Part shown: positions 1-60,204 of the stretch, one piece after another | Layout of the letters: the number at the start of each line of letters is the position of its first letter | Position numbering within the stretch: position 1 is the stretch's first letter | The notes under the pieces: model-generated | Databases searched by the model: none | Told to the model about the DNA's origin: nothing | Seen by the model: only the letters and a program-made list of their open reading frames with translations | Program-made: the position numbers and the translations under genes | Origin: a virus | Reading direction: 5' to 3' (one strand) | Length of the DNA: 60,204 bases | IMG/VR virus record: IMGVR_UViG_3300036944_000689 | Location: 1-60,204 of that record

Positions 1-127
1 ATTGACGGCGTGACCGACGGGCTCACCGGCCGTGACCGCAGCGTTCCCGCGCCTGCTTCCCTGGGTGTGCCCGGAGAGGCATTCGGCGGGCTGTTCCCTG
101 GCTCCTACCGCTACCACCTGACGCATG
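1..127. repeat. Terminal overlap: 1-127 is identical to 60078-60204 (circular closure, unique length 60077 bp)
   Basis: Read directly: attgacggcgtgaccgacggg...ctaccacctgacgcatg occurs at both ends. It lies inside an ORF that stays in frame across the junction. Confidence 0.95.
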
Positions 128-843
128 TGCGTCTGTCGGACCGGCTGGAAAGCCCGGCCATCAGTTCTGAGCCCATCGCCATCAACAACGGGTTCCGATT
201 GGACGGCCTTCCGCAGCTGGACGGCCACGCCATCAATGTGTACCTGAGCGGCTTGGACGGGGAGGGCGGCTACCTTGCGGGCACCACCACCACGGGGAGC
301 TTTGAGTACACCGGCAACAACGCGGCGCTGGTGCTGCCCTGCCGCACGCTGGGTGCGCTGCCGTTCCCGGTGGGCACATACACGGCGTTCTGGCGCGGCC
401 GGGTTCTCACGGCCGTAGGCAACACGCTTTGGGCCTGCCGCCCGAGCGCGCTGCACCTGTCTGACTGGCGCGACTTCAAGCAGCTGGTGGGCGGCATCAC
501 CGCAGTGCAACCCGTGGACGACGGGATCTATGTGGGCACCGACAAGGATTTGATTTTCCTGGCTGGCACCACCTGGGACACCCTGGCCCATGTACCGACC
601 CTGCGCGGGCCAGTGGTGCATGGTTCTGGAGTCTCTGCCCCAGGCGACCGCCTGAAACTTGGCGACGGCACGGGCGGCGGTACAGCCATGCTGTGCATTG
701 CAGGTGGCGAGGTGGTGGCCGGGTTCAATGGCGGCCAGACCTCCAGCCTGACCGGCGACCGCTACAAGACGACAGCCACCGAGGTGTGCACGACCTTCCG
801 CGAGATTGATGGCATCCCCCAATACATCGCGGTTCCGCAATGA
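1..843 (+). CDS. C-terminal part of a junction-spanning virion/tail protein (about 392 aa in total with 59742-60077)
   Basis: Open frame from base 1 (track ORF 10..843) is in phase with the ATG at 59742. The stop overlaps the next start (ATGA at 840). Sits in the tail module. Confidence 0.7.
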   Translation: MDGVTDGLTGRDRSVPAPASLGVPGEAFGGLFPGSYRYHLTHVRLSDRLESPAISSEPIAINNGFRLDGLPQLDGHAINVYLSGLDGEGGYLAGTTTTGSFEYTGNNAALVLPCRTLGALPFPVGTYTAFWRGRVLTAVGNTLWACRPSALHLSDWRDFKQLVGGITAVQPVDDGIYVGTDKDLIFLAGTTWDTLAHVPTLRGPVVHGSGVSAPGDRLKLGDGTGGGTAMLCIAGGEVVAGFNGGQTSSLTGDRYKTTATEVCTTFREIDGIPQYIAVPQ

Positions 844-2819
844 GCAACATCCGCAACCCGTTTGTGTTCACTCCCACGGGCCAGGCTATGCCCGTGGCAG
901 CGCCGCCCGTGCTGCGGGTGATGGAGGGCCGCGCCACGGCCGAGCAGCTGGACATGGCGCAGAAGGTGTTTCACCAGTTCTGCACCCGCGCCCGGCTGTC
1001 GGTGGTGCCGAACCCGCGAGAGGGTGGGTTTTTGCCAGATGGATCGCGCTACGAAATCAACGTGGTGGGCACAGTGCAAACCATGCTGCTGTGGCCGGTG
1101 GGCAGCGGCGGCGGCGCGTTCATCGCGTGGACGGCGTTTTTCAATTCTTCGCATCTGCCCATCTGGGAACGGCCACTGGTTGACTTTCCGTATGACGACC
1201 TGCCGCCCAGGCCAGAGCCGCCTGGGCCTGAGCCTGAGTATCCACCGCTTGCAGAGGCGTATGCCTTTGCGACGATTACGGGATTGCCGGTGACATTCCC
1301 GGTGGGCCTTCATCGTGTCTCGAAGCTTTATATCGGATGGGGGTTGTTGACCGACGAGCCAACCCTGATTGCTGAGGGGTCATGGATTGTCACGGAAATA
1401 GGCAGGGTTACCACTGAATTTGTTGACTATGGGTACTACCGGCATGTCCGCACTAACTATTACACCGGAAGCGACTTCTACGAGTCTGTGACAGTTCAGA
1501 ACCTTGTGGCAGGCGCCTTGAACTATTACAACGAGGATATAGATGGCAGTAACTACAATCCTGTCACCCCATCGCGGACAAGTGTGGCGGGGATGTACGA
1601 CGCAGCCGCCGCCGCAGCAGCAGCTTACAACGCAGGCGCTATCTCTGCATGGGAAGCTGCTCATGCCGCCTGGAGCGTAGCCCAGGGCCAATACCTCACC
1701 GCCCTGGCTGAATGGACCGAGCAGCGCGAAGTCCTGCTGGCACTGCAGCGCCCCTGGTTTCCGGTGCAAGACGCCCGCAACGCGGCCAGGCCATCCCAGG
1801 TGGCAGCCGTCAAAGCCCACCTTATGGGCGGCATTGGTGACCGGCACCTGACGGCGCGCATCCTGTCCTTCCCCTACAACGTGGCGTACCGCTCCATACC
1901 GGCCCCAGGGGCGGGCGGCACTATCACGAATGAATCAGTTTCTACTTCGACGCTGCTGTCGTTCAGGACGACGCTGACCAACGCGCAGCCGTTCACAACG
2001 ATCCCGCGATGGGACGATGGCGACAACGATATGTACCCCGAGCGCCTGCTGCGCGTGGATTTCATGCCGCCCGAGAACCTGTTTGGCTGGACGGCCAACG
2101 GGTCGGCCCAGTACGGCTACCGGTTCCACATGGAGAACCCGCGCACCGAGCATTACGTGCTGATGCCGCCGGGGCTGAACGGCATCACGGCCACGGTGCC
2201 CGATGGCTACTTTGCAGACACGCGGATCGTGCCAGACAACTCGCCCGGACTGGTGGTGTCGTCTGATGCCTTCGTGCCCGTGGGTTCCACGGTGACGGTG
2301 GTGCTGTTTGAGTACCGCGTGGCTGACCCCTACACGGGCGCCATGTACTGGACTGGGTGCCCGGACTTGATGCTGCACGACAGCATCTGGATCAGGGACG
2401 CGGGGGTCTATATCGATGTCCCACGGGTGGTGGACGAGCTTTTCACAGAGCGCGTGCGGATTGCGGGCGTCATCACCCAAAAGCGCACGGCGTGGGGTAC
2501 GTGGTCCGCTCCCTTAGAAACGCCACGCGCCAAGCTGGTGCAGGGCGGCTGGGATGCGCGCTACGTGGCGGCGGTGGAATACGTGCGCCCGGCCAAGGCC
2601 CCGGCCGCCGTGGTGATCGTGGAAAACCTGGCTGCTGGCGCTAACCCGGCCAGCACGCAGGTTGGCACGTTCCACATGAATGCCACGTTCCTCTGGAATG
2701 GGGATGCGCAGGCCATCACCAAGGCCAAAGGGGCGCCATGGGTTGCCGACGCGGCCCTGGCCCCGCAAAAGCAGTTCATTGTCCGCGCCCTGATCGCCAC
2801 AGGAAAGATCAAGCCATGA
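840..2819 (+). CDS. Large virion structural (tail-associated) protein, 659 aa
   Basis: Track ORF with ATGA coupling at both ends and GC-rich third codon positions. Position in the tail module. No recognisable domain. Confidence 0.7.
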   Translation: MSNIRNPFVFTPTGQAMPVAAPPVLRVMEGRATAEQLDMAQKVFHQFCTRARLSVVPNPREGGFLPDGSRYEINVVGTVQTMLLWPVGSGGGAFIAWTAFFNSSHLPIWERPLVDFPYDDLPPRPEPPGPEPEYPPLAEAYAFATITGLPVTFPVGLHRVSKLYIGWGLLTDEPTLIAEGSWIVTEIGRVTTEFVDYGYYRHVRTNYYTGSDFYESVTVQNLVAGALNYYNEDIDGSNYNPVTPSRTSVAGMYDAAAAAAAAYNAGAISAWEAAHAAWSVAQGQYLTALAEWTEQREVLLALQRPWFPVQDARNAARPSQVAAVKAHLMGGIGDRHLTARILSFPYNVAYRSIPAPGAGGTITNESVSTSTLLSFRTTLTNAQPFTTIPRWDDGDNDMYPERLLRVDFMPPENLFGWTANGSAQYGYRFHMENPRTEHYVLMPPGLNGITATVPDGYFADTRIVPDNSPGLVVSSDAFVPVGSTVTVVLFEYRVADPYTGAMYWTGCPDLMLHDSIWIRDAGVYIDVPRVVDELFTERVRIAGVITQKRTAWGTWSAPLETPRAKLVQGGWDARYVAAVEYVRPAKAPAAVVIVENLAAGANPASTQVGTFHMNATFLWNGDAQAITKAKGAPWVADAALAPQKQFIVRALIATGKIKP

Positions 2820-3253
2820 ATGCCATTGTCTGCAACACGATCAGCGGCGCGGTGACGGAATACACGCGCTTTGCTTTTCAGAGCATCACACCCACGCACG
2901 GCGGTTCAGCAACCGGGCTCTATGCGTTCGGTGGGGATACCGATGACGGCTTGGCCATCGTGTCGAACATCCGACTCCCCGCCACGCTGCGCGAGTCCAC
3001 GCTGAAACATGCGCTGGAGATGGTCTACCTCTCCATGCGCGGCTGCGGGAGCGCGCGGTTTACGGTGCACGGTGCCCAGCAAAGCTGGCATTACCCGTTC
3101 CCGATGCGCTCCAGCGGGCAGACACGGTGCCCCGTGGGGCGTGGCATCCGCGAGAACTATCTGGGCTTTGGCTTGAGTAATCCGGCCGGGCAGGCTTTCA
3201 CGCTGGATCGCGTTGAAGTCCTCAATCGTCAATCGAAAACACGGAGGGTCTAA
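2816..3253 (+). CDS. Hypothetical virion-module protein, 145 aa
   Basis: ATG at 2816 overlaps the upstream TGA (ATGA). This is an internal Met of track ORF 2738..3253. Confidence 0.6.
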   Translation: MNAIVCNTISGAVTEYTRFAFQSITPTHGGSATGLYAFGGDTDDGLAIVSNIRLPATLRESTLKHALEMVYLSMRGCGSARFTVHGAQQSWHYPFPMRSSGQTRCPVGRGIRENYLGFGLSNPAGQAFTLDRVEVLNRQSKTRRV

Positions 3254-3255
3254 CC

Positions 3256-5058
3256 ATGGCCGACGCAACCAGCAGCGCAGCAGAAATCGTCAACGACAAA
3301 TACGACCGGTCCATTGACCTTGCCGATGCCGCGACGGCAGCGGTCGAAGGGTTCCAGGTGGCGCTGAATGCCAGCGTGTACCAGCCGCCCACCATGAGCA
3401 TCACATGGAACACCCTTGCCGCGCCCGTCCTGCCGCCCATCCCGGATTTGCCAGAGTTGCCAGAGATTGCCCTGGCCATCCCAGGCGGTATGCCGTCCGC
3501 GCTGACGGACACCGTGGGCAATGCGACGATCGATGATTTTGACGTGGAGATGCCGACGCTGAATTTCGGCGTGGCACCCACCCTGAACATTGGCACGTCG
3601 CCGACGCTGCCCGAGGTGCGGGATGTGGCCTTGCCAGATGCACCCACGGTCATCCTGCCGGATGCCCCGGAGTTCCTGACGCTGCAGGCCCACAGCTTCG
3701 GTGGTATCAATCTGCACGAAGACTGGTTGGACAAGCTGGACGACATTCCGGAACTATCGGTTTTGCAGCCCGCGCCGTTCGCCTATTCGCCCGGCGCGCG
3801 GTACGCCAGCCAATTGCTGGACAACCTCAAAGCCACGCTGAATGCTCGCATCCAGGGTGGAACCGGGCTGGCCCCGGCTGTCGAGCAGGCGATCTGGGAC
3901 CGCTCGCGCGACCGCGAAACGCAGATTGCCCTGGCGAAAGAGCAGGAGGTTCTGCGTGCATCCGAAGCGCTGGGTTTCGCGCTGCCATCGGGTGTGCTGG
4001 CCGGGCAACTGGCAGATGCACGCCGCGAGTACAACGACAAGTTGTCCGGCCTGTCGCGCGATGTCGCCATCAAGCAAGCCGAGCTTGAGCAGGCCAATTT
4101 GCAGCAGGCGACGACGCTGGCGCTGCAACTGGAATCCACTCTTTTGGATGATGCCTACAAGCTGGAAGTGCTGGCCGTGGACCTTGCCAAGACCGCCGCC
4201 GACAACGCCATCGCCTGCCACAACGCAGCGCTGGAGCAGTACAAAGCCTTGCTGGCGGGGTATCAGGCCTACGCATCGGCCTATCAGACTGTCATTCAGG
4301 CCGAGTTGAACAAGGTCGAGGTGTTCAAGGCTCTGCTGCAGGCCGAGCAGACCAAGGCCGATATCAATAGGTCCAAGGTAGAGCGCTACAAGGCCGAGAT
4401 AGAAGGCGCAATGGCCGCCGTGCAAATCTACCAAGCCCGCGTGGGAGCCGCAAAAACGCTGGTGGAACTGGAGGGCACGCGCATTCAGGCAGGTGCCGAG
4501 CAGGTCAAAGCCTTTGTTGCCACGGTCAATGCCGAAACCGCGAAGTCGGAGATGTACAAGGCTACGATCAGCGCAGAGGCTACCAAGGTCGAAGCCGTGG
4601 GCACGCTGGCCCGCGCCTACGGTGCAAAGGTTGGCGCCCAGGCAGAGCGCGCGCGTGTGGAGATTGCCAAGCTACAGGTCAAGCTGGCCGCAAAGGGGTT
4701 GGAGTGGGACGGCTGGAAGGCTCAACTTTCGGCGGCATCCGCTCAGGTCGAAGCAGCCGCGCGCAGTTCGGCGGTGATGGTGGACGGCTACCGCGCCGGG
4801 GCGAGTGCCGCAGAAGCTCAGGCTGGAGCTGTCTCTCGCGTTTGGGAGTCGACCATGAAGCAATACGAGGCAGGCAAAAGCATTGCCGCCCAGGTTGCCA
4901 AGGCCAACACTGACGCTGTTCTGCACGCGAACGATGCCCGCATGGAGGCCGCGAAGGTGGGGCTCACCACGTCATCGCAGCGCCTGGCCAGTGCATGGGC
5001 CATGGTCAGCGCAAATGCTTCGATCAGCGGCAGCGCATCGCTCAGCCAGACGATTTGA
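3256..5058 (+). CDS. Ala/Gln/Glu-rich coiled-coil virion protein, 600 aa
   Basis: Track ORF. Long alpha-helical low-complexity sequence (AAxxAQ-type heptads) typical of internal, ejection or measure-like proteins. Confidence 0.65.
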   Translation: MADATSSAAEIVNDKYDRSIDLADAATAAVEGFQVALNASVYQPPTMSITWNTLAAPVLPPIPDLPELPEIALAIPGGMPSALTDTVGNATIDDFDVEMPTLNFGVAPTLNIGTSPTLPEVRDVALPDAPTVILPDAPEFLTLQAHSFGGINLHEDWLDKLDDIPELSVLQPAPFAYSPGARYASQLLDNLKATLNARIQGGTGLAPAVEQAIWDRSRDRETQIALAKEQEVLRASEALGFALPSGVLAGQLADARREYNDKLSGLSRDVAIKQAELEQANLQQATTLALQLESTLLDDAYKLEVLAVDLAKTAADNAIACHNAALEQYKALLAGYQAYASAYQTVIQAELNKVEVFKALLQAEQTKADINRSKVERYKAEIEGAMAAVQIYQARVGAAKTLVELEGTRIQAGAEQVKAFVATVNAETAKSEMYKATISAEATKVEAVGTLARAYGAKVGAQAERARVEIAKLQVKLAAKGLEWDGWKAQLSAASAQVEAAARSSAVMVDGYRAGASAAEAQAGAVSRVWESTMKQYEAGKSIAAQVAKANTDAVLHANDARMEAAKVGLTTSSQRLASAWAMVSANASISGSASLSQTI

Positions 5059-5071
5059 TCCTGGCGCCAAA

Positions 5072-5113
5072 CCCCCAGTAGGGTTAGCGCCAAAGGGCGG
5101 GCGCCGGAACACT
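5072..5113 (+). promoter_or_regulatory. Copy 1 of the bipartite late motif (CCCCCAGTAGGGTT-N18-CCGGAACACT)
   Basis: Exact 14-mer at 5072-5085 and exact 10-mer at 5104-5113. ATG 5121 lies 7 nt after AACACT. Confidence 0.55.
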
Positions 5114-5120
5114 GCGGGGC

Positions 5121-5558
5121 ATGACGATCACGCCCGCCAGTCTCAACCTGCCCATCATCCAAGGCGCCACCTTTGATGAGGCGTTGGAGCGCAGCTTTTT
5201 CCCGTACGACACCGAATGGGTTTGCGGCCAGCTTGTCCGGGCCGACACGGGCGCGCCAGTCAATGAGGCTGACCGCGTGCTGGAGAACTACACAGGCTGC
5301 TCTGCGGAGGTGCAGCTGCGGCACCCTGAAACCAATGCGCTGATCAAGACACTCTCCACGGCCAATTCCGGCATTGTGCTTGATGCCAACACGCTGCGGC
5401 TGCTCATAAGCCACACCGACACCGCAGCGCTGGTGTACGGGGAAACAGCCCCGGCGTGGACGTATGCCGTTGGACACGTCGAAGTCACGCGCGCTGACGG
5501 CACCCGCGAGCGCCAATACTCGATCACCTTCCCTCTGAACCCGGAGCTGACGGTGTGA
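5121..5558 (+). CDS. Hypothetical tail-module protein, 145 aa
   Basis: Track ORF. Its stop overlaps the GTG/ATG region of the next gene. No SD before the ATG (candidate leaderless start). Confidence 0.6.
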
Positions 5559-6577
5559 GCACGGTAGTCGAGCCGTCGCCTGATCCAGTTGTCGTACGGC
5601 AAACCGCATCGGTTGTCGTTGTGGTGGTGCGCACCCGTGCGGTTGTGGTTACGCCACAGCTCGGCCGTGGTTCCGTGGTGGTTTCTCGAGGGGCTCCCGG
5701 CCTGCGTGGAGCTACAGGCGCGACCGGGGCGACTGGACCCATAGGTGCGACAGGCGCATCGGGCACCGGCATCAACCTCATTGGCGAACTGGCAAACACG
5801 GGGCTTCTGCCGCCTACGGCGTATTTTGGCGATGCCTACGTTATCAACGACCGAGTTTGGTCCTTTACCGAGAGTGATGGATGGATTGACGCGGGCCCGA
5901 TTGGCGCGCGCGGTGCCACGGGGGCGACGGGAGCCACAGGAGCTACAGGAGCCACAGGCCCTGCTGGGGCGACAGGTGCAACGGGCTCTGTTGGATCTAT
6001 TGGGCCAACAGGTGTCACGGGGACGGCTGGCAGCACTGGGGCTACGGGTGCGACGGGTGCCACGGGCAGCGCTGGCGTTACCGGCAGCACGGGAGCAACG
6101 GGGGGCACTGGTCCAACGGGAGCTACAGGACCTAATGGGGCGACTGGCGCAACCGGCCCGGCCGGTCCCACTGGAGCCACTGGCAGCGCTGGCGTGGCCG
6201 GATCTACTGGGCCGACTGGTGCGACGGGATCTGCTGGAGCTACTGGGTCAACAGGCCCTACCGGGGCGACTGGGCCGAACGACCCACTTGTTGGTGCGGA
6301 CACCCCACCCTCAACACCCTACCTATGGCAACGCTGGTACTGCACGCTGGATTTCACGGAGTACGTCTACTACCCCAATGAAGGCAGCCCGGCGTGGGTG
6401 CCCGCAACAGCCGTGACAGTTGGCGCAACAGGTGCAACAGGTGCAACAGGCGTAGCCGGAACACAGGGCACCTACACCCAATCCACCCGCCCCACTGCAA
6501 CAGGACCGTGGACATGGTGGGTTACAGACCCTGCAACTGGCGTCATTACTGATTTAGTAGTCAACGACGGGACGTAA
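5555..6577 (+). CDS. Collagen-like (Gly-X-Y) tail fibre protein, 340 aa
   Basis: GAT/GPT/GSA triplet runs at aa 46-72, 114-242 and near the C-terminus. Phage-fibre-like [12 protein letters not shown] segment. Confidence 0.8.
5894..6280 (+). repeat. 9-bp-periodic coding repeat (43 consecutive Gly-X-Y triplets)
   Basis: GGN-GCN-ACN periodicity read in the sequence. It generates stop-free frames on both strands. Confidence 0.9.
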
Positions 6578-6579
6578 AC

Positions 6580-6867
6580 ATGGATCAAACACCACTAGCA
6601 GGCATCGCCAAAGACACGTCGGTGGGCGAGAGCAGCAGGCTTGCCCGCATCGTTGCGCGCGTGCTCAGTGCCGCCAGCAATGCACTTGGCCAGTTGCGCG
6701 TGAGCGTGGACAACACGCCCAACGTGGGCACTGTGACCACCATCACCACAGTTGCCACCGTGACCACTGCAAACAACCTTGTCCAGGTGGGCGGCATCCC
6801 CGCAGCGCTTGATCAGTATTACCTCAGCCGCTCCGCCGCCAGCGGTGTGCGCAGTCGCATCAGCTAA
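6580..6867 (+). CDS. Hypothetical tail-module protein, 95 aa
   Basis: Track ORF starting 3 nt after the upstream stop. Contains a Thr/Val-rich segment. Confidence 0.55.
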   Translation: MDQTPLAGIAKDTSVGESSRLARIVARVLSAASNALGQLRVSVDNTPNVGTVTTITTVATVTTANNLVQVGGIPAALDQYYLSRSAASGVRSRIS

Positions 6868-6878
6868 GGACTTGAGCC

Positions 6879-8330
6879 ATGCCCACCAGCACCAACAAAA
6901 AATTGCTTGACCAAAAATTGTGGGAGCTGTGCATGCCGTGCCCGGTAAGCACATCGGCTAACACTTTCACGGTCAACTCCGAGGGGCCCGACCAGTCCAT
7001 CATGTACGTGGCCAGCGCCACCGTGGCGCTGATATATGACCCCTTTGAAGACGCTTGGGGCTACCTTCCAAGCCCCGCCCTTGCTGGCACTTTTGGCGCT
7101 GGCGCTTGTGGGCGCTACATCGCTACCGGCCCCAGCGGGACGGCTACCGCTGGCAGCGCCACCAGTTTGACCACCAACCTGACCCTGTTGGCCAACCTGG
7201 CGCCCAAAGCGGGCCGCCATTTCAAAGGGTTTGTGACGGGTGGCACTGGGGCGGGGCAGTATTTTGAGATCGAGAGCAACACCACTGGCACGGCCAATGC
7301 TGTGTTGACCATCCGAAAGCCCGGTGTGGCCGCTGGGCTGGATACTGCGCTTGACGCCACCAGCACCTACGTGCTCTACACCGGTCGCTTTGTGGTGGTC
7401 AGTGCAGGCACCACGGCTGCGGGCTCCATCAAGTATTTCGACTACGCGCTGGGCACATGGACTGCTCTGGCCACCACCGGCTACCCCGCCACGGTTTCAG
7501 CCGAAATGAGATTGGTAGCTACGCCCAGCCAGTACACGAGCTTCCAAAGCGCTACCGCGACGAGCGCCACCGCAACCACCCTGGTGCTGAGCACGGCGTC
7601 ATGGACGGTCAACCAGTGGGCAAATTCGCAGGTGCGCATCACGGCTGGCACCGGAAGGGGGCAGATCCGCGCCATTACCAGCAACACCGCAACCACCCTG
7701 ACGGTGCCCACATGGACGACCACGCCCGACGCCACCAGCGTGTTTGTGATTGAGGGCTGCGACGACTATCTGTACGCCCTGGGCAATGGCGCAGTGGCCT
7801 TGTACCGCTACAGCTTTGCCAGCTCAACCTGGACGACGCTTTCCCCCACCACGGCGCGAGCCGCTGCGCCCGGCGCGGGCGCAAGCGCCCACTGGATTTA
7901 CGGCTGCACCGCACCCGGCTGGAGCAATACCAACGCCATCATCAACGGGCGGCGCATCTACAGCTTTCGGGGTGGCAACAGCGCCGTCCTGGATTATTTT
8001 GACTTGGCCTTGGTGACATGGGTCAACGGTGTGACCTATGGCCGCTCCAATGAGGCCGTGAACACGGGCGCAGGCTGGAGCTATGACGGGGTCAACCGCT
8101 TGCTGTGCAACATCAACCCCACCGCAGGTCAGCCTGCGCGCATTGTGGCAATGGACTTTTCCGAATACGCCATGGTGCCCGTTTCGGCCCTTGTCGTGCC
8201 GCAGGGCACCATCCTGGCAGGAGACCGAATGAGCGTCGTTACTTACGACGACGGTGTGGGATCGCCTCAGAAGTGGCTGTACTACCAGCACCACAGCAGC
8301 ACGATGCAGCACCGGCTGTGGGTGATTTAA
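6879..8330 (+). CDS. Tail/receptor-binding-module protein, 483 aa
   Basis: Track ORF between the two fibre genes. Repetitive Thr/Ser/Gly/Ala-rich composition. Confidence 0.65.
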   Translation: MPTSTNKKLLDQKLWELCMPCPVSTSANTFTVNSEGPDQSIMYVASATVALIYDPFEDAWGYLPSPALAGTFGAGACGRYIATGPSGTATAGSATSLTTNLTLLANLAPKAGRHFKGFVTGGTGAGQYFEIESNTTGTANAVLTIRKPGVAAGLDTALDATSTYVLYTGRFVVVSAGTTAAGSIKYFDYALGTWTALATTGYPATVSAEMRLVATPSQYTSFQSATATSATATTLVLSTASWTVNQWANSQVRITAGTGRGQIRAITSNTATTLTVPTWTTTPDATSVFVIEGCDDYLYALGNGAVALYRYSFASSTWTTLSPTTARAAAPGAGASAHWIYGCTAPGWSNTNAIINGRRIYSFRGGNSAVLDYFDLALVTWVNGVTYGRSNEAVNTGAGWSYDGVNRLLCNINPTAGQPARIVAMDFSEYAMVPVSALVVPQGTILAGDRMSVVTYDDGVGSPQKWLYYQHHSSTMQHRLWVI

Positions 8331-9971
8331 ATGACCTTCCCAGCTAACCCTACAACAGGACAAACAGAGACTGTCAACGGGCGGCGCTTCACGTTTGACG
8401 GCGTGAAGTGGGCAAGTGATGGCGCCGCCAGTGCCACGGGCGCAACCGGCGCAACCGGCGCCACGGGGGCTACTGGTGCTACCGGACCAACAGGCGCCAC
8501 GGGCAACGACGGCACGGCGGGCGCAACAGGACCGACGGGGCCAGCCGGTGCAACGGGCACAAACGGAACTGCTGGAGCTACAGGCGCGACTGGCGCGGCC
8601 GGAAATGATGGCGCTACCGGAGCAACTGGGCCCACCGGACCCACGGGGGCGACCGGGGCGAACGGCGCAGATGGGGCTGCAGGTAGTGATGGCGCCACGG
8701 GCGCAACTGGTCCGACTGGCGCTACAGGGGCTGATGGTGCGGCTGGAGCAACAGGAGCCACGGGTCCTACTGGGGCCACCGGCAATGATGGTGCGGACGG
8801 TGCTGATGGAGCTACTGGACCAACTGGCAGTACCGGCGCCACAGGGCCTACTGGCGCGACGGGTAACGACGGCGCAGACGGCGCCACAGGGCCAACGGGT
8901 CCAACAGGAGCTACCGGCGCGGACGGTGTTGATGGAAGTGACGGCCCGGCAGGTGCTACTGGAGCGACGGGGGCGACTGGTCCCACCGGGGCAACGGGAG
9001 CCACAGGAGCAACCGGGGCCACGGGTGGTGCTGCAGACATCGCTGCCGAGATTCACGCGGCCACCAGCAAGACCACTCCAGTAGATGCTGACGAGTTTGG
9101 CATTGTTGATAGTGCCGCGTCGAATGTCTTGAAGAAGCTCCCCTGGGCGAACCTCAAGGCAACGCTGCTTGCCTACTTCCAGGGATTGTTCCGCGAAAAG
9201 CTCACGGCGGCGCGCACGTACTGGGTGCGCACGGATGGCAGCGACAGCAACGACGGGCTTGCGAATACCAGTGGTAGTGCTTTCCTGACGGTTCAGAAAG
9301 CTATCGACGTTGCAAGCGCGCTCGACAACGGCGGATTCAACATCACGATCCAGCTGGGTAATGGCACCTACAGTGCAGGGGCTTCCCTCAAAAGCTTTGT
9401 AGGCTCTGGGCGGATCGTCATTCAAGGAAATTCGACCACGCCGGCAAATGTGCATGTGTCGGTTGCGTCTGGCAACGTGGTCGCTGGGGTAAGCGTTATC
9501 GGGGTGTACGAAATCAGCTACATGAAGTTGACAAGCGCCGCAGCGGGAAACCTAGTAAGCCTTTCTGGCGCGACGACGAGCGTAGTTTTGCGGGGCAACG
9601 TATATGGATCGGCAGGCGGCGGTACGGTCTACGCACACGTATCGGCGCAGAACAATGCCAGCGTTGATTTCGGAGCTGTGGCCTACGCGATAGACGGCGG
9701 CGCTGGATATCACTTGTACTCTTCAACCGGCGGGATCATCAACTGCAATGTACTGACTGTTACACTCACTGGCACGCCCGCTTTCGCCGGTGCATACGCC
9801 TACGCCTCGATGACAGGCATCACCCGTGCGGTATCCAACACCTACACAGGTGCCGCTACAGGCAAGCGGTACGAGGCGCTGTCAAACGGCATTGTCCAGA
9901 CGGCGGCAGGGGCTACGGTACTTCCGGGCGACGTGGCCGGAACAACCGCTACAGGGGGCCTCTACATATGA
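8331..9971 (+). CDS. Collagen-like tail fibre with a C-terminal right-handed beta-helix (pectate-lyase-like) domain, 546 aa
   Basis: N-terminus [24 protein letters not shown]. About 200 aa of Gly-X-Y. C-terminus [30 protein letters not shown] followed by Gly/Asn/Val-rich repeats. Confidence 0.8.
8439..9030 (+). repeat. 9-bp-periodic coding repeat (about 197 aa of Gly-X-Y)
   Basis: Continuous GGN-NNN-NNN periodicity. It explains track ORFs 8327..9040(-), 8416..9084(+) and 7824..9455(-). Confidence 0.9.
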
Positions 9972-10540
9972 CCACCTACCAGCTCACCCACGAGGGTTAC
10001 GTCATCAAGGATGGCGACACCAAGGTGCCAACGGCAAAGGTTCCGGGCATTGACCCGCACCCCGAAACTCTGGCTTATGAAGCCTGGCTTAAGGCGGGCG
10101 GGGTGCCGCTGCCTGCAGAACTTCCACCCATCGCTGAACGCCGCGCTGCAGTGTGGGAGCGCATCAAAGCCGAGCGCGACCGCCGCGCCGCTCTGGGCGT
10201 GAAGGTTGGAGCGCACTGGTTCCACAGCGATCAGAAAAGCCGCACGCAGCAACTTGGGATGGTGCTGCTGGGGCAGAGTATCCCGGCTGGGCTGCAGTGG
10301 AAGACGCTCACGTTCACTCCACCGCCTGTCTTTGTGACCATGACCCCGGCCTTGGCTGTCGGCATCGTGCAGAGCACTGCCGCCAGTGATACGGCCATCT
10401 TCACCGCCGCCGAAGTGCACCGCATGACCATGGAGGCCAGCGCGACACCTCATGAATACGACTTTTCCACGGGCTGGCCCGTGTCCATTGAGGAGGAAGC
10501 CAATGAAGCGGGTATTCAGTTTGACGCGAGCGTACTTTGA
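9968..10540 (+). CDS. Tail fibre assembly/chaperone-like protein (DUF4376-like), 190 aa
   Basis: ATGA overlap with the fibre gene. [11 protein letters not shown]...G..V.G.WFHSD pattern as remembered for DUF4376. Positioned directly after a fibre gene. Confidence 0.55.
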
Positions 10541-10829
10541 ACAGGTATTCCTGGCGCTGGACCAGCTGGTCAACGCGCTGATTCCCCCGCTCGACGGCAC
10601 GATTAGCTACGCAGACGAAACCCTGTCAGCGCGCAGCTACCGCGCGTGGCGTGACGGAAAGATCCTGGGCAGGCTGACCATGAAGCCCATCAACCTGCTG
10701 TTCTTCTGGCAAGGCCCAGACCATTGCAAGAACGCCTACACCAAGGAGTTCGACCGCAAGAACTACCCGAGCGAGTACCACCCGCCCAACGGGCCGCGCT
10801 ACACATCGCGAAACAACGCCCCCCAGTAG
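10503..10829 (+). CDS. Hypothetical protein, 108 aa
   Basis: Internal ATG preceded by GAGGAGGAAG. Its TAG stop lies inside late-motif copy 2. Confidence 0.5.
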   Translation: MKRVFSLTRAYFEQVFLALDQLVNALIPPLDGTISYADETLSARSYRAWRDGKILGRLTMKPINLLFFWQGPDHCKNAYTKEFDRKNYPSEYHPPNGPRYTSRNNAPQ

Positions 10830-10862
10830 GGTTCGACCGCATGTTTCATGGCCCGGATCATC
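10820..10862 (+). promoter_or_regulatory. Copy 2 of the bipartite late motif (N19 spacing, CCGGATCATC variant)
   Basis: Exact 14-mer at 10820-10833. ATCATC at 10857-10862 is followed after 7 nt by ATG 10870. Confidence 0.5.
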
Positions 10863-10869
10863 CGGGCTC

Positions 10870-11181
10870 ATGGATCAAGCACAGACTCAAGGCGCCCCAG
10901 CGGCCCACTCGGAAGAAATCGCCGAGATCAAAGTGCGCCTCGATGCTGGTGATGCCCGCATGGGGCGTATCGAACAGGATCTTGCCGCGAACACAGCGGC
11001 CACCCAGCAGACGGCGGCCAGCACCGCCGAGCTGGTTGATCTATTCACTTCCTTCAAAGGCGCGTTCCGGGTGTTTGAGTACATCGGGCGGCTCGCCAAA
11101 CCCCTCGGGTACATCGTCGGGGCCTGCGCATCACTCGCGGCACTCTGGACGGCCTGGAAGTCTGGGGTGAACCCAAAATGA
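10870..11181 (+). CDS. Putative holin or lysis-cassette membrane protein, 103 aa
   Basis: Hydrophilic coiled N-terminus and a single C-terminal TM (PLGYIVGACASLAALWTAW). Directly upstream of, and ATGA-coupled to, the endolysin. Confidence 0.45.
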   Translation: MDQAQTQGAPAAHSEEIAEIKVRLDAGDARMGRIEQDLAANTAATQQTAASTAELVDLFTSFKGAFRVFEYIGRLAKPLGYIVGACASLAALWTAWKSGVNPK

Positions 11182-11726
11182 AAGAGGCGGTCCGCAAGGT
11201 CGTCATCAAGTTTGGCGTGCCGCTGGTGCTCGCCAGCTCAGGCCTTGCGACATTCCTGCACGACTGGGAAGCGGACAAGAAGCAGGCCACCAAGGTCTAC
11301 GCCGACCGGCTGGCGCGCGGCATCCCCACCGTCTGCGATGGCATCACTCCCGCAACCAGCCCTTACCCCGTCATCGTCGGTGACGTCTGGAGCCAGGAGC
11401 GGTGCGACGAAGTCAACCGCATGGTGGTCGAAAAGACCCAGCTCAAGCTGTTGGACTGCGTCAAAACCCGCATCAGCCAAAGCACCTTCGACGCCCTGAG
11501 CAGCCACGCGCACAACGTCGGTGTGGGCAACACCTGCGCCAGCAAGGCGCTGGGTCTGATCAATGCCGGGCGACTTGAAGAGGGCTGCCGCGCGCTGGCC
11601 TACACGCCATCCGGAGATCCCAACTGGTCGTTCGTGACCGAGAACGGCAAGGCCGTCTATGTACCGGGCCTGCACAACCGGCGTAAGGCTGAAATGGTCA
11701 TGTGCAGTCGAAAGGACTTGCTATGA
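11178..11726 (+). CDS. SAR-type endolysin, GH24 lysozyme family, 182 aa
   Basis: N-terminal weakly hydrophobic KFGVPLVLASSGLATFL. E-D-T pattern WEADKK..YADRL..PTVCDGIT. HNVGVGN and GLHNRRKAE resemble P21 R-type lysozymes. Confidence 0.85.
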   Translation: MKEAVRKVVIKFGVPLVLASSGLATFLHDWEADKKQATKVYADRLARGIPTVCDGITPATSPYPVIVGDVWSQERCDEVNRMVVEKTQLKLLDCVKTRISQSTFDALSSHAHNVGVGNTCASKALGLINAGRLEEGCRALAYTPSGDPNWSFVTENGKAVYVPGLHNRRKAEMVMCSRKDLL

Positions 11727-11929
11727 AATCGCTAGCTGTTGCCGTGATCGCCTTGACCCTCACCGGCTGCGCCACCACCAAGGGCCTCGAAGTCTCCGAA
11801 GCCGACGCCAAGGAGTGCGCTGAAGCGGGATGCACGCCGTGGCCTGAGCGCCAGCTCGAAGGCTTGGCAAAGCACTTCTTCGGCCTGGGCGTGAAGGCTG
11901 GCATCCAGCGCGAGAAGGGGAGCATCTGA
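11723..11929 (+). CDS. Small lipoprotein, 68 aa
   Basis: ATGA overlap with the endolysin. Signal peptide with lipobox LTLTGC. Confidence 0.6.
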   Translation: MKSLAVAVIALTLTGCATTKGLEVSEADAKECAEAGCTPWPERQLEGLAKHFFGLGVKAGIQREKGSI

Positions 11930-12111
11930 TGCGCGCCCTGGCCCTGGCCTTCTTCGCGCTGCTGCCCGGGGTGGCCCTGGCCAGCGGCTTCTACCTGCCG
12001 TGGTGGGGCGAGGTGCTGCTGTTTCTGATGATCAACCCCTGGGGCTGGGCTCTGCTGGCCCTGGTGCTGGCGGTGGTTGGCGGACTGATCTACAAGGCGG
12101 TCCGCAAATGA
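11929..12111 (+). CDS. Small membrane protein, 60 aa
   Basis: Track ORF. TGATG overlap with the upstream gene. Signal-like N-terminus plus a hydrophobic helix. Confidence 0.55.
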   Translation: MRALALAFFALLPGVALASGFYLPWWGEVLLFLMINPWGWALLALVLAVVGGLIYKAVRK

Positions 12112-12157
12112 ACCCCATCCTGATTGCCATGTGGTGGTTCTGGTGGAGGGCTTGGCG

Positions 12158-12397
12158 ATGACTTGGCGTGGTCGCACCTTGCGCGAGTGGGCGCTTTACT
12201 TGGCCGGAACCCTTCTGTTCCTTGTGTGGGACTTCTGCAAACGGGTCCGTGGCCATTGGCGCCGCCGTGAGTGGTGCCTCCTGCTTCGCGTGATCGGGGT
12301 GTTTCTCCTTGTCGTGTCCATGTTCATTGCTGCCTATGGCCTCGTGGCTGGCGGCCTTGAACTCGGCTTCCATCTGTACCAGGGGTCGAAAAAATGA
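12158..12397 (+). CDS. Small membrane protein, 79 aa
   Basis: ATG preceded by GGAGGG. Two hydrophobic helices. ATGA overlap with the next gene. Confidence 0.55.
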   Translation: MTWRGRTLREWALYLAGTLLFLVWDFCKRVRGHWRRREWCLLLRVIGVFLLVVSMFIAAYGLVAGGLELGFHLYQGSKK

Positions 12398-12915
12398 TCC
12401 TCGACAAGCTCAAAGCCTACGGCGCCATCGCCGCCGCCCTCGTGCTGGGCGGCCTGCTGCTGGTTCAGACCGGGCGCCTGCACTTCGAGCAGCTTGCGCA
12501 CCAGAAGCTCATCACCACCACCACACAGGCCACGCTCAAGCGCTCCGAAGCCGTGCGCGCCGACGAGACCAAAACGGCAGGCAAGGAAAGCACCCACGCC
12601 ACCGCCACACAGGAGAACTCCGATGCCTTCACCACTTCGCAACCTGTGCGCGATGCCATTGCTCGCGCTGACCTTGCTCGCGTTGAGCGGCTGCGCCTCG
12701 ACGCAGACCGCAGAGCCGCCACTTATCGCGCGCAAGCCCAAGCCGACGACGCTGCCCGCCGCGATCTCGCAGATCGACTTGAAGCCTTCGACCGCCACAT
12801 TGTCGAGGGGGCAGGAGTGGTTGCAGAACACCGAGAAGCTCTTGCCCGGCGCGACGCAGAAGTAGTGCTGCTACGGCGGCAAGTGGACATTGAGCGGGCT
12901 TTGCTGGAGCCCTGA
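12394..12915 (+). CDS. Rz: i-spanin (Rz-like), 173 aa
   Basis: N-terminal TM (YGAIAAALVLGGLLLV). Charged coiled-coil periplasmic domain. Contains an embedded lipoprotein ORF in the +1 frame. Confidence 0.8.
   Translation: MILDKLKAYGAIAAALVLGGLLLVQTGRLHFEQLAHQKLITTTTQATLKRSEAVRADETKTAGKESTHATATQENSDAFTTSQPVRDAIARADLARVERLRLDADRRAATYRAQAQADDAARRDLADRLEAFDRHIVEGAGVVAEHREALARRDAEVVLLRRQVDIERALLEP
12623..12865 (+). CDS. Rz1: o-spanin (Rz1-like) embedded in the i-spanin gene, about 80 aa (alternative start 12653)
   Basis: +1 frame inside Rz. Lipobox LALSGC after a short signal peptide. Pro-rich mature part. Confidence 0.75.
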   Translation: MPSPLRNLCAMPLLALTLLALSGCASTQTAEPPLIARKPKPTTLPAAISQIDLKPSTATLSRGQEWLQNTEKLLPGATQK

Positions 12916-12960
12916 CCAACCCGCCCCGGCCGGTTGCCGGGTCAACACACTGAGAAGACC

Positions 12961-13449
12961 ATGAGCACAATGAATTTTGGAGCAGCACTGGAGGCCATCC
13001 AGGCTGGGCAGCGCATCGCCCGCACCGGCTGGAATGGCAAGGGCATGTTCGTGTATCTGGTGCCACCCGCCAGCTACCCGGTACAGACTGGCGCGGCGAA
13101 GGCGCACTTTGGCGAAGGCGCGATGGTGCCCTACAACGCCTACATGGCAATCAAGAACGTGGATAACACGGTCAGCACCTGGGTTCCCAGCGTGAATGAC
13201 TGCCTCGCATCCGACTGGGGCGTTGTTGGGGAAAGCGATCAGGCAGCCAGCACCGTGCCGCCCCACCAGCAGCGCGTGCTGAACGAGAAGCATGAACTGG
13301 ACGAGCGCCTGTCCAAGTTGGACGCCTTCATTTTGGACAACCCACTGTTCACCAAACTCCCACCCGACGAGCAAGAGCGTCTTACCCGACAGTCGAAGGC
13401 CATGGCCGTCTACTCCGGCATCTTGGACGAGCGAATCGCCTGCTTCTGA
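12961..13449 (+). CDS. DUF2829 (Tad2-like) domain protein fused to a C-terminal helical domain, 162 aa
   Basis: MNFGAALEAIQAGQRIARTGWNGKGMFVYLV...DWGVV matches the DUF2829 pattern as remembered. C-terminus HQQRVLNEKHELDERLSKLDAFI...ERLTRQ..AM..Y..IL..RI. Confidence 0.7.
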   Translation: MSTMNFGAALEAIQAGQRIARTGWNGKGMFVYLVPPASYPVQTGAAKAHFGEGAMVPYNAYMAIKNVDNTVSTWVPSVNDCLASDWGVVGESDQAASTVPPHQQRVLNEKHELDERLSKLDAFILDNPLFTKLPPDEQERLTRQSKAMAVYSGILDERIACF

Positions 13450-13523
13450 TCACGTCGGCAAGGCCCGCCCCGGTGCGCCGGGATGGCCAAGTGGTTCGCC
13501 CAGCCAGGCCGACACCCACCACC

Positions 13524-13712
13524 ATGACTTGGCTACTCGCCTCCACCGACGACGGAACCCACATCACGCCGATGGACGACTACCGCCCGCACGACTACAC
13601 AAGCAAGTGCTGGTGCAGGCCGGTCGAGGATGTGGAAGAGCCGGACATGTGGATGCACAACAGCTTGGACGGGCGGGATGCGTTTGAGACGGGTGAGCGG
13701 CTGGTGTCGTGA
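13524..13712 (+). CDS. Small Cys/His-containing hypothetical protein, 62 aa
   Basis: Internal ATG of track ORF 13473..13712. Pattern HDYTSKCWCRP...WMHNSLDGRD. Followed by a terminator. Confidence 0.5.
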   Translation: MTWLLASTDDGTHITPMDDYRPHDYTSKCWCRPVEDVEEPDMWMHNSLDGRDAFETGERLVS

Positions 13713-13715
13713 CGC

Positions 13716-13745
13716 AAAAAAGCCCGCGCGCGGCGGGCTTCTTGG
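13716..13745. terminator. Bidirectional intrinsic terminator between convergent genes
   Basis: 8-bp stem AAGCCCGC/GCGGGCTT (13720-13740) flanked by AAAAAA and TTCTT. The U-tract is stronger for the minus-strand transcript. Confidence 0.75.
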
Positions 13746-13757
13746 GAGCTGTGGTCC

Positions 13758-14066
13758 TTAGTCTTTTCGCATGAACGACCATGCAAAGAAAATCACCACC
13801 GACAGAAACAAGGCGCTTTGCAGAATCACCACGCCCAGAGCCAAATGAAGACCATTTTTCACCTCGGACAGGTCAACCGGCAGGAAGTTTGCAAAGACGT
13901 TGAATCTCGGCAGCGTCAGGTTCATCAGCGAATTCATTGCAAGCTCGCTGCCCAATGCCGCACAGATGAACAGCAGGAACGCGCCAATCGCGCTAACGGT
14001 GACGGCAATCAAGACGGACATTTTGGCCCGGTTCATTGGGCTGGAGAAATCTGTTTCTTGAATCAT
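13758..14066 (-). CDS. Integral membrane protein, 102 aa (second moron gene)
   Basis: ATG 14066 preceded by TAAGGAGACC. Three hydrophobic helices. Region is visibly AT-richer than the flanks. Confidence 0.65.
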   Translation of the reverse strand: MIQETDFSSPMNRAKMSVLIAVTVSAIGAFLLFICAALGSELAMNSLMNLTLPRFNVFANFLPVDLSEVKNGLHLALGVVILQSALFLSVVIFFAWSFMRKD

Positions 14067-14076
14067 GGTGGTCTCC

Positions 14077-14673
14077 TTAGCAGGACTCAGAGCCTTTGAT
14101 TTGCTTGAAACGCCCAGCACCAAAGATGCAAAGGCGGCGGGTGCTGAGGTCGGTCAGCGTTCTGTCTTTTGCGATCACATCCATTGATAGAGTGTTGACC
14201 GGGACAAGCCCCTTCTTGTCTGTGAACCGCCCGTTCCTGTCCATGAACAGGCCGCCGCCGTCAGTTGGGGCTACGACAACAAGCATGTTTGGCGATGGAT
14301 TGCTTTCTTGAATGGTGCACTCAGTGGGGTCTGCAGGAGTGCACGCGGCTTGAGTTCCGTTATTGTCTGCATCGACAAAGATCCGCCAGCCGCACTTCCA
14401 GTCGTCGTTTCCGGTTGACACGCAACTGCCAGAAACATCGTTCTTGACGATGGCGATTTTGCCGCCAAGGCCAATGGCTTTGGACCGGGCGAAATAGAGG
14501 CTGCTCTGCAGTTCCTCAATCGTTGTTTTGACTCGCCAGCGTTCGATCAGTGGTTGGAAACTTGGAAGCGCCAGGGCGGCCAGCAGACCCAAGATGGTCA
14601 CTACCACTAAGACCTCGACGATGGTGAACCCGCTCTGTCTGCGTGGGTGGGATAGCGATGAAGTGTGAAGCAT
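14077..14673 (-). CDS. Type IV pilin-like protein, FimT/GspH minor-pilin family, 198 aa
   Basis: Prepilin motif RRQSG/FTIVEVLVVVTILGLLAALALPSF with Glu5. GspH-like segment TTIEELQSSLYFARSKAI. Cys-rich C-terminus. Confidence 0.75.
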   Translation of the reverse strand: MLHTSSLSHPRRQSGFTIVEVLVVVTILGLLAALALPSFQPLIERWRVKTTIEELQSSLYFARSKAIGLGGKIAIVKNDVSGSCVSTGNDDWKCGWRIFVDADNNGTQAACTPADPTECTIQESNPSPNMLVVVAPTDGGGLFMDRNGRFTDKKGLVPVNTLSMDVIAKDRTLTDLSTRRLCIFGAGRFKQIKGSESC

Positions 14674-14862
14674 GAGTCACCCTTGAAAAGAGTCAGCGTG
14701 TGCTGGTTTGGTATGCGGGCGCAGGAAGTCCGGCGCAATCCAGCACCAAAGACTTGATTCTGCCCAAAAATAGGCCCGGAGAGTGTGTGGAATAGCGCAC
14801 ACCGGGAGGAACGTGCCATCTACACGGATCAGCGGTAGGCGGCAGGGGGATGGATGGCCAGG

Positions 14863-15186
14863 TCAGGCCGGTGCAAGCTGGTCGAAGTCCGCCAGCGGCA
14901 TCTCGGTGCCATCGTGGGCCACAAGAACGCCAGCAGTGACATCCGATACCTCAATCGGGCTGCCATTGAATTTGCCTTGCTCTGGCTTCACGCCATTCAT
15001 TGGGACGCAGCCATAGAGGCGGCACAGGTGCAGGTCGTCGGCCTGCTGCTTGGTGAGAACCAGCTTTTGCGGAAGCGCGGCCCCGTGGGCGCGCCAGTGG
15101 GCACGGAATGCGTTTGTCGCGCGGCGGTGGATGTCTGCCATGCCTGGGCGGCAGGGCGGGAGGTCTACGGTGTTCGGGGCTGCCAT
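14863..15186 (-). CDS. Hypothetical protein downstream of int (start uncertain, alternative 15141)
   Basis: Internal ATG of track ORF 14863..15270. No clear SD. Supported only by position and open frame. Confidence 0.3.
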   Translation of the reverse strand: MAAPNTVDLPPCRPGMADIHRRATNAFRAHWRAHGAALPQKLVLTKQQADDLHLCRLYGCVPMNGVKPEQGKFNGSPIEVSDVTAGVLVAHDGTEMPLADFDQLAPA

Positions 15187-15229
15187 GCAGGGATTCTGCC
15201 TAAGAAACTGCCCGCAATGGACGGCTCCG

Positions 15230-16270
15230 CTACCTCTTGGCCTTTCCGGCGCCCAGCTTCTCGAGCACATGCTTTGGCTGAATGTGCGTGTACCGCTTGA
15301 GCGATTCCCAACTGGTGTGCCCTGAAATCAAAGACACCTCGGGGATGGACAACCCAGCCTCGAAAAGCCTGCTGATCCCTTCGTGCCGAAGGTCGTGCAG
15401 GGTGATGTCTTCCAGCTCCAGCAGTTTTGCCGCCCGCTGGAAAGCCGCACTGACAGACGTACCGAGAAACGGGAAGATCCGGCCTTCGGTACGCGGCATC
15501 CCCGCCAGGATGGACTGCGCCGCTGGCGGCACCGGGACCACCTCGTCCCGTGGCATGGTCGGGTGCTTGGTGTCCCTGAGCGTGAGGGTGTGGTTTTTGG
15601 CGTCGTAGTCCGCCCACTTGGCGTTCATGATTTCCTCGCGGCGCCTGGGCAGGGCCACCAGAAAACGCAGGATCGTCGGCAGGGGAATCATGGTCCCATC
15701 CAGTCTGCTCCACCACGCATCAATCATGTCCAGCTCGGCATCCGTGACGCGGCGGTCCCGGCGCTTGCTGGGCGCAACCACCTGCATTCGGCGCAGGTGA
15801 TCCAGGGCGTTCGACACCACGGCCATGTCCAGCGGGATGCCGTGTGCCACTGGCGCCGCCCGGTAGGCCGCCCGCACGGCCATCATGTGGTTCAGCAGAG
15901 TGGCGGGTGATCTCCCCTCCGAGTGCTGCACCGCCCAGTCAATGAAATCCGCAGATGTGACGGTGTCCACCGGCTTTTCTGTGAACGAGTAGGCCCGGAT
16001 GTTCTTGAACCTGTGCTCGACAGCTTCGTACTCGCGCCCGATCTTCTTGAGCATCTTGACGTGCATATCCATCAGGTCAGCCAGGGATATCTGCCCCTGC
16101 TTTCTGGCCTGAACTCCGGTCTTTGCAATGCGCTTTTCCAGCGCTGCGGCCCAAGCCTGGGCCTGGGCGCGGGTGTCGAAGGTCGCACTCTCCTGATGGA
16201 CAATGCGGCCATCCTCTTTGATTCGTACCTGGGCTTGAAAGCGGTCGTTGCGCTGGCGGATCGTAGGCAT
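15230..16270 (-). CDS. int: Tyrosine integrase, 346 aa
   Basis: C-terminal catalytic pattern HDLRHEGISRL...LISGHTSWESLKRYTH (R-H-R-Y family). N-terminal SAM-like domain. Confidence 0.9.
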   Translation of the reverse strand: MPTIRQRNDRFQAQVRIKEDGRIVHQESATFDTRAQAQAWAAALEKRIAKTGVQARKQGQISLADLMDMHVKMLKKIGREYEAVEHRFKNIRAYSFTEKPVDTVTSADFIDWAVQHSEGRSPATLLNHMMAVRAAYRAAPVAHGIPLDMAVVSNALDHLRRMQVVAPSKRRDRRVTDAELDMIDAWWSRLDGTMIPLPTILRFLVALPRRREEIMNAKWADYDAKNHTLTLRDTKHPTMPRDEVVPVPPAAQSILAGMPRTEGRIFPFLGTSVSAAFQRAAKLLELEDITLHDLRHEGISRLFEAGLSIPEVSLISGHTSWESLKRYTHIQPKHVLEKLGAGKAKR

Positions 16271-16274
16271 GTGC

Positions 16275-16500
16275 GGTGTGACAGGGCGGTTTTGTCACAC
16301 CGATTGTCACACCGGGAAGTGCTTTGATGTGCCAAAAGGTGTTTTCAGGTGGTTGCTGTCACACCACAAACGCATCATAAGATGTTGATCCGTAACGATA
16401 AATGCCGGATAGTGCCCGGTGGTTCAGGAGCTGTGTGGAAATTATAGGTTCGACGCATCTCCCTCTGTAGAAGGGCATCTGTCACACCGGGCGTCACACC
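16275..16500. promoter_or_regulatory. attP-like region with repeated 9-mers TGTCACACC (candidate integrase arm-type sites)
   Basis: TGTCACACC at 16293, 16305, 16357 and 16480. CGTCACACC at 16492. Inverted GGTGTGACA at 16275. They flank an AT-richer centre at 16366-16470. Confidence 0.5.
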
Positions 16501-16514
16501 GGGGTGACAGAAAA

Positions 16515-16763
16515 TCAAACGGCCTGCATCTTACGATGCTGCGACTTGGCCCGGTCGGCGCGGTCCTTGATCCACTTCTCCAGGTCATCGCGCAGCACGT
16601 AGAGCGGTCCCTTGCGGGTGCCGTTGATGCGGAAGGCTGGGATTGGCAGGGTGTTGGTCGCCGCCTTGCGCTGGGCAATCCGAGGGGTGATATTGAACAC
16701 CTGCTCGGCAATGTCGTTCAGGGGCAGCATGTCTTCCCCGAGGATGTTCTTGGTGTCGGTCAT
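16515..16763 (-). CDS. PrtN-like/excisionase-like DNA-binding protein, 82 aa
   Basis: SD GGAGAAAG. Pattern LPLNDIAEQVF.ITPRIAQRKAATNTLPIPAFRI...KGPLYVLRDDLEKWI resembles the pyocin-activator PrtN family. Adjacent to int. Confidence 0.6.
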   Translation of the reverse strand: MTDTKNILGEDMLPLNDIAEQVFNITPRIAQRKAATNTLPIPAFRINGTRKGPLYVLRDDLEKWIKDRADRAKSQHRKMQAV

Positions 16764-16827
16764 GGCGTCTTTCTCCTGTGTTCTCGTTCCGGCCGGCCGC
16801 CGTAGTAGATGCGGGCGATTCCGGCTT

Positions 16828-17817
16828 TCATGCGGAGGTCTCCATCACGCATTCAATGAAGGCTTGCGCGGCTTTCGCGTTGATGGCGTTACCGTAGGCG
16901 CGCAGGCGTCCCACTCGGGCGGGAGCCCCATGAGCCAGCGGGAATGAGCCGGGTTCAACTGGCCGCCAGCGGCCATCCCGGCAGAAGAGCCAGTCAGCAT
17001 CTCGCCAGTAGCCGTTAGTCGGGCCGGTTGGTCCGGGTGCGGCTTGCATGGCTCCATCGCTGCCCGCCATTGCCCGCTGATCTGCCCATGCGCCGCCGGT
17101 GACGTGCTGCCCACAAGTGGCGTCGGCCATCCCGCCAGCGCCACGATCTGCCCCAACGGCTTGCCCGTGTCCCATGGCCTCGCATCCTTCACGCCCCGGC
17201 TCGCATCGGTTGCTGTCGTTGTCGGCCAGCCAGCCAAAGTCACGGTCTTGCGCAACTCCGTACGACGGCACTCCGAATCCGGCTCGTAACAATTCCCCCG
17301 TCCGTCGTTCGCCTTGGGCGTCGGCCACCCAGTAGAGCCGGTCTCGGATATGCGGCGCACCGACGCCCGCAGACGGGAACGGGACCGCCCCGAAGGCGTA
17401 ACCCATGGCTTCCACGTCATTGCATACAAGGTCGATCCAAGGGTCTGCGTCTTTGCTTGCAACTTGCTCTCCAAGGACGATTGCAGGGCGGCACTCTTTG
17501 ATAAGGTGGTGGAAGTGGGGCCAGAGGTGCCGCTGGTCATCAAACCCAGCTCCTTGGCCTGCCGCGCTGAAAGGTTGGCACGGACAGGAACCAGTCCAAA
17601 CAGGTCGGTCGTCGCTCCATCCGGCAGACCGGAGGGCATGTGACCAAACGCCAATGCCTGCGAAGAAATGGCACTGGGTGAAGCCGCGCAAGTCGCTGGG
17701 GTAGACATCTTCAATGCTCCTTTCGTCCACGATGCCAGGCGCTATGTGCCCGGCGTTGATGAGGTTGCGCAGCCACTGAGCCGCGAACGGGTCTATCTCG
17801 TTGTAGTAAGCGGTCAT
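16828..17817 (-). CDS. DNA (cytosine-5) methyltransferase, 329 aa
   Basis: Motif I FFAGIGVW, motif [10 protein letters not shown], motif VI LGEQV, motif [12 protein letters not shown], motif X GNAI. Confidence 0.85.
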
Positions 17818-17821
17818 GGGC

Positions 17822-17845
17822 AAAAAAAAGGCCCCTCTCGGAGCC
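17822..17845 (-). terminator. Intrinsic terminator (minus strand) just upstream of the methyltransferase start
   Basis: Minus-strand RNA GGCUCC-GAGA-GGGGCC followed by U8. The G-U pair makes it strand-specific. Confidence 0.7.
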
Positions 17846-17866
17846 CTGGTGTGGTGTGTTTGCCTG

Positions 17867-18325
17867 TTAGGCGGTGGTGGGTGGTGGATACGGCAGCTTT
17901 ACGCCAAGCGCTTCTGCCTCCTTGGGGTACTCCAGTACCCATGCAGCCATGAGCGCTTGGCGCAGACGGCGTGAGCACTTTGGATCGAGCGGGCTCCAAT
18001 CTGTGCCAGCGTCTTCGTGCTGACTGAGCGCCTCCATGGCGTGATGAATTGCCGCCGCGATGCCGTGGAAGTTGTCTGGCATGATGTCCATGGCATGTTC
18101 CGGCTGGCCATCGCCAAAGAATTGATCTGGCTTCATCCACGGTGGTCGCGGCATTTCTCCTGGCGGCGTCCACCCAGCCGCAATCAGCTGATCGCGGACC
18201 ACCTGGTCTTGCAAGTGCACCACATGATGTGATGCTTCTCCGAACACATCGGTGACAAATCCGATGGTGTCCTTGTCCTTGCCTACCAGCGGCGTGACGG
18301 TGATTCGATTGTTGAAGGGTTCCAT
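17867..18325 (-). CDS. Hypothetical early protein, 152 aa
   Basis: Track ORF with SD AAGGA before the ATG. Confidence 0.6.
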   Translation of the reverse strand: MEPFNNRITVTPLVGKDKDTIGFVTDVFGEASHHVVHLQDQVVRDQLIAAGWTPPGEMPRPPWMKPDQFFGDGQPEHAMDIMPDNFHGIAAAIHHAMEALSQHEDAGTDWSPLDPKCSRRLRQALMAAWVLEYPKEAEALGVKLPYPPPTTA

Positions 18326-18346
18326 GTTAATCCTTATGAGCGCCCG

Positions 18347-18634
18347 TTAGAGTGGCGGTGTGGTTGGCTTGTGGCGTTCCGCAAGCCACTGTTCTTGATG
18401 GGCTTGATAGTCGCGCGTCTCTTCTTCGCTGCACAGCCTTACAGAAACCTCCACAAGCACAGGTCGAAGTTCAAGACGCTCGATGCTTGGATCAATCTCC
18501 AAAATCCCATCAATCTGATGCTGCGCGCCCTTTGCGAACGTGTGCAGTTCGCCATCAAAAGCACGGCCGGTAAGTTGAATTGAGTGGTGTCCTATCACCC
18601 AATGCTTTTCCGCAGTTCCATCAACTTTCAGCAT
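18347..18634 (-). CDS. Hypothetical early protein, 95 aa
   Basis: Track ORF with SD GGGAG before the ATG. Confidence 0.6.
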   Translation of the reverse strand: MLKVDGTAEKHWVIGHHSIQLTGRAFDGELHTFAKGAQHQIDGILEIDPSIERLELRPVLVEVSVRLCSEEETRDYQAHQEQWLAERHKPTTPPL

Positions 18635-18646
18635 TCACTATCTCCC

Positions 18647-18670
18647 ACAAAAAAGAGCCCCGTAGGGCTC
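18647..18670 (-). terminator. Intrinsic terminator (minus strand)
   Basis: GAGCCC-UACG-GGGCUC hairpin followed by UUUUUUGU on the minus strand. Confidence 0.75.
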
Positions 18671-18817
18671 AGTGAAAAGTGTGAATCGGTTCCGGTTCCT
18701 CCGGCTCCGGTGGTGGCTTGTCGGCTTCATCCCGCTCTTTTCGCCAGTCTGTAGCCTCCCAGCGTTCGGGGTAGTGCTTGGCCTCGTAGGCTTCGCGGTA
18801 GTCACGGGCGCGCTTGC

Positions 18818-19123
18818 TCATGGCATGGCCTTTCCAACCTCGGCGGCAATTCGCAGGCTCGCAATTCGTCGGGCGGCTTGCTTGTCACCGTTGTGGTCTT
18901 CAAACATCGCCGTTTCTTGCCAGATACGCTTCCCGCACACGACTCCATCGGAGTGCCAAGTTACGTGAATGCCAATCGCGGCCTCCATGCGGGCGCAGTC
19001 GCCGTCGTCTACTAGCGGGTTCCATCGCGCCCGACCAAAGAGCAGTGTCCCGTCATGCGCCTGTTCGTCGGGTTTCGCGTGCACAGCCTTCGCCGCCAGC
19101 TTTAGCATTTCAGGATCTGTCAT
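18818..19123 (-). CDS. Hypothetical early protein, 101 aa
   Basis: ATG 19123 lies 6 nt after AAGGAG. Internal Met of track ORF 18818..19225. Confidence 0.55.
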   Translation of the reverse strand: MTDPEMLKLAAKAVHAKPDEQAHDGTLLFGRARWNPLVDDGDCARMEAAIGIHVTWHSDGVVCGKRIWQETAMFEDHNGDKQAARRIASLRIAAEVGKAMP

Positions 19124-19352
19124 GTCCATCTCCTTCGGTATTGAGGGCGCGGATAGCGGTGGCAAGCTGCGCACCGTACATCTTCTCTGCGATGTTTGAC
19201 CACTCGGATTCGCACAACTGAGCACACCGCTCCTTCATTTGCGCAGCAACAATGGCGGCAAAGCGCCCCCATGCGTCAACGGTTTCTTGCGGCGGCTTCA
19301 CCCATGAGCAAATGCCTGCCTCTCGCGCAAGTTCAATCACATCTTTGGTCAT
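19110..19352 (-). CDS. Hypothetical early protein, 80 aa
   Basis: ATGA coupling to the upstream gene. Begins MTKDVIELAREAG. Confidence 0.55.
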   Translation of the reverse strand: MTKDVIELAREAGICSWVKPPQETVDAWGRFAAIVAAQMKERCAQLCESEWSNIAEKMYGAQLATAIRALNTEGDGHDRS

Positions 19353-19741
19353 GGTTGGCCTTTCGCATCGCGTTTGGTTTTGTAGGTCATATAAACCACC
19401 TCGCCCACCTTGCCGTGCGGCTTGCAGGCTTCCCAGAACAGGCACTCTCTGCGCCCAATCTCTGTAAGCGCCGCGTCCAGGTCTTCATTCGCCTTGTACG
19501 GCTCGCGTGTGAAAGCCTTGCGCAGTTCGGTATACATCCGGCTGACCATGCTTCCAGACCATCCCGTTTCCTCGCAAATGGCGTCTTTCATGCGCTGTGG
19601 AATGTCGTGTGGCATGGCTTCGAATGCGTTCTTTGCCGTGGACTCCAGAGCCGCAGATTCGACAGACCTCGCAAACGACTCAATGCCTTTGGTTGGGCTG
19701 TAGTTCTCCCACAGCTCGCGAATCTTCTCAGGCGTCAACAT
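19349..19741 (-). CDS. Hypothetical early protein, 130 aa
   Basis: ATG 19741 preceded by GGAAGGAGGACAGG. Confidence 0.6.
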   Translation of the reverse strand: MLTPEKIRELWENYSPTKGIESFARSVESAALESTAKNAFEAMPHDIPQRMKDAICEETGWSGSMVSRMYTELRKAFTREPYKANEDLDAALTEIGRRECLFWEACKPHGKVGEVVYMTYKTKRDAKGQP

Positions 19742-19934
19742 CCTGTCCTCCTTCCTTAAATGTGTGCCACCAGTCCTCATGCATGGCGTGCCAATAGTCT
19801 TCCGTGTGGCGGCGCTCTCCAGCCTTCCACAGCACAAACTCCACGCGGCCCGACCTGTGCCTGCGCGCCGGTCGGTTGTTGCTCCCGGCTGTGCCGTAGA
19901 CGTACTCACAGAACAGGCGGCGAAGCAGGCCCAT
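19728..19934 (-). CDS. Hypothetical early protein, 68 aa
   Basis: ATG preceded by GAAAGGAGGACAGG, the same SD context as the next gene. Confidence 0.55.
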   Translation of the reverse strand: MGLLRRLFCEYVYGTAGSNNRPARRHRSGRVEFVLWKAGERRHTEDYWHAMHEDWWHTFKEGGQDVDA

Positions 19935-20220
19935 CCTGTCCTCCTTTCATATCCGCCACGCCATGGGCGGCATGATCGCGTCCACACTTATTGCAGACGG
20001 TGCCGCACGCCGCAAGGTAGTCGCAGCCACGGCGCGGTATGCCGCGACATGTCTGATGCCACCCCACAAACCCAGCGAAGTCAACAAACCCCCGCTGAGG
20101 CTGTGTTCCATCCACTTGCCGCTCAAAGCAGACGCCGGTGATCCGATAGCCATTGGCCTGCAGCTCTGCCAGCTTGCGGTCTGCTACGCCGGTGAAGTCG
20201 GGGACTGTGGGGTTAGGCAT
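19906..20220 (-). CDS. Cys-rich hypothetical early protein, 104 aa
   Basis: Internal ATG overlapping the upstream stop. Contains CDYLAACGTVCNKCGRDH. Confidence 0.5.
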   Translation of the reverse strand: MPNPTVPDFTGVADRKLAELQANGYRITGVCFERQVDGTQPQRGFVDFAGFVGWHQTCRGIPRRGCDYLAACGTVCNKCGRDHAAHGVADMKGGQDGPASPPVL

Positions 20221-20629
20221 GGTCGGATCCTTTGAGCACGAGCTCCGGGACATTTGGGTATATACCCATTGCCTTCTCGACTTCACACGCAAGATTCTGG
20301 CAAAAGGCCATAGGGTCCATGTCGCCCTGCAGTGTGTACAGGTCACTCTCGCACATCGCTGCATCTTCGCCCTTTGATGCTTCGTCGGACAAAGCAGCAT
20401 TCGGTTGGACGCGATCCAAAGAACCGCTCACGTAAGTGCAGTGGCTCAGCGCGTAGGCTCTGATGAAGCAATCGCGCAGGTCCCGGAACGTGATGCCCTT
20501 GATTTCGGTTGCGCCACGGACGCCGGTGCTTGTATGCGCCTGTCCGTTGTATGGCCGATCTCTGCGCATGCTGTGGTCGTGCCACCCAAGATCGTGGCCG
20601 ATTTGGTCGAATAGTCGTTCAACGCTCAT
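20213..20629 (-). CDS. Hypothetical early protein, 138 aa
   Basis: ATG 20629 preceded by AAAAGGAGCC. Confidence 0.55.
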   Translation of the reverse strand: MSVERLFDQIGHDLGWHDHSMRRDRPYNGQAHTSTGVRGATEIKGITFRDLRDCFIRAYALSHCTYVSGSLDRVQPNAALSDEASKGEDAAMCESDLYTLQGDMDPMAFCQNLACEVEKAMGIYPNVPELVLKGSDHA

Positions 20630-21134
20630 GGCAGGCTCCTTTTGTTTGACGCTTGGCATCGCTAAAAAGCATCAGGGTCAAATCAATCACGCACGACCGC
20701 AGCGCATCGAACTCATCCGTTTTCCGGTCAGCCACATCAATGACGCCTTCCATTGCCGCAAGCGTGCGCTCCAAGAACGCCCGTGTCGGCACCGCCCCGG
20801 CCTGCGCCTGGGTGGGCTGCGGGGTGGTGTATCCGTCAACCCCATAGGTTCCAGCGATGACAAGCGCATGCCGTCCTTTCGGGAGGCGTAGCAGCTCATC
20901 GTCAGACAACGCTGTTCCAAGGTCTAGATACCCTGTCCCGATATCCAAATACGCCACAGGCTCTCCCGCCCCTGCAGGTGTGCCCCACTTGGCAATCTCA
21001 TTCAGGGCCTTTTCCAGCGCTCCGCGTGCTGCCTTCAAGCAGTTGTTGCTGTCGTCGGTTTCAACGCCATCAAGCTCTGCTTGCGCTGTGATGATCCACC
21101 ACGCCGCATCCGTGGGCTGTGTTTGCTCAGTCAT
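20619..21134 (-). CDS. Hypothetical early protein, 171 aa
   Basis: Track ORF with SD GCAAGGAGGC. Confidence 0.6.
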   Translation of the reverse strand: MTEQTQPTDAAWWIITAQAELDGVETDDSNNCLKAARGALEKALNEIAKWGTPAGAGEPVAYLDIGTGYLDLGTALSDDELLRLPKGRHALVIAGTYGVDGYTTPQPTQAQAGAVPTRAFLERTLAAMEGVIDVADRKTDEFDALRSCVIDLTLMLFSDAKRQTKGACHER

Positions 21135-22362
21135 GTTTGCCTCCTTGCTTGCGGGCGGCGTCTACTGCGCCGGTTAAATCGAGACCGCTATGTACCGCGT
21201 CCATGTAAGCCTTCACGGCGTTCGCATGGGTTCGCTTTTCTGGGTGTAGCATGACCTCTTTGCCCACCAGCACAGCCATGCGCCACCGATCCGCATCCTC
21301 CAGCACGCTGTCTGCCTGGGCGGCTGGGGTGGGCGCGCGGTGCGCACGGTGGACCAGCGCTTCCAAATCGCTGAATGCTTGGTGTTCATTGCCGAACAGG
21401 CGCACCACCAACGCTATCAGGCGTTTGTCGCCATCGGCGAGCTGGATGTGTGCGTAGGTCCAGCCGAACTCCATCGCGCCGTACTCAGGCGGCCCCGCTA
21501 CTGCGCCAGCGGCTGGTGCCGCCAGGGTTTCGCGTACCGCCGTATCGGCTATTCCTACCTTGTGCAATGTGTAGGCTTTGGGGAAAGCCATTGCGATCTC
21601 TGCGAATGCGTCTTGTACCAAATACAGCACCTGGGCTGGTGCCGCCTGTGCCGTGGGGGCTGCCGGGGCTGCAGCGAGTTCTTCGATCAAGTCCTTTCGG
21701 AGCTTTGCGATCAGCTCTCGCATCATTGGTCTGGTGTCATTGAACCAGTCAGAAGGTCCACCATCCTCGTCGTTTGGTCGCTTAGCCTGCATGAACGCGG
21801 TGTACGCAATGTCGATGATGCGAGGCGTCAATCGGTTATGCAGGTCATCTTGCAGCACATAAGCCAACAGGTTTGTCCATGCTTCCGGCACTCTGTCGTT
21901 CGGTGCCGCCGCCACGGCTGGTGCTTGCCCATTGGATGCGCGCAGACGGGCGCGGCGCAGCAATTCAATCGCAGCGTCGTACACGTACTGTTTGAGGTCG
22001 GTTTGGCCTTCCTTGACCGTGAACCCGTTCTCGATAAACACCGCACGGATTACGTCCTTGGGCAGTTCCGCATAGGCCACGCCCTGGGCTGGCTGCATTG
22101 GCGAAATGGAATCGTCGTATTTGTCTCCATCCGCCTCCCACCAATTCACTTCAGCCACGCCCTGGGGCGCTGCTGGCTGCGCTGCTGTGAGTGCGGCTAC
22201 ATGGGCTGCGTGGTCTTCGTAGCGGACCCATGCGCCTGCATGGTCTGGGATGCCACTTGGCGTGCTGGATCGCTCGCCCCATGAGTCAGTTGGGTAGCCT
22301 ATCTTGTAGCGCTGCACTTGTGCGGCTGTCTGGGCGTGTTCGCCTTGGGTGGGGGTGGTCAT
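21127..22362 (-). CDS. Hypothetical early protein, 411 aa
   Basis: Track ORF with ATGA coupling to the upstream gene. No recognised domain. Confidence 0.65.
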   Translation of the reverse strand: MTTPTQGEHAQTAAQVQRYKIGYPTDSWGERSSTPSGIPDHAGAWVRYEDHAAHVAALTAAQPAAPQGVAEVNWWEADGDKYDDSISPMQPAQGVAYAELPKDVIRAVFIENGFTVKEGQTDLKQYVYDAAIELLRRARLRASNGQAPAVAAAPNDRVPEAWTNLLAYVLQDDLHNRLTPRIIDIAYTAFMQAKRPNDEDGGPSDWFNDTRPMMRELIAKLRKDLIEELAAAPAAPTAQAAPAQVLYLVQDAFAEIAMAFPKAYTLHKVGIADTAVRETLAAPAAGAVAGPPEYGAMEFGWTYAHIQLADGDKRLIALVVRLFGNEHQAFSDLEALVHRAHRAPTPAAQADSVLEDADRWRMAVLVGKEVMLHPEKRTHANAVKAYMDAVHSGLDLTGAVDAARKQGGKHD

Positions 22363-22913
22363 GGGGTGTCCTTTTGAATCAGGCCAATGCGGCCATCCAG
22401 AATCGCGGCCTTGATGGTGTTCAGTTCCCAGCTGTAGCAGGTGGCATCTACATAGACCCGCAGGCCCTCGCGGTAGTCGTGCCCCTTGCGCTTAATGAAC
22501 GCGTCGGCTGCATCGCGCGTGAAGTGCTGGCAGACAAACTCCCATTGTTCCTGCGCGTAGTACAGGGTGGATTCGGAGTGCAATTTTCCAAGCGCCTCGC
22601 GCATGTCGTAACCATCTGCAGTAAGAAATGATCCGTCGCACGCTTCGTTAAGCGCAGCCTGTTCCTCTGGTTCAAGATCCTCGAAAAACTCTTCAACCGT
22701 TTCATCGTAGCCATCGGTGTAGACGCGCCTGATGTCGTGAGAAAGCTCTTCCGGAACCGCTTGCCACACTCGCTTTTCCACAAGGAATGTGGCGTCTGCT
22801 GTGTAGTGCCGCTCCACGCCTTCACCAACGCAGTCGTGATGCAGTCTCTTTACAAAGTCGGCCCATGTGTCCGGCGTTAGGTCGGCGCCATTCGCCAATG
22901 TTTTGTCAGCCAT
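22359..22913 (-). CDS. Hypothetical acidic early protein, 184 aa
   Basis: ATG 22913 overlaps the upstream TGA. Confidence 0.6.
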   Translation of the reverse strand: MADKTLANGADLTPDTWADFVKRLHHDCVGEGVERHYTADATFLVEKRVWQAVPEELSHDIRRVYTDGYDETVEEFFEDLEPEEQAALNEACDGSFLTADGYDMREALGKLHSESTLYYAQEQWEFVCQHFTRDAADAFIKRKGHDYREGLRVYVDATCYSWELNTIKAAILDGRIGLIQKDTP

Positions 22914-23449
22914 CACAGCTCCTTTGCCTCAGATGCGGGAAGGGGTGGTGCGGGCATTGGTTGCCAGACAGTGGGGAACACTGCATAGCCGCCATCGGCC
23001 AGAAAATTGCACTTGTCAGAATCTGATTGCCACCAGCGCGCGCGGATTGGTGCTATCGCACCCGGATACCAAGCCAAGATGTATTCCGCGTATGCGTTCG
23101 ATCCATCGCGATACATCTCATCCTTCGGCGCCGTGGCGATATCTCTCCACCCTGCCATTCCCTCTGGGGGAGAGGGGTGGGTGTAGAGGGGTGTTGTAAA
23201 GCCATACTTCGGCTGTGCTTCACGCGTCAGCTTGACAACCATCTCTGACTGAAAGCGCTTATCAGCCCTCCAATCCAGACCAGTAGTCCACGCCACCGGC
23301 TCACTCCCCGCACTTGCTGCGAGAGATGCGCGGCCAGCTTGGAATGCTGCGTGCCATGCGCCACCAACGTCGGGGACGATGGCGTGTGCATCGCAGTCCT
23401 TGAGATATTCCTGCAGCGCCTTGAGCCCTGCTGTATTCGTGTCGGTCAT
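22913..23449 (-). CDS. DUF551-like protein, 178 aa
   Basis: C-terminal W.DI..AP.D.....AW.......ARWW.......F.......V...WQPMPAPP pattern typical of DUF551. ATGA coupling. Confidence 0.6.
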   Translation of the reverse strand: MTDTNTAGLKALQEYLKDCDAHAIVPDVGGAWHAAFQAGRASLAASAGSEPVAWTTGLDWRADKRFQSEMVVKLTREAQPKYGFTTPLYTHPSPPEGMAGWRDIATAPKDEMYRDGSNAYAEYILAWYPGAIAPIRARWWQSDSDKCNFLADGGYAVFPTVWQPMPAPPLPASEAKEL

Positions 23450-23643
23450 GTCTTTTGCTCCTGTGCCCATTGAAGGACTTCGCGAATTTCATCAAGCGCT
23501 ACCTTTTGCGCAGCCCGCTCCCGCGCAGCCGTCAGTTCTTGCTGCGCCTCCAGAGACCGCACGTTCTGGATGAACTCGACCTCAGCTTCGGCTTTGAGCG
23601 CTCTGCGCTTCCACTCTTTCAGGGTGGGCTCTTTGTCAGCCAT
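23446..23643 (-). CDS. Small coiled-coil protein, 65 aa
   Basis: Track ORF with SD CAGGAGG. Confidence 0.55.
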   Translation of the reverse strand: MADKEPTLKEWKRRALKAEAEVEFIQNVRSLEAQQELTAARERAAQKVALDEIREVLQWAQEQKT

Positions 23644-23673
23644 ACGGCCTCCTGTGGTGCACCAGGGGTGCGG

Positions 23674-24006
23674 TTATGCGGCCTTCTTCAAACCAGCCCA
23701 GACCGTTTCAGGCTTCTTCGCTTCTTTCTCGCCAAGCCACCAAACGCCGCCCTTGCCGTCATCGCAAGCGCGCTTAGTGCGGATAACCGGCTGCTTTGCG
23801 CCCAGGTTCTTCACCAGCCACTTTTCGTAAGCGTGGGCAATGGCGCCTGCTCGGCCTGGCGGGCAGACGATGCGCTGGCCTTGCTTGACCTTGCAGAAGA
23901 TTTCGGCGTACTTGCCTTCGTTCGTGCGCTCGCGCCCGGTGTAGGGGTCGTTCGAAATGCTCAGGTCGGATGGGTCAATGGGTTGGTATGTGGTTGGCTT
24001 CGTCAT
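23674..24006 (-). CDS. Hypothetical early protein, 110 aa
   Basis: Internal ATG (MTKPTTYQ) of track ORF 23674..24270. Confidence 0.5.
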   Translation of the reverse strand: MTKPTTYQPIDPSDLSISNDPYTGRERTNEGKYAEIFCKVKQGQRIVCPPGRAGAIAHAYEKWLVKNLGAKQPVIRTKRACDDGKGGVWWLGEKEAKKPETVWAGLKKAA

Positions 24007-24064
24007 ATCTGGTCCTGAAATGAGAAGACCCGCTACTGCGGGCCTTTGGGTGGGGTGGTGGAGG

Positions 24065-24559
24065 TCAAGTAATGGACAGCCGGTCCTTGCGCACGATGCG
24101 CGCACCAGCCACCGCTTCACCAGCCTTGATTGCGGCCTTGATCTTGGTTTTGCTGGGTGTTGGCGGCTTTGGGTCGTTGCACAGCGATGCGGGGAACTCG
24201 GCATCCGCATCAATCTCCACCGATTCGTCACGCTCCACATACAGCTTTGCGGCGAACAGGCCCAACTCATGTTTCACCTCAGTGATCCCCGTGGCCTTCA
24301 TGCAGTCGGCAAGGTAGGCTTCAAACCGTTCCAGGCGCTTTTCGCGGGCCTCGATCTTGGCGAGCATGTCTTTGATCATGGCCTTTGCGCTGGCAAGCGT
24401 GGCGGCTTCTTCCTTTGCGTAGGCCACGCAAGCCACGGCTTTGTTTTGGAACAGATCGCGGCTCTCGGTGTAGCTCTCCAGCAGCTCGCCGGTTTCTGGG
24501 TCCATCTGGTTGACGGATTCACGCACGGCCTGGGCCGCGTCAAACAATGTGATGCTCAT
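24065..24559 (-). CDS. Siphovirus Gp157-like protein, 164 aa
   Basis: Helical N-terminus, central EAREKRLERFEAYL, C-terminal beta region. Sits next to SSB and the annealase, as in Gp157-family contexts. Confidence 0.6.
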   Translation of the reverse strand: MSITLFDAAQAVRESVNQMDPETGELLESYTESRDLFQNKAVACVAYAKEEAATLASAKAMIKDMLAKIEAREKRLERFEAYLADCMKATGITEVKHELGLFAAKLYVERDESVEIDADAEFPASLCNDPKPPTPSKTKIKAAIKAGEAVAGARIVRKDRLSIT

Positions 24560-24721
24560 TTCTTCCCCAAGAAGTAAGAAGGCCAGCGACTTGTGCAGTG
24601 CTGGCCTTCGGTTGTTGATTCAGTTCACGGCGTTTTGCGATGTACCGCGCATGCGCCCTGGCTCTTGCTGCCTTGCCCTTGGGCGATTGGGCGTAGGCTC
24701 GGTAATCACGTACTGGCATGG

Positions 24722-25120
24722 CTAAAACGGTATATCGGACCCGTCGTCAAATCCGCCATCAAATCCAGATTGGGCGGCTTTACTAGGTGCTGGTGCGGCT
24801 GGCGCTGCTGACTGCTCTCGCTTTCCGCCTTGCAGGGCAAGATCAGAAACACGGATATCCATCTGTTTGCGCTTGTTGCCGTCCTTGTCCGTCCATTCGC
24901 GCTCTGCGATGCTTCCGGCGACCGTCACTTGCTGGCCTTTGGTGAGGTACTGCGCAAGGCTCTCTGCGCGCTTGCCGAACAACTGGCAGTTCCACCAGAT
25001 AGTTGGCTTGTCGCGGCCCTGACTATCGGCTACAGAGAAGGACCCTACGCGGTCGCCGTTTGGCATGGAGCGCAGTTCAATGTCTCGGCCCAGTGAGCCG
25101 GTGATGGTGATGTTGTTCAT
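24722..25120 (-). CDS. ssb: Single-stranded DNA-binding protein, 132 aa
   Basis: OB-fold N-terminus MNNITITGSLGRDIELR. Gly/Ala-rich linker. Acidic tail DDGSDIPF. Confidence 0.9.
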   Translation of the reverse strand: MNNITITGSLGRDIELRSMPNGDRVGSFSVADSQGRDKPTIWWNCQLFGKRAESLAQYLTKGQQVTVAGSIAEREWTDKDGNKRKQMDIRVSDLALQGGKREQSAAPAAPAPSKAAQSGFDGGFDDGSDIPF

Positions 25121-25776
25121 GCTTGTGCTTTCTGTGTACGTTTCTTCTCAAGAGTTTTGGTGACTGTCGCCAGGGCTGCGGCTGGGATTTCGCTCTCTGA
25201 CTGGACTGGATGCCCAGCCATCTGCTCTACCCAGGCCAGGAAAGCGACACGGTCGGCTCCAACCTCCTGAATCAGCGCCTTTATGTCAGCGGCCTGCTGT
25301 TCTGTGATGGTCGGCATTTCGCGCCGCTTGGTTTCCTCAGCCGCCCAGGCGACATACTTGGAGTCGTCCCACTGGCCGCTGAAAATATCCCCTGCGAATC
25401 CGAGCATTGACAGGCACTTGACCATCCCATCTGTTGCTGACTTCTTGGGTGCATCTTCGTCAACCATGTACTTCCCGGAAGATGTGTTGTAGGCGGCGCG
25501 GGTTTGACCCATCTGCTCAATCTCGCAGCGCTTGCCGTCCTGCACGTACCAAACCTTCACATGGGCGATGTGCAGCGCTTCGTCTCCAAAGCGTTCAAAG
25601 CGCTCAGAAAGGATCTGCACGCCCCAGCCCAGGCCACAGGGGCCGAACACCTCGGTAGCCCTCTGGATAACCCAATAAGGTTTCGGGGAGTTTCCCTTGT
25701 ACTGCTTGCCGGTGATCGGCTTCACTGCCCGTGGGTCGGTCACGCATACCGCGTTCCACAGCTTCATGTTGTCCAT
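25117..25776 (-). CDS. Single-strand annealing protein (Rad52/ERF-like superfamily), 219 aa
   Basis: KSATDGMVKCLSMLGFAGDIFSG..DD.KY resembles the conserved SSAP core. ATGA-coupled to ssb. SD TAAGGAGAG. Confidence 0.7.
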   Translation of the reverse strand: MDNMKLWNAVCVTDPRAVKPITGKQYKGNSPKPYWVIQRATEVFGPCGLGWGVQILSERFERFGDEALHIAHVKVWYVQDGKRCEIEQMGQTRAAYNTSSGKYMVDEDAPKKSATDGMVKCLSMLGFAGDIFSGQWDDSKYVAWAAEETKRREMPTITEQQAADIKALIQEVGADRVAFLAWVEQMAGHPVQSESEIPAAALATVTKTLEKKRTQKAQA

Positions 25777-25874
25777 TCAGGCTCTCCTTAGATTGTTTCT
25801 GATCGTGTTCAATTTGTGCGCAGGCCATAGCCTCATCGCACGACTCTTGCAAAACTGGATGCATGGCGCACCTC

Positions 25875-25970
25875 TCAATAAATCGGTGTTGAATACCCCC
25901 GCACAAAAGCAAGTGCGAGGGCCAGGGCGCAGGCAAGGAGCCACGCGGCAAAGAATGCGAGGTGCTTCAT
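25875..25970 (-). CDS. 31-aa hydrophobic peptide (MKHLAFFAAWLLACALALALAFVRGYSTPIY)
   Basis: Translated by hand. Its ATG overlaps the upstream stop (ATGA). Below the track cutoff. Confidence 0.35.
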   Translation of the reverse strand: MKHLAFFAAWLLACALALALAFVRGYSTPIY

Positions 25971-26377
25971 GTCTTCTGCCTGAGCCAGTCGAAAAGCTGG
26001 TCGGCATCGGCAAACACCCCGAAAGCCTCATGCTCGTTTGCCAGTCGGGTGTATTCCCAATCGCCGTGATGGTTGTAGTCCCATCCGACCTGATAGCTGC
26101 ACACGGCGTTGTCGGGCTGCTTGGTGTGGATGCGCAGAAAGCTGGGGTAGCTATGCCCTGGCATAACCGCTGCAGCCTCTTGGTGCATCGTTTCCGTTCC
26201 ATCAAACGCAGCGAAGTGCGGATGACTTGGGTAGACGTATGCATAGACACACCAGCGGTGCGGGCCTTCGCTGTCGAAGCAGGCGGCTTCTTCGCGCTGA
26301 GGCTCGGTGTAGTGATTCACCATCACCATGAACCCTTTGCCTTCGCGCTTCCAGTTTTCGGATTTTCTGTAGTTCAT
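25967..26377 (-). CDS. Hypothetical His/Trp-rich early protein, 136 aa
   Basis: ATG 26377 preceded by AAGGGAAA. Confidence 0.55.
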   Translation of the reverse strand: MNYRKSENWKREGKGFMVMVNHYTEPQREEAACFDSEGPHRWCVYAYVYPSHPHFAAFDGTETMHQEAAAVMPGHSYPSFLRIHTKQPDNAVCSYQVGWDYNHHGDWEYTRLANEHEAFGVFADADQLFDWLRQKT

Positions 26378-26387
26378 GTATTTCCCT

Positions 26388-26504
26388 TCATGCAATCCAC
26401 GGCGATGCAACCACCACCGCCAGCATCAGCGCAACGACAAAGGCCAGGGCGATTTCGATTGAGTCGCGCTGGCCTTCGGTTAGGTTGAGTTCGTCTTCTG
26501 TCAT
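26388..26504 (-). CDS. 38-aa peptide with a C-terminal TM (MTEDELNLTEGQRDSIEIALAFVVALMLAVVVASPWIA)
   Basis: Translated by hand. ATGA overlap with the upstream gene. Confidence 0.4.
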   Translation of the reverse strand: MTEDELNLTEGQRDSIEIALAFVVALMLAVVVASPWIA

Positions 26505-26869
26505 GGGGATGGCTCCTCATCGAGCAATAGATACGGATGGCGGTAGCCTTTGAGCATTCGTTTGAATGCGCTGGAGGCCATGACGCGCACCTTTGTTTTT
26601 CCAAACTGGCGGCCATCAGGGTCGATGAACTGGCGCGTGTAGAAGGTGCGCTCCGGGTACTTCCCAGGCTTGAAAGCTCCAAGCACCTCCAGCACCATGG
26701 AGCCTTCGCCATCCGCTACCCACTGCTCATCGGAGTATTCGTAGTCACCGTATTCACAGCGAGTTCCGGGCTTCCATGTTTTCATTCCATCAACGAATTC
26801 GCCGTCCATAGGCCCGCTGTATTCATAGCGGACAAACGGGAACTTGATCTTGTGCGTAGTAGTCATCAT
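26501..26869 (-). CDS. Hypothetical early protein, 122 aa
   Basis: ATGATGA overlap with the upstream gene. Internal Met of track ORF 26501..27052. Confidence 0.55.
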   Translation of the reverse strand: MMTTTHKIKFPFVRYEYSGPMDGEFVDGMKTWKPGTRCEYGDYEYSDEQWVADGEGSMVLEVLGAFKPGKYPERTFYTRQFIDPDGRQFGKTKVRVMASSAFKRMLKGYRHPYLLLDEEPSP

Positions 26870-27222
26870 TCCCCCTCTGCTGTGTTGGGACGGGCTTTGG
26901 AGAGGGCGGCGCGCAACACTTCCTCTTGCCAGCCCTCGATGACGATCCGGCCGGAATACATGCGATCCATCAGCAGTACGCCGTTGAGCAGTTCCTCCAG
27001 CTCCTTCACCCGCTCCACAAGCTGGCTTGGTGTGAGGCCGGTCTGAACACAAATGGCCGTGGCTTCGTCGCGCACGCGCTCATATTCGGCAATGGCATCT
27101 GCAGCAAATGCGCGGCTTACATCGCTTTGCGCATCGCCATACTCAAACCATCCATGCTTTGCGTTAAGTGCAAACACTTGGCCGTTGTGCAGAAGCCCCG
27201 GTGTCGGCTTTGCTTCACTCAT
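26866..27222 (-). CDS. Hypothetical early protein, 118 aa
   Basis: ATG 27222 preceded by CCAAGGAGGATAGCC. Confidence 0.6.
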   Translation of the reverse strand: MSEAKPTPGLLHNGQVFALNAKHGWFEYGDAQSDVSRAFAADAIAEYERVRDEATAICVQTGLTPSQLVERVKELEELLNGVLLMDRMYSGRIVIEGWQEEVLRAALSKARPNTAEGE

Positions 27223-27391
27223 GGCTATCCTCCTTGGTCTGTTGTTCACCGCGCATCTCGCGGACGTAGCCCTCATAGCGGGCGGCGGCTTCGTCATTAC
27301 CCTGGCGCCGCACCATCGCCGCAGCGTCTTCGATGACATCCAGCGCAAAGCCCAGCTTCGCTTCGGCGCTCATTTCTGCAAGATTGGTCAT
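27215..27391 (-). CDS. 58-aa hypothetical protein
   Basis: Translated by hand (MTNLAEMSAEAKLGFALDVIEDAAAMVRRQG...). ATGA overlap upstream, and an 8-nt overlap with the next gene. Confidence 0.45.
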   Translation of the reverse strand: MTNLAEMSAEAKLGFALDVIEDAAAMVRRQGNDEAAARYEGYVREMRGEQQTKEDSHE

Positions 27392-27846
27392 TGATCACTC
27401 CTGGCTTTCGCATCTTCAAACTTCACAATCAGGAACCTGCCTTCTTGCGTGCATCCGTATTGCTTTACCAAGTAGCTTGCTGGTGTGTATTGGCAAATGC
27501 CATGGATGACGCCGCGATCAATTGATGTGCCGTTTGCCAGTGGCGGCTGGATCTTGTATTCATCCGCCCATGCTTTGCACGCGGCCAGATGCACTTCCCG
27601 CACTGCTGAATGCACTCCATCCAAAGACTCAACCAGCGCAGCGTCAACATCCCATGCAAACTGGTCGTCAAGCTGCTTCGCCAATTCATAGCCGTCCATC
27701 CCATGGTGATAGGCAGCGACTACGTCTTGTGGATCTTCGGCGCACCCAGAGCTTTTCAGAACCTTCACTGCGGCCTCCAGCACCATCGCATCTGTGATGC
27801 TGGGCCGTGGTGGTGCCTCAATGCCTTCAATTACTGTTTGCGTCAT
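27388..27846 (-). CDS. Hypothetical early protein, 152 aa
   Basis: Internal ATG (MTQTVIEG) of track ORF 27388..27873. Confidence 0.55.
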   Translation of the reverse strand: MTQTVIEGIEAPPRPSITDAMVLEAAVKVLKSSGCAEDPQDVVAAYHHGMDGYELAKQLDDQFAWDVDAALVESLDGVHSAVREVHLAACKAWADEYKIQPPLANGTSIDRGVIHGICQYTPASYLVKQYGCTQEGRFLIVKFEDAKARSDQ

Positions 27847-28009
27847 GCCCGCTCCTTGCTTGCGCCACAGCATCCCGAAGGCTTGCGGCTGAATCTTCCT
27901 CAGCCTGCCAATCTGGCGGTCCGTCCATGTAGTGCGTCAGAATGAAAAAAGCGGCCAAGAGAGCCGCTGTTTTGATTGCTGTTCCCCAGTTGGGGTGAAG
28001 TCGGTTCAT
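27827..28009 (-). CDS. Small membrane protein, 60 aa
   Basis: Track ORF with SD AAGGAAAC. One TM (AIKTAALLAAFFILTHY). Confidence 0.5.
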   Translation of the reverse strand: MNRLHPNWGTAIKTAALLAAFFILTHYMDGPPDWQAEEDSAASLRDAVAQARSGHDANSN

Positions 28010-28251
28010 GGCGTGTTTCCTTGTGGAACTACCTGTGTGTAATAGCGACCTATGTTCATGTTTATGAGCATCCCGCGCTCTACGCGCTCCGCGTTGCGCA
28101 TGGACCCGGCTTTAACGGTCCGGATGCATTCCCCGGTCTCATAATCAATGACTTCGACCTGATATTCAGCGTTCTCCGCCTTCACCTTAGCCTGCGCCCT
28201 TTCACTAGCCTTCCGTGCTGCTGGGAGGTCTTGGATGGCTCGATTCAGCAT
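28006..28251 (-). CDS. Hypothetical early protein, 81 aa
   Basis: Track ORF that overlaps both neighbours. Confidence 0.5.
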   Translation of the reverse strand: MLNRAIQDLPAARKASERAQAKVKAENAEYQVEVIDYETGECIRTVKAGSMRNAERVERGMLINMNIGRYYTQVVPQGNTP

Positions 28252-28538
28252 GGCTCAAACTCCGGCTCTGGTCGGCAAGTCGAGAATTGTTCTTCCAGCT
28301 CTGCGATCTGCTTTTGGCTGAGAAGCCGGTAGCAGTCCCAGCCCCGCACATAGGAACTTGTGAGATTCACTTCTTCCGGACAGCCTGGGTAGTCCCTGGT
28401 TTGGGCTTCGCCCGGGATGTACTCAAAATGGCACACCACTGGTTCGTCGTTGGCCCATTCTGGGTAAAGGGTTAGCTCAAGCTCTCCCTTTGGGCAGCGC
28501 GGCGCCCGATACTCTGCAGGTATTGATGTTTGCGACAT
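28245..28538 (-). CDS. Hypothetical Cys-containing early protein, 97 aa
   Basis: Track ORF with SD TAGGAGGCAGC. Confidence 0.55.
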   Translation of the reverse strand: MSQTSIPAEYRAPRCPKGELELTLYPEWANDEPVVCHFEYIPGEAQTRDYPGCPEEVNLTSSYVRGWDCYRLLSQKQIAELEEQFSTCRPEPEFEPC

Positions 28539-28547
28539 TGCTGCCTC

Positions 28548-28808
28548 CTAATCAAGCAGCCGTTGCTGGCCGCATTTTTCAAGTTCTTGTGCAGACGGCT
28601 CAATCACGCCGCGTCGCTTTGGCCGCACTGCTTGCGGGTTGAAGTACGCCCGCAGAGCCTTGAGCCACGCCTTGTAGGCCCAGCCGCTGCGTTGTGCATA
28701 CGGGTAGTTCTTGGAGCACCACTTGCGCAGCTCCGGCTTGGTCATTTCCGGGTGCGCCTTGATTTGTTCTTGCAGCCATGCAGCCGCGTCATCGGTCCAG
28801 CTAGACAT
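28548..28808 (-). CDS. Hypothetical early protein, 86 aa
   Basis: ATG 28808 lies 7 nt after GGAGG. The in-frame ATG at 28820 is part of that SD. Confidence 0.55.
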   Translation of the reverse strand: MSSWTDDAAAWLQEQIKAHPEMTKPELRKWCSKNYPYAQRSGWAYKAWLKALRAYFNPQAVRPKRRGVIEPSAQELEKCGQQRLLD

Positions 28809-28820
28809 TGCTGCCTCCAT

Positions 28821-28845
28821 GAAAAAGCCGCCTCAGAGGGCGGCT
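28821..28845 (-). terminator. Intrinsic terminator (minus strand) abutting the next gene's SD
   Basis: AGCCGCC-CUCUGA-GGCGGCU followed by UUUUUC on the minus strand. Confidence 0.75.
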
Positions 28846-29051
28846 AGGGTGGGTGGGTTGGTGGCCCCGGACTTCTACCGGCGCGGTAATTCATTCACCA
28901 CCAGAAAGCAGCCCTGCTACTGGGCCAGTCTGTTCACCGCCGCAAATGCAACGGAGCAAGGCCGCTATCTGATGGCCCTGAGGCCTTTCACCCAGGAGGT
29001 TGTCGGAGCTTCCATCCGCACCAGCCGCGATACCGCAGCCTGGGGAGTTGG

Positions 29052-29285
29052 TTATCGGGCTGCAAGCATCGCGTCTGCGTGGCGATAACGAGCCTCAGCG
29101 CGGTCTTCTCGGTCTTCCCATGACTCTCCAAGAACCATGGAGCAGCGAATGTCTTCTTCTGTAGCGTGTGCCGCAAAGTAGTCGCGCAGGGTCATGCCAT
29201 TCTCTGGTCGGCCAAATCCTTCAGGACCGCTAAATCCAGATCGTGGAAATGCCGGTCCGCCGCCTGGGATTGATTTCGGGTCCAT
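29052..29285 (-). CDS. Hypothetical early protein, 77 aa
   Basis: Track ORF with SD CAGGAGAGAG. Contains GMTLRDYFAAHA. Confidence 0.55.
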   Translation of the reverse strand: MDPKSIPGGGPAFPRSGFSGPEGFGRPENGMTLRDYFAAHATEEDIRCSMVLGESWEDREDRAEARYRHADAMLAAR

Positions 29286-29546
29286 GCTCTCTCTCCTGTT
29301 CGTTGATTGGTGATTGCTTTGAAGGGCGGGCAGGACGGCCAGTCCCTGCTATGACACTGTGTTCACGTGCCTCAGATATGAACCGACCCGGACCGAAGTC
29401 CTGCCAGGGTCGTCACAGAACTATCCGCCCGAGGTCGTTATCCCTCGCATGTTTTGGCATGTTTGCGGCCCCGTTACCCGAAGGTTTCGCCGCGTCCGCC
29501 CATCAAAGCACTCACCCCTGGATAGCCTGTGGGGTGGGGGGGTGGG

Positions 29547-30047
29547 TTACAGCGCGGCAACTCCGCTTTTCATAACCCCGTCTTCGACAACCATCGACGG
29601 CGCCCAGCCTCCGCGAGCAACGCGCAGCCATTGCTCATATGTGGCTGTGTCGCTACCAAATGCGCTTGCGCCGTTGTCTGCCAGCCAGCGCGCCAGCTCT
29701 TCCGGTGTAGCGAATGCAGGGCTGATAGGAGTGCCCTCGCTGGTGTCTTCGTACATCATGAAATGCGTGCGTTGCTCTGCAGGCCAATCAGGCATGTAGT
29801 CGCCGCTGTATGGTCGGCGCCCGCTCCATTCATCAAACGGCAGCTTGCGGCTATCCTCGCTTGCATAGTCTGGGAAATCGCCACGCTCCCACGCTTCGCG
29901 CTCTGCATCCCACTCCTTGGCTGCTTCGGCCCAGCCGGGTGCGTACAACGGCTTGTAGCGCTCTTTCATTTGACCGGTGCGCCAGTCCGGCACTTGTTCC
30001 TTTGGGTGCTGCCAATCGGCGGGCACCATGCGTACTTCACGGCCCAT
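29547..30047 (-). CDS. Hypothetical Trp/Glu-rich early protein, 166 aa
   Basis: Track ORF with SD TAGGAG. Confidence 0.6.
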   Translation of the reverse strand: MGREVRMVPADWQHPKEQVPDWRTGQMKERYKPLYAPGWAEAAKEWDAEREAWERGDFPDYASEDSRKLPFDEWSGRRPYSGDYMPDWPAEQRTHFMMYEDTSEGTPISPAFATPEELARWLADNGASAFGSDTATYEQWLRVARGGWAPSMVVEDGVMKSGVAAL

Positions 30048-30060
30048 GCTCTACTCCTAG

Positions 30061-30087
30061 TTGAAAACAAAGCGCCTCTGAGGCGCT
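30061..30087 (-). terminator. Intrinsic terminator (minus strand)
   Basis: AGCGCC-UCAGA-GGCGCU followed by UUGUUUUC on the minus strand. Confidence 0.7.
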
Positions 30088-30095
30088 GGTGGGGG

Positions 30096-30293
30096 TTAGA
30101 TCAATTCCAACTGCTCAACCACTGGCCTGCCCACAAGCTCAGCAGCCTCGCCATTTACCCAGCGCTCCCAGTCCTTGCGGTTGATGCGCAAGCCTTTGAA
30201 CACCTGGGAGCCGCACTGATGGCAGTGGCCGCGTTCATGCGGCTTGCCCGGCGAGAACACAGTTACGGCGCCGCCGCAGTCGATGCAGTTCAT
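30096..30293 (-). CDS. Zinc-ribbon-like small protein, 65 aa
   Basis: CIDCGG...CHQCGS pairs. SD AAGGAGAC. Confidence 0.55.
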   Translation of the reverse strand: MNCIDCGGAVTVFSPGKPHERGHCHQCGSQVFKGLRINRKDWERWVNGEAAELVGRPVVEQLELI

Positions 30294-30343
30294 GGGGTCT
30301 CCTTGAAATCCAAAGCAGCCTCTGTGAAGCGGCTTTGGGTTGG

Positions 30344-30835
30344 TTAAGTTTTGTGGTACTTCAATTTCCCAGCTCTTCGCGCCGCGATGGCAGATTCAAT
30401 ATCTGTGTAAGACCCCAGAAAAATGGCTTTGTCATTCAAATAGATCACGGCATACCACCTCTTGGATCTAGTGTTCCAATGCACCCCAGGGACGCCCGAT
30501 TTGTTGTTTGTCCTTTTTCCACTCAAATTGTGTAAGTTCTGCTGCGGTGTAACGTCGCGCAGGTTTTCTAAGCGGTCGTCATCCCGTACATGATTGATGT
30601 GGTCGATCTGATGTGTCGGCCAACACCCATACTGGTGAAGCCAAACCACTCTTGCGGATTGAAACCAGTGGCGCTTTACGCTCACAACCCTATAGCCGGA
30701 TGGCTTGAGTGCGCCAGCGCGCGAACCGCTAGGGGCATTGCCGCGCCCACGCTTGTGAATCAGATGTCCAGTTTCAGGTTTGTAGTCAAACATTGACCTC
30801 ACAACTTCTGCAGAAATTTCATCTCTTCGACTCAT
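30344..30835 (-). CDS. HNH endonuclease with a C-terminal AP2-like DNA-binding domain, 163 aa
   Basis: IDHINHVRDDDRLENLRDVTPQQNLHN (HNH). GVPGVHWNTRSKRWYAVIYLNDKAIFLGSYTDIESAIAARR (AP2-like). AT-richer than the surroundings. Confidence 0.8.
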   Translation of the reverse strand: MSRRDEISAEVVRSMFDYKPETGHLIHKRGRGNAPSGSRAGALKPSGYRVVSVKRHWFQSARVVWLHQYGCWPTHQIDHINHVRDDDRLENLRDVTPQQNLHNLSGKRTNNKSGVPGVHWNTRSKRWYAVIYLNDKAIFLGSYTDIESAIAARRAGKLKYHKT

Positions 30836-31105
30836 GTTTATCTCCATCAGATCAACAGGCGTCGTACCTGCTGATTTGATGCCCCTGTTGCCAAGGGCTC
30901 CGGTCTTTCTGTTCTTGGCGACCTAGCCTCACCGCCGTACAAATCCCAGCGTTGGATTTCGCAGTGCTGTGGGGCGCAGGCTTTACCCTGATTCCCGGCA
31001 AGTGGTCGTTTCCTTCCGCTTGCTCACATATCTCGTTCGCGTTGCCTGATCCCATCCAGGGGCAGAGCGCTACTAGCCTTCACACCGACGATCTTTTGTA
31101 GCCCG

Positions 31106-31210
31106 CTACCGCCTGCGGAGGCCCTGGTTTACCCAGCCGTGCCTGGCTGCAAGAACCTGTCGGTGCTCAGCTCGATCACTTGGCACCCGATGCCGCTTTG
31201 TTTGCGGCAT
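31106..31210 (-). CDS. Candidate 34-aa Arg/His-rich peptide, first ORF after the leftward early promoter
   Basis: Translated by hand: MPQTKRHRVPSDRAEHRQVLAARHGWVNQGLRRR. The ATG lies 6 nt after the -10-like AATAAT. No other support. Confidence 0.25.
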   Translation of the reverse strand: MPQTKRHRVPSDRAEHRQVLAARHGWVNQGLRRR

Positions 31211-31216
31211 GGGTGA

Positions 31217-31255
31217 ATTATTAGTCCGACTGATTCTTATGTCAACAGTCCGACT
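31217..31255 (-). promoter_or_regulatory. Leftward early promoter-operator module (PL-like)
   Basis: Minus strand reads AGTCGGACT-g-TTGACA-taagaatc-AGTCGGACT-AATAAT. It is the exact reverse complement of 33555-33593. Confidence 0.7.
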
Positions 31256-31425
31256 AATTTATTTCGCAAATTTTTTCTTTGATAGCGCCACACCGCGTGT
31301 CGGCGGGGCTTTCGAGGATGTGCAAATCTGGCTTGCGCAAGCGTGGTTTGCGCCTGCGCAATTTGCTGTTGCGACTACTGACAATCTGTGAAAGACTGGA
31401 TGCAAACACAGTATCGAGGTCAGCG

Positions 31426-31701
31426 ATGAAGGAACAACGAAAGAAGCTGCTTGGGGTTAGATTGAGGGCCGCGCGGATGGCGGCGGGCCAATCACAAGAT
31501 CACGTAGCGGGCGCCATTGGAGTTACGCGCCAGTCGGTTTCTGCTTGGGAAACTGGCGCAAGTTGCCCATCAGCTACGCAGCTTGCAGAGCTGTCGGCGC
31601 TGTATTGCGTGTGCGCCCACACCCTGCTGTTTGGAGAGGCCTACAAGCCTCTGAGCATCGCCGCCTTGATGCCGGGGCGTGTTGGCTTTCTTGTGGGCTG
31701 A
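31426..31701 (+). CDS. XRE-family HTH protein, 91 aa
   Basis: LGVRLRAARMAAGQSQDHVAGAIGVTRQSVSAWETG is an XRE-type HTH. Internal ATG of track ORF 31279..31701. Confidence 0.7.
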   Translation: MKEQRKKLLGVRLRAARMAAGQSQDHVAGAIGVTRQSVSAWETGASCPSATQLAELSALYCVCAHTLLFGEAYKPLSIAALMPGRVGFLVG

Positions 31702-31710
31702 GGTGGCCGC

Positions 31711-32010
31711 TCAGCCGCCGATCCGCAGCCGCCAGGCCTGGGCCACCCAGTCGCCTTCTTTGGTCCGCTCCATGCCGTGGATCTCCAGAGCGCCGGACAC
31801 CATGTCCACGATGCGGGGTTCAAACAAGCGTTGGGGGGTGAAGCAGTCCAGGTGCAGGGCAGGGACGGTGCCGAACCGGCCTTCAAGGCGCACGACGGTC
31901 AGATCCCCGGTGTGTTCGTGCACCTTGCTCGCAAACGGGTGCCTGCCGCCGCGCACGTAGAGCGTCAGGACCGTGGCTTTGATGGGGCTGGAGATGTGGA
32001 TGGGCGACAT
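31711..32010 (-). CDS. Hypothetical protein, 99 aa, preceded by a LexA box
   Basis: Track ORF. The ATG lies 3 nt downstream of a consensus SOS box. Confidence 0.55.
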   Translation of the reverse strand: MSPIHISSPIKATVLTLYVRGGRHPFASKVHEHTGDLTVVRLEGRFGTVPALHLDCFTPQRLFEPRIVDMVSGALEIHGMERTKEGDWVAQAWRLRIGG

Positions 32011-32013
32011 GTG

Positions 32014-32033
32014 TACTGTGGAAATTTACAGTA
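32014..32033. promoter_or_regulatory. Consensus LexA (SOS) box TACTGT-N8-ACAGTA
   Basis: TACTGTGGAAATTTACAGTA read directly. Both half sites are perfect for the proteobacterial CTGT-N8-ACAG consensus. Confidence 0.7.
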
Positions 32034-32227
32034 CATCGGGGCCGCCAGGGGTAACGCCCTAGCTGGGCGAGTGGGCAAAATCAGTACCCACAAAAGCAAG
32101 GGCCCCACCGAAGTGAGGCCCGATTTGTCGCTGCGGCGAATTGCAATCTTCTGTACGCAGAGGCCTTCCGAAGAAGGACTTGAGCCCGATGCTTTGTGGC
32201 AGAGCGGGTGACTGACATTGTAGAGAC

Positions 32228-32650
32228 CTAAAGGTGATCGGTCAAATGGCTTAACCCGATTCCGTTGAGCACACACGACATAACTGACGTGAGTTCACCA
32301 GATCCAAGGACGCGGATGTCTGATTGTCTTTTCCCGGATTGGTCTTTGCCCAACTGCGGAGCAAAGAGCCTGTAAAACCCTACGGTGTAAACCATGTCGC
32401 CCTTCACCCAGCACACCGGATCGTCATATGGAGCTGGCAATGGTGGCTCGATGCGCAGCTGTAGGTGATATGGGTACGTGTCGTCGGGCCGGGATGAGCT
32501 TAGAGGCACAACAGAAACCAGATTCCCCCTGTTTCTCAATCGTGGGGAAATCACCACGACAGGGCGCCGCTTGACCATCTCTGGTTCTTGCATCCCCTGG
32601 AAATCGCAGATCAATATCGTTCCTTGCTGCGGATGAAAATGGATCGCCAT
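32228..32650 (-). CDS. PemK/MazF-fold (YifN-like) toxin-family protein, 140 aa
   Basis: ATG preceded by AAAGGAGAGAGGG. N-terminus HFHPQQGTILICDF...PEMVKRRPVVVISP is characteristic of PemK/MazF-like proteins. Confidence 0.65.
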   Translation of the reverse strand: MAIHFHPQQGTILICDFQGMQEPEMVKRRPVVVISPRLRNRGNLVSVVPLSSSRPDDTYPYHLQLRIEPPLPAPYDDPVCWVKGDMVYTVGFYRLFAPQLGKDQSGKRQSDIRVLGSGELTSVMSCVLNGIGLSHLTDHL

Positions 32651-32744
32651 CCCTCTCTCCTTTGGCCGTACCTGGGCCACGATCTTGTTTTTCTACGGCC
32701 ACTCATAGAACTACTCATTCACCCCGAATTGCGCAGTTCTATGA

Positions 32745-32921
32745 TCAAACCAGCGTCGCCCTGATGTTCTCCACTGCCACGCGCAGCGGGTCTTCTGCCG
32801 GTAGCGCCATCTCTGCGATCAGTGCATCCACCTGGGAAACGGCCAGCTCTTGGTCCGGGTGCCCGTCCATCACAGTCTCCAAGACCATGCGAAGGGCTTC
32901 GATTTCTGTGGAGAGATTCAT
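32745..32921 (-). CDS. 58-aa acidic protein between the repressor and the toxin-like gene
   Basis: Translated by hand (MNLSTEIEALRMVLETVMDGHPDQELAVSQVDALIAEMALPAEDPLRVAVENIRATLV). SD CCAAGGAGCG. Confidence 0.45.
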   Translation of the reverse strand: MNLSTEIEALRMVLETVMDGHPDQELAVSQVDALIAEMALPAEDPLRVAVENIRATLV

Positions 32922-32956
32922 TGGCGCTCCTTGGTCTAGTAACTCTGGGGTTGCTG

Positions 32957-33517
32957 TCAGTGATTCACATCTGCCCGCCCCTTGCCCTTGGCTTTGCCGA
33001 CTGGCTTAGGAGCAGGTGCAATGGTTGGGGGCGGTGCGACGTGTGCCCATGGGTTTGCCTCGGACTTGACCGGCTTGACCACGTTGTGAAGTTTGTTCGC
33101 AAGCGCGAGCACCTCATCTTTCCCGTCAGCCGACAGGTCCCTGAAAAGCAGCACCAGATGCAACTCCAATCGATGGAGTGACGTTAGATCCATGGGTCCG
33201 CTTGGGCGGTCTTCCTGTACTTGGTCAGCAGTTGCTACACCAGCAAGCTCGGCCAGGGTGTTTGACAGCATCGGGCTGAAATCAGAGATCTTGCAGCCCA
33301 GTAGCTTGCTGAATTTCGCAGCGGCCGCGTTGTTCAGCGGGATGCGCCCGTTCAGGTACTGGCTCAAGGCGCTCTGCCCAAACCCTAACTGGTCAGCAGC
33401 CCATTCTTGGGAGTTCGGCTCGCCTCGACTTTTTCGGTCTGTCTTCCAGGCTTTAAACAAAGTCTGTAGGCGTTGTGCATCGGCCTTTTGCTCAGGCGAT
33501 AGGGGTTGGGCTGGCAT
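32957..33517 (-). CDS. CI-like repressor (XRE HTH N-terminus, no S24 peptidase C-terminus), 186 aa
   Basis: EWAADQLGFGQSALSQYLNGRIPLN is an HTH. Divergent from the Cro-like gene across the operators. The C-terminus lacks any Ser/Lys autocleavage motif. Confidence 0.75.
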   Translation of the reverse strand: MPAQPLSPEQKADAQRLQTLFKAWKTDRKSRGEPNSQEWAADQLGFGQSALSQYLNGRIPLNNAAAAKFSKLLGCKISDFSPMLSNTLAELAGVATADQVQEDRPSGPMDLTSLHRLELHLVLLFRDLSADGKDEVLALANKLHNVVKPVKSEANPWAHVAPPPTIAPAPKPVGKAKGKGRADVNH

Positions 33518-33531
33518 GGGCGGAGCGTATT

Positions 33532-33593
33532 AGTGCGACTACTTCGAATCAAACAGTCGGACTGTTGACATAAGAATCAGTCGGACTAATAAT
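33532..33593 (+). promoter_or_regulatory. Rightward early promoter with three operator-like 9-bp palindromes (OR/PR-like)
   Basis: AGTGCGACT at 33532, AGTCGGACT at 33555 and 33579 (centre spacing 23-24 bp). TTGACA at 33565-33570 and AATAAT at 33588-33593. Confidence 0.7.
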
Positions 33594-33599
33594 CGAGGC

Positions 33600-33845
33600 A
33601 TGCACAACCTCAAGACCATTCGCGAACGTCTCGACGTGACGCAGCAGACCCTGGCCGACGGTATCGGTTGCACCCAGGGGAATGTGGGCCACTACGAGCG
33701 CGGTCAAACCCTGCCGCCCGACATGGCGCGCAAGGTCATCGACTTCTGCGCTGCAAATGGACTGGTCATCACTTTCGATCACGTTTACGGCTCCGCCGAA
33801 CTGCCTTCCGTCGTCTCCGCCGAGCCGACAACCGCCCAGGCCTAA
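33600..33845 (+). CDS. Cro-like HTH protein, 81 aa
   Basis: LDVTQQTLADGIGCTQGNVGHYERG is an HTH. It is the first gene after the PR-like promoter. The ATG lies 6 nt after the -10. Confidence 0.75.
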   Translation: MHNLKTIRERLDVTQQTLADGIGCTQGNVGHYERGQTLPPDMARKVIDFCAANGLVITFDHVYGSAELPSVVSAEPTTAQA

Positions 33846-33888
33846 CCCATGGCCCGCACCCATTCCCTCCTCGCCGCTGCAACGGCTT

Positions 33889-33914
33889 GCTCCTGCTCCG
33901 GCAGGGGCCTTTTT
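33889..33914 (+). terminator. Intrinsic terminator just downstream of the Cro-like gene (tR1-like position)
   Basis: GCTCCTGC-TCCG-GCAGGGGC (8 bp with one G-U pair) followed by CTTTTTGA. Confidence 0.6.
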
Positions 33915-34089
33915 GATGCATCCCCCCGCCTGGCCATGCGCCATCCGGCTGCCCTCCGTGGCGCTGGTTTGGTGGGTCGGGTGCATCAAAAAGGCGAAGT
34001 GATTTGCGTCAGTCATGGCACAAATTTTTGCCCCACCGCAACAGGTAACTCAACCTGTAATTCGTTGATTTCTTTCTATCGAGGCAGCG

Positions 34090-34440
34090 ATGGAACAACT
34101 TGCACTCCCCCTCATGGGCCGCTTGGACGGGCCGTCCACCGCTCCTATTTCGCTAGTAACCATGGCAAAGACCTACCGCGAGGCCGTCAGGCTTGCATGG
34201 CGTCTGCGCCGGGTGCACTACGCGACGCAACGCCAACTCGCAGCAGAGGCTGGGTTGTATGCGCCACACGTTTCGGACTACCTGTCGGCAGACGACAAGC
34301 CATCGCGGCGCAGTCTCCCAGCGGAGCACATCCCGGCATTCGAAACATTTGTGGGCAACACGCTGGTGACGCAATGGATCGCATCCAAGGCCAAGCTCAC
34401 CGTGCTGGAGGAGCTTCAAGCAACCAAGGCAGCCGCATGA
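34090..34440 (+). CDS. CII-like DNA-binding regulator, 116 aa
   Basis: TQRQLAAEAGLYAPHVSDYLS is an HTH-like segment. Positioned after cro, as for lambdoid cII. Confidence 0.5.
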   Translation: MEQLALPLMGRLDGPSTAPISLVTMAKTYREAVRLAWRLRRVHYATQRQLAAEAGLYAPHVSDYLSADDKPSRRSLPAEHIPAFETFVGNTLVTQWIASKAKLTVLEELQATKAAA

Positions 34441-34697
34441 ACAACAGCCTCCCACTCAACGCTTTCACCCTGGCCCGCCAACGCGGCAAAGACCTCGACA
34501 TTCCCGCAGTACCCCCGCGCAAGACCAACACCAGCCGCGCCCCCATGGACGGCCCTATCCGCGCTCTTGATCGCAATGGGCGGCCAACGGTTGGACTGCC
34601 ACCTCGGGTGCTGGGGTCGATCTCGATCCAGAACCGAGAAGACGGCCGCGCCAGCCAGGACCGCAATGACGCGATCAAACGGGGGACTTCGGCATGA
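34437..34697 (+). CDS. Hypothetical protein, 86 aa
   Basis: ATGA overlap with the upstream gene. Only the tail of track ORF 33849..34697 is taken as coding. Confidence 0.45.
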   Translation: MNNSLPLNAFTLARQRGKDLDIPAVPPRKTNTSRAPMDGPIRALDRNGRPTVGLPPRVLGSISIQNREDGRASQDRNDAIKRGTSA

Positions 34698-34810
34698 ACT
34701 GGCAAGCCTACGAGGCCGCTAAGGCGTCTTGGATCAAGCGCCATCCCAACGCTACCACCGAGCAATACGAAGCGGCCATGAAGGCGCTTGCGCGGCGGTT
34801 CAAGGTTTGA
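34694..34810 (+). CDS. 38-aa hypothetical protein (MNWQAYEAAKASWIKRHPNATTEQYEAAMKALARRFKV)
   Basis: Translated by hand. ATGA overlap with the upstream gene. Confidence 0.45.
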   Translation: MNWQAYEAAKASWIKRHPNATTEQYEAAMKALARRFKV

Positions 34811-34812
34811 CT

Positions 34813-34920
34813 ATGCGCACCGCCATCAAGCGCGCCGTGATGACGGCCTATTGCTGGGGTCTGGTGCCCGCGTGGCTGGTGGCTTTTGTTTTTCGCGTGT
34901 TTCGGTTGAAGCACGTATGA
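34813..34920 (+). CDS. 35-aa membrane peptide
   Basis: ATG lies 2 nt after the upstream stop. TM segment CWGLVPAWLVAFVFRVF. Confidence 0.4.
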   Translation: MRTAIKRAVMTAYCWGLVPAWLVAFVFRVFRLKHV

Positions 34921-35005
34921 GTTTCACCCGGCTAGGTTCGCTACCGAAAAGCAGCCTCACCCACTGCCTGCCGACGTGATTTTCCGGGTTCCATGAAAGG
35001 TGAAC

Positions 35006-35308
35006 ATGACAGAACAAGAACTGGGCAACGAAATCGCGGGCATGTGGAACTACCTGCGCCAGCAGGGCGACATGGTGAGCGATGCCCACGCCAGAAAAAT
35101 CGGGATGCCTTGGGTTGCGCCATATGAGGGTGTGTGTTTCCCCGTGGAGATTGACGGTCGCTTTTCGGTTGTTTCAATCGACGCAGAGCAGGTCGCACGC
35201 TTCGCGGCGGCGCTGATGGAACTGGCGCCGGTGTCAATCACCCTTGATCAAGAAATAGACGCTGAGATGGGCGCGCACAGCGCCATCAGCAAGGCGAAGG
35301 GCGAGTAA
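35006..35308 (+). CDS. Hypothetical protein, 100 aa
   Basis: ATG after AAAGG. Its stop overlaps the next start (TAATG). Confidence 0.55.
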   Translation: MTEQELGNEIAGMWNYLRQQGDMVSDAHARKIGMPWVAPYEGVCFPVEIDGRFSVVSIDAEQVARFAAALMELAPVSITLDQEIDAEMGAHSAISKAKGE

Positions 35309-36153
35309 TGGCACGCATTCGGACCATCAAGCCAGAGTTCTTCACGAGCGAAGACATCGTGAGCCTGTCCCCGCTTGCGCGTCTCCTGTATGTGGCCCTT
35401 TGGTGCGAGGCCGACAAGGAAGGGCGCCTGGTTTGGAAGCCGCTCACGTTCAAACTGCGTTACCTGCCAGCAGACGATTGCGACATCAAGGCCCTGTGCC
35501 AAGAGATCATCGACCGCGGCCTGGTCACGCTGTACGGCGAAGGCTATGCGGTGATTCCGGCCTTCGCTGCACACCAGCACATCAACCCACGCGAGAGTGC
35601 ATCACAGCTGCCTGAGCCTGTCGCGAACGTCACGCGTAAGTCACGCGTCGGCACGCGTCAAGCACGCGTCGGCACCGGTGCAAATCTAGATGTTGACGCA
35701 CAGGGAGGAAGGGAAGGGAAGGGAAAGGAAGGGAATGATGATCCACGCGTCGATGACGCGACGGGGTTTGATGCTTTTTGGGCATGCTGGCCACAAAACG
35801 AGCGAAAGCAGGACAAGGCCAAGTGCTCGGAAAAGTGGAAGCGCGACGGGCTGGACGCTGTGGGTGGTGCCATCGTCGCAGACGTGACGGCAAAGAAGGC
35901 CTCGCAGAAATGGCGCGACGGTTTCATCGAAGCCCCCGTGGTGTACCTCAACAACCGCCGCTGGGAAGACGGCGCAGCCGGTTCGGCAACCGGACCGAAG
36001 CGCGGCAGCGACGAGTACGCCGCCCTGCACAAGGCCGCCGGCTGGTGGCGGGATGCCGGTTTCGACAGCGTGTGGAGCGCCATCGCTGCGAAGTGCTGGC
36101 ATGACACCGCCCACCAGTTCCGCGACGGCAAGCGCGTGGAGGTGGCGGCATGA
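35308..36153 (+). CDS. Putative replication initiation protein, 281 aa
   Basis: N-terminus MARIRTIKPEFFTSEDI..LSPLARLLYVALWCEADKEGRL is common in phage replication proteins. Contains iterons. Precedes the primase-helicase. Confidence 0.55.
   Translation: MARIRTIKPEFFTSEDIVSLSPLARLLYVALWCEADKEGRLVWKPLTFKLRYLPADDCDIKALCQEIIDRGLVTLYGEGYAVIPAFAAHQHINPRESASQLPEPVANVTRKSRVGTRQARVGTGANLDVDAQGGREGKGKEGNDDPRVDDATGFDAFWACWPQNERKQDKAKCSEKWKRDGLDAVGGAIVADVTAKKASQKWRDGFIEAPVVYLNNRRWEDGAAGSATGPKRGSDEYAALHKAAGWWRDAGFDSVWSAIAAKCWHDTAHQFRDGKRVEVAA
35631..35750. promoter_or_regulatory. Candidate replication origin: CACGCGT iterons plus a polypurine tract inside the initiator gene
   Basis: CACGCGT at 35631, 35642, 35652, 35663 (10-11 bp phasing) and 35744. 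GGAAGGGAAGGGAAGGGAAAGGAAGGGAA at 35706-35734. Confidence 0.5.
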
Positions 36154-37937
36154 ATGCTAAGGAATTGTCACAGCGCATGGCAGGGGATGCTGCGGCCATC
36201 GCGCAATATCTATTTCCAAACGGAAAACGATCCGCTGGCGAATGGCGTGTTGGAGGAACCAGCGGAGAGCCGGGCCAGTCGCTTGGCATACGGCTGACCG
36301 GCGCGAAGGCTGGGGTTTGGGCGGATTTCGCCTCTGGAGAAAAGGGAGATTTGCTAGACGCATGGGCGGCTGTCCGGGGTTGCTCGATTGCCGAGGCCAT
36401 CCGTGAAGCGAAGGACTATCTCGGGGTGCGCGACTCCATGCCCGAGCGCGAGAAGAAGACCTTCAAGCGCCCAGCCAAGCCCCAGTGCCAATCTGCCAAG
36501 GCTGGCGCGCTGGAATGGCTCAAAGGCCGGGGCCTGACGCCTGAAACCATCGCCGCATTCCGCATCGCGGAGCAGACACGCAACGGCAAAACCTATGCCG
36601 TGTTCCCGTACCTGCGCGACGGTGAATTGGTCAACGTCAAGTATCGAAACATCGCGGAGAAGAAGGACATGCGCCAAGAGGTCGGGGCAGAGCCTTGCCT
36701 GTTCGGCTGGCACCTGATCGACCCGAAGGCCCGGACGGTGGCAATCACCGAGGGCGAGATTGACGCAATGACGCTGCACCAGTGCGGAGTACCGGCGCTG
36801 TCCGTGAACGCCGGGGCAGGCAATCACCAGTGGATGGAAAACGACTGGGAGCGGCTGGATCGGTTCAGCGAAATCCTGATCTTCTTTGACAGCGACGAAG
36901 CCGGGAAGGCCTGGGCACAGGAGATTGTTCGCCGCCTGGGGTTGGAGCGTTGCAAGCTGGTCACGCTACCCGCCAAAGATGCAAACGACTACCTTTTGCA
37001 AGGCGCCGATGCTTCGGACTTTTGGGAGGCCACGCGCAACGCAAAGACGTTGGACCCCGAGGAACTGCGGCAGGCGAGCGACTTCATCAATAAGGTGAAG
37101 GCGATGTTTTATCCGGCGCATGACGACAACCGCGACCCGGTTCTGCGCCTTGACAAAGAGCTGGATTGGTTCGAATTCCGCTCAGGTGAATTGTCGGTCT
37201 GGACTGGATACAACGGCCACGGCAAAAGCCTGATGCTTTCCCAAGTCCTACTTGGGCTGATGGCTCAGGGTGAACGAGTGACGGTGTTCAGTGGGGAAAT
37301 GACGCCAGAGCGTCAGCTCAAGCGTGTGGTGAAGCAGGCGACCGGACTGGACCGCCCGACGATGCAATACATCGATGCAGTGGGCCAATGGGTCACGGAC
37401 AAGATGTGGTTCTTCAACGTGGTCGGCAGCGCAGGGATCGACCGTCTGCTGCAAGTGTTTCTGTATGCGAACAAGCGCTATGGAATGCGGCATTTCGTCA
37501 TCGACAGTTTGATGATGACTGACGTGCCCGAGGATGGCCCCGGATCCATGACGGCGCAGAAAGAGGCCGTGCGCAAGCTGTGCGACTTCGCCCGCCGCAA
37601 TGGTTGCCACCTTCACCTGGTAGCCCACCCACGCAAAGGCGCGGACGAAACCAAGGGGCCGGGAAAGCTCGACGTGGCCGGATCATCAAAGATCACCGAC
37701 GGCGCAGACAACGTATTCACCGTGTGGAGTGCCCGCCGGGATGAAAACGATCCCGACATTGACCCCGACAAGCCGGACGCCCGCCTGGAGCTGCAAAAGC
37801 AGCGCAACGGCGACACCCAGCACTACACGCAGCACCTGTGGTTTTGCAAATCGGCGCAGCAGTTCGCGACTACACCCCGTCGCCAGCCGATTTCATACGT
37901 CCCCTATTCGGGCGATGCGGTCTATGCACAGCAATGA
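36150..37937 (+). CDS. Bifunctional primase-helicase (Toprim plus DnaB/RecA-like ATPase), 595 aa
   Basis: Toprim ITEGEIDAMTL...FFDSDEAG. Walker A GYNGHGKS. Walker B HFVIDSLM. Confidence 0.85.
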   Translation: MNAKELSQRMAGDAAAIAQYLFPNGKRSAGEWRVGGTSGEPGQSLGIRLTGAKAGVWADFASGEKGDLLDAWAAVRGCSIAEAIREAKDYLGVRDSMPEREKKTFKRPAKPQCQSAKAGALEWLKGRGLTPETIAAFRIAEQTRNGKTYAVFPYLRDGELVNVKYRNIAEKKDMRQEVGAEPCLFGWHLIDPKARTVAITEGEIDAMTLHQCGVPALSVNAGAGNHQWMENDWERLDRFSEILIFFDSDEAGKAWAQEIVRRLGLERCKLVTLPAKDANDYLLQGADASDFWEATRNAKTLDPEELRQASDFINKVKAMFYPAHDDNRDPVLRLDKELDWFEFRSGELSVWTGYNGHGKSLMLSQVLLGLMAQGERVTVFSGEMTPERQLKRVVKQATGLDRPTMQYIDAVGQWVTDKMWFFNVVGSAGIDRLLQVFLYANKRYGMRHFVIDSLMMTDVPEDGPGSMTAQKEAVRKLCDFARRNGCHLHLVAHPRKGADETKGPGKLDVAGSSKITDGADNVFTVWSARRDENDPDIDPDKPDARLELQKQRNGDTQHYTQHLWFCKSAQQFATTPRRQPISYVPYSGDAVYAQQ

Positions 37938-38131
37938 CGGATTACGAAAAGCAGCTAGCCCATCTGATCAAGTTGGCAAGCCATCAATCAACAAAGGCCC
38001 ATTCGTGGCACAGAGCACAGGAGTTGGAGCGATGCGAAACGGGAATGTGGAACGGAATCAGCGAGGAACTACGACAGCACATGGCAAAGCGTGCCGAGTG
38101 GCAGGTGGAGCCGCAAGGAAGGAAGGGGTGA
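37934..38131 (+). CDS. Hypothetical protein, 65 aa
   Basis: ATGA overlap with the primase-helicase gene. Confidence 0.5.
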   Translation: MTDYEKQLAHLIKLASHQSTKAHSWHRAQELERCETGMWNGISEELRQHMAKRAEWQVEPQGRKG

Positions 38132-38135
38132 AGTG

Positions 38136-38450
38136 ATGCGATGCAAAGTTGGTGATTTGGCGATTCGTATTAAGGCGTTTGACGACTCCTTTGTTAAGGC
38201 TGGTTCGCTTGTGCGCTGCCTGCGGCTGAACAACTTCACGGTCATGCTGCATGGATCGCAATCCTCATTGCCGACAGAGGCGAACAACACGTGGGATGTT
38301 GAGTGGAATGGCCGGTTGGTTGACGATAACGGGTGGCGAATGGCTATCCCAGACGAGCACCTCCAGCCCATCGGAAACCCAGGCGAAGACGCCCGCGACG
38401 AAACACTTTTGTGGCTCCCAGTGCCCAGCCGCGAAGAGGTGTCGGCATGA
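38136..38450 (+). CDS. Hypothetical protein, 104 aa (lower-GC patch)
   Basis: ATG lies 4 nt after the upstream stop. Begins MRCKVGDLAIRIK. Confidence 0.5.
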   Translation: MRCKVGDLAIRIKAFDDSFVKAGSLVRCLRLNNFTVMLHGSQSSLPTEANNTWDVEWNGRLVDDNGWRMAIPDEHLQPIGNPGEDARDETLLWLPVPSREEVSA

Positions 38451-38620
38451 GCAAGGTTTGTGAATACGCTTTTGTTGCTGTTTTCAGCATCTTGTTGTTT
38501 TTCCTCTGCGGTGCGTTTTGGTACGACACGTTTCAGTCAGGGCTGATTAAAGACTGCGCACAACTAGGCCAATCTAGGCAGGGCAAGTTGCACATCAAGT
38601 GCGAGGTGGTGAAGCCATGA
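38447..38620 (+). CDS. Small membrane protein, 57 aa
   Basis: ATGA overlap. TM segment FVAVFSILLFFLCGAFWY. Confidence 0.45.
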   Translation: MSKVCEYAFVAVFSILLFFLCGAFWYDTFQSGLIKDCAQLGQSRQGKLHIKCEVVKP

Positions 38621-38814
38621 CCCACCAAGTCCACCAAGGCCAGCGCTACCAGTGCGGCCAGAACGAATACATCGCCTACGAGAACGGCACCCAGGTCGTG
38701 CAAGTGGCGAGGATTGACCATGACCTGCTTTACCCGCTGCACGCGCCAATCTTGCTGCACGCCAGCCAGTTGACGCCGCTGCCGGTGCGCCGCTACCACG
38801 GGGAGGTGCGGTGA
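38617..38814 (+). CDS. Hypothetical protein, 65 aa
   Basis: ATGA overlap at both ends. Confidence 0.45.
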   Translation: MTHQVHQGQRYQCGQNEYIAYENGTQVVQVARIDHDLLYPLHAPILLHASQLTPLPVRRYHGEVR

Positions 38815-39161
38815 TGGCTCCATTGCTTCTCACTCTGCCATGGCCGCCCAAGGAGCTGAGCCCGAACGCGCGCCAGCACTGGAGTCGTCTTTCCAAGGCC
38901 AAGAAGGCCTACCGGGCCAACTGCGCATGGACTGCGAAAGAGCAGGGCGCCCAACGCATCGAAGCCGCGCGCCTGCACTTGTCGCTGGTGTTCGTGCCGC
39001 CGAACCGCCGCGCCCATGACCTGGACAACTGCTTGGCTCGCATGAAGTCGGGGCTGGATGGCCTGGCCGATGTGCTGGGCGTGGACGACAAGAACTGGAC
39101 CCTGACCATCGCCCGCGCGGATGAGGTGGGCGGCTTTGTGCGCGTGGAGGTGACAGCGTGA
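38811..39161 (+). CDS. rusA: RusA-family Holliday junction resolvase, 116 aa
   Basis: LTLPWPPKELSPNAR.HW and HDLDNCLARMKSGLDGL match the RusA pattern. Confidence 0.85.
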   Translation: MMAPLLLTLPWPPKELSPNARQHWSRLSKAKKAYRANCAWTAKEQGAQRIEAARLHLSLVFVPPNRRAHDLDNCLARMKSGLDGLADVLGVDDKNWTLTIARADEVGGFVRVEVTA

Positions 39162-39610
39162 AAGCCGTCCTCATCCGTTCCCCCAAGGGCTTGGTGGGCA
39201 GCACGCCAGCCGACCAAGACGCTTGGGCCAAGTTCAAGCGCCGTCTCGAAACCATGAAGCCCGGCACCTGGCTGCGCATGGAGTGGAGCCGCCCGCGCAA
39301 CGGCGCCCACCACCGAAAGATGTTCGCCCTGCTGCAGCTGGTGGCAGAGAACAGCGAGACCTACAGCACGCCAGAAAAGGCGCTGGTGGCCGTGAAGCTG
39401 GCGGCCGGGTACTTCGACCCAATGCCTGACCCGCGCACGGGCGAGATCATCCCGGTGCTGCACAGCGTCAGCTATGACGCCATGGACCAAGACGCATTCG
39501 AGAAGTTCTACAGCGCCGCGCTGGATGGTGTGTTGCAAGTCATCTTGCCGACCATGCCGCGCGAGACAGCGGAGCACCTGATGGAAATGATCGTGGAGGG
39601 CTGGGCATGA
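39158..39610 (+). CDS. DUF1367-like protein, 150 aa
   Basis: RNGAHHRKMFALLQLV pattern. Lies between rusA and the ybcO-like gene. Confidence 0.55.
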   Translation: MKAVLIRSPKGLVGSTPADQDAWAKFKRRLETMKPGTWLRMEWSRPRNGAHHRKMFALLQLVAENSETYSTPEKALVAVKLAAGYFDPMPDPRTGEIIPVLHSVSYDAMDQDAFEKFYSAALDGVLQVILPTMPRETAEHLMEMIVEGWA

Positions 39611-39867
39611 AGCGCGAACCAGTCACCCACGACTACACCAGCCTGAGCTGGGGTCACAACATCACGTTCATAAGCATCAGCCCGGACGGCACGCGCGCGC
39701 GAGTGATCTGCCATGGCCACGGCGTCCGACATGGGGACTTCCTGATTCTTCCTAGCCATGGCAGCACTACGCGGTATCGCGTCGCCGCTTGGGAGCAGAA
39801 GCGACCGAGCGACTGCTGGGCCGCAGATATCGAGTTCGCGCCACGGGCGGTGGAGGTTGCTCTATGA
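39607..39867 (+). CDS. Hypothetical protein, 86 aa
   Basis: Track ORF with ATGA overlaps at both ends. Confidence 0.5.
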   Translation: MKREPVTHDYTSLSWGHNITFISISPDGTRARVICHGHGVRHGDFLILPSHGSTTRYRVAAWEQKRPSDCWAADIEFAPRAVEVAL

Positions 39868-40382
39868 AGCGCAGCGGATTCAAAACCCGCGTGCATTGCC
39901 GTGAGCCACGCGACCCAGACCGCGTTCGTGCCACGCCCACCGTGACGCCCGGAGCATTCCGCGCGCCGCAGTCGGTGGTGGCCGCGCCAGCCGCCGCCCC
40001 GAAGACTACGGCCCACCGTAACGCCCACTTGCGCGAAATGGCCCGAGGCATGCCCTGCCTGCTGCGCGTTCCCGGTGTGTGCACCCAGGACCGCGCCACG
40101 GTGGTGTGCTGCCACAGCAATTTGAGCATCCACGGCAAAGCGGGAGCCCGCAAGGCAGACGACCACTACAGCGTGTGGGGCTGCGCGGCTTGCCACCAAT
40201 GGCTGGATCAAGGGGCCGCGCCGCGCGCGCAGAAGGCCGCCGCTTTCATGTCCGCCCATCTGGCCCAGGTGCTGGAGTGGCGCGCCATCGCCTTTGACAC
40301 CAACAGCTCGCCACGCGACCGGGGCGCCGCGCTCTGGGCGCTGGGGCTGTTGAACGCAACACCTGCAGGAGCACAACCATGA
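39864..40382 (+). CDS. YbcO-like putative nuclease (DUF1364), 172 aa
   Basis: MPCLLRVPGVC....ATVVCCH.....GKAGARKADD.....GCAACHQWLD matches the YbcO pattern. Confidence 0.7.
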   Translation: MKRSGFKTRVHCREPRDPDRVRATPTVTPGAFRAPQSVVAAPAAAPKTTAHRNAHLREMARGMPCLLRVPGVCTQDRATVVCCHSNLSIHGKAGARKADDHYSVWGCAACHQWLDQGAAPRAQKAAAFMSAHLAQVLEWRAIAFDTNSSPRDRGAALWALGLLNATPAGAQP

Positions 40383-40717
40383 CAACCCGCCACTACCTTG
40401 GAGAAAACACCAAGGCGATCCTCAACACGTTGGACAAGAGCGGCCCCATGAGCCGGGACCAGGTGGTCGCCGCCACCGGTATAGAGCGCGACACGGTGGG
40501 CACATACCTGCGCCGCTGTGCATTCCGTGGGCTGGTGACAGCAGACAGAACCGTGAACCCACCGGTCTTTGCCGTCACACCTGGCTGGGAGGCATACCTT
40601 GTAACCACGCGCCCACCGGACAAGCCAAAGAAGCCCAGGCCCGAGCCCGTCACCACGGTGGCCATCGCCCGGCAGACACAACCGAACAGCGTCTTTGCTC
40701 TGGGAGCGCATCAATGA
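40379..40717 (+). CDS. Winged-helix DNA-binding protein, 112 aa
   Basis: ILNTLDKSGPMSRDQVVAATGIERDTVGTYLRRCAFRGLV is MarR-like. ATGA overlaps. Confidence 0.55.
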   Translation: MTTRHYLGENTKAILNTLDKSGPMSRDQVVAATGIERDTVGTYLRRCAFRGLVTADRTVNPPVFAVTPGWEAYLVTTRPPDKPKKPRPEPVTTVAIARQTQPNSVFALGAHQ

Positions 40718-41190
40718 CGAGAAAACACTGCAAGCGCAAGGTGTGGAGCACATCCATCAACGCCGTCACGCACGCTATCGAAGGCGCCGCGATCACGTCA
40801 GAACCCTTGCTGAACCAACTCCGCGCCCGCGAACTGGCTGCCGTGGAGGCTTTCCGAACGGGGTCCGCCACGCTGCAGGAGTGGGCTGACATCACCGGGA
40901 TGCTCAACATCTGCGAAACCATGGCGCGCGGAGGGATTGGCCCCGAAGCATTGGAGGCCTGCGAACGGGCCGAACGTGAACTGATTGCCGCAGGTCTGCG
41001 CTTTGAGAAAACACGGCGCATGGCAACCAGCGGCCCGGGGTTGCAGGCCTTCCGCGACGTTTACCAGTTCCATGATCTTAAAAGGCAATGCGTGAGCCGC
41101 GCGGAGTACGACCGCTGGATCAAGAAGACATCACTGCGGACCAAGTCAAAGGCGCCCGAGGTGCGCGACATGGCCGAGGTGGCGAGGTGA
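40714..41190 (+). CDS. Hypothetical protein, 158 aa (candidate late regulator by position only)
   Basis: Track ORF. One of the last genes of the rightward early operon before the tRNAs and late genes. Confidence 0.55.
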   Translation: MTRKHCKRKVWSTSINAVTHAIEGAAITSEPLLNQLRARELAAVEAFRTGSATLQEWADITGMLNICETMARGGIGPEALEACERAERELIAAGLRFEKTRRMATSGPGLQAFRDVYQFHDLKRQCVSRAEYDRWIKKTSLRTKSKAPEVRDMAEVAR

Positions 41191-41236
41191 GCTGCCAGGA
41201 CTGCAAGCGACTCAAAAAGCGGAGAGGAAGAACACC

Positions 41237-41695
41237 ATGAAACAGATCGATGCGGCCGTTCAGGCCGCGCACCAGTGGGTGGTAGACAGCACCGGGATCA
41301 GTCACGGAGCCCTTGCCACGGCGTGTTGGTATGCATTGGTCGCGGTCGGGGCATTGATGGTGGTAGGCGTTTCAAAGTTCGGGCTGTGGGGGGATCCAGG
41401 ATTCGTGTTTATGGCGGTCTATGCCTTCGTCCTGTTGCCGCTGGCGTTGTTTTTGGCGCAACGGCTCCCGCCAGCCATACACCATTCGCCTGTCGCGACA
41501 GCCGTTCGGCTGTTCACGCTCGCTGCACTCGCAATAGAGATTGTTAGATGGGCTTTTGACGCGAACTCGGATGGCGTCCCAGTCATCACGCTGATGGTGC
41601 CGTTGGCTGTGGCGCATCTGTATTTCTGTGCATGCGATCCGCCAAGGCCACGGAGGCGCCGGAACTCAGGCGCCGCGATTGCAGCCGCGCCGTGA
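41237..41695 (+). CDS. Integral membrane protein, 152 aa
   Basis: Four hydrophobic helices. Arg-rich C-terminus. Confidence 0.55.
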   Translation: MKQIDAAVQAAHQWVVDSTGISHGALATACWYALVAVGALMVVGVSKFGLWGDPGFVFMAVYAFVLLPLALFLAQRLPPAIHHSPVATAVRLFTLAALAIEIVRWAFDANSDGVPVITLMVPLAVAHLYFCACDPPRPRRRRNSGAAIAAAP

Positions 41696-41776
41696 TGCCA
41701 CAAAAAGGAAAGCCACCCGAAGGTGGCGATCCCGGACTTTCTGGTCCTGAGCAAATCAGATTTTACCGGGAGATTG

Positions 41777-42271
41777 ATGATGACCGACAAGAACCTCAGT
41801 GAAAAGCGCAGCAGCCGTGTGCAGGTGCTGGAAGCTGTGCACGCCTTGAACGATCAAGAGATGGAGATCAACGTGTCCGCGCTGGTCCGCCACACCGGAT
41901 TGAAGGTAGTCACGGTGAACGACTGCATCAAGGAGTTGAAGGAGCGTGGGGACATTTTTTCACCAGCCCGGGGAATCTACAAACCCAGCCTGCGACATGA
42001 GCCGAGCGAGGCCGTCAGCCTGACAGCCCTGCCAACCGGCCATGTGAAGTTGGAGAAGGGCGACACCGTGATGGAGTTCACCCCGCATGAGTGGCGGCTG
42101 CAGGTGGCGCCGTTTGCGGCTGGGGCATCCGCGCAGACGGCGGTGATTGAGGCCACGCACCACACGCTGCAGCTGCTGGAGCAGGTCCGCAAGCTCCAGC
42201 GCCAGGTGGACGGGCTGCGCACGGTCATCGCAACGAATCCGGCGCAACTGGCGCTGTTGGAGGCGGCATGA
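41777..42271 (+). CDS. Winged-helix protein with a C-terminal coiled coil, 164 aa
   Basis: VLEAVHALNDQEMEINVSALVRHTGLKVVTVNDCIKELKERGDI. Internal Met of track ORF 41723..42271. Confidence 0.55.
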   Translation: MMTDKNLSEKRSSRVQVLEAVHALNDQEMEINVSALVRHTGLKVVTVNDCIKELKERGDIFSPARGIYKPSLRHEPSEAVSLTALPTGHVKLEKGDTVMEFTPHEWRLQVAPFAAGASAQTAVIEATHHTLQLLEQVRKLQRQVDGLRTVIATNPAQLALLEAA

Positions 42272-42359
42272 GCCAAGCGCACTGGTAGAGGAAAATTGGA
42301 TGTGAACACTGCCCGGCGCGAGGGGAATTCATTGGGGCACAGCAAGCAAAGGAGTAGAC

Positions 42360-42638
42360 ATGGATTGCAAAGACCGAATGTCAAAAGAGTTAGCCAAAGC
42401 CATCCTAGATGGAACAGCTAACAGTCTGGGCTATATACAACCCACAGGAGAGCCGGGAGTTGGAATGGTTTTGTTCGATCAAATGACCATCTCTTTTGAA
42501 TCGGGGTGCGTGAGTCTCAGATTCCTAAAGGATGGCGTCGTTTTGCGAGAAGTGGAATTTGATAACCCAAAAGACACACATTCCGTGTTGGATGTTGGCT
42601 TGGTCTCTGGGCAAATCAAAACGATCTTTGGGTCTTGA
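42360..42638 (+). CDS. Hypothetical protein, 92 aa (low-GC patch)
   Basis: SD AAAGGAG. AT-richer than the flanks. Confidence 0.5.
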   Translation: MDCKDRMSKELAKAILDGTANSLGYIQPTGEPGVGMVLFDQMTISFESGCVSLRFLKDGVVLREVEFDNPKDTHSVLDVGLVSGQIKTIFGS

Positions 42639-42670
42639 TTGGACCTACCCATCACACCTGAAAGGCCGCT

Positions 42671-42895
42671 ATGCAAGATAAGACCGACTTCCGATTCAAC
42701 GAACGGGACGCCCAGCACTGGGCAAGAAAGATGTTTGCACAGAGCATGGAGCCATCCCCGCTGCTGAAGCTGATGCCCAAGCCCGCGCCACTGACCCGCA
42801 CCCAGCGCTGGCGCCGCAACATCCGCTGGAAGATAGAAGCCGCGCGCCTGCGGGTGGGGAGTTGGATCGCTGGGGTGGACCTGGACGAACGATGA
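42671..42895 (+). CDS. Hypothetical basic protein, 74 aa
   Basis: Track ORF with SD GAAAGG. Confidence 0.5.
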   Translation: MQDKTDFRFNERDAQHWARKMFAQSMEPSPLLKLMPKPAPLTRTQRWRRNIRWKIEAARLRVGSWIAGVDLDER

Positions 42896-42910
42896 AAGGA
42901 GAATGACGAC

Positions 42911-43384
42911 ATGACGCAAGACGAAGTGAACGACGAAAAAACCGAGTCTGCTGAAAATGCAAGGATTGAGCCGGTTCAAGGCGGGGTTGTGATCTGGGAT
43001 TCCATAAGCCACATGATGAACGAAACCGCAGAACAAGCCGCCCGCGACATGCTTGAACGCATGGGCATCGAAGACGCTCAGAGCATCACAACCGTGGATC
43101 TCATGGAGCTGACAAACCTCATCGCCGCGAGCAAGAAGGCAACTCCACCCCAAGAATGGGAGCCCCTGACGCCTGAGCGGCTGGAGAAGCTCAATCGATC
43201 CCGCTCAGAGGAACCCGCCACGTACTGGGTGGCAGCCAATGGCCAGCATCATGGAGAAAAGCCATATCTCGGCACTTACTCGTATTTCGACCAAGTGTTT
43301 TACTGCGACGACGAGCGAGCGATTCATGCATCTAACGTCACTCACATCATGGCCGTATACATCCCCGAGTTGCCAAAGGCTTGA
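42911..43384 (+). CDS. Hypothetical protein, 157 aa
   Basis: SD AAAGGAG. The C-terminus VTHIMAVYIPELP is faintly DUF551-like. Confidence 0.55.
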   Translation: MTQDEVNDEKTESAENARIEPVQGGVVIWDSISHMMNETAEQAARDMLERMGIEDAQSITTVDLMELTNLIAASKKATPPQEWEPLTPERLEKLNRSRSEEPATYWVAANGQHHGEKPYLGTYSYFDQVFYCDDERAIHASNVTHIMAVYIPELPKA

Positions 43385-43532
43385 CACCACCGCAGAGCGC
43401 GGCATCATGTTTTGTGCACGATAGACGGCGGCGGCGGTTTCCGGAACTACCCCTTACCGAGACAACCCAGAGCCCGGGGCGCGCGCCTTGAGTCGTAGCA
43501 CAGAATGCTGCGGCAAGGGACTCTCGAAATAT

Positions 43533-43608
43533 CGCGGTGTAGCTCAGATAGTAGAGCGCCGGGTTCATACCCCGAAAGTCGAGGATGCGAGCGCCTCCAC
43601 CGCAACCA
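43533..43608 (+). tRNA. tRNA-Met (anticodon CAT) with initiator-like features and a non-canonical T arm
   Basis: 76-nt cloverleaf folded by hand. C1-A72 mismatch. Three G-C pairs closing the anticodon stem. Loop TTCATAC. T loop TGCGAGC with A53-G61. Encoded ACCA end. Confidence 0.7.
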
Positions 43609-43612
43609 TCAA

Positions 43613-43688
43613 GTATCGGTAGCTCAACTGGCAGAGCGCTGGTCTCCAAAACCAGAGGTTGTAGGTTCGAGGCCTACCCGGTATGCCA
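43613..43688 (+). tRNA. tRNA-Trp (anticodon CCA)
   Basis: 76-nt cloverleaf. Acceptor GTATCGG/CCGGTAT with two G-U pairs. Anticodon loop CTCCAAA. T arm GTAGG-TTCGAGG-CCTAC. Encoded GCCA end. Confidence 0.8.
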
Positions 43689-43695
43689 GGTTTTG

Positions 43696-43803
43696 AATTG
43701 CGTGCCAGAGTTGGTCTATAGGTGACTCGATGCAAGAGCGGGGGCGTGGCGCCGAGAGCCTATACGCCCGCGCCCATGGGTTCAAATCCCATCGCAGTTC
43801 CCA
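43696..43803 (+). ncRNA. 108-nt tRNA-like element with canonical acceptor, T arm and CCA but an aberrant core
   Basis: AATTGCG pairs with CGCAGTT. T arm ATGGG-TTCAAAT-CCCAT. The 3-prime end is C-CCA. The 73-nt interior contains a long GC hairpin. No valid anticodon arm was found. Confidence 0.45.
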
Positions 43804-43812
43804 CACACCAAG

Positions 43813-43838
43813 GCCGCCTACTGGGGCGGCTTTTCTTT
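43813..43838 (+). terminator. Intrinsic terminator after the tRNA cluster
   Basis: GCCGCC-TACTGG-GGCGGC followed by TTTTCTTT. Confidence 0.8.
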
Positions 43839-43840
43839 GC

Positions 43841-43882
43841 CCCCCAGTAGGGTTCGATCAGAAAGTCCATTCCCGGAACACT
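43841..43882 (+). promoter_or_regulatory. Copy 3 of the bipartite late motif, heading the packaging/head genes
   Basis: Exact 14-mer at 43841-43854, N18, exact CCGGAACACT at 43873-43882. ATG 43890 lies 7 nt after AACACT. Confidence 0.6.
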
Positions 43883-43889
43883 CCGGGCC

Positions 43890-44516
43890 ATGGCAAAGAA
43901 ACCGGCTGGAAAACCTGCCACCCCAAGCAAAACGACACCTGCGGCCTCAAAGAAGGGGCGCTCTACTGGTGCGCGCGTGGATGGTTTGCTGCCTAAACAG
44001 GCCAAGTTTGTAGCGGAATACCTAATATCCGGAAATGCCACGCAAGCCGCTCTGGCTGCGGGTTACAGCCCCAAGACCGCCCATGTGATCGGGCAGGAAA
44101 ACTTGAAGAAACCTGTAATCGCAAGTCTTTTGCAGGTAAAGAACACCGAAATCGCCGCGCGCCAGGATGAACGCCTCGCCGCGATGGAGTTGACCAAGGA
44201 GCGCGTGCAGCGCGAGATCGCCCGGATCGCCTTCTTCGACGCCCGCAAGATGTTTGGCCCGGACGGCACGCCACTGGCTATCACCGAGCTGGACGACGAC
44301 ACCGCCGCCTGCATCGTGGGCCTGGATGTGTTGGAAGAGTGGCAAGGCACTGGCGAAGCCCGGGTGCTGGTCGGCCACGTCAAGAAGTACAAGATCGCCA
44401 ACAAGAATGTGGCGCTGGATCAGGCTTCCAAGATCCTGGGGATGTACGAGAAGGACAACGAGCAGACCAAGCCAAACGTCCGCGTGGTGGTTGTTCCAGC
44501 GAAGGACGCATCGTGA
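43890..44516 (+). CDS. terS: Terminase small subunit, 208 aa
   Basis: LPKQAKFVAEYLISGNATQAALAAGYSPKTAHVIGQENLKKP is the typical Terminase_2-type HTH region. Confidence 0.9.
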   Translation: MAKKPAGKPATPSKTTPAASKKGRSTGARVDGLLPKQAKFVAEYLISGNATQAALAAGYSPKTAHVIGQENLKKPVIASLLQVKNTEIAARQDERLAAMELTKERVQREIARIAFFDARKMFGPDGTPLAITELDDDTAACIVGLDVLEEWQGTGEARVLVGHVKKYKIANKNVALDQASKILGMYEKDNEQTKPNVRVVVVPAKDAS

Positions 44517-45913
44517 TCCTTGCGCCTGTTGCTGACGATGTTTTGTGGAAGCCTGCGCCGAAGCAGTCAATGCTTCTTTCGGCTGTGGATCTTGAGGTTT
44601 TGTACGGCGGTGCGGCTGGCGCAGGCAAGTCGGATTGCTTGCTGATCGACGCGCTTGGCTTGCAGCAGAACGCCATAGAGAACCGAAACTATCAAGCCAT
44701 CATTTTCCGGCGCACTTTCCCCGACCTGCGCGACCTGATTGACCGCTCGCAGGACCTTTACCCAGCGTTCGGCGGGAAGTACGACAAAACCAGTCACATC
44801 TGGGCCTTCCCGAGTGGCGCGCGCGTCGAGTTCGGGCACATGCAGTACGACAGCGACCGCTTCAAGTACCGTGGGCGCGCCTTCCAGTACATAGGCTGGG
44901 ACGAGCTGACGCTGTTCCCGACCGATGTGCCTTACCGGTACATGCTGTCGCGGCTGCGCTCGAAAGACCCAGCCATCACCTGCTATGTGCGCGCGACCAC
45001 CAACCCGGATGGCCCAGGCTTCCGCTGGGTAAAGGAATACTGGCGCATCCCGACCGAAGGCACGTCCACTCGATTCAAGGTGGCCGTCAAAGACCCGGAA
45101 ACCGGCGAAGAACACGAACACGGGCGCAGGTTCATTTCTGCCCGTCTGAGCGACAACCCTCACCTGGCTGATAGCGGTTACCGCCAGACACTGCTGCTGC
45201 TGTCGGCGGAAGAGCAGCGTGCATTGCTGATGGGCCGATGGGAGACGCCAAACATTAAAGGCGCGTACTACGCCGAGCAGATGGAGGCGGCCCGCCTTGC
45301 TGGGCGAGTTCTCAAGATACCGTTGCTTGCTGGTGTGCCAGTCAATACCTTTTGGGATTTGGGTTGGAACGACACCACAGCCATCTGGTTTCACCAGCGG
45401 GTTGGCATGGAGCACCGATTCATCGACTACATCGAGTGCAGCGGCAAAGATTTGGGATTCTTTGCGCAGGAGCTGCAAGGTCGCCCATACACCTACGCCC
45501 AGCACTATCTGCCGCACGACGCTGAGAACAAGACACTCGCATCTGGTGGGAAAAGCGTCCGAATGCTGCTGCAGGACTTGTTGCCTGGGCACAAATTTAC
45601 CGTTGTTCCACGCACAGAAAACCTCGTGTCTTCGATCAACCAGACCCGGGCCGTGCTGCCTGCCTGCTATTTCGATGAGGACAAGTGCGCCGATGGTGTG
45701 GCGGCCATGGAGGCCTACCGCCGCGAGTGGGACGAGAAGCTTGGCGACTACAAGCAGGAGCCGTTGCACGACTGGGCCTCCAACGGGGCAGACGCTTTCC
45801 GGCAGTTCGCACAGGGCTTCCGCGAAATCTACATGCCCGGCACCAAGCCAAAGAGCTGGCGCGACCGCCTCGGCATCAAGAACAAATCGAACGGATCGGC
45901 TCAGGCCGCTTGA
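44513..45913 (+). CDS. terL: Terminase large subunit, 466 aa (GTG start overlapping the terS stop)
   Basis: Walker A YGGAAGAGKS. Walker B-like YIGWDELT. C-terminal nuclease region. GTGA overlap with terS. Confidence 0.88.
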   Translation: MILAPVADDVLWKPAPKQSMLLSAVDLEVLYGGAAGAGKSDCLLIDALGLQQNAIENRNYQAIIFRRTFPDLRDLIDRSQDLYPAFGGKYDKTSHIWAFPSGARVEFGHMQYDSDRFKYRGRAFQYIGWDELTLFPTDVPYRYMLSRLRSKDPAITCYVRATTNPDGPGFRWVKEYWRIPTEGTSTRFKVAVKDPETGEEHEHGRRFISARLSDNPHLADSGYRQTLLLLSAEEQRALLMGRWETPNIKGAYYAEQMEAARLAGRVLKIPLLAGVPVNTFWDLGWNDTTAIWFHQRVGMEHRFIDYIECSGKDLGFFAQELQGRPYTYAQHYLPHDAENKTLASGGKSVRMLLQDLLPGHKFTVVPRTENLVSSINQTRAVLPACYFDEDKCADGVAAMEAYRREWDEKLGDYKQEPLHDWASNGADAFRQFAQGFREIYMPGTKPKSWRDRLGIKNKSNGSAQAA

Positions 45914-45918
45914 ACACC

Positions 45919-48003
45919 ATGGCAAACGACCAAAGCGCGCGCGAAAACTGGGCTCGCTACCAGTACGGCAAGGACCGTGGGCACATCGAGTACACCGAGC
46001 AGGCGGAACTGTGCCAGCGCATGTACATGGGTGGCGGTCTGCAGTGGAGCGATGTGGACAAGGACATCCTGCGTTCTCAAGGACGGCCGTTCTACGAGTT
46101 CAACGAGGTTAAGCCAAGCGTGAACAGCGCCATCGGCTACCAGATACAGAACCGCATGGACATCGCGTTCAAGCCGCGCGGGGAACAGGGCGATCTGGAC
46201 ACAGCGACGATCTTGTCCAAGGTGGCCATGCAGATCGCCGACAGCACGAAGCTGCACTGGCTGGAGACCCAGGTGTACAGCGACGGCCTGATCGAGCAGC
46301 GCGGCTACTACGACATCCGCATGGACTTCGACCGCAACATGAAGGGCGATGTCACGATCTTTGGGCTCGACCCGCGCGATGTCATCCCGGACCCAGACGC
46401 CAAGAGCTACGACCCTGACAAGTGGGGCGATGTCACGGTTTCGCGCTGGCTGACGCTGGACGAGATCGAGCAGCTGTGGGGCAAGGCGGCGCGCGACAAG
46501 GCGGCGGCATCCGGCGACGAAGGCCAGGACTACGGAGAGACAGACGACGAAGTCCGCCGAAACAAGTTCGGTAGCGACCGCAATGTCGGCCTGTACGACG
46601 CCTTCACCATGGGCGGCGACGGGATGCAGCGCTATCGCGTCATCGATCGCCAGATCGCGGTGTTCGAAAAGACCGATTGCCTGGTGTATCCCGAGAGCGG
46701 TGACATCATCATCATGGCCAACATGTCCGAGGAGTCGGTGGCCGATGCTCTGAACAAGGGCGCGGTGAAGGCCAAGCGCATGCGCCGCCGCATCAAGTGG
46801 GTAGTCAGCACATTCAGCACCACGCTGCACGAAGGCTACAGCCCCTACGACCACTTCACTGTCGTCCCTTACTTCGCCTACTTCCGGCGCGGCATGACCC
46901 GTGGCATGGTGGATGACGCCATTGGCCCACAAGAGGCATTGAACAAGGCCGTCAGCCAGTACATCCACATCATCAACACCAGCGCCAACAGCGGCTGGAT
47001 CGTGGAGCAAGACAGCCTGACGAACATGACCGTCGAGGATCTTGAGGAAGTCGGCGCCAAGACAGGGTTGGTGATCGAGTTCCAGAAAGGGACCACGAAG
47101 CCCGAGAAGATCCTGCCTAACCAGATCCCGACTGGCGTGGACAAGCTGATCGATCGCGCGACCAAGGCCCTTAAAGATGTGACCGTTCCAGAGGCAATGC
47201 GCGGCCAACAAGGCCCGGAGAGCAGCGGTGTCGCCATCCAGGCCAAGCAGTTCGCCAGCCAACAGCAGTTAGCCGTCCCATTGGACAACCTGGCATACAC
47301 CCGCCAGCTCTTGGCTGCCCGCATCCTGAAGCTGATCCAGCGCTATTACGACAGCTACCGCGTCTTCCGCATCACCGAGACAGACCCTAAGACCGGCAAG
47401 CCGAAGGAAGAGATTCTGGAGATCAACAAGTTCGACCCGGAGACTGGTTCTTACTTGTACGACGTCACGGTGGGCGAATACGACGTGGTCATCACCGAGC
47501 AGCCGATGCAGGTGACGTTTGAGAACAGCCAGTTCCAGCAGGTCATCGAACTGATGAAGGCTGGCGTGCAACTGCCACCAACGGCAGCGCTGCGCTACTC
47601 CAACCTGACGGACAAGCACGAGCTCATGGAGCAGATGGCAGGAGCAGGCGCACCGCCGCCTGACCCAGAAGCAGAGGCTCGCGCCCAGCTCACCATGGCC
47701 CAAGCCCGCAAGGCTGACTCCGACGCCACGAACACGGACATGGAAACGCTGTACAGCGCAGCCCAGACCGCGCAGGTGCTGGCCACCATTCCGCAGACCG
47801 CGCCGCTGGCCGACGAGTTGGCCGCATCCGTGGGCTTTAAGGATCAGAACGGCGGGACCATCGTGCCGCAACTGGCTGAAGCCGCCATGGCCGCGCCTGT
47901 GGACCCATTCCCTTCGAACACAGACCCAACCACACCAGCCAGCCCTGACATTGGGTTTCAGGCCGGGATTGAGACGCCAGAAGCCGACGGCGTGATTGTT
48001 TGA
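45919..48003 (+). CDS. Portal protein, 694 aa
   Basis: The ATG lies 5 nt after the terL stop. Supported by size, position and an acidic C-terminal region. Confidence 0.8.
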   Translation: MANDQSARENWARYQYGKDRGHIEYTEQAELCQRMYMGGGLQWSDVDKDILRSQGRPFYEFNEVKPSVNSAIGYQIQNRMDIAFKPRGEQGDLDTATILSKVAMQIADSTKLHWLETQVYSDGLIEQRGYYDIRMDFDRNMKGDVTIFGLDPRDVIPDPDAKSYDPDKWGDVTVSRWLTLDEIEQLWGKAARDKAAASGDEGQDYGETDDEVRRNKFGSDRNVGLYDAFTMGGDGMQRYRVIDRQIAVFEKTDCLVYPESGDIIIMANMSEESVADALNKGAVKAKRMRRRIKWVVSTFSTTLHEGYSPYDHFTVVPYFAYFRRGMTRGMVDDAIGPQEALNKAVSQYIHIINTSANSGWIVEQDSLTNMTVEDLEEVGAKTGLVIEFQKGTTKPEKILPNQIPTGVDKLIDRATKALKDVTVPEAMRGQQGPESSGVAIQAKQFASQQQLAVPLDNLAYTRQLLAARILKLIQRYYDSYRVFRITETDPKTGKPKEEILEINKFDPETGSYLYDVTVGEYDVVITEQPMQVTFENSQFQQVIELMKAGVQLPPTAALRYSNLTDKHELMEQMAGAGAPPPDPEAEARAQLTMAQARKADSDATNTDMETLYSAAQTAQVLATIPQTAPLADELAASVGFKDQNGGTIVPQLAEAAMAAPVDPFPSNTDPTTPASPDIGFQAGIETPEADGVIV

Positions 48004-48024
48004 CCACCACCGAGAGAGAAGACC

Positions 48025-48459
48025 ATGACCACCTATTGCAAAGGGCTAACAAGAATGGGGCACGGTGAGAACGCTGTGTGCGGGGATCGCTACTACAGCG
48101 ATACCTACCAGTGCGCGAGTTGCGCATTGATTGACGGCAAAGCAGCAACCCAAGAAGCCAAAGGCACCAACACTGCAGACGACGGCCTGGTGAAAGCCAT
48201 CGCTCGCGTTGCCCATGAAGTCGTCGCTGGCCACAACACCGCCTATGGCAACTACACCACGCCGCCTTGGGAGTCGCTGCCGGAGAAGGACAAGGCCCAC
48301 ACCTGCGCCAGGGTGGCTGCGTTCCTGAACAACCCAGGACTTCACCCAACCGCCCAGCACGGGGTGGCTGTGGCTACGTTGTCTGCCTCAGAGCGCGCTG
48401 CGGCCTACGTTTTCCACGGGGTAGTGCACGCCATCGCCCGCGAGCAGACCCGCGATTGA
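48025..48459 (+). CDS. RyR-domain-like protein, 144 aa
   Basis: IARVAHEVVAGHNTAYGNYTTPPWESLPEKDKAHTCARVAAFL resembles the RyR repeat pattern (hE.w...G......W..Lpe..K...r). Confidence 0.5.
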   Translation: MTTYCKGLTRMGHGENAVCGDRYYSDTYQCASCALIDGKAATQEAKGTNTADDGLVKAIARVAHEVVAGHNTAYGNYTTPPWESLPEKDKAHTCARVAAFLNNPGLHPTAQHGVAVATLSASERAAAYVFHGVVHAIAREQTRD

Positions 48460-48486
48460 ATTTCCAACCAACCAAAGGAGATCGGC

Positions 48487-48663
48487 ATGAAAGGAATCAC
48501 CGTTAGCGACAAGAGCGAACAGGACTGGCGCGCCGAGAGCGACATGCGCGCCTTGGCTGAAGCCGAAGAGATCCGCAAGGACCCCAAGCGCCTGAAAGCC
48601 GCCCTGGCCAAGGCCAAGGAAAAGATCGCGGAGCTGCAGAGCCTGCAGACCGAGAAGAAGTAA
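48487..48663 (+). CDS. 58-aa coiled-coil protein
   Basis: Translated by hand (MKGITVSDKSEQDWRAESDMRALAEAEEIRKDPKRLKAALAKAKEKIAELQSLQTEKK). SD AAAGGAG. Confidence 0.55.
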   Translation: MKGITVSDKSEQDWRAESDMRALAEAEEIRKDPKRLKAALAKAKEKIAELQSLQTEKK

Positions 48664-48694
48664 CAAAACACCAACCACTGAGAAAGACCAAACC

Positions 48695-49726
48695 ATGAAC
48701 CCCTTGCTCAAGATGATGATGGCCCGCGTGATGGCTCCCGCTGGCGAAGATGGCACCGACACCGGTGGAACAGACACGTCTGTGGTGGATCGCGGCGATG
48801 TGGTTGACCCTGCTCTGACCGCAGACAACCTGGCATCGCTGGTCGAGGCCAATGACGATGGCTTCGGAGATGCAGACCCCAACGCAGGCGAGCAGGACGA
48901 CCAGGCGGCTGGAGAAGGCCAAGGCGGCGCAGATGATGCTGCTGGCGAACACGGGCGCCCCGCCGCCACTGGCATCCCCAAGGGCCGCTTCAACGAAGTG
49001 AATCAGCAGCGCAAAGACGCGCTGGCCGCGCTGGCCGCCGCCAATGAAGAGATCGCTCGCCTGAAGGGGACGAAGCCAGACGCTGCGAGCCCAACACCTG
49101 CACCGGCGCCAGCTGCGAAAGCACCAGCCCCTGCAACTGCCGCCGCAGCACCAGCCGGTGAATTCGACGTCGAGGCCCAGGAAGAAGCCTATGTTGCCGC
49201 CCTGATGGAGGGTGACACGAAGGGCGCTGTCGCCATCCGCCGCCAGATCAATGCGTTCCTCCAGGACCAGGCATCAGCCCGAGCAACCCAGGAACTGACG
49301 GCCAGACAGTCCGCGCAGCTGCTGAAGACCACCGCCGAAAGCGTGTCGGCTGCCTACCCATGGTTGAACACTCCGGAAGGCGCAGACACGCTGGAACTGA
49401 TCCTGGCTGCGCGCGACCGCAAGATCGCAAACGGCATGCCTCCACACCTGGCACTGGCCGACGCAGCGAACACTATTGCCCCGAAATTCGCCCCTGAAGG
49501 TGAGACGCCCCCCAGTAGGGTTTCTGCAAATGGCGAACCTGCGAAAGACTCACGTCCAGCAGCAGCACTAGCCCGTGGTGCAGCGGATTCAACCGCTCAA
49601 CCACCGGCATTGCAGGCTGGTATCGGGCAGCGGGCAACCGCCGCACGCGTGAACGTAAGTCAGATGACCGAGGAGCAATTCGAGGCGCTGACACCGGCTG
49701 AGAAGAAACGCCTACGCGGCGATTGA
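48695..49726 (+). CDS. Scaffolding protein, 343 aa
   Basis: Acidic N-terminus, Ala/Pro-rich linker and helical C-terminus. Lies immediately before the capsid gene. Confidence 0.7.
   Translation: MNPLLKMMMARVMAPAGEDGTDTGGTDTSVVDRGDVVDPALTADNLASLVEANDDGFGDADPNAGEQDDQAAGEGQGGADDAAGEHGRPAATGIPKGRFNEVNQQRKDALAALAAANEEIARLKGTKPDAASPTPAPAPAAKAPAPATAAAAPAGEFDVEAQEEAYVAALMEGDTKGAVAIRRQINAFLQDQASARATQELTARQSAQLLKTTAESVSAAYPWLNTPEGADTLELILAARDRKIANGMPPHLALADAANTIAPKFAPEGETPPSRVSANGEPAKDSRPAAALARGAADSTAQPPALQAGIGQRATAARVNVSQMTEEQFEALTPAEKKRLRGD
49509..49550 (+). promoter_or_regulatory. Copy 4 of the bipartite late motif, located inside the scaffold ORF
   Basis: Exact 14-mer at 49509-49522, N18, then GCGAAAGACT (7/10 match). 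Confidence 0.35.
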
Positions 49727-49886
49727 CGCTCAGGGCCAGCGGGAGACCACCCGCCTGCTGGCCATCCTCTCCAGGGTGATTTCGTCCACACGGCAGGACG
49801 TTAAACGGCCAGGCGCTCTTGACCGCCTCGTAGTCATGTTTCTCGCATTGGCAGCGCACGCCTTAGTCCGTAACCAATCAAGGAGC

Positions 49887-50996
49887 ATGGCTATGAGCCT
49901 GACCAATTTTGCGGCCCTGACGCCGCAGCAAAAACTTGTCTGGTCTCGCGATGTGTGGTCCGCCGCACGCGACCAGATGTTCGTCAAGCGTTTCCTGGGC
50001 ACCGGCCAGAACGCAATGATCCAGCGCATCACCGAGCTGACCAAGACTGAAAAGGGCGAGCAGGTCATCATGCATCTGGTGGCCGACCTGGTCCAAGACG
50101 GCGTGATCGGTGACAACGAGCGCGAAGGCAACGAGGAATCGATGCAGTCGTACTCGCAGATCATCACCATCGATCAGCTCACCCACAGCGTGCGCAACAA
50201 GGGCAAGCTGGCTGATCAGAAGACGGTGATCAACTTCCGCGAAATGGGCAAGGACCGCCTTGCTTACTGGCTGGCCAATCGCACCGACCAACTGACGTTC
50301 CTGACGCTGTCCGGCATCAGCTACGCCTTCCAGAACAACGGCGCGGCCCGCGTTGGCTCCCAATTCCCCAACCTGGCATTCGCCGCCGATGTGTCCGCAC
50401 CTTCGGCCAAGCGCTCGCTGATGTGGGACGGTACGTCGCTGGCTGTCTCCGCCACCGGCAGCATCACCACCGGCTACGTGCCCAGCTACAAGATGATCGT
50501 GGATCTCATCGCCTACGCGAAAGAGAACTACGTCAAGCCTCTGATGGAAGGCGGCAAGGAGTATTACGTGCTCCTGGTGGCCCCTGGCACGCTGGCGGCC
50601 CTGAAGAAGGATGCCGACTACCAGCGAGCAGTGGTGGCTGTTGCCACGAAGTCCGGCGCGGATTCGCCATGGTTCACCGGCGCAACCGTGACCGTTGACG
50701 GTGCCGTGATCCACGAGCACCGCCTGGTCTACACCACCAAGGGCGCCGCATCGGGCTCGAAGTGGGGTTCTGGCGGCCTGGTGAACGGCACCCGCACGCT
50801 GCTGTGCGGCGCTCAGGCACTGGGCATGGCCGACCTTGGCCCCGCCGAATGGGATGAGAAGACATTCCAGTACGGCAGCCAGCAGGGCATCAACATCGAC
50901 AAGATGTTTGGTCTCCTGAAGCCCAAGTTCTACAGCATCTACAACGGGTCCGTCGAGGACTTCGGCGTGGTGTCCGTGGATCACTACCTGCAATAA
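49887..50996 (+). CDS. Major capsid protein, 369 aa
   Basis: SD AAGGAGC. Supported by size and position after the scaffold. The N-terminus LTPQQKLVWSRDVWSAARDQMFVKRFLG resembles N4 gp56-type capsid proteins as remembered. Confidence 0.8.
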   Translation: MAMSLTNFAALTPQQKLVWSRDVWSAARDQMFVKRFLGTGQNAMIQRITELTKTEKGEQVIMHLVADLVQDGVIGDNEREGNEESMQSYSQIITIDQLTHSVRNKGKLADQKTVINFREMGKDRLAYWLANRTDQLTFLTLSGISYAFQNNGAARVGSQFPNLAFAADVSAPSAKRSLMWDGTSLAVSATGSITTGYVPSYKMIVDLIAYAKENYVKPLMEGGKEYYVLLVAPGTLAALKKDADYQRAVVAVATKSGADSPWFTGATVTVDGAVIHEHRLVYTTKGAASGSKWGSGGLVNGTRTLLCGAQALGMADLGPAEWDEKTFQYGSQQGINIDKMFGLLKPKFYSIYNGSVEDFGVVSVDHYLQ

Positions 50997-51008
50997 GCAG
51001 CCAAGCGA

Positions 51009-51026
51009 GCGGGGCTTCGGCCCCGT
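51009..51026 (+). terminator. Hairpin after the capsid gene (weak terminator or attenuator)
   Basis: GCGGGGC-TTCG-GCCCCGT with a UUCG loop, followed by a U-poor TTCATCC. Confidence 0.45.
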
Positions 51027-51060
51027 TCATCCATTCCCCTGATGTTGAAGGAATTTCATC

Positions 51061-51474
51061 ATGACCATCACCAAGAAATCTGGCCGCCAGGAAGTCATCG
51101 CGGCCACTGCCGACTTCACCTATGCCGACGTGACCGACGACACCTATATGGCTGCCGTTGATCTGCCCGGCGGCGCCATCGTAGTCGGCGGCCATCTGGC
51201 CATCACCACACTGTTCAACTCTGCCACGGATGACAAGTTCTCCATCGGTGACAAGGTGGGCTCTGCCTCCGCCACCAAGGACACCTATGCGGCCCTGTCG
51301 GCAGACATCACCGCTGTGGGCGCTGTGCCCATCGTGGCGACGGGCAAGAAGTACAGCGAGCCCAGCACTGTTGGCGTTGTTTGGAATGGCTCCGGCACGG
51401 CTCCTACCGCTGGTGTAGGCCGCCTGACGGTGCTCTACATCGTGGACGGCCGCGCTGCCTTCAGCCAAGGCTAA
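51061..51474 (+). CDS. Putative capsid decoration/auxiliary head protein, 137 aa
   Basis: Track ORF directly after the capsid gene. Beta-rich composition. Followed by tandem terminators. Confidence 0.5.
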   Translation: MTITKKSGRQEVIAATADFTYADVTDDTYMAAVDLPGGAIVVGGHLAITTLFNSATDDKFSIGDKVGSASATKDTYAALSADITAVGAVPIVATGKKYSEPSTVGVVWNGSGTAPTAGVGRLTVLYIVDGRAAFSQG

Positions 51475-51491
51475 ACCCTTTCTCAGTGGTC

Positions 51492-51543
51492 AGGCCAGAA
51501 ACGGCCTTTTGCACCCGGTGGCTTGATCACCACCGGGTTTTTT
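51492..51543 (+). terminator. Tandem intrinsic terminators
   Basis: AGGCC-AGAAAC-GGCCT plus TTT, then CCCGGTGG-cttgatca-CCACCGGG plus TTTTTT. Confidence 0.8.
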
Positions 51544-51556
51544 GAAGGACACAATC

Positions 51557-51910
51557 ATGAAATTTCGCTCTCCCACTGACGAGCCTATGCATGTGGCTCT
51601 GACGACCGGCCATACCTGCGTCATCCCGCCTGAAGGCGTTGACCTGGAGCCGATGTTCCAGCGCGAGGCCATTGCCCGTGGCGCACTGGCTGGTGACGAA
51701 GTCGCTCCGGTTGCTGGTTCGGCCCCGCAGTTCGACCGCAAGCAAGTCATCGCTGATGCCATCAATGCGCTGATGGACGGCGAAGATCAAGACGCATTCA
51801 ACGACGACGGCAAGCCAAACCTGAAGAAGCTCAACGCACGTTTGGGTTTCCAGGCATCGCGCACCGAAGTGGATGCGGTCTTTGAAGAAATGACCAAGCC
51901 TGACGCTTAA
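51557..51910 (+). CDS. Hypothetical head-module protein, 117 aa
   Basis: ATG after GAAGGA. Internal Met of track ORF 51542..51910. Confidence 0.55.
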   Translation: MKFRSPTDEPMHVALTTGHTCVIPPEGVDLEPMFQREAIARGALAGDEVAPVAGSAPQFDRKQVIADAINALMDGEDQDAFNDDGKPNLKKLNARLGFQASRTEVDAVFEEMTKPDA

Positions 51911-51919
51911 GGTCATTCC

Positions 51920-52591
51920 ATGAACGTCTCTGAGTTCATCGCCGCCTTCCGCACTGATTTGGTGGACAACGACACGCCACCGTTGTGGAGTGATTCCGAC
52001 ATCGTCCGCTACCTCAACGACGCGGTACAGGAGGCGAATGAACGGGCGTTCCTGACCGAGGACCGGGCTACACCGGCCGTTTGCAGCATCACGCTGTCGG
52101 CCGGTGTGTCAACGTACAACCTGCACCCTTCGGTCATCCGAATCAAGCGGATTTCCTACCTAGGCCGCCCATTGGACGAAACCAGCGTGGAGGCCATGGA
52201 CTGCGAATCCTCGAACTGGGAAAGCCGTTCAGGCGAGCCGCGCCGGTACATCTTCGAGCAGGCCAGTGGGGGTTCTCCGGCAAGGGTGCGCCTATGGCCC
52301 GCTCCAACCAGCGCTGGATCCATCGCGCTGACCGTCAATCGCGGCGCACTCAACAAGCTCACTGCTGCAAACGGAACGGCAAAGCCAGAGCTGCCGGAGC
52401 GGTTTCATGAGCGCCTGAAAGACTGGGTCTACCGATGCGCATACCTCAAGCAGGACGCAGACGCATTCGACAAGTCCAAGGCCATCGAGTTTGAAGCATC
52501 GTTTGAGCGCTCGTTTGGCCCGCGTCCCGATGCCAACGTTCAGCGCAAGCAGCGCGACAAACGACCACCCCTCGTGCGCTCCAGCTGGTAG
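51920..52591 (+). CDS. Putative head-tail adaptor/connector protein, 223 aa
   Basis: Track ORF. The call rests on position between the head and tail modules. Confidence 0.5.
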   Translation: MNVSEFIAAFRTDLVDNDTPPLWSDSDIVRYLNDAVQEANERAFLTEDRATPAVCSITLSAGVSTYNLHPSVIRIKRISYLGRPLDETSVEAMDCESSNWESRSGEPRRYIFEQASGGSPARVRLWPAPTSAGSIALTVNRGALNKLTAANGTAKPELPERFHERLKDWVYRCAYLKQDADAFDKSKAIEFEASFERSFGPRPDANVQRKQRDKRPPLVRSSW

Positions 52592-52594
52592 GCG

Positions 52595-52636
52595 CCCCCA
52601 GTAGGGTTCGACCAACCCCATCCCAATCGGGAGACT
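52595..52636 (+). promoter_or_regulatory. Copy 5 of the bipartite late motif
   Basis: Exact 14-mer at 52595-52608, N18, then TCGGGAGACT (7/10 match). Confidence 0.45.
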
Positions 52637-52666
52637 TGGCGGCAAGACACCCCGAAAGGCTCACCG

Positions 52667-55060
52667 ATGTACGGCTACCAGCCACCGGCAGCGCGCCGTC
52701 TCGCGCAAACCCCTGAACAATACGCAGACGGCGGCCTGGTTGCGCGCATGAAAAGCGCCGATGCCGGGCCTGCTGCGTTTGGCTCGCGTGGCCTGAGCCA
52801 GTTGCGCGACATGGTGCCCAAGGTGGCCTCGATGGGCTACCCGCAGCAAGCCGCAGCGCCTGCTCCAGCCCCTGCCCCTGTATCCGACCCACGCGCATCC
52901 CAGTTGATGGCCATGATCCCGCAGATGGAGGCTATGGGGTTCAAGCAGAAGCCGCAGATGCTCGCCCGTGGTGGCATGGTGCGCGGACCCGGCACCGGCA
53001 CCAGCGACAGCATCGCCACCGAAGCCGAGCCCGGCACGTACATCATGCCCGCCGACTCCACGGCCGCAATCGGCCCGAGCGCGCTGGAGAAGATGGGCAC
53101 AGTCCCTGTGCGCCTGAGCGACGGCGAGTTTGAGTTTCCACCCGAACAGGTGATGGCCATTGGCGCTGCCGTGCTCAAGCTCATGAAAGACGCCACGCAC
53201 ACCCCTGTGAATGGTGAAGACGGCGGGCAGACTGACGCCGAAGTCGAGGATGACGACGACGATGAAAAAGGCGCCCGTGGCTTCAACCCGGCCGACCGCA
53301 TGGCCGAGATGCCCCAGATGTTCGCAGACGGTGGAATGGTGGACCCGAACCGCCCACGCAGCTTTGGAGATGCCGCAGCCGCTGCGCAAGATCCTGGTGT
53401 GACGCAGATTGGCGCAGGCTACCAGCCCGCCAATGGAACCATGAGCGTTGTCCCGGCGCAGCCTCGGCCAGCGCTCGGAGTGACCTCGACCCCCGTGCAA
53501 CCGTCTTCGACGCCCGTCAATGTGGCGAACCCAGCATGGCAGCGCATGGCGGCCGCGCCCAGCCCTGCAGCTCCCGCCCAGGCCCCCATGGGCTGGCAGG
53601 CCCGCCAGGATCAGCGCAGTCTGGAAGTGACCGCCAGTTCGATCATGGACAGCCCAGAGCGCCGCGCCGCGCAGCAACGATTGGGCACGATGCCAGCAGC
53701 CGGGTTCCAGCCGCGCCGGTATGCGGATGGCGGCATGGTCGAAGACGACCTGCAAAAGCGCCTGATGCAGATCCCATCAAGCGCCCCTGCTGGCTGGAAT
53801 GGCGGCGGAGCCAATTCTGGTGGTGCAACCGGCAGCTGGGAGGCGCCACAGGCCGCACCCGCCACGACGCAACCCGCTGGTGCCCTGACTCGCGCCGCAT
53901 CCATGTCTGCCCCCGCTCCCGCAGCTCAGGCCATGGGGACGTTGCCAAACAACGCTGTCACGCGCACCGGCAACAGCTACACCGGCCCCGCGAACATCAG
54001 CGGCGACATCACGGTAAACGGCCAGACGCCGGGCGGTGGCGCGATCAGCGCGCAGAACATGGGCGCAGCTGACTCCCTGGCGCGCCGTGGTGCTGCTGAC
54101 GCAATGGCCTCGATGCCGAATGCTCCGGCGCCAGTGCAGGCGCCTACCATTCGCACCAGCGCGAACGACTGGCAGGCGCGCAAGGACTTGGAGAACGCCG
54201 CCACATCGGCAGCGAGCATCACCAACAACGGCGGCCGGTTTGACCCGACAGGTGGCAAGAACCCCGCCGCTCTGGCCTACCGTGCCGCACTGGAAACCGA
54301 CAACGCCTTGCGCGCCAGCGCCCCGGGCCTCGCTCAGCAGGCCATGCGCGAACAAGGCGACACCCAGCGCGCAGGACTGCAGGTGACTGCCAGCGGCTTG
54401 AATGCAGCGGCCGACCGCCAAAACGCATTGGAGCGCACGCTGATTGGCGAGCGCGGCGCAAACGCGCGGGCCGGGCTGTCTGCTGCGGCGACGCTGGATG
54501 CGGCAAAGGTCAGGGCCGGAGCTGGTGCGAACAAGCCATTGAACGACGTGCAAAGCAAGGCGCTGCAGTTCGGCACGCGGATGCAGGCAGCAGGCTCTGT
54601 GCTGGATGGCCTTGCCTCCAAGGGTGTGGACCAGCCCGGCCTGATCAAGCGCGCCGCCGACGCCGTTGGCATGGGAGGCGCAGCAAACTGGACTCAGAGC
54701 GGCGAACAACAGCAGGTTGAACAAGCCCAACGCGATTTCATCAACGCCGTGCTGCGCCGCGAGTCTGGTGCTGCGATTGCTGACAGCGAGTTCTCCAACG
54801 CGCGCCAGCAGTATTTCCCGCAGGTTGGCGACAGCCCCGAGGTAATCGCCCAGAAGCGCAAGAACCGCGAGATTGCCACGGCTGGCGTCCTGGCAGAAGT
54901 GCCTGATAGCGAAACCCGTGTGAACCAGGTGATGGCCACAGCGAACGGGAACAGTCAGGCCCCGCAGGGCTTGCCATCGGGCATGTCCCGGCAAGTCGGA
55001 ACATCAGGCGGCCGCCCAGTCTACGAAGACGCGCAGGGCAATCGATTCATTGGAGGCTGA
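52667..55060 (+). CDS. Large Ala/Gly/Pro-rich virion (internal/ejection-like) protein, 797 aa
   Basis: Track ORF. Repeated (Y/F/L)A(D/R)GG(M/L)V motif four times. GPGTGTSDSI...SDGEFEFP segment. Confidence 0.7.
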   Translation: MYGYQPPAARRLAQTPEQYADGGLVARMKSADAGPAAFGSRGLSQLRDMVPKVASMGYPQQAAAPAPAPAPVSDPRASQLMAMIPQMEAMGFKQKPQMLARGGMVRGPGTGTSDSIATEAEPGTYIMPADSTAAIGPSALEKMGTVPVRLSDGEFEFPPEQVMAIGAAVLKLMKDATHTPVNGEDGGQTDAEVEDDDDDEKGARGFNPADRMAEMPQMFADGGMVDPNRPRSFGDAAAAAQDPGVTQIGAGYQPANGTMSVVPAQPRPALGVTSTPVQPSSTPVNVANPAWQRMAAAPSPAAPAQAPMGWQARQDQRSLEVTASSIMDSPERRAAQQRLGTMPAAGFQPRRYADGGMVEDDLQKRLMQIPSSAPAGWNGGGANSGGATGSWEAPQAAPATTQPAGALTRAASMSAPAPAAQAMGTLPNNAVTRTGNSYTGPANISGDITVNGQTPGGGAISAQNMGAADSLARRGAADAMASMPNAPAPVQAPTIRTSANDWQARKDLENAATSAASITNNGGRFDPTGGKNPAALAYRAALETDNALRASAPGLAQQAMREQGDTQRAGLQVTASGLNAAADRQNALERTLIGERGANARAGLSAAATLDAAKVRAGAGANKPLNDVQSKALQFGTRMQAAGSVLDGLASKGVDQPGLIKRAADAVGMGGAANWTQSGEQQQVEQAQRDFINAVLRRESGAAIADSEFSNARQQYFPQVGDSPEVIAQKRKNREIATAGVLAEVPDSETRVNQVMATANGNSQAPQGLPSGMSRQVGTSGGRPVYEDAQGNRFIGG

Positions 55061-55063
55061 CGC

Positions 55064-56818
55064 ATGGCACTGACCCCATTCACGGGCGAGCTTGACGCGC
55101 CTACGGCACCCGGTGGCAGCGCTCCGGCGACGCTGCAGCCATTCACGGGGCAGCTTGATGATGCGCCCGCACAGGCAGCGACTCAGCCACAGCGCTCATT
55201 AGGGAGCGAACTTGGCCGACAAGTGGGGTTGACCGCCCGGCACGCCATCACAGGTGTCGCAGCCATCCCTGCCATGGCAGCCGATGCCGTGGCAGGTGTT
55301 GCCAACAAAGGTTTGGATGTAGCCATGGGCGAGGGGCAAGGATTCCGATTCCCCAAGCAGGCCCAGGCGCTGGACAACGCATTGACCAAAGCCGGGCTGC
55401 CGCAGCCGGAGACCGCGCAAGAACGTGTGGTTGGCGACGCTACCTCTGCTCTGGCGAGCGGTGCAGGTGTGGTTGGGCTGGGGCAGGCGCTTGCAAAGGG
55501 CGCTGCCGCACCCGTGACCCGCGCCGTGGGCGAGACCTTGGCAAAAGGCCCAGGTGTGCAGTTAACCAGCGGCGCGACAAGCGCGGGCGCTGCGGGTGCA
55601 ACGCGCGAGGCTGGCGGAAGTGAAGCGGCTCAACTGGCGGCTGGAGTGGCAGGGGCCATCGCCCCCAGCGTGATGATGCCGCGCCGTGTTGTGACAGACA
55701 CCGGCCGACAGACCCGCGCAGCAGCGCAAAAGGCAGCCGAGCAGGGTTATGTGCTGCCACCGGCTGACCTGAGCCCGGGGCTGGTGAGTGAAGCCCTGTC
55801 CGGTTTCAGCGGCAAGATCAAGACCGCCCAGGTTGCCAGCGCGCGCAATCAGAATGTGTCCAACAGCCTGGCGCGCAAAGCTCTGGGCGTGGCGGATGAC
55901 GTGGATTTGAACGTGGACACGCTGGAGAACATCCGGCGCACTGCAGCTGGCGCCTATGCTCCAGTCGCTTCATCTGGTGTTGTCTCGCCTGGCAAGACCT
56001 ACTCCAGCGCCCTCGACAAGGCATTGAGCCCGTTCACCAGCCAGGGAAAGTCGTTCCCAGGCGCCCGCGTGCCAAAGGTGGTGGACGACATCAACGCGCT
56101 GAGGTCCGGCCAGTTCGACGCGGGCGACGGCCTGAACATGATCCGCACCATGCGCGAGAACGCGGATATTGCCTACCGTGCGGGTGAGGCCATGTCCGGC
56201 AAGGCGTACAAGCAGGCCGCCAGCGCCTTGGAAGATGCCATTGAAGACCATCTGAAAAGCCTTGGTCAGCCAGGCGGCGACTTGTTGAAGAACTTCCGTA
56301 ATGCCCGGCAGACCATTGCAAAGACCTACACGGTTCAGAACGCGCTCAATCCCCAGACTGGCAACGTCAACGCCGTGAAGCTGGCGGCGGATCTCGCCAA
56401 GGGCAAGCCGCTGACAGATGAGCTGCGCACGGTTGCCGAAGTAGGGCAGGCTTTCCCCAAGGCAACACAAGCGCTCAAGGAGGCGCCAAAGGCCACCAGC
56501 CCGCTCGATTGGTTCGGCGGCACTGCTGCAGCTGCAGGGACCGGAAACATTCTGCCGTTGGCTGCAGTCGCGGCAAGGCCTGCCGTCCGTGCGGGGCTGC
56601 TTTCGGCACCCATGCAGCGCCTGGCCATCCGCAATGCCGGGACCGAAGTCACACGGGTTCCCGAAGGTGCGGGCGCGATTGCCGCAGGACTGGCAAGCCG
56701 AGCCGGGCAAACCGAAGAACCCGCTCCTTACAGAAACAGGCTGCAGGCAGCCGCAGCGGCGCGCGAGGTGGGCGGGCGGGTGGTCCCAGTTCCTGGGGGA
56801 TTCGCCATCCAGCGCTGA
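55064..56818 (+). CDS. Large Ala-rich virion protein, 584 aa
   Basis: Track ORF starting 3 nt after the upstream stop. Confidence 0.7.
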   Translation: MALTPFTGELDAPTAPGGSAPATLQPFTGQLDDAPAQAATQPQRSLGSELGRQVGLTARHAITGVAAIPAMAADAVAGVANKGLDVAMGEGQGFRFPKQAQALDNALTKAGLPQPETAQERVVGDATSALASGAGVVGLGQALAKGAAAPVTRAVGETLAKGPGVQLTSGATSAGAAGATREAGGSEAAQLAAGVAGAIAPSVMMPRRVVTDTGRQTRAAAQKAAEQGYVLPPADLSPGLVSEALSGFSGKIKTAQVASARNQNVSNSLARKALGVADDVDLNVDTLENIRRTAAGAYAPVASSGVVSPGKTYSSALDKALSPFTSQGKSFPGARVPKVVDDINALRSGQFDAGDGLNMIRTMRENADIAYRAGEAMSGKAYKQAASALEDAIEDHLKSLGQPGGDLLKNFRNARQTIAKTYTVQNALNPQTGNVNAVKLAADLAKGKPLTDELRTVAEVGQAFPKATQALKEAPKATSPLDWFGGTAAAAGTGNILPLAAVAARPAVRAGLLSAPMQRLAIRNAGTEVTRVPEGAGAIAAGLASRAGQTEEPAPYRNRLQAAAAAREVGGRVVPVPGGFAIQR

Positions 56819-56836
56819 TGCTGCTACATTTCGGCA

Positions 56837-57076
56837 ATGACGAAGCGATACCAACCGCCGATGAGCCTGCGCGAGTCGGAAAACCTGCTGAGCAGTGCTG
56901 AAAACTGGGAGGCGACCAAGCGCGGGTGGGTTGCCGATTTCGGCATTCTGGCCCTGGTGCTGGGCGCGATTGCGGTTGGCACACTGCTTTTCTTCGGCTT
57001 GGCCGCTGTCGCCGGTTCCGTTGTCGCGGTCATCGTCACCGTGGTGGCGGTGCTGTACTGGCACGACCGCAAGTAG
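56837..57076 (+). CDS. Small membrane protein, 79 aa
   Basis: Two hydrophobic helices (FGILALVLGAIAVGTLLFFGLAAVAGSVVAVIVTVVAVLYW). Confidence 0.55.
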   Translation: MTKRYQPPMSLRESENLLSSAENWEATKRGWVADFGILALVLGAIAVGTLLFFGLAAVAGSVVAVIVTVVAVLYWHDRK

Positions 57077-57095
57077 TTTCAGCCGCATCAACACA

Positions 57096-57118
57096 GGCCC
57101 GCTTCGGCGGGCTTTTTT
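57096..57118 (+). terminator. Intrinsic terminator
   Basis: GGCCCGC-TTCG-GCGGGCT followed by TTTTTT. Confidence 0.85.
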
Positions 57119-57122
57119 GCGC

Positions 57123-57164
57123 CCCCCAGTAGGGTTCGCTCCTTTCCCCCATCCCCGGAACACT
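57123..57164 (+). promoter_or_regulatory. Copy 6 of the bipartite late motif, heading the tail genes
   Basis: Exact 14-mer at 57123-57136, N18, exact CCGGAACACT at 57155-57164. Lies directly after the terminator. Confidence 0.55.
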
Positions 57165-57196
57165 GCAAGCCATCCACCTTGCAGGAGCCTCCGGCT

Positions 57197-58003
57197 ATGG
57201 CCAATACCGCATACCCCAAGGGGGCTCAGAAGATTCTGGGCGCCTCGATTGACTTCATCGACGACACCATCAAGGCGTGTCTGCTGCCCAACACCTACAC
57301 ATTCAGCACCGCGCATGAATTCGTGGCTGATCTTGGCACGCGCATCGGCACCGACCAGACGCTGGCGAGCAAGTCGATTACCGGGGGCGTGCTGGATGCC
57401 GACAACCTGGACTACGGCGCTCTGGCCCCTGGCAGCACGGTAAAGGCACTGGTGATCTACAAGGACACCGGGAACACCTCGACGGCTCCAGTCCTGTTCT
57501 ATTTCGACACCGTGGCCGGGTTCCCCTTTGCCACGAATGGCGGTGCGCTGACCATCCCCTGGGATGACGGCGTCAAGAAGATCGCCCGCATCACCACGCC
57601 GTTCTATCCCTTGGGCGCGCAGAAGGTGCTGGCAGGCGAGATCAATTTCAGCTCGGACACGCTCAAGGTCGTGGCCTTGCCGACCAGCTACGTTTACGAC
57701 GGCGCCCACGAATTCCTGGATGACATCGCGGCGGTAATTGGCACGGCGCAGACGCTGACCAGCAAGACCATTGCGGACGGTGTGTTTGATGCCGCCGACC
57801 CCAGTTTTGGCGCCATCGCATCGGGTTCGACCATCGGATCGCTGTTGATCTACAAGGACACCGGCACGGCGGGCACTTCGCCTCTCCTGCTGCGCCTGAC
57901 TGCTGACAACGCCGTTGGCCTGCCGCTGTCCACGAATGGCTTTGCCATCTCGCACCAGTGGCCTAACGGCTCCGCAAAGATTTTCAGCCTGATCCCGGCG
58001 TAA
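57197..58003 (+). CDS. Tail-module protein built from two tandem homologous halves, 268 aa
   Basis: SD GCAGGAGCC. YPKGAQKILGASIDFIDDTIK... and YPLGAQKVLAGEINFSSDTLK... align along about 130 aa each. Confidence 0.7.
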   Translation: MANTAYPKGAQKILGASIDFIDDTIKACLLPNTYTFSTAHEFVADLGTRIGTDQTLASKSITGGVLDADNLDYGALAPGSTVKALVIYKDTGNTSTAPVLFYFDTVAGFPFATNGGALTIPWDDGVKKIARITTPFYPLGAQKVLAGEINFSSDTLKVVALPTSYVYDGAHEFLDDIAAVIGTAQTLTSKTIADGVFDAADPSFGAIASGSTIGSLLIYKDTGTAGTSPLLLRLTADNAVGLPLSTNGFAISHQWPNGSAKIFSLIPA

Positions 58004-58013
58004 GGGCGCAGCC

Positions 58014-59057
58014 ATGATCGAGCGCTTTAGCAACAACGCAGTGGGCAGGCTGTCGGCCAGCATTGACGACACCGACACCACCATCACGCTGATTGACGAC
58101 GACGGCGCTGCGCAATTCGCAGTGCCTGGGGCTGGTGAGTTCCAGCGCGCCACGCTGTATTCGCGGGACGCGCCCGGCCTGTACGAGATTGTGCACATCA
58201 CGGACAACAACCGGCCGGATTTCACGGTCTTACGCGGGCAAGAGGGCACCGTGGCGCAGTCGTGGGCCAGCGGCGCCAATATGGCGGCCCGGGTGACGGC
58301 CGACATGCTGGGCGGGTTCCTGTTCCAAGACGAAAACGGCGTGATTCGCACGCTGCCAGGGCGCCCATCGGGCTCTTTTGTGGTCAACGGCCGGGCCAGC
58401 GCGGGGCAGGTGCAGCTTTCGGGCTATCACGTGCTTTCTCTCATCAGCGCGGCTCCCGCCACAAGCGCTGGCGCGTTGATGCTGCAGGACCGAAACATGA
58501 CGCGGGAATCTGTAGGGGGCACCATACTGGTGGACCTGGGCGACGATGTGCCCACTTGGACCTCTGGCTCTTTGTATTCTGCATACAGCATCGTGAAGCC
58601 GCCGACACCAGACGGCTACATGTACCTTTTCGAGGCTGCAGACGGATCCAGCGACTCGCAAACCACAACCACGCCAGCGTTTACCGGCGACGAGTTCACC
58701 TGTGACGCATTGAACGGATCGACGGTGGTAGGCCAGTGGGTGCCTATTCCTGATCCCGTGGCGTTCGAGCTGATCTTGGGCAGTGAGAACCTTGTGGTCA
58801 CGGAGGTGGGCTTTATCTGCACATCATCGACGGCAACCACAACGCCTGTCGTATCCATTGGTACGGATGCCAACACCACGCGCTTTGCCAGCTCAGCTTC
58901 GCTGTCGCAGATTGCGGGCGCTGGCGATGTGCACCGCATCCCGGTTTCGACTGGCGGTGCCACGGCCGACCGGCTGGCCTTCACGCTGGTGACACCGGCT
59001 GAGGGCCGATTCGTCGGGCGCTTCTATTGGCGCGGCTTTTTCGTGCAGCTGAGCTGA
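58014..59057 (+). CDS. Tail-module protein, 347 aa
   Basis: Track ORF. The call rests on position. Confidence 0.65.
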   Translation: MIERFSNNAVGRLSASIDDTDTTITLIDDDGAAQFAVPGAGEFQRATLYSRDAPGLYEIVHITDNNRPDFTVLRGQEGTVAQSWASGANMAARVTADMLGGFLFQDENGVIRTLPGRPSGSFVVNGRASAGQVQLSGYHVLSLISAAPATSAGALMLQDRNMTRESVGGTILVDLGDDVPTWTSGSLYSAYSIVKPPTPDGYMYLFEAADGSSDSQTTTTPAFTGDEFTCDALNGSTVVGQWVPIPDPVAFELILGSENLVVTEVGFICTSSTATTTPVVSIGTDANTTRFASSASLSQIAGAGDVHRIPVSTGGATADRLAFTLVTPAEGRFVGRFYWRGFFVQLS

Positions 59058-59064
59058 CGCGCCG

Positions 59065-59748
59065 ATGTCGTATCCACTGATCAACGGCGCCGAGATCAAC
59101 GGCACCGATGAAGACGTCACCGAAGGCCTGGACCTGGTTACGGCCGGGCTGGGCATCTTGACGGTGACCACTTTGGGTGTTTCTGCCACGCCGATGGAGC
59201 TGGGCGCCGTGACGGGTCAAGTGGGTGTTGATGTTGCGGCCACGCCATGGGGCATTGAGATGGTGCGCGCTGGCGTTGGCGTGATTACCGCCGCGCAGCC
59301 CGACCCTGATGTCGTTTTGCTGGGGGTGAGTGCCAGGCCGTTGGAGCTGGGCGCGCCCGCATCGTCTGGGCAGGTGACGCTGACCGGCGCCAGTGCTGCG
59401 CCGATGCAGTTGGGCAACATCGTGGCCGGGGCGGTGATTCTGGGTGTGTCCGCCGAGCCTTTGGAGTTTGGCGACATGGGCACGGCCGCAGTGCTGATAA
59501 CCGGCGCCAGCGCCTACCCATTTGAGATTGGCGCCCCGACATCGGGCTTTGCCGCTGCCGTGACCGGCATGGACTTAGCCACGTTCGGCGTTGGCCGGGT
59601 GGTGATGGACGCCATGGTTATTCAAGGCACAAGCGCCTACCCGCTTCAACTTGGCGACACCGGCAACCCTGGCACCGTCATGCGCGGGCGCCCAGCATTC
59701 CCGATGCAGCTTGGTAAGCCATCCATCAGCCGAGGTGCTACATGCTGA
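59065..59748 (+). CDS. Tail-module protein with about nine tandem repeats of a G-x-S-A-x-P-x-x-L-G motif, 227 aa
   Basis: LGVSATPMELGA, LGVSARPLELGA, TGASAAPMQLGN, LGVSAEPLEFGD, TGASAYPFEIGA, QGTSAYPLQLGD, RGRPAFPMQLGK and others. Confidence 0.65.
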   Translation: MSYPLINGAEINGTDEDVTEGLDLVTAGLGILTVTTLGVSATPMELGAVTGQVGVDVAATPWGIEMVRAGVGVITAAQPDPDVVLLGVSARPLELGAPASSGQVTLTGASAAPMQLGNIVAGAVILGVSAEPLEFGDMGTAAVLITGASAYPFEIGAPTSGFAAAVTGMDLATFGVGRVVMDAMVIQGTSAYPLQLGDTGNPGTVMRGRPAFPMQLGKPSISRGATC

Positions 59749-60204
59749 CCTTTGAGGCTTTCACGGGCATCAACAACGTCCTTCCTGCGCATCGGTTGAC
59801 AGGGGCGGACCTGATCGCGGCTACTGACGTGAATATTGGCCTGACCGGAGAAATCTCGCGCCGGGCCGGGTTCACCGAGGCCAGCGACACATGCCACAAG
59901 AACGTGCACAACGCGCAGGGCTACCCGTCCACGGGGTTCCAGCTGGCCACCACGGGGGGCGAATTGATCGCCACACATCCGAGCGGCGCGCAGCACGTGA
60001 TTCACCCCGCGCTGGGTCCTGGCCGCGTGTGGTACTGCGACTTGCCAGACGGCCGAACCACGTACACAAACGGCCTGATTGACGGCGTGACCGACGGGCT
60101 CACCGGCCGTGACCGCAGCGTTCCCGCGCCTGCTTCCCTGGGTGTGCCCGGAGAGGCATTCGGCGGGCTGTTCCCTGGCTCCTACCGCTACCACCTGACG
60201 CATG
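59742..60204 (+). CDS. N-terminal part of the junction-spanning virion/tail protein (continues at 128 after removal of the overlap)
   Basis: ATG 59742 overlaps the upstream stop (ATGCTGA). The frame stays open to the window end and is in phase with 1..843. Absent from the track because it has no stop. Confidence 0.65.
   Translation, partial: MLTFEAFTGINNVLPAHRLTGADLIAATDVNIGLTGEISRRAGFTEASDTCHKNVHNAQGYPSTGFQLATTGGELIATHPSGAQHVIHPALGPGRVWYCDLPDGRTTYTNGLIDGVTDGLTGRDRSVPAPASLGVPGEAFGGLFPGSYRYHLTH
60078..60204. repeat. Second copy of the 127-bp terminal overlap
   Basis: Identical to 1-127. Confidence 0.95.

Follow-up and report, generated by a model that had tools for sequence, protein, structure and literature searches.

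Leaderless mRNAs are treated as rare curiosities in Proteobacteria, and the phage genome studied here raises the question of why several of its operons begin with an ATG that lies directly behind a promoter-like hexamer and lacks a Shine-Dalgarno (SD) sequence. The window, i.e., the whole 60,204-nt stretch of DNA that was analysed, is a ~60-kb temperate phage with a Comamonadaceae-type host (Acidovorax and relatives). A preliminary description had proposed that first cistrons in this genome are translated from leaderless or near-leaderless mRNAs, and that this is a genome-wide design. Sequence comparison supports the first proposal at five of six sites (cro, cI, terS, and the genes at 10870 and 5121) but not at PL, and the design does not extend genome-wide, as half of the late promoters (49510, 52596, and 57124 out of six) are leadered, two of them with an ordinary SD. 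The best explanation of the observations as a whole, to which we give a probability of roughly 0.68, is that RNA at these operon heads would begin at the A of the start codon or 1–2 nt upstream of it, and that the late copies would be driven by an activator.

Start codons and the early switch

All hexamer and ATG coordinates in the preliminary description were correct on re-reading of the sequence, and the ATGs at 5121, 10870, 33600, 43890, and 33517 are the earliest possible starts in their ORFs. Its claim that these ATGs lack an SD was borne out, as no usable SD is present at any of the five: at 5121, 10870, and 33600 the anti-SD duplex energy ranged from about −3.2 to −3.7 kcal/mol, and absence was judged by eye from the sequence at 33517 and 43890. 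The companion claim, that most internal genes carry AGGAG-like sites, stood for about two thirds of them rather than for nearly all, with a duplex of ≤−5 kcal/mol at the best candidate start in 48 of 76 crude gene calls; a clear SD is missing from about one third of the window's genes anyway. Gene products were checked by Pfam domains, alignments to relatives, and (for terS) an independent gene caller, and the Pfam domains and alignments start at the N-termini. Megablast of window positions 30–38 kb against phage genomes gave no match, a related-locus search with the cI protein found none, and an Rfam scan returned two tRNAs only.

The early region contains the following features:

31245–31217, minus strand: PL, with TTGACA 31245–31240, 17 nt, AATAAT 31222–31217, tcaccc, and ATG 31210
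31210–31190, minus strand: PL 5′ hairpin, ATGCCGC-aaacaaa-GCGGCAT, beginning at the predicted +1
32957–33517, minus strand: cI-like repressor gene, ATG 33517, no SD
33532–33527, minus strand: PRM-like TAATAC, followed by 9 nt (gctccgccc) and ATG 33517
33554–33563 and 33578–33587: PR operators, two CAGTCGGACT copies that flank or overlap PR
33565–33593, plus strand: PR, with TTGACA 33565–33570, a 17-nt spacer, and AATAAT 33588–33593
33600–33845, plus strand: cro-like HTH gene, its ATG 6 nt past the −10 (AATAAT, cgaggc, ATG)

PR and PL are the sole 11/12 matches to the sigma-70 consensus within 18 kb. The cro ATG has its A at the expected +1, and the only purine run ahead of it, GAGG, lies 1 nt before the ATG and is unusable as an SD because it is too close; the start codon itself appears real because the Pfam HTH_3 domain begins at residue 4. 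The PRM-like promoter is weak and has its −35 region covered by an operator. In the proposed mechanism, PR, being near-consensus for host sigma-70, would fire at the cro AUG, and the weak PRM-like promoter beneath the operator would fire at, or just before, the cI AUG.

To compare this arrangement in relatives, whose immunity regions are unrelated, their cro loci were recovered through the replication helicase. Across about 13 loci, whose operators and hexamers are unrelated, the first HTH gene reading rightward is preceded by a −10 and 5–9 nt, and its ATG has no SD, for example (−35, spacer length, −10, and distance to the ATG):

L219: TTGACT-17-TAAAGT, 6 nt
L224: TTGCCA-17-TAAATT, 6 nt
L225: TTGTCA-17-TATGAT, 7 nt
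L229: TTGCGC-17-TAAGAT, 8 nt
L231: TTGACG-18-TATGAT, 5 nt
L233: TTGCGC-17-CATAAT, 6 nt
L237: TTGACA-17-TAAAGT, 7 nt

The same pattern is found at the cro positions of L220, L226, L235, L239, L243, and L254. Leaderless cro geometry is not universal, however, because the cro gene of phage PA8 (introduced below) has a leader with GGAG.

PL repeats a ~40-bp block of PR, including two CAGTCGGACT operator copies, and its ATG at 31210 had been put forward as a further cistron head. That claim fails in the relatives L219 and L226, where the PL hexamers and operators differ, and the hairpin ATGCCGCAAACAAAGCGGCAT and the next bases are kept as (T/A)CACCC-ATGCCGCAAACAAAGCGGCA, then CCAAGYGATCGAGC, while a 2-nt indel disrupts the frame of the 34-codon arginine-rich ORF that begins at the PL ATG. 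Because the hairpin is kept where the frame is broken, the PL ATG is predicted to be part of a 5′-terminal RNA element ahead of a 375-nt structured leader. Folding gave −11 kcal/mol (z −4.2) for the hairpin and z −3.0 for the 375 nt from PL to the first SD-preceded gene. In our scheme PL is a copy of PR whose +1 would open the conserved hairpin and long structured leader with no cistron, so that the −10/ATG geometry there would mark a transcription start and not a gene start. N/nut antitermination involves boxA, a boxB hairpin (with a GNRA-like pentaloop), and an arginine-rich N protein. The PL hairpin has a 7-nt loop, is kept in L219 and L226, and is without an Rfam match; the 34-aa peptide was considered as an N-like protein and rejected, as its reading frame is not conserved.

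Bipartite late promoters and a candidate activator

The late hexamers had been described as free-standing sites, and we found them instead to be the downstream half of a bipartite motif that had gone unnoticed: CCCCAGTAGGGTT, exactly 20 nt, and cGGAAcACT. The 13-mer CCCCAGTAGGGTT occurs exactly six times, always on the plus strand (5073, 10821, 43842, 49510, 52596, and 57124), and a two-mismatch search found 7 copies versus ~1 expected by chance. The late promoters and the features beside them are:

5073–5123, plus strand: late promoter, leaderless type; 13-mer 5073–5085, GGAACACT 5106–5113, 7 nt, ATG 5121
5121, plus strand: start of a gene of 145 aa, ahead of a collagen-like fibre gene
10821–10872, plus strand: late promoter, leaderless type; 13-mer 10821–10833, GGATCAT 10855–10861, 8 nt, ATG 10870
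10870, plus strand: start of the holin-position gene, 103 aa, with a TM segment at the C-terminus; the lysozyme gene 11178–11726 follows directly
43810–43838: intrinsic terminator, directly upstream of the 43842 promoter
43842–43892, plus strand: late promoter, leaderless type, with hairpin CCCGGA/TCCGGG; 13-mer 43842–43854, 20 nt, GGAACACT 43875–43882, 7 nt, ATG 43890
43890–44516, plus strand: terS, Terminase_2 small terminase
49510–49550, plus strand: late promoter, long leader; 13-mer, GAAAGACT 49543–49550
52596–52669, plus strand: late promoter, leadered type; 13-mer, GGGAGACT 52629–52636, CA 52643–52644, ~23-nt leader with GAAAGG, ATG 52667
57095–57120: intrinsic terminator, directly upstream of the 57124 promoter
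57124–57199, plus strand: late promoter, leadered type; 13-mer, GGAACACT 57157–57164, CA 57171–57172, ~25-nt leader with AGGAG, ATG 57197

The hexamers AACACT at 5108–5113 and 43877–43882, each 7 nt before its ATG (5121 and 43890), were confirmed. At 10870, ATCATC 10857–10862 followed by 7 nt is correct as to coordinates, but the family alignment makes GATCAT 10856–10861 followed by 8 nt the better hexamer. The two terminators were shown by folding, a terminator scan having missed both. An independent gene caller placed the terS start at the same position (on one metagenomic contig encoding terS), and in relatives the tblastn alignments with gene 5121 and with terS run from residue 1 onwards. 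The 49510 copy lies inside the 3′ end of ORF 48695–49726, ahead of a 406-aa gene ending at 50996.

Aligned with one another, the late promoters of the window read 13-mer, 20 nt, cGGAAcACT, ~7 nt, and a conserved CA, which is the CA of C-ATG in three copies and is kept at the same predicted +1 in the leadered copies. Class II activator sites are centred near −41.5 and overlap the −35. Taking the A of the ATG as +1 places the 13-mer at about −48 to −36 and the centre of its dyad, CCCC-NN-TAGGGTT, near −42, so that on this predicted start the late promoters show class II geometry, with a site over the −35 position, a poor −35, and a recognisable −10. Sigma-70 consensus promoters number 1 in the late region versus ~5.5 expected, and the late family probably consists of activator-dependent promoters. 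In the proposed mechanism, cGGAAcACT would be a weak extended −10 sitting exactly 20 bp past the dyad; at terS, the holin-position gene, and the tail-fibre operon the ATG follows this −10 by 7–8 nt, which would give them leaderless mRNAs and SD-independent translation, and the other three promoters would yield leaders, of ~23–25 nt with an SD in two cases and long at 49510.

The right half of the dyad, TAGGGT, also fits TAnnnT and, taken as a −10, would put the start ~28 nt upstream of the ATG. No conserved −35 lies at the proper place for TAGGGT in the late alignment, and a literature search for the late motif returned unrelated primer matches only. Other promoter classes were considered by eye and set aside: an ECF-sigma promoter with GGAAC as its −35 would have its −10 in non-conserved coding sequence, and a sigma-54 promoter would miss the TTGC element and start within the gene; a T7-type single-subunit RNA polymerase promoter does not match a bipartite motif with sigma-70-like spacing, and none of the ORFs inspected had a suitable size or annotation; and the giant virion RNA polymerase gene that goes with an N4-type hairpin promoter is missing.

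Scans for the late motif recovered many related phage contigs from public viral collections and, from genome collections, prophages in Acidovorax facilis DSM 649 (contig NZ_JAMXAX010000009.1), Acidovorax MAGs, Comamonadaceae, Variovorax, Hydrogenophaga, Caballeronia, and a Neisseriales MAG. In ~57 distinct promoters left after removal of duplicates, which are not phylogenetically independent, the start codon lies 5–9 nt past the final T of the −10-like element, with a peak at 7 nt. Comparison of start-site geometry in homologous phages, a check proposed in the preliminary description, gave 5–9 nt here and also at the ~13 cro-position loci. In this leaderless-type family ATG is the start in 53 of 57 cases (most exceptions being mis-assignments), the anti-SD duplex averages ~−3.3 kcal/mol, C, as is usual in the −1/+1 preference, stands at −1 in 40 of the 53 ATG promoters, and 52 of the 53 retain the 20-nt spacing, with the 13-mer ending 22 nt before the −10 hexamer. 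Invariance of A(−11) and T(−7) is no evidence, as the search filter demanded both, and the GG preceding A(−11) is kept in 47–49 of 53. Start distances of clear family members are bimodal, being either 5–9 nt without an SD or a 22–32-nt leader with AGGAG or GAAAGG; nothing convincing among them falls between 10 and 21 nt, and other matches in the leadered class have longer leaders or are chance matches. From this geometry we infer that transcription of the leaderless type would begin at the AUG, a mechanism we consider likely at these heads: the −10-to-ATG distance is fixed at 5–9 nt, the start codon is almost always ATG with C preferred at −1, and one and the same promoter has an SD where there is a leader and none where there is no leader.

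If the late promoters depend on an activator, a candidate gene lies upstream of terS:

41780–42271, plus strand: candidate late activator, 163 aa; winged helix, small beta unit, long coiled-coil helix; phrog_8117

The ORF was called as 41723–42271, with the real start at ~41780. The AlphaFold model of the 41780–42271 protein (pLDDT 76.6) has a winged helix, a beta unit, and a 50-residue coiled-coil helix; Foldseek with this model returned generic winged-helix regulators only, and Pfam gave only sub-threshold MarR_2 and DUF977 matches. A Pfam scan of 10 ORFs from 38.8 to 43.4 kb gave no match to a Q-family protein or antiterminator. In 13 divergent loci that carry the promoter, a homologue (~30% identity) is encoded ahead of the terS copy, and a search that started from the protein found the dyad downstream on the same strand in 10 of 11 loci, the first promoter past the activator gene being of the leaderless type in most of these (exceptions are one GTG start and some that are leadered or without a nearby copy). 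The centre of the dyad shifts as the protein diverges (AG, GC, TC, TG, TA, TTG), as listed here with the identity of the associated activator to that of the window:

CCCCAGTAGGGTT: 97%
CCCGCGTAGGGTT: 72%
CCCCTCTAGGGTT: 71%
CCCCTGTAGGGTT: 53% and 38%
CCCCTATAGGGTT (with a perfect 10-bp palindrome within): 49%
CCCTTGTAGGGTT: 40%

Homologues with 34% identity are also encoded by cultured Pseudomonas aeruginosa Hollowayvirus (F116-like) phages. In one of them, PA8, the homologue gp20 lies directly before terS, whose promoter reads CCCCTGTAAGGTT, 20 nt, GGACAATT, 7 nt, ATG, and carries a hairpin like those described in the next section. We infer the identity and action of this candidate activator only from synteny and co-variation: most likely the phage's own winged-helix protein binds the dyad as a dimer, and it would act as a class II activator and replace the −35 element.

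Hairpins at the late starts and competing readings

In late promoters of the leaderless type, the −10-like element lies between the two arms of an inverted repeat, the 3′ arm of which ends, in most of them, 0–2 nt before the ATG. The stems vary by operon (CCCGGA/TCCGGG, CCCTGCAG/CTGCAGGG, CACGGAA/TTCCGTG), with compensatory changes such as CACGGAA/TTCCGTG versus CACGGGA/TCCCGTG; a palindrome for a dimeric protein was rejected by eye, since arms that differ between operons point to structure and not to a binding site. Folding gave a mean of −9.5 kcal/mol and z −2.0 against shuffled controls for the leaderless type (n=49), versus −3.9 kcal/mol and z +0.3 for the leadered copies (n=15), which have no such hairpin (Mann-Whitney p ~2e-5, with sequences that are not independent). 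The 10870 hairpin folds at −17.1 kcal/mol (z −4.7), and in read-through RNA it would pair the AUG itself. A selected RNA hairpin that spans the −10-like element requires transcription from upstream, be it read-through or an upstream start.

A transcript starting at the AUG cannot contain this hairpin, so that it would have to work at the level of read-through RNA or DNA, unless transcription begins further upstream. We favour masking of the AUG on read-through RNA, because GGAAcACT and its spacing are equally kept where the hairpin is absent, because the ATG, the missing SD, and C(−1) are what a start at the AUG predicts, and because hairpins of this kind are missing from the early leaderless genes, into which no co-directional transcription runs from upstream. 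A fuller version, which we put forward tentatively, is promoter-gated translation throughout this phage family, cultured P. aeruginosa F116-like phages included: the activator would make transcription begin exactly at the AUG for terS, for the gene heading the lysis cassette, and for the tail operon, the hairpin would mask the SD-less AUG on read-through RNA, and these first cistrons would be translated only from RNA of their own late promoter.

One alternative is a short structured leader, with the late start just past the 13-mer, TAGGGT as the −10 or the whole block read by a phage factor, and GGAAcACT transcribed, serving either as a pause signal that depends on sigma-70 (cf. lambdoid PR′) or as a loop in a regulatory RNA hairpin; the ATG behind the hairpin, lacking an SD, would then need a different way to be translated. 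TAGGGT is invariant across lineages and matches TAnnnT, and the hairpins, with compensatory changes and stems that differ among operons, are significantly stabler than shuffled controls (mean z ~−2). Yet nothing is conserved at the −35 position for TAGGGT, and the GGAAcACT sequence and the 20-nt spacing are kept in leadered promoters that have no hairpin, which argues for a DNA element rather than an RNA loop. An SD-less start flush with a stable hairpin would be translated very poorly, the near-exclusive ATG, C(−1), the 5–9 nt window, and the SD/no-SD split are left unexplained, and both the dispersal of the motif in six copies and the lack of a Q-family Pfam match in the 10 ORFs scanned speak against it. 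We regard such a leader as improbable.

Leaderless ends might also arise by processing, if read-through RNA, plausible in co-directional late operons, were cut by a nuclease at the 3′ foot of the hairpin to leave monophosphate ends at the AUG, and the 3′ arm does end 0–2 nt from the AUG in most leaderless-type copies. However, we know of no such hairpin-foot processing pathway, stems of 5–10 bp are too short for RNase III, and neither the conserved bipartite DNA motif at fixed spacing nor the terminators just before two promoters would be explained, which makes this reading very doubtful. More doubtful still is that the hexamers are chance matches, or the starts mis-called, with the real starts or SDs elsewhere. 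AACACT and ATCATC do match TATAAT poorly, and genes without a clear SD make up about a third of the window, but the ATGs are the earliest possible starts of their ORFs, Pfam domains and alignments begin at the N-termini, and the geometry recurs in 57 distinct promoters and ~13 cro-position genes on many contigs; the comparative data, as we read them, already contradict coincidence. Leaderless transcription was predicted to be frequent in just 5.6% of proteobacterial genomes (PMC6028130).

Relation to known systems and meaning

Leaderless expression as such is not new. Lambda cI from PRM is the textbook leaderless mRNA. For bacterial leaderless mRNAs of this type (the GeneMarkS-2 group C signature) the −10 box ends about 6–8 nt ahead of the start codon and the 5′ UTR is shorter than about 6 nt; in the window the distance from the −10 is 6 nt for cro, 7, 8, and 7 nt for the late genes, and 9 nt for cI. 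In Yersinia phage PY54 the cI and cro mRNAs were found by RACE to start at the AUG (PMC4488713). As in the window, these systems place a switch promoter directly against an AUG without an SD and, for cI, an operator over the −35 of a weak promoter. The present phage group differs in that leaderless cro, predicted here from sequence, would be reused across many immunity types, and in that the design would extend to the heads of late structural and lysis operons. For Thermus phage phiYS40, most middle and late mRNAs are leaderless (Sevostyanova et al. 2007, as summarised in PMC3594737), and its late genes, as predicted for part of those in the window, come largely from mRNAs that start at the start codon, with promoters defined mainly by the −10. 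The host of phiYS40 is a member of Deinococcus-Thermus, a group in which mRNAs are as a rule leaderless, whereas the hosts of the present group are Proteobacteria, and in the window only half of the late promoters appear leaderless and an upstream dyad would be needed. A literature search for leaderless mRNAs in Acidovorax or Comamonadaceae found nothing relevant.

As to regulation, the late promoters resemble class II promoters (lambda cI at PRM, CRP/FNR, and Mu Mor/C), in which the site of the activator, centred near −42, adjoins or overlaps the place of a missing −35 and the −10 is weak, and, as in phage Mu, late genes are split among several promoter copies that share one site. The dyad sequence is new, and the candidate activator, in contrast to Mor/C, Ogr, and Q, is of an uncharacterised winged-helix and coiled-coil family without the domains of those proteins. 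With lambdoid Q/PR′ the window shares a regulator gene at the end of a nin-like region, just before terS, and a −10-like element downstream of a conserved block; lambdoid Q, however, acts at a single PR′ followed by a terminator, whereas the window has six promoters, with terminators upstream and genes that start right after the element. What is undescribed is the late promoter and putative activator family, the predicted leaderless heads of terS, lysis, and tail operons among phages of Proteobacteria, and the hairpin next to the AUG, which is confined to the leaderless type and is also present in the cultured P. aeruginosa phage PA8.

The late promoter and its probable activator can aid annotation of many prophages in Acidovorax, other Comamonadaceae, and Pseudomonas (F116-like), where a gene caller that looks for an SD may put the start in the wrong place, and the occurrence of the same promoter with and without a leader provides a natural matched set for studying leaderless initiation. 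Promoter-gated translation, if true, would be an insulator against premature synthesis of terminase and holin from early read-through. And if leaderless cro and leaderless heads of packaging, lysis, and tail operons are indeed a lineage-wide property, these hosts would translate leaderless mRNAs efficiently.

Late promoters of leaderless and leadered type

At leaderless-type late promoters, in which an ATG lacking a Shine-Dalgarno (SD) sequence lies 5-9 nt past the -10-like element, a hairpin spans this element and ends at the ATG (window 5090-5120, 10847-10872, and 43872-43887, and in relatives). Counting a hairpin as present at an energy of -8 kcal/mol or lower, we found it at 33 of 49 such promoters vs 1 of 15 leadered ones, and its stems co-vary.

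One copy in the window is followed by a long leader, with >200 nt separating the promoter at 49510 from a 406-aa gene, and comparable long conserved leaders after this promoter type occur in related loci L278, L282, and L277 and in Pseudomonas phage PA8.

49510-49893, plus strand: late promoter copy and long leader; promoter within the 3' end of ORF 48695-49726

The homologue of the activator candidate is also found in cultured F116-like phages, being gp20 in PA8 (NC_073672.1; loci L284-L286), whose three late promoter copies (record positions 20061, 14945, and 61246, minus strand) include only one of leaderless type, that of the small terminase gene terS. Close to the immunity region of PA8 lies a gene for a CsrA-like translational regulator.

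Upstream regions of terS and the 346-aa gene

Ahead of terS in the window, Rfam identified two tRNAs (43533-43605 and 43613-43685), and ARAGORN only a tRNA-Trp; a terminator follows them directly before the terS promoter (region 43381-43690). The 346-aa gene starts at an SD-less ATG (16270, minus strand) directly preceded by repeats.

43381-43408: sigma-70-like site TTGACA-16-CATCAT, 5' of the tRNAs
within 16271-16315, minus strand: two direct copies of GGTGTGACA, directly upstream of ATG 16270
within 16271-16315, minus strand: TGTCACACC, one inverted copy of GGTGTGACA, directly upstream of ATG 16270

Immunity region and the PL transcript

Several elements surround the leftward early promoter, PL.

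32245-32217, minus strand: sigma-70-like promoter TTGACC-17-TACAAT, beside the immunity region
32121-32100, minus strand: strong intrinsic terminator with T run, ~100 nt past that promoter
31711-32010, minus strand: 99-aa ORF, SD-less ATG 32010, near-leaderless
31426-31701, plus strand: XRE-family HTH gene with normal SD, between PL and the LexA-boxed gene
31190-31210, minus strand: conserved 5' hairpin of the predicted PL transcript, AUGCCGC-AAACAAA-GCGGCAU
30836-31210, minus strand: highly structured 375-nt leader of the predicted PL transcript, folding z -3.0

No ORF lies between the sigma-70-like promoter and its terminator; by sequence, 32090-32245 (minus strand) resembles a gene for a small RNA. 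Within 32008-32033 (minus strand), ATG 32010 is preceded, 3 nt away, by a perfect LexA-type box, TACTGTAAATTTCCACAGTA. Judged by sequence, the 99-aa ORF looks like a directly SOS-controlled gene; it has no Pfam match, and its product is possibly an antirepressor. The XRE-family gene, which runs opposite to PL transcription, could encode a second regulator or else represent a moron.

On the predicted PL transcript, the first SD-preceded gene would come only after the leader, and the hairpin with its flanking bases is kept in related loci L219 and L226, although the promoters differ there. A possible function here is nut- or put-like, or that of a 5' stabiliser.

Follow-up and report, generated by a model that had tools for sequence, protein, structure and literature searches.

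Six copies of a bipartite element as candidate activator-dependent late promoters in a phage genome

Genome context

Directly upstream of the small terminase gene of the phage genome studied here, at 43841–43882, lies a short sequence that recurs ahead of other late genes. What does this sequence do, and which factor reads it? The window (the whole stretch of DNA that was analysed, 60,204 bp) looks like the complete, circularly permuted genome of an Acidovorax-type temperate phage. A minus-strand region at about 14–33.5 kb encodes an integrase (15230–16270), a C5 cytosine methylase and a CI-like HTH protein (32957–33517). On the plus strand there follow an early rightward operon at about 33.6–43.4 kb, with genes for a primase-helicase, RusA, NinB, a YbcO/HNH nuclease and small uncharacterized proteins, and a sigma70-like promoter (43381–43408) that heads a unit of two tRNAs (43533–43605 and 43613–43688) and a terminator. 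The late genes, also on the plus strand, run from 43890 through the end of the window to about 14 kb. They encode the small and large terminase, portal, a scaffold-like protein and the major head protein, followed by large virion proteins, tail proteins, fibres, a presumed holin and an endolysin.

Six copies of the element precede late-gene blocks

The upstream part of the element is the 14-mer CCCCCAGTAGGGTT. It occurs exactly six times in the window, at 5072, 10820, 43841, 49509, 52595 and 57123 (copies 1–6), always on the plus strand, and each copy precedes a late-gene block. All six positions given in the original prediction were recovered. No further occurrence with one or two mismatches was found in the window, and its minus strand holds no exact copy.

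The downstream part had been described as a 10-mer, CCGGAACACT, exact in copies 1, 3 and 6 and matching 7–8 of 10 positions in the others. The three exact copies were confirmed, and the match in copies 2, 4 and 5 is 7 of 10 throughout. Alignment of the six copies with their flanks showed that conservation is limited to the 14-mer and this downstream block; the spacer is unconserved. Within the block, every copy has a hexamer of the form xAxxxT at the same distance downstream of the 14-mer, 22 nt. Spacers of 18 nt in five copies and 19 nt in one had been reported, a difference that proved to be a product of aligning on CCGG. The hexamer of copy 2, GATCAT, stands at the same 22 nt, and its '19-nt spacer' is therefore in register.

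Copies 1–3 lie immediately ahead of start codons. In copy 1 (5072–5121), the box (5072–5085) and the hexamer AACACT (5108–5113) are followed by the ATG at 5121 of a 145-aa protein, with fibre genes beyond it. The box of copy 2 (10820–10870; box 10820–10833) ends an upstream frame, its TAG being the stop codon of ORF 10452–10829; the hexamer GATCAT occupies 10856–10861, and the ATG at 10870 opens a gene for a 103-aa protein. No family match was found for this protein, which is presumed to be the holin because the endolysin gene (11178) follows it. Copy 3 (43841–43890) consists of the box at 43841–43854, a −35-like TCGATC at 43854–43859 and the hexamer AACACT at 43877–43882, and leads to the ATG at 43890 of the small terminase gene, the first of the packaging block. 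For this copy, transcription is predicted to start at the A of the ATG.

Copies 5 and 6 stand further from their genes. Copy 5 (52595–52667; box 52595–52608, hexamer GAGACT at 52631–52636) precedes the ATG at 52667 of a 797-aa virion protein, in a block of two large virion proteins, and copy 6 (57123–57199; box 57123–57136, hexamer AACACT at 57159–57164) precedes the ATG at 57197 of the tail block. Copy 4 (49509–49558; box 49509–49522, hexamer AAGACT at 49545–49550) lies within the scaffold-like gene 48695–49726 and there codes for the residues ..ETPPSRVS.. of a variable linker; the ATG of the major head protein (about 49,887) follows about 330 nt further on. It is kept in the related contigs L115, L132 and L099, and the scaffold-like gene is 46% identical to its counterpart in Acidovorax phage AP1. 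Five copies had been placed in the gaps between the packaging/head, virion, tail, fibre and lysis blocks; the block positions hold, except that copy 4 is inside a gene.

Copies 3 and 6 had also been said to begin 2–4 nt after strong intrinsic terminators. Neither terminator appeared in the program terminator scan, and both were confirmed by folding. The plus-strand terminator at 43810–43838 (stem 43810–43833 and a U-tract, −16.6 kcal/mol) closes the tRNA unit before copy 3, and a second at 57095–57120 (stem 57095–57114 and a U-tract, −14.9 kcal/mol) lies before copy 6. Because these copies directly follow terminators, transcription must restart there.

The bipartite element recurs in related phages

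Viral contigs were scanned with the 14-mer, which returned 117 loci. About half were unrelated chance matches in AT-rich DNA; the remainder carried the full bipartite element, with unconserved spacers. A scan of related phages and prophages had been proposed as a check, and the element was found to recur in dozens of related contigs. Since it does so, and since the expectation for six exact 14-mers on one strand in 60 kb is far below 1, a chance origin of the copies is excluded.

The spacing seen in the window is a property of the family. Among 59 non-redundant relatives, from G+C-rich contexts, xAxxxT was found at offset 22 in 51, and at any other offset between 10 and 39 in at most four. In the control set of unrelated 14-mer hits, xAxxxT stood at offset 22 in only 6 of 50. 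Within the hexamer, near-invariance is limited to A at position 2 and T at position 6, the pair that sigma70 region 2 reads in a −10 element, and their retention at a fixed distance from the box in relatives agrees with the −10 shape first attributed to the hexamer. A position profile further showed a G one position after the box (53 of 58 relatives), with CGG directly ahead of the hexamer and C-A where transcription would start. The family-wide consensus can be written CCCC-N2-(G/C)TA(G/A)GG(T/C)T-N22-xAxxxT.

Several more distant phages carry variants of the element. Pseudomonas phage F116 has four copies of CCCCC(T/C)GTA(A/G)GGTT, each with xAxxxT 22–23 nt downstream; they precede the terminase, head, gp58 and holin genes. 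In AP1 the box takes the forms CCCCGCCTAGGGTT, CACCCTGTAGGGTT and CACCGCCTAGGGTT; the hexamers stand at offset 22, and an ATG comes 7 nt beyond. Pseudoalteromonas phage Y7 (45% G+C) carries five plus-strand copies of (A/C)CCAyTGTAAGGTT at the starts of late blocks, three of them directly after terminators, and its hexamers are closer to TATAAT (TACATT, CATACT, TAGAAT, GAAAAT). Comparison with Y7 indicates that the box is preserved from host to host, whereas the hexamer shifts with the base composition of the host, keeping A2 and T6. The canonical element is also present in prophages of Acidovorax (including that of A. facilis DSM 649, with four canonical copies), of Ideonella and of a Neisseriales-labelled MAG.

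The element has the layout of a promoter with a poor −35

CGG immediately precedes the hexamer, and a G+C-rich discriminator of 6–9 nt follows it, after which comes C(−1)A(+1). Start sites prefer a pyrimidine at −1 and a purine at +1, a preference that the C-A where the ATG begins would fit. If +1 is taken as the A of the ATG, or as the base 7–8 nt after the hexamer, the 14-mer spans about −49 to −36, with its centre near −42, and runs into a weak −35-like T-c-G-a-C. The original prediction held that no TTGACA-like −35 is present. A good −35 is indeed absent; there is, however, a weak T-c-G-a/c-C at the ideal distance of 17 bp upstream of the hexamer, the only such sequence, which matches TTGACA at three to four of six positions. 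A consensus promoter scan placed a sigma70-type promoter at none of the six copies. The 14-mer itself has little dyad symmetry.

Two other promoter types were considered and rejected. For a sigma54 promoter (CGGAAC compared with the TGGCAC of TGGCAC-N5-TTGC), the GC lies 12, 13 or 14 nt from the GG, depending on the copy, and not in a GG-N10-GC arrangement, and a start about 12 nt further on would fall within ORFs. For an ECF sigma promoter with GGAAC as its −35, there is no conservation 16–17 nt downstream, and in copies 1–3 that region is coding.

The 14-mer contains a second sequence of −10 shape, TAGGGT. The box might thus be the core promoter itself, with TAGGGT as the −10 and a start about 6 nt past the box, in which case the downstream CGGAACACT and the palindrome described below would form a structured 5′ leader that presents or masks the AUG. 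We regard this as unlikely. TAGGGT or TAAGGT is TAnnnT-shaped in the window, in F116 and in Y7, and the palindrome would fall inside the RNA; yet T6 is lost in several variants (TAAGGA in F116 copy 4, TAGGGC in L138, and the AP1 variants), and nothing but a C-run lies upstream of TAGGGT, with no −35 or extended −10. Such a start would leave unexplained the strict 22-nt spacing to the second xAxxxT, which becomes more TATAAT-like in AT-rich Y7. It would also give leaders of about 35 nt without a Shine-Dalgarno sequence to exactly the class in which the ATG lies 6–9 nt from the hexamer, while the other class does have one.

Start codons fall into predicted leaderless and leadered classes

The position of the start codon relative to the element was then compared among copies. 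In copies 1–3 the ATG (5121, 10870 and 43890) begins exactly 8 nt past the 10-mer, and a Shine-Dalgarno sequence is absent. From this arrangement, leaderless mRNAs are predicted for these three copies. Leaderless mRNAs are uncommon in Proteobacteria.

The same arrangement is found across the family, 31 of 51 instances having an ATG that begins 6–9 nt past the hexamer. In 33 of 35 members of this close-ATG class, the frame from that ATG stays open for at least 60 codons, and the N-termini read from it are conserved between phages (MKTETLEAIGAAGNK.., MT(V/I)TP.., and Lys/Pro-rich terminase N-termini). The MT(I/V)TP.. N-terminus of the copy 1 protein is conserved in relatives from ATG 5121. Predicted pairing with the anti-Shine-Dalgarno sequence is −3.5 kcal/mol for the close-ATG class, against an average of −6.9 kcal/mol for other window genes.

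The other copies, including copies 5 and 6 of the window, have their ATG 16–55 nt downstream, with a Shine-Dalgarno sequence. The predicted leaders are about 23 nt with AAAGG for copy 5 and about 25 nt with AGGAG for copy 6, and leadered copies of the copy 6 type pair with the anti-Shine-Dalgarno sequence at −6.6 to −6.9 kcal/mol. This split into leaderless and leadered copies would be expected of a promoter, from which transcription starts at the ATG or a short distance before it, and not of an RNA-level translation element.

A palindrome brackets the hexamer in the predicted leaderless class

Copies of the leaderless class, and no others, carry an inverted repeat on either side of the hexamer, often long enough to pair with the ATG. 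Examples are CCCTGCAG..CTGCAGGG, CCCGGA..TCCGGG, CACGGAAT..ATTCCGTG and CATG..CATG. Over 82 non-redundant instances, the mean folding energy was −15.1 kcal/mol for the close-ATG class and −5.8 kcal/mol for the leadered class (p = 2 × 10−10). When upstream halves were swapped among instances, the mean energy rose from −12.5 to −9.4 kcal/mol, and the native value was reached in none of 5000 permutations. The stem covaries among 51 close-ATG copies, and its sequence differs between gene contexts, which indicates that pairing itself is selected. Neither the palindrome energy nor the G·U pairs showed any strand asymmetry, a result compatible with RNA or DNA alike.

These features bear on whether the element acts as RNA. 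It could be an RNA-level element of polycistronic late transcripts, a conserved single-stranded box with a hairpin comparable to nut boxA/boxB or put, that is bound by an RNA-binding phage protein and serves in antitermination, processing or translational control. The covarying stem is what such an element would show, as is the occurrence of the copies on one strand only and between genes, and the sigma70-like promoter at 43381–43408, the tRNAs and the terminator before copy 3 recall lambda PR′-tR′. An antitermination site placed just after a terminator, as in copies 3 and 6, would act too late, however, and the leadered copies hold box and hexamer with the hairpin absent. No Rfam match was found at any copy (at gathering thresholds, the window yielded the two tRNAs only); on these three grounds a nut- or put-type RNA was rejected. 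With the G·U pairs indifferent to strand, and the A2/T6 pattern and fixed DNA spacing fitting sigma70 recognition, an RNA-level element of any kind seems quite improbable.

A plain promoter leaves the covarying palindrome of the leaderless class unexplained. A start at the ATG would leave the 5′ half of the repeat outside the leaderless mRNA, so that the palindrome could act only in read-through RNA or in DNA. It is possible, though on balance doubtful, that it is a separate regulatory device, being either a hairpin that silences the internal AUG in read-through RNA or a hairpin or cruciform in the DNA with a role in promoter opening. In the former version, the silenced internal AUG would be one without a Shine-Dalgarno sequence, and translation of the terminase, fibre and lysis genes would be limited to transcripts that the activator initiates and that carry the AUG at their 5′ end, or to such ends made by processing. 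Either device would couple promoter choice to translatability in a manner that has not been described for phage late genes.

One early protein accompanies the element

For a late promoter class of this kind, a phage factor had been proposed, with 40379–40717, 40714–41190 and 41777–42271 as candidates by position. A tblastn search of the early-operon ORFs against the motif loci singled out ORF 41723/41777–42271, which matched 11 loci; in nine of these, the protein is only 28–32% identical and the 14-mer is identical. A profile built from 23 homologs finds the protein wherever a locus combines a terminase-type copy with sufficient DNA ahead of it, as well as F116 gp37 (E = 2 × 10−23) and a homolog in AP1 (E = 2 × 10−12). 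The Y7 homolog is 34% identical. In the reverse direction, nine loci were collected through the protein, and in all nine the element lies downstream of the gene, allowing the variant cores CTAGGGTT and CTAGGGCT. In the window, F116, AP1 and Y7 alike, the gene precedes the small terminase gene and the box recurs on the late strand, with xAxxxT 22–23 nt downstream; in F116, the NinB, HNH and DUF1064 genes flank gp37 on its other side. One of the three candidates is therefore retained, 41777–42271, which occurs with the element in every related phage. The other two were rejected, as they are confined to close relatives and missing from F116, AP1 and Y7.

Because the gene adjoins the terminase-type copy, its co-occurrence with the element may partly reflect linkage. 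The copies could accordingly be late promoters whose box is read by some other phage or host protein, the 41777–42271 product being merely linked, for example as a packaging accessory. The gene always adjoins a terminase-type copy, which confounds linkage with function, and the recognition helix is acidic and Foldseek scores are weak (see below). On the other side, TerL identity among carriers ranges from 27 to 97% and the head modules of F116 and Y7 differ, while gene and box stay together through this mosaic variation, which argues against mere linkage. No other small protein is common to all carriers, and KPP25, whose head protein is 50% identical to that of the window, has neither the protein nor the element. 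We consider a different reader of the box very unlikely.

The kind of factor was also considered. Pfam searches of 30 proteins, together with PHROGs and NCBIfam, found no RNA polymerase or sigma factor. The original wording, 'activator or sigma-like factor', is therefore better narrowed to an activator. The element might still be the promoter of an unrecognized phage RNA polymerase or sigma-like factor, and not an activator site for host sigma70 holoenzyme, a reading that we judge improbable. An invariant 14-bp box does recall phage polymerase promoters, and five large proteins (483–797 aa) have no Pfam match; these, however, belong to the virion block, and for two of them the match is to PHROG families of virion type without known function. 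Pfam finds no polymerase domain in the large or the early proteins, which speaks against a single-subunit phage RNA polymerase promoter, with a small chance left for a polymerase of novel fold. The bipartite layout and a host-like −10 that tracks host G+C (Y7 compared with Acidovorax) fit the host polymerase, and the only protein that co-varies with the element has 164 aa.

The candidate activator is predicted to have a winged-helix fold

In the early rightward operon, the gene for the candidate late activator (41777–42271, plus strand) comes after RusA, NinB and HNH, and no conserved gene of the operon follows it. Homologs cover only the part of ORF 41723/41777–42271 that begins at ATG 41777, which is therefore the most likely true start and gives a protein of 164 aa. 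It belongs to the F116 gp37 family (phrog_8117). Exhaustive profile searching collected 359 representative clusters at E ≤ 0.001, of which 151 are at E ≤ 1 × 10−10, and nearly all clusters of the family are of 115–260 aa. Pfam, NCBIfam and PHROGs offer no functional name for the protein, and a sequence-profile search of solved structures gave nothing significant.

An AlphaFold2 model made with an alignment has a mean pLDDT of 83. It predicts an N-terminal winged helix (helices 13–26, 33–40 and 44–57, wing 60–70), a three-stranded beta unit at 80–101 and a 50-residue C-terminal helix. Foldseek against the PDB matched the model only to generic winged-helix domains at E of about 3 × 10−3 (IclR, DtxR/IdeR, ROK, Z-alpha, MCM/Rpa2), with no full-length match. 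DNA-binding regulators of the IclR, DtxR and ROK types are among these structural neighbours, and the best-scoring matches, MCM and Rpa2, are winged helices that serve in protein interaction. Within the winged helix, helix three (..VNDCIKELKE..) is rather acidic. Given this acidic helix and the weak matches to protein-interaction domains, DNA binding by the modelled protein is not assured.

A model for late transcription

Taken together, the six copies are probably late promoters that are read by host sigma70 RNA polymerase and require the 41777–42271 protein as a phage activator. The layout of the element, its conservation and its occurrence together with the protein can be read directly from sequence; promoter activity, the start sites, binding of the protein to DNA and the use of host sigma70 are what we infer from sequence and its comparison. 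The comparative evidence (the fixed xAxxxT, the leaders and starts, the terminators, and the co-occurrence of gene and element) lends support to the phage-specific late promoter class, dependent on a phage factor, that was first proposed.

The 164-aa protein would be made at the end of the early rightward operon. It would bind the box near −42, probably as an oligomer through its long helix, and recruit or stabilize host sigma70 RNA polymerase in class II geometry, the arrangement found with Mu C at its four late promoters. The poor −35 suggests that host sigma70 holoenzyme would be unable to use these promoters alone. The six late units would then fire at once. At copies 1–3, which serve the fibre, lysis and packaging blocks, the mRNA would begin at the AUG and be leaderless, while at copies 5 and 6 short leaders would carry a Shine-Dalgarno sequence. 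Copy 4 may be an internal booster that adds transcription for the head protein gene, and the terminators before copies 3 and 6 would insulate the units.

Comparison with known late-gene switches

Control of several late promoters without a −35 by one phage activator is well established. In the systems of P2 Ogr, P4 Delta and P1 Lpa, several late promoters share a conserved upstream element and a −10 and are served by one small phage activator. These activators and element positions differ from those proposed here: Ogr is a zinc finger with an element at about −55, and Lpa works with host SspA at a P1 element at about −22.

The closest parallel in layout is phage Mu, which has four late promoters with a −10 and without a −35, and a 16-bp C site centred at −43.5 (PMC2582627). 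Mu C contacts the alpha-CTD, sigma70 region 4 and the beta flap (bioRxiv 10.1101/2025.05.02.651988). As in Mu (Plys, PI, PP, Pmom), several candidate late promoters here head late operons, with a recognizable −10 and no typical −35. The Mu site overlaps the −35; the window box would have its centre at about −42 and serve six predicted promoters. Unlike in Mu, about half of the window promoters are apparently leaderless, a palindrome surrounds the −10 and the box has little dyad symmetry. The proteins also differ, since Mor/C has an N-terminal dimerization domain and a C-terminal HTH, whereas the window protein is predicted to have an N-terminal winged helix and a C-terminal long helix. No Pfam Mor match was found in the ten ORFs between 38811 and 43384. 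The 164-aa protein is not a Mor/C homolog and would therefore be an analogue of Mu C and not a member of its family.

Its gene position has parallels elsewhere. In Gram-positive phages, late activators of the RinA, ArpU, LtrC and related families are encoded just ahead of terS. Their small genes directly precede the small terminase gene, and the products switch on packaging, morphogenesis and lysis genes (PMC3753634, PMC3152322), as is proposed here. These activators work at a single promoter ahead of terS that drives one long late operon, unlike the six dispersed copies of the window. No similarity of the 164-aa protein to the RinA, ArpU or LtrC families was found by Pfam, NCBIfam or PHROG names. 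As with lambda Q, the proposed regulator gene comes after nin-like genes (RusA, NinB, HNH) at the end of the early rightward operon. Unlike lambda, with one late promoter and antitermination, the window has six predicted promoters, no Q homolog and terminators upstream of copies.

The motif strings occur in no phage paper of the literature searched, and the papers on phiC725A and VvAW1 do not discuss late promoters. That literature, to which the 2005 F116 genome paper did not belong, holds no account of the motif, of the function of the gp37 family or of F116-like late promoters. New are the protein family, the box, the predicted leaderless starts and the palindrome; the gain over the known principle lies in a new family and in two unusual features, the leaderless starts and the palindrome.

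If the model holds, late-gene activation would be a testable function for a nameless family to which gp37 of F116, a classic transducing phage, belongs. The model also predicts that a set of late mRNAs in Proteobacteria is leaderless, and it would provide a compact orthogonal activator/promoter pair, possibly useful in engineering. In these temperate podoviruses, whose hosts are Acidovorax, Pseudomonas and marine bacteria, the element would also allow late promoters, the limits of operons and the true start codons to be located by a simple rule read from the sequence. Applied to terminase genes, the rule suggests corrected start codons in F116 and AP1. At the terminase copy of F116, the hexamer is followed after 7 nt by an ATG in frame with the gene, 75 nt ahead of the CTG given in the annotation.

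Sequence context and variation of the box

The exact 14-mer shared by the six putative late promoters (the box) overlaps open reading frames at two of its copies. In copy 2, the upstream ORF 10452-10829 terminates at a TAG that belongs to the 14-mer (window 10827-10829). In copy 4, the box lies inside the scaffold-like gene and is translated as ..PPSRV... Coding sequence therefore tolerates the box. Among the related contigs, L002, L007, L050, L062 and L075 each carry, within a single contig, the canonical box together with variants at positions 6-7 (CCCCCTG.., CCCCCAC.. and CCCCCCG..). This co-occurrence indicates that one and the same factor accepts variation at these two positions. The window is unusual in that all six of its boxes are identical.

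A profile of the candidate activator family, built from homologs of the 164-aa winged-helix protein encoded at window 41777-42271, was matched eleven times by the representative protein P0060 (3593 aa). Each match covered profile positions 67-108, where the candidate activator has its small beta unit. This unit may be a reusable module.

Surroundings of copy 3 and small terminase start codons

Directly upstream of late promoter copy 3 is a separate tRNA unit, with its own sigma70-like promoter (window 43381-43408) and terminator (window 43810-43838). The unit includes a tRNA at 43613-43688 and a second one at 43533-43605, which was called by Rfam and missed by ARAGORN. A third, tRNA-like 3′ part (GGTTCAAATCC...CCA) occurs at about 43778-43808, within about 43700-43808, and received no call from either Rfam or ARAGORN.

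Copy 3 precedes the small terminase gene. The start of this gene is annotated as CTG at 22851 in Pseudomonas phage F116 (L120, NC_006552) and as TTG at 18320 in Acidovorax phage AP1 (L118, OM049504). Both genomes contain an in-frame ATG 7 nt downstream of the -10-like hexamer, at about L120 7581 (about 22776 of the record) in F116 and at about L118 18338 in AP1. Read from this ATG, the F116 terminase has a Lys/Pro-rich N-terminus resembling that of the window's terminase. The annotated starts are probably wrong in both phages.

The AP1 record carries many product names that are plainly spurious in a podovirus-like phage of 55 kb and should not serve as evidence; among them are 'late expression factor-5', 'large tegument protein', 'STEC autoagglutinating adhesin' and names of the 'photosystem' type.

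Other features of the window

A minus-strand gene at 14077-14673, adjoining the integrase gene, encodes a pseudopilin-like protein with an N-terminal methylation motif and a GspH domain; it may be a moron acting on type IV pili or type II secretion. A C5 cytosine DNA methylase gene (16828-17823, minus strand) is located in the early leftward region. The gene next downstream of that for the major head protein is followed by a strong intrinsic terminator (51513-51538), consisting of a 9-bp stem and then TTTTTT, which lies 1 kb upstream of copy 5.
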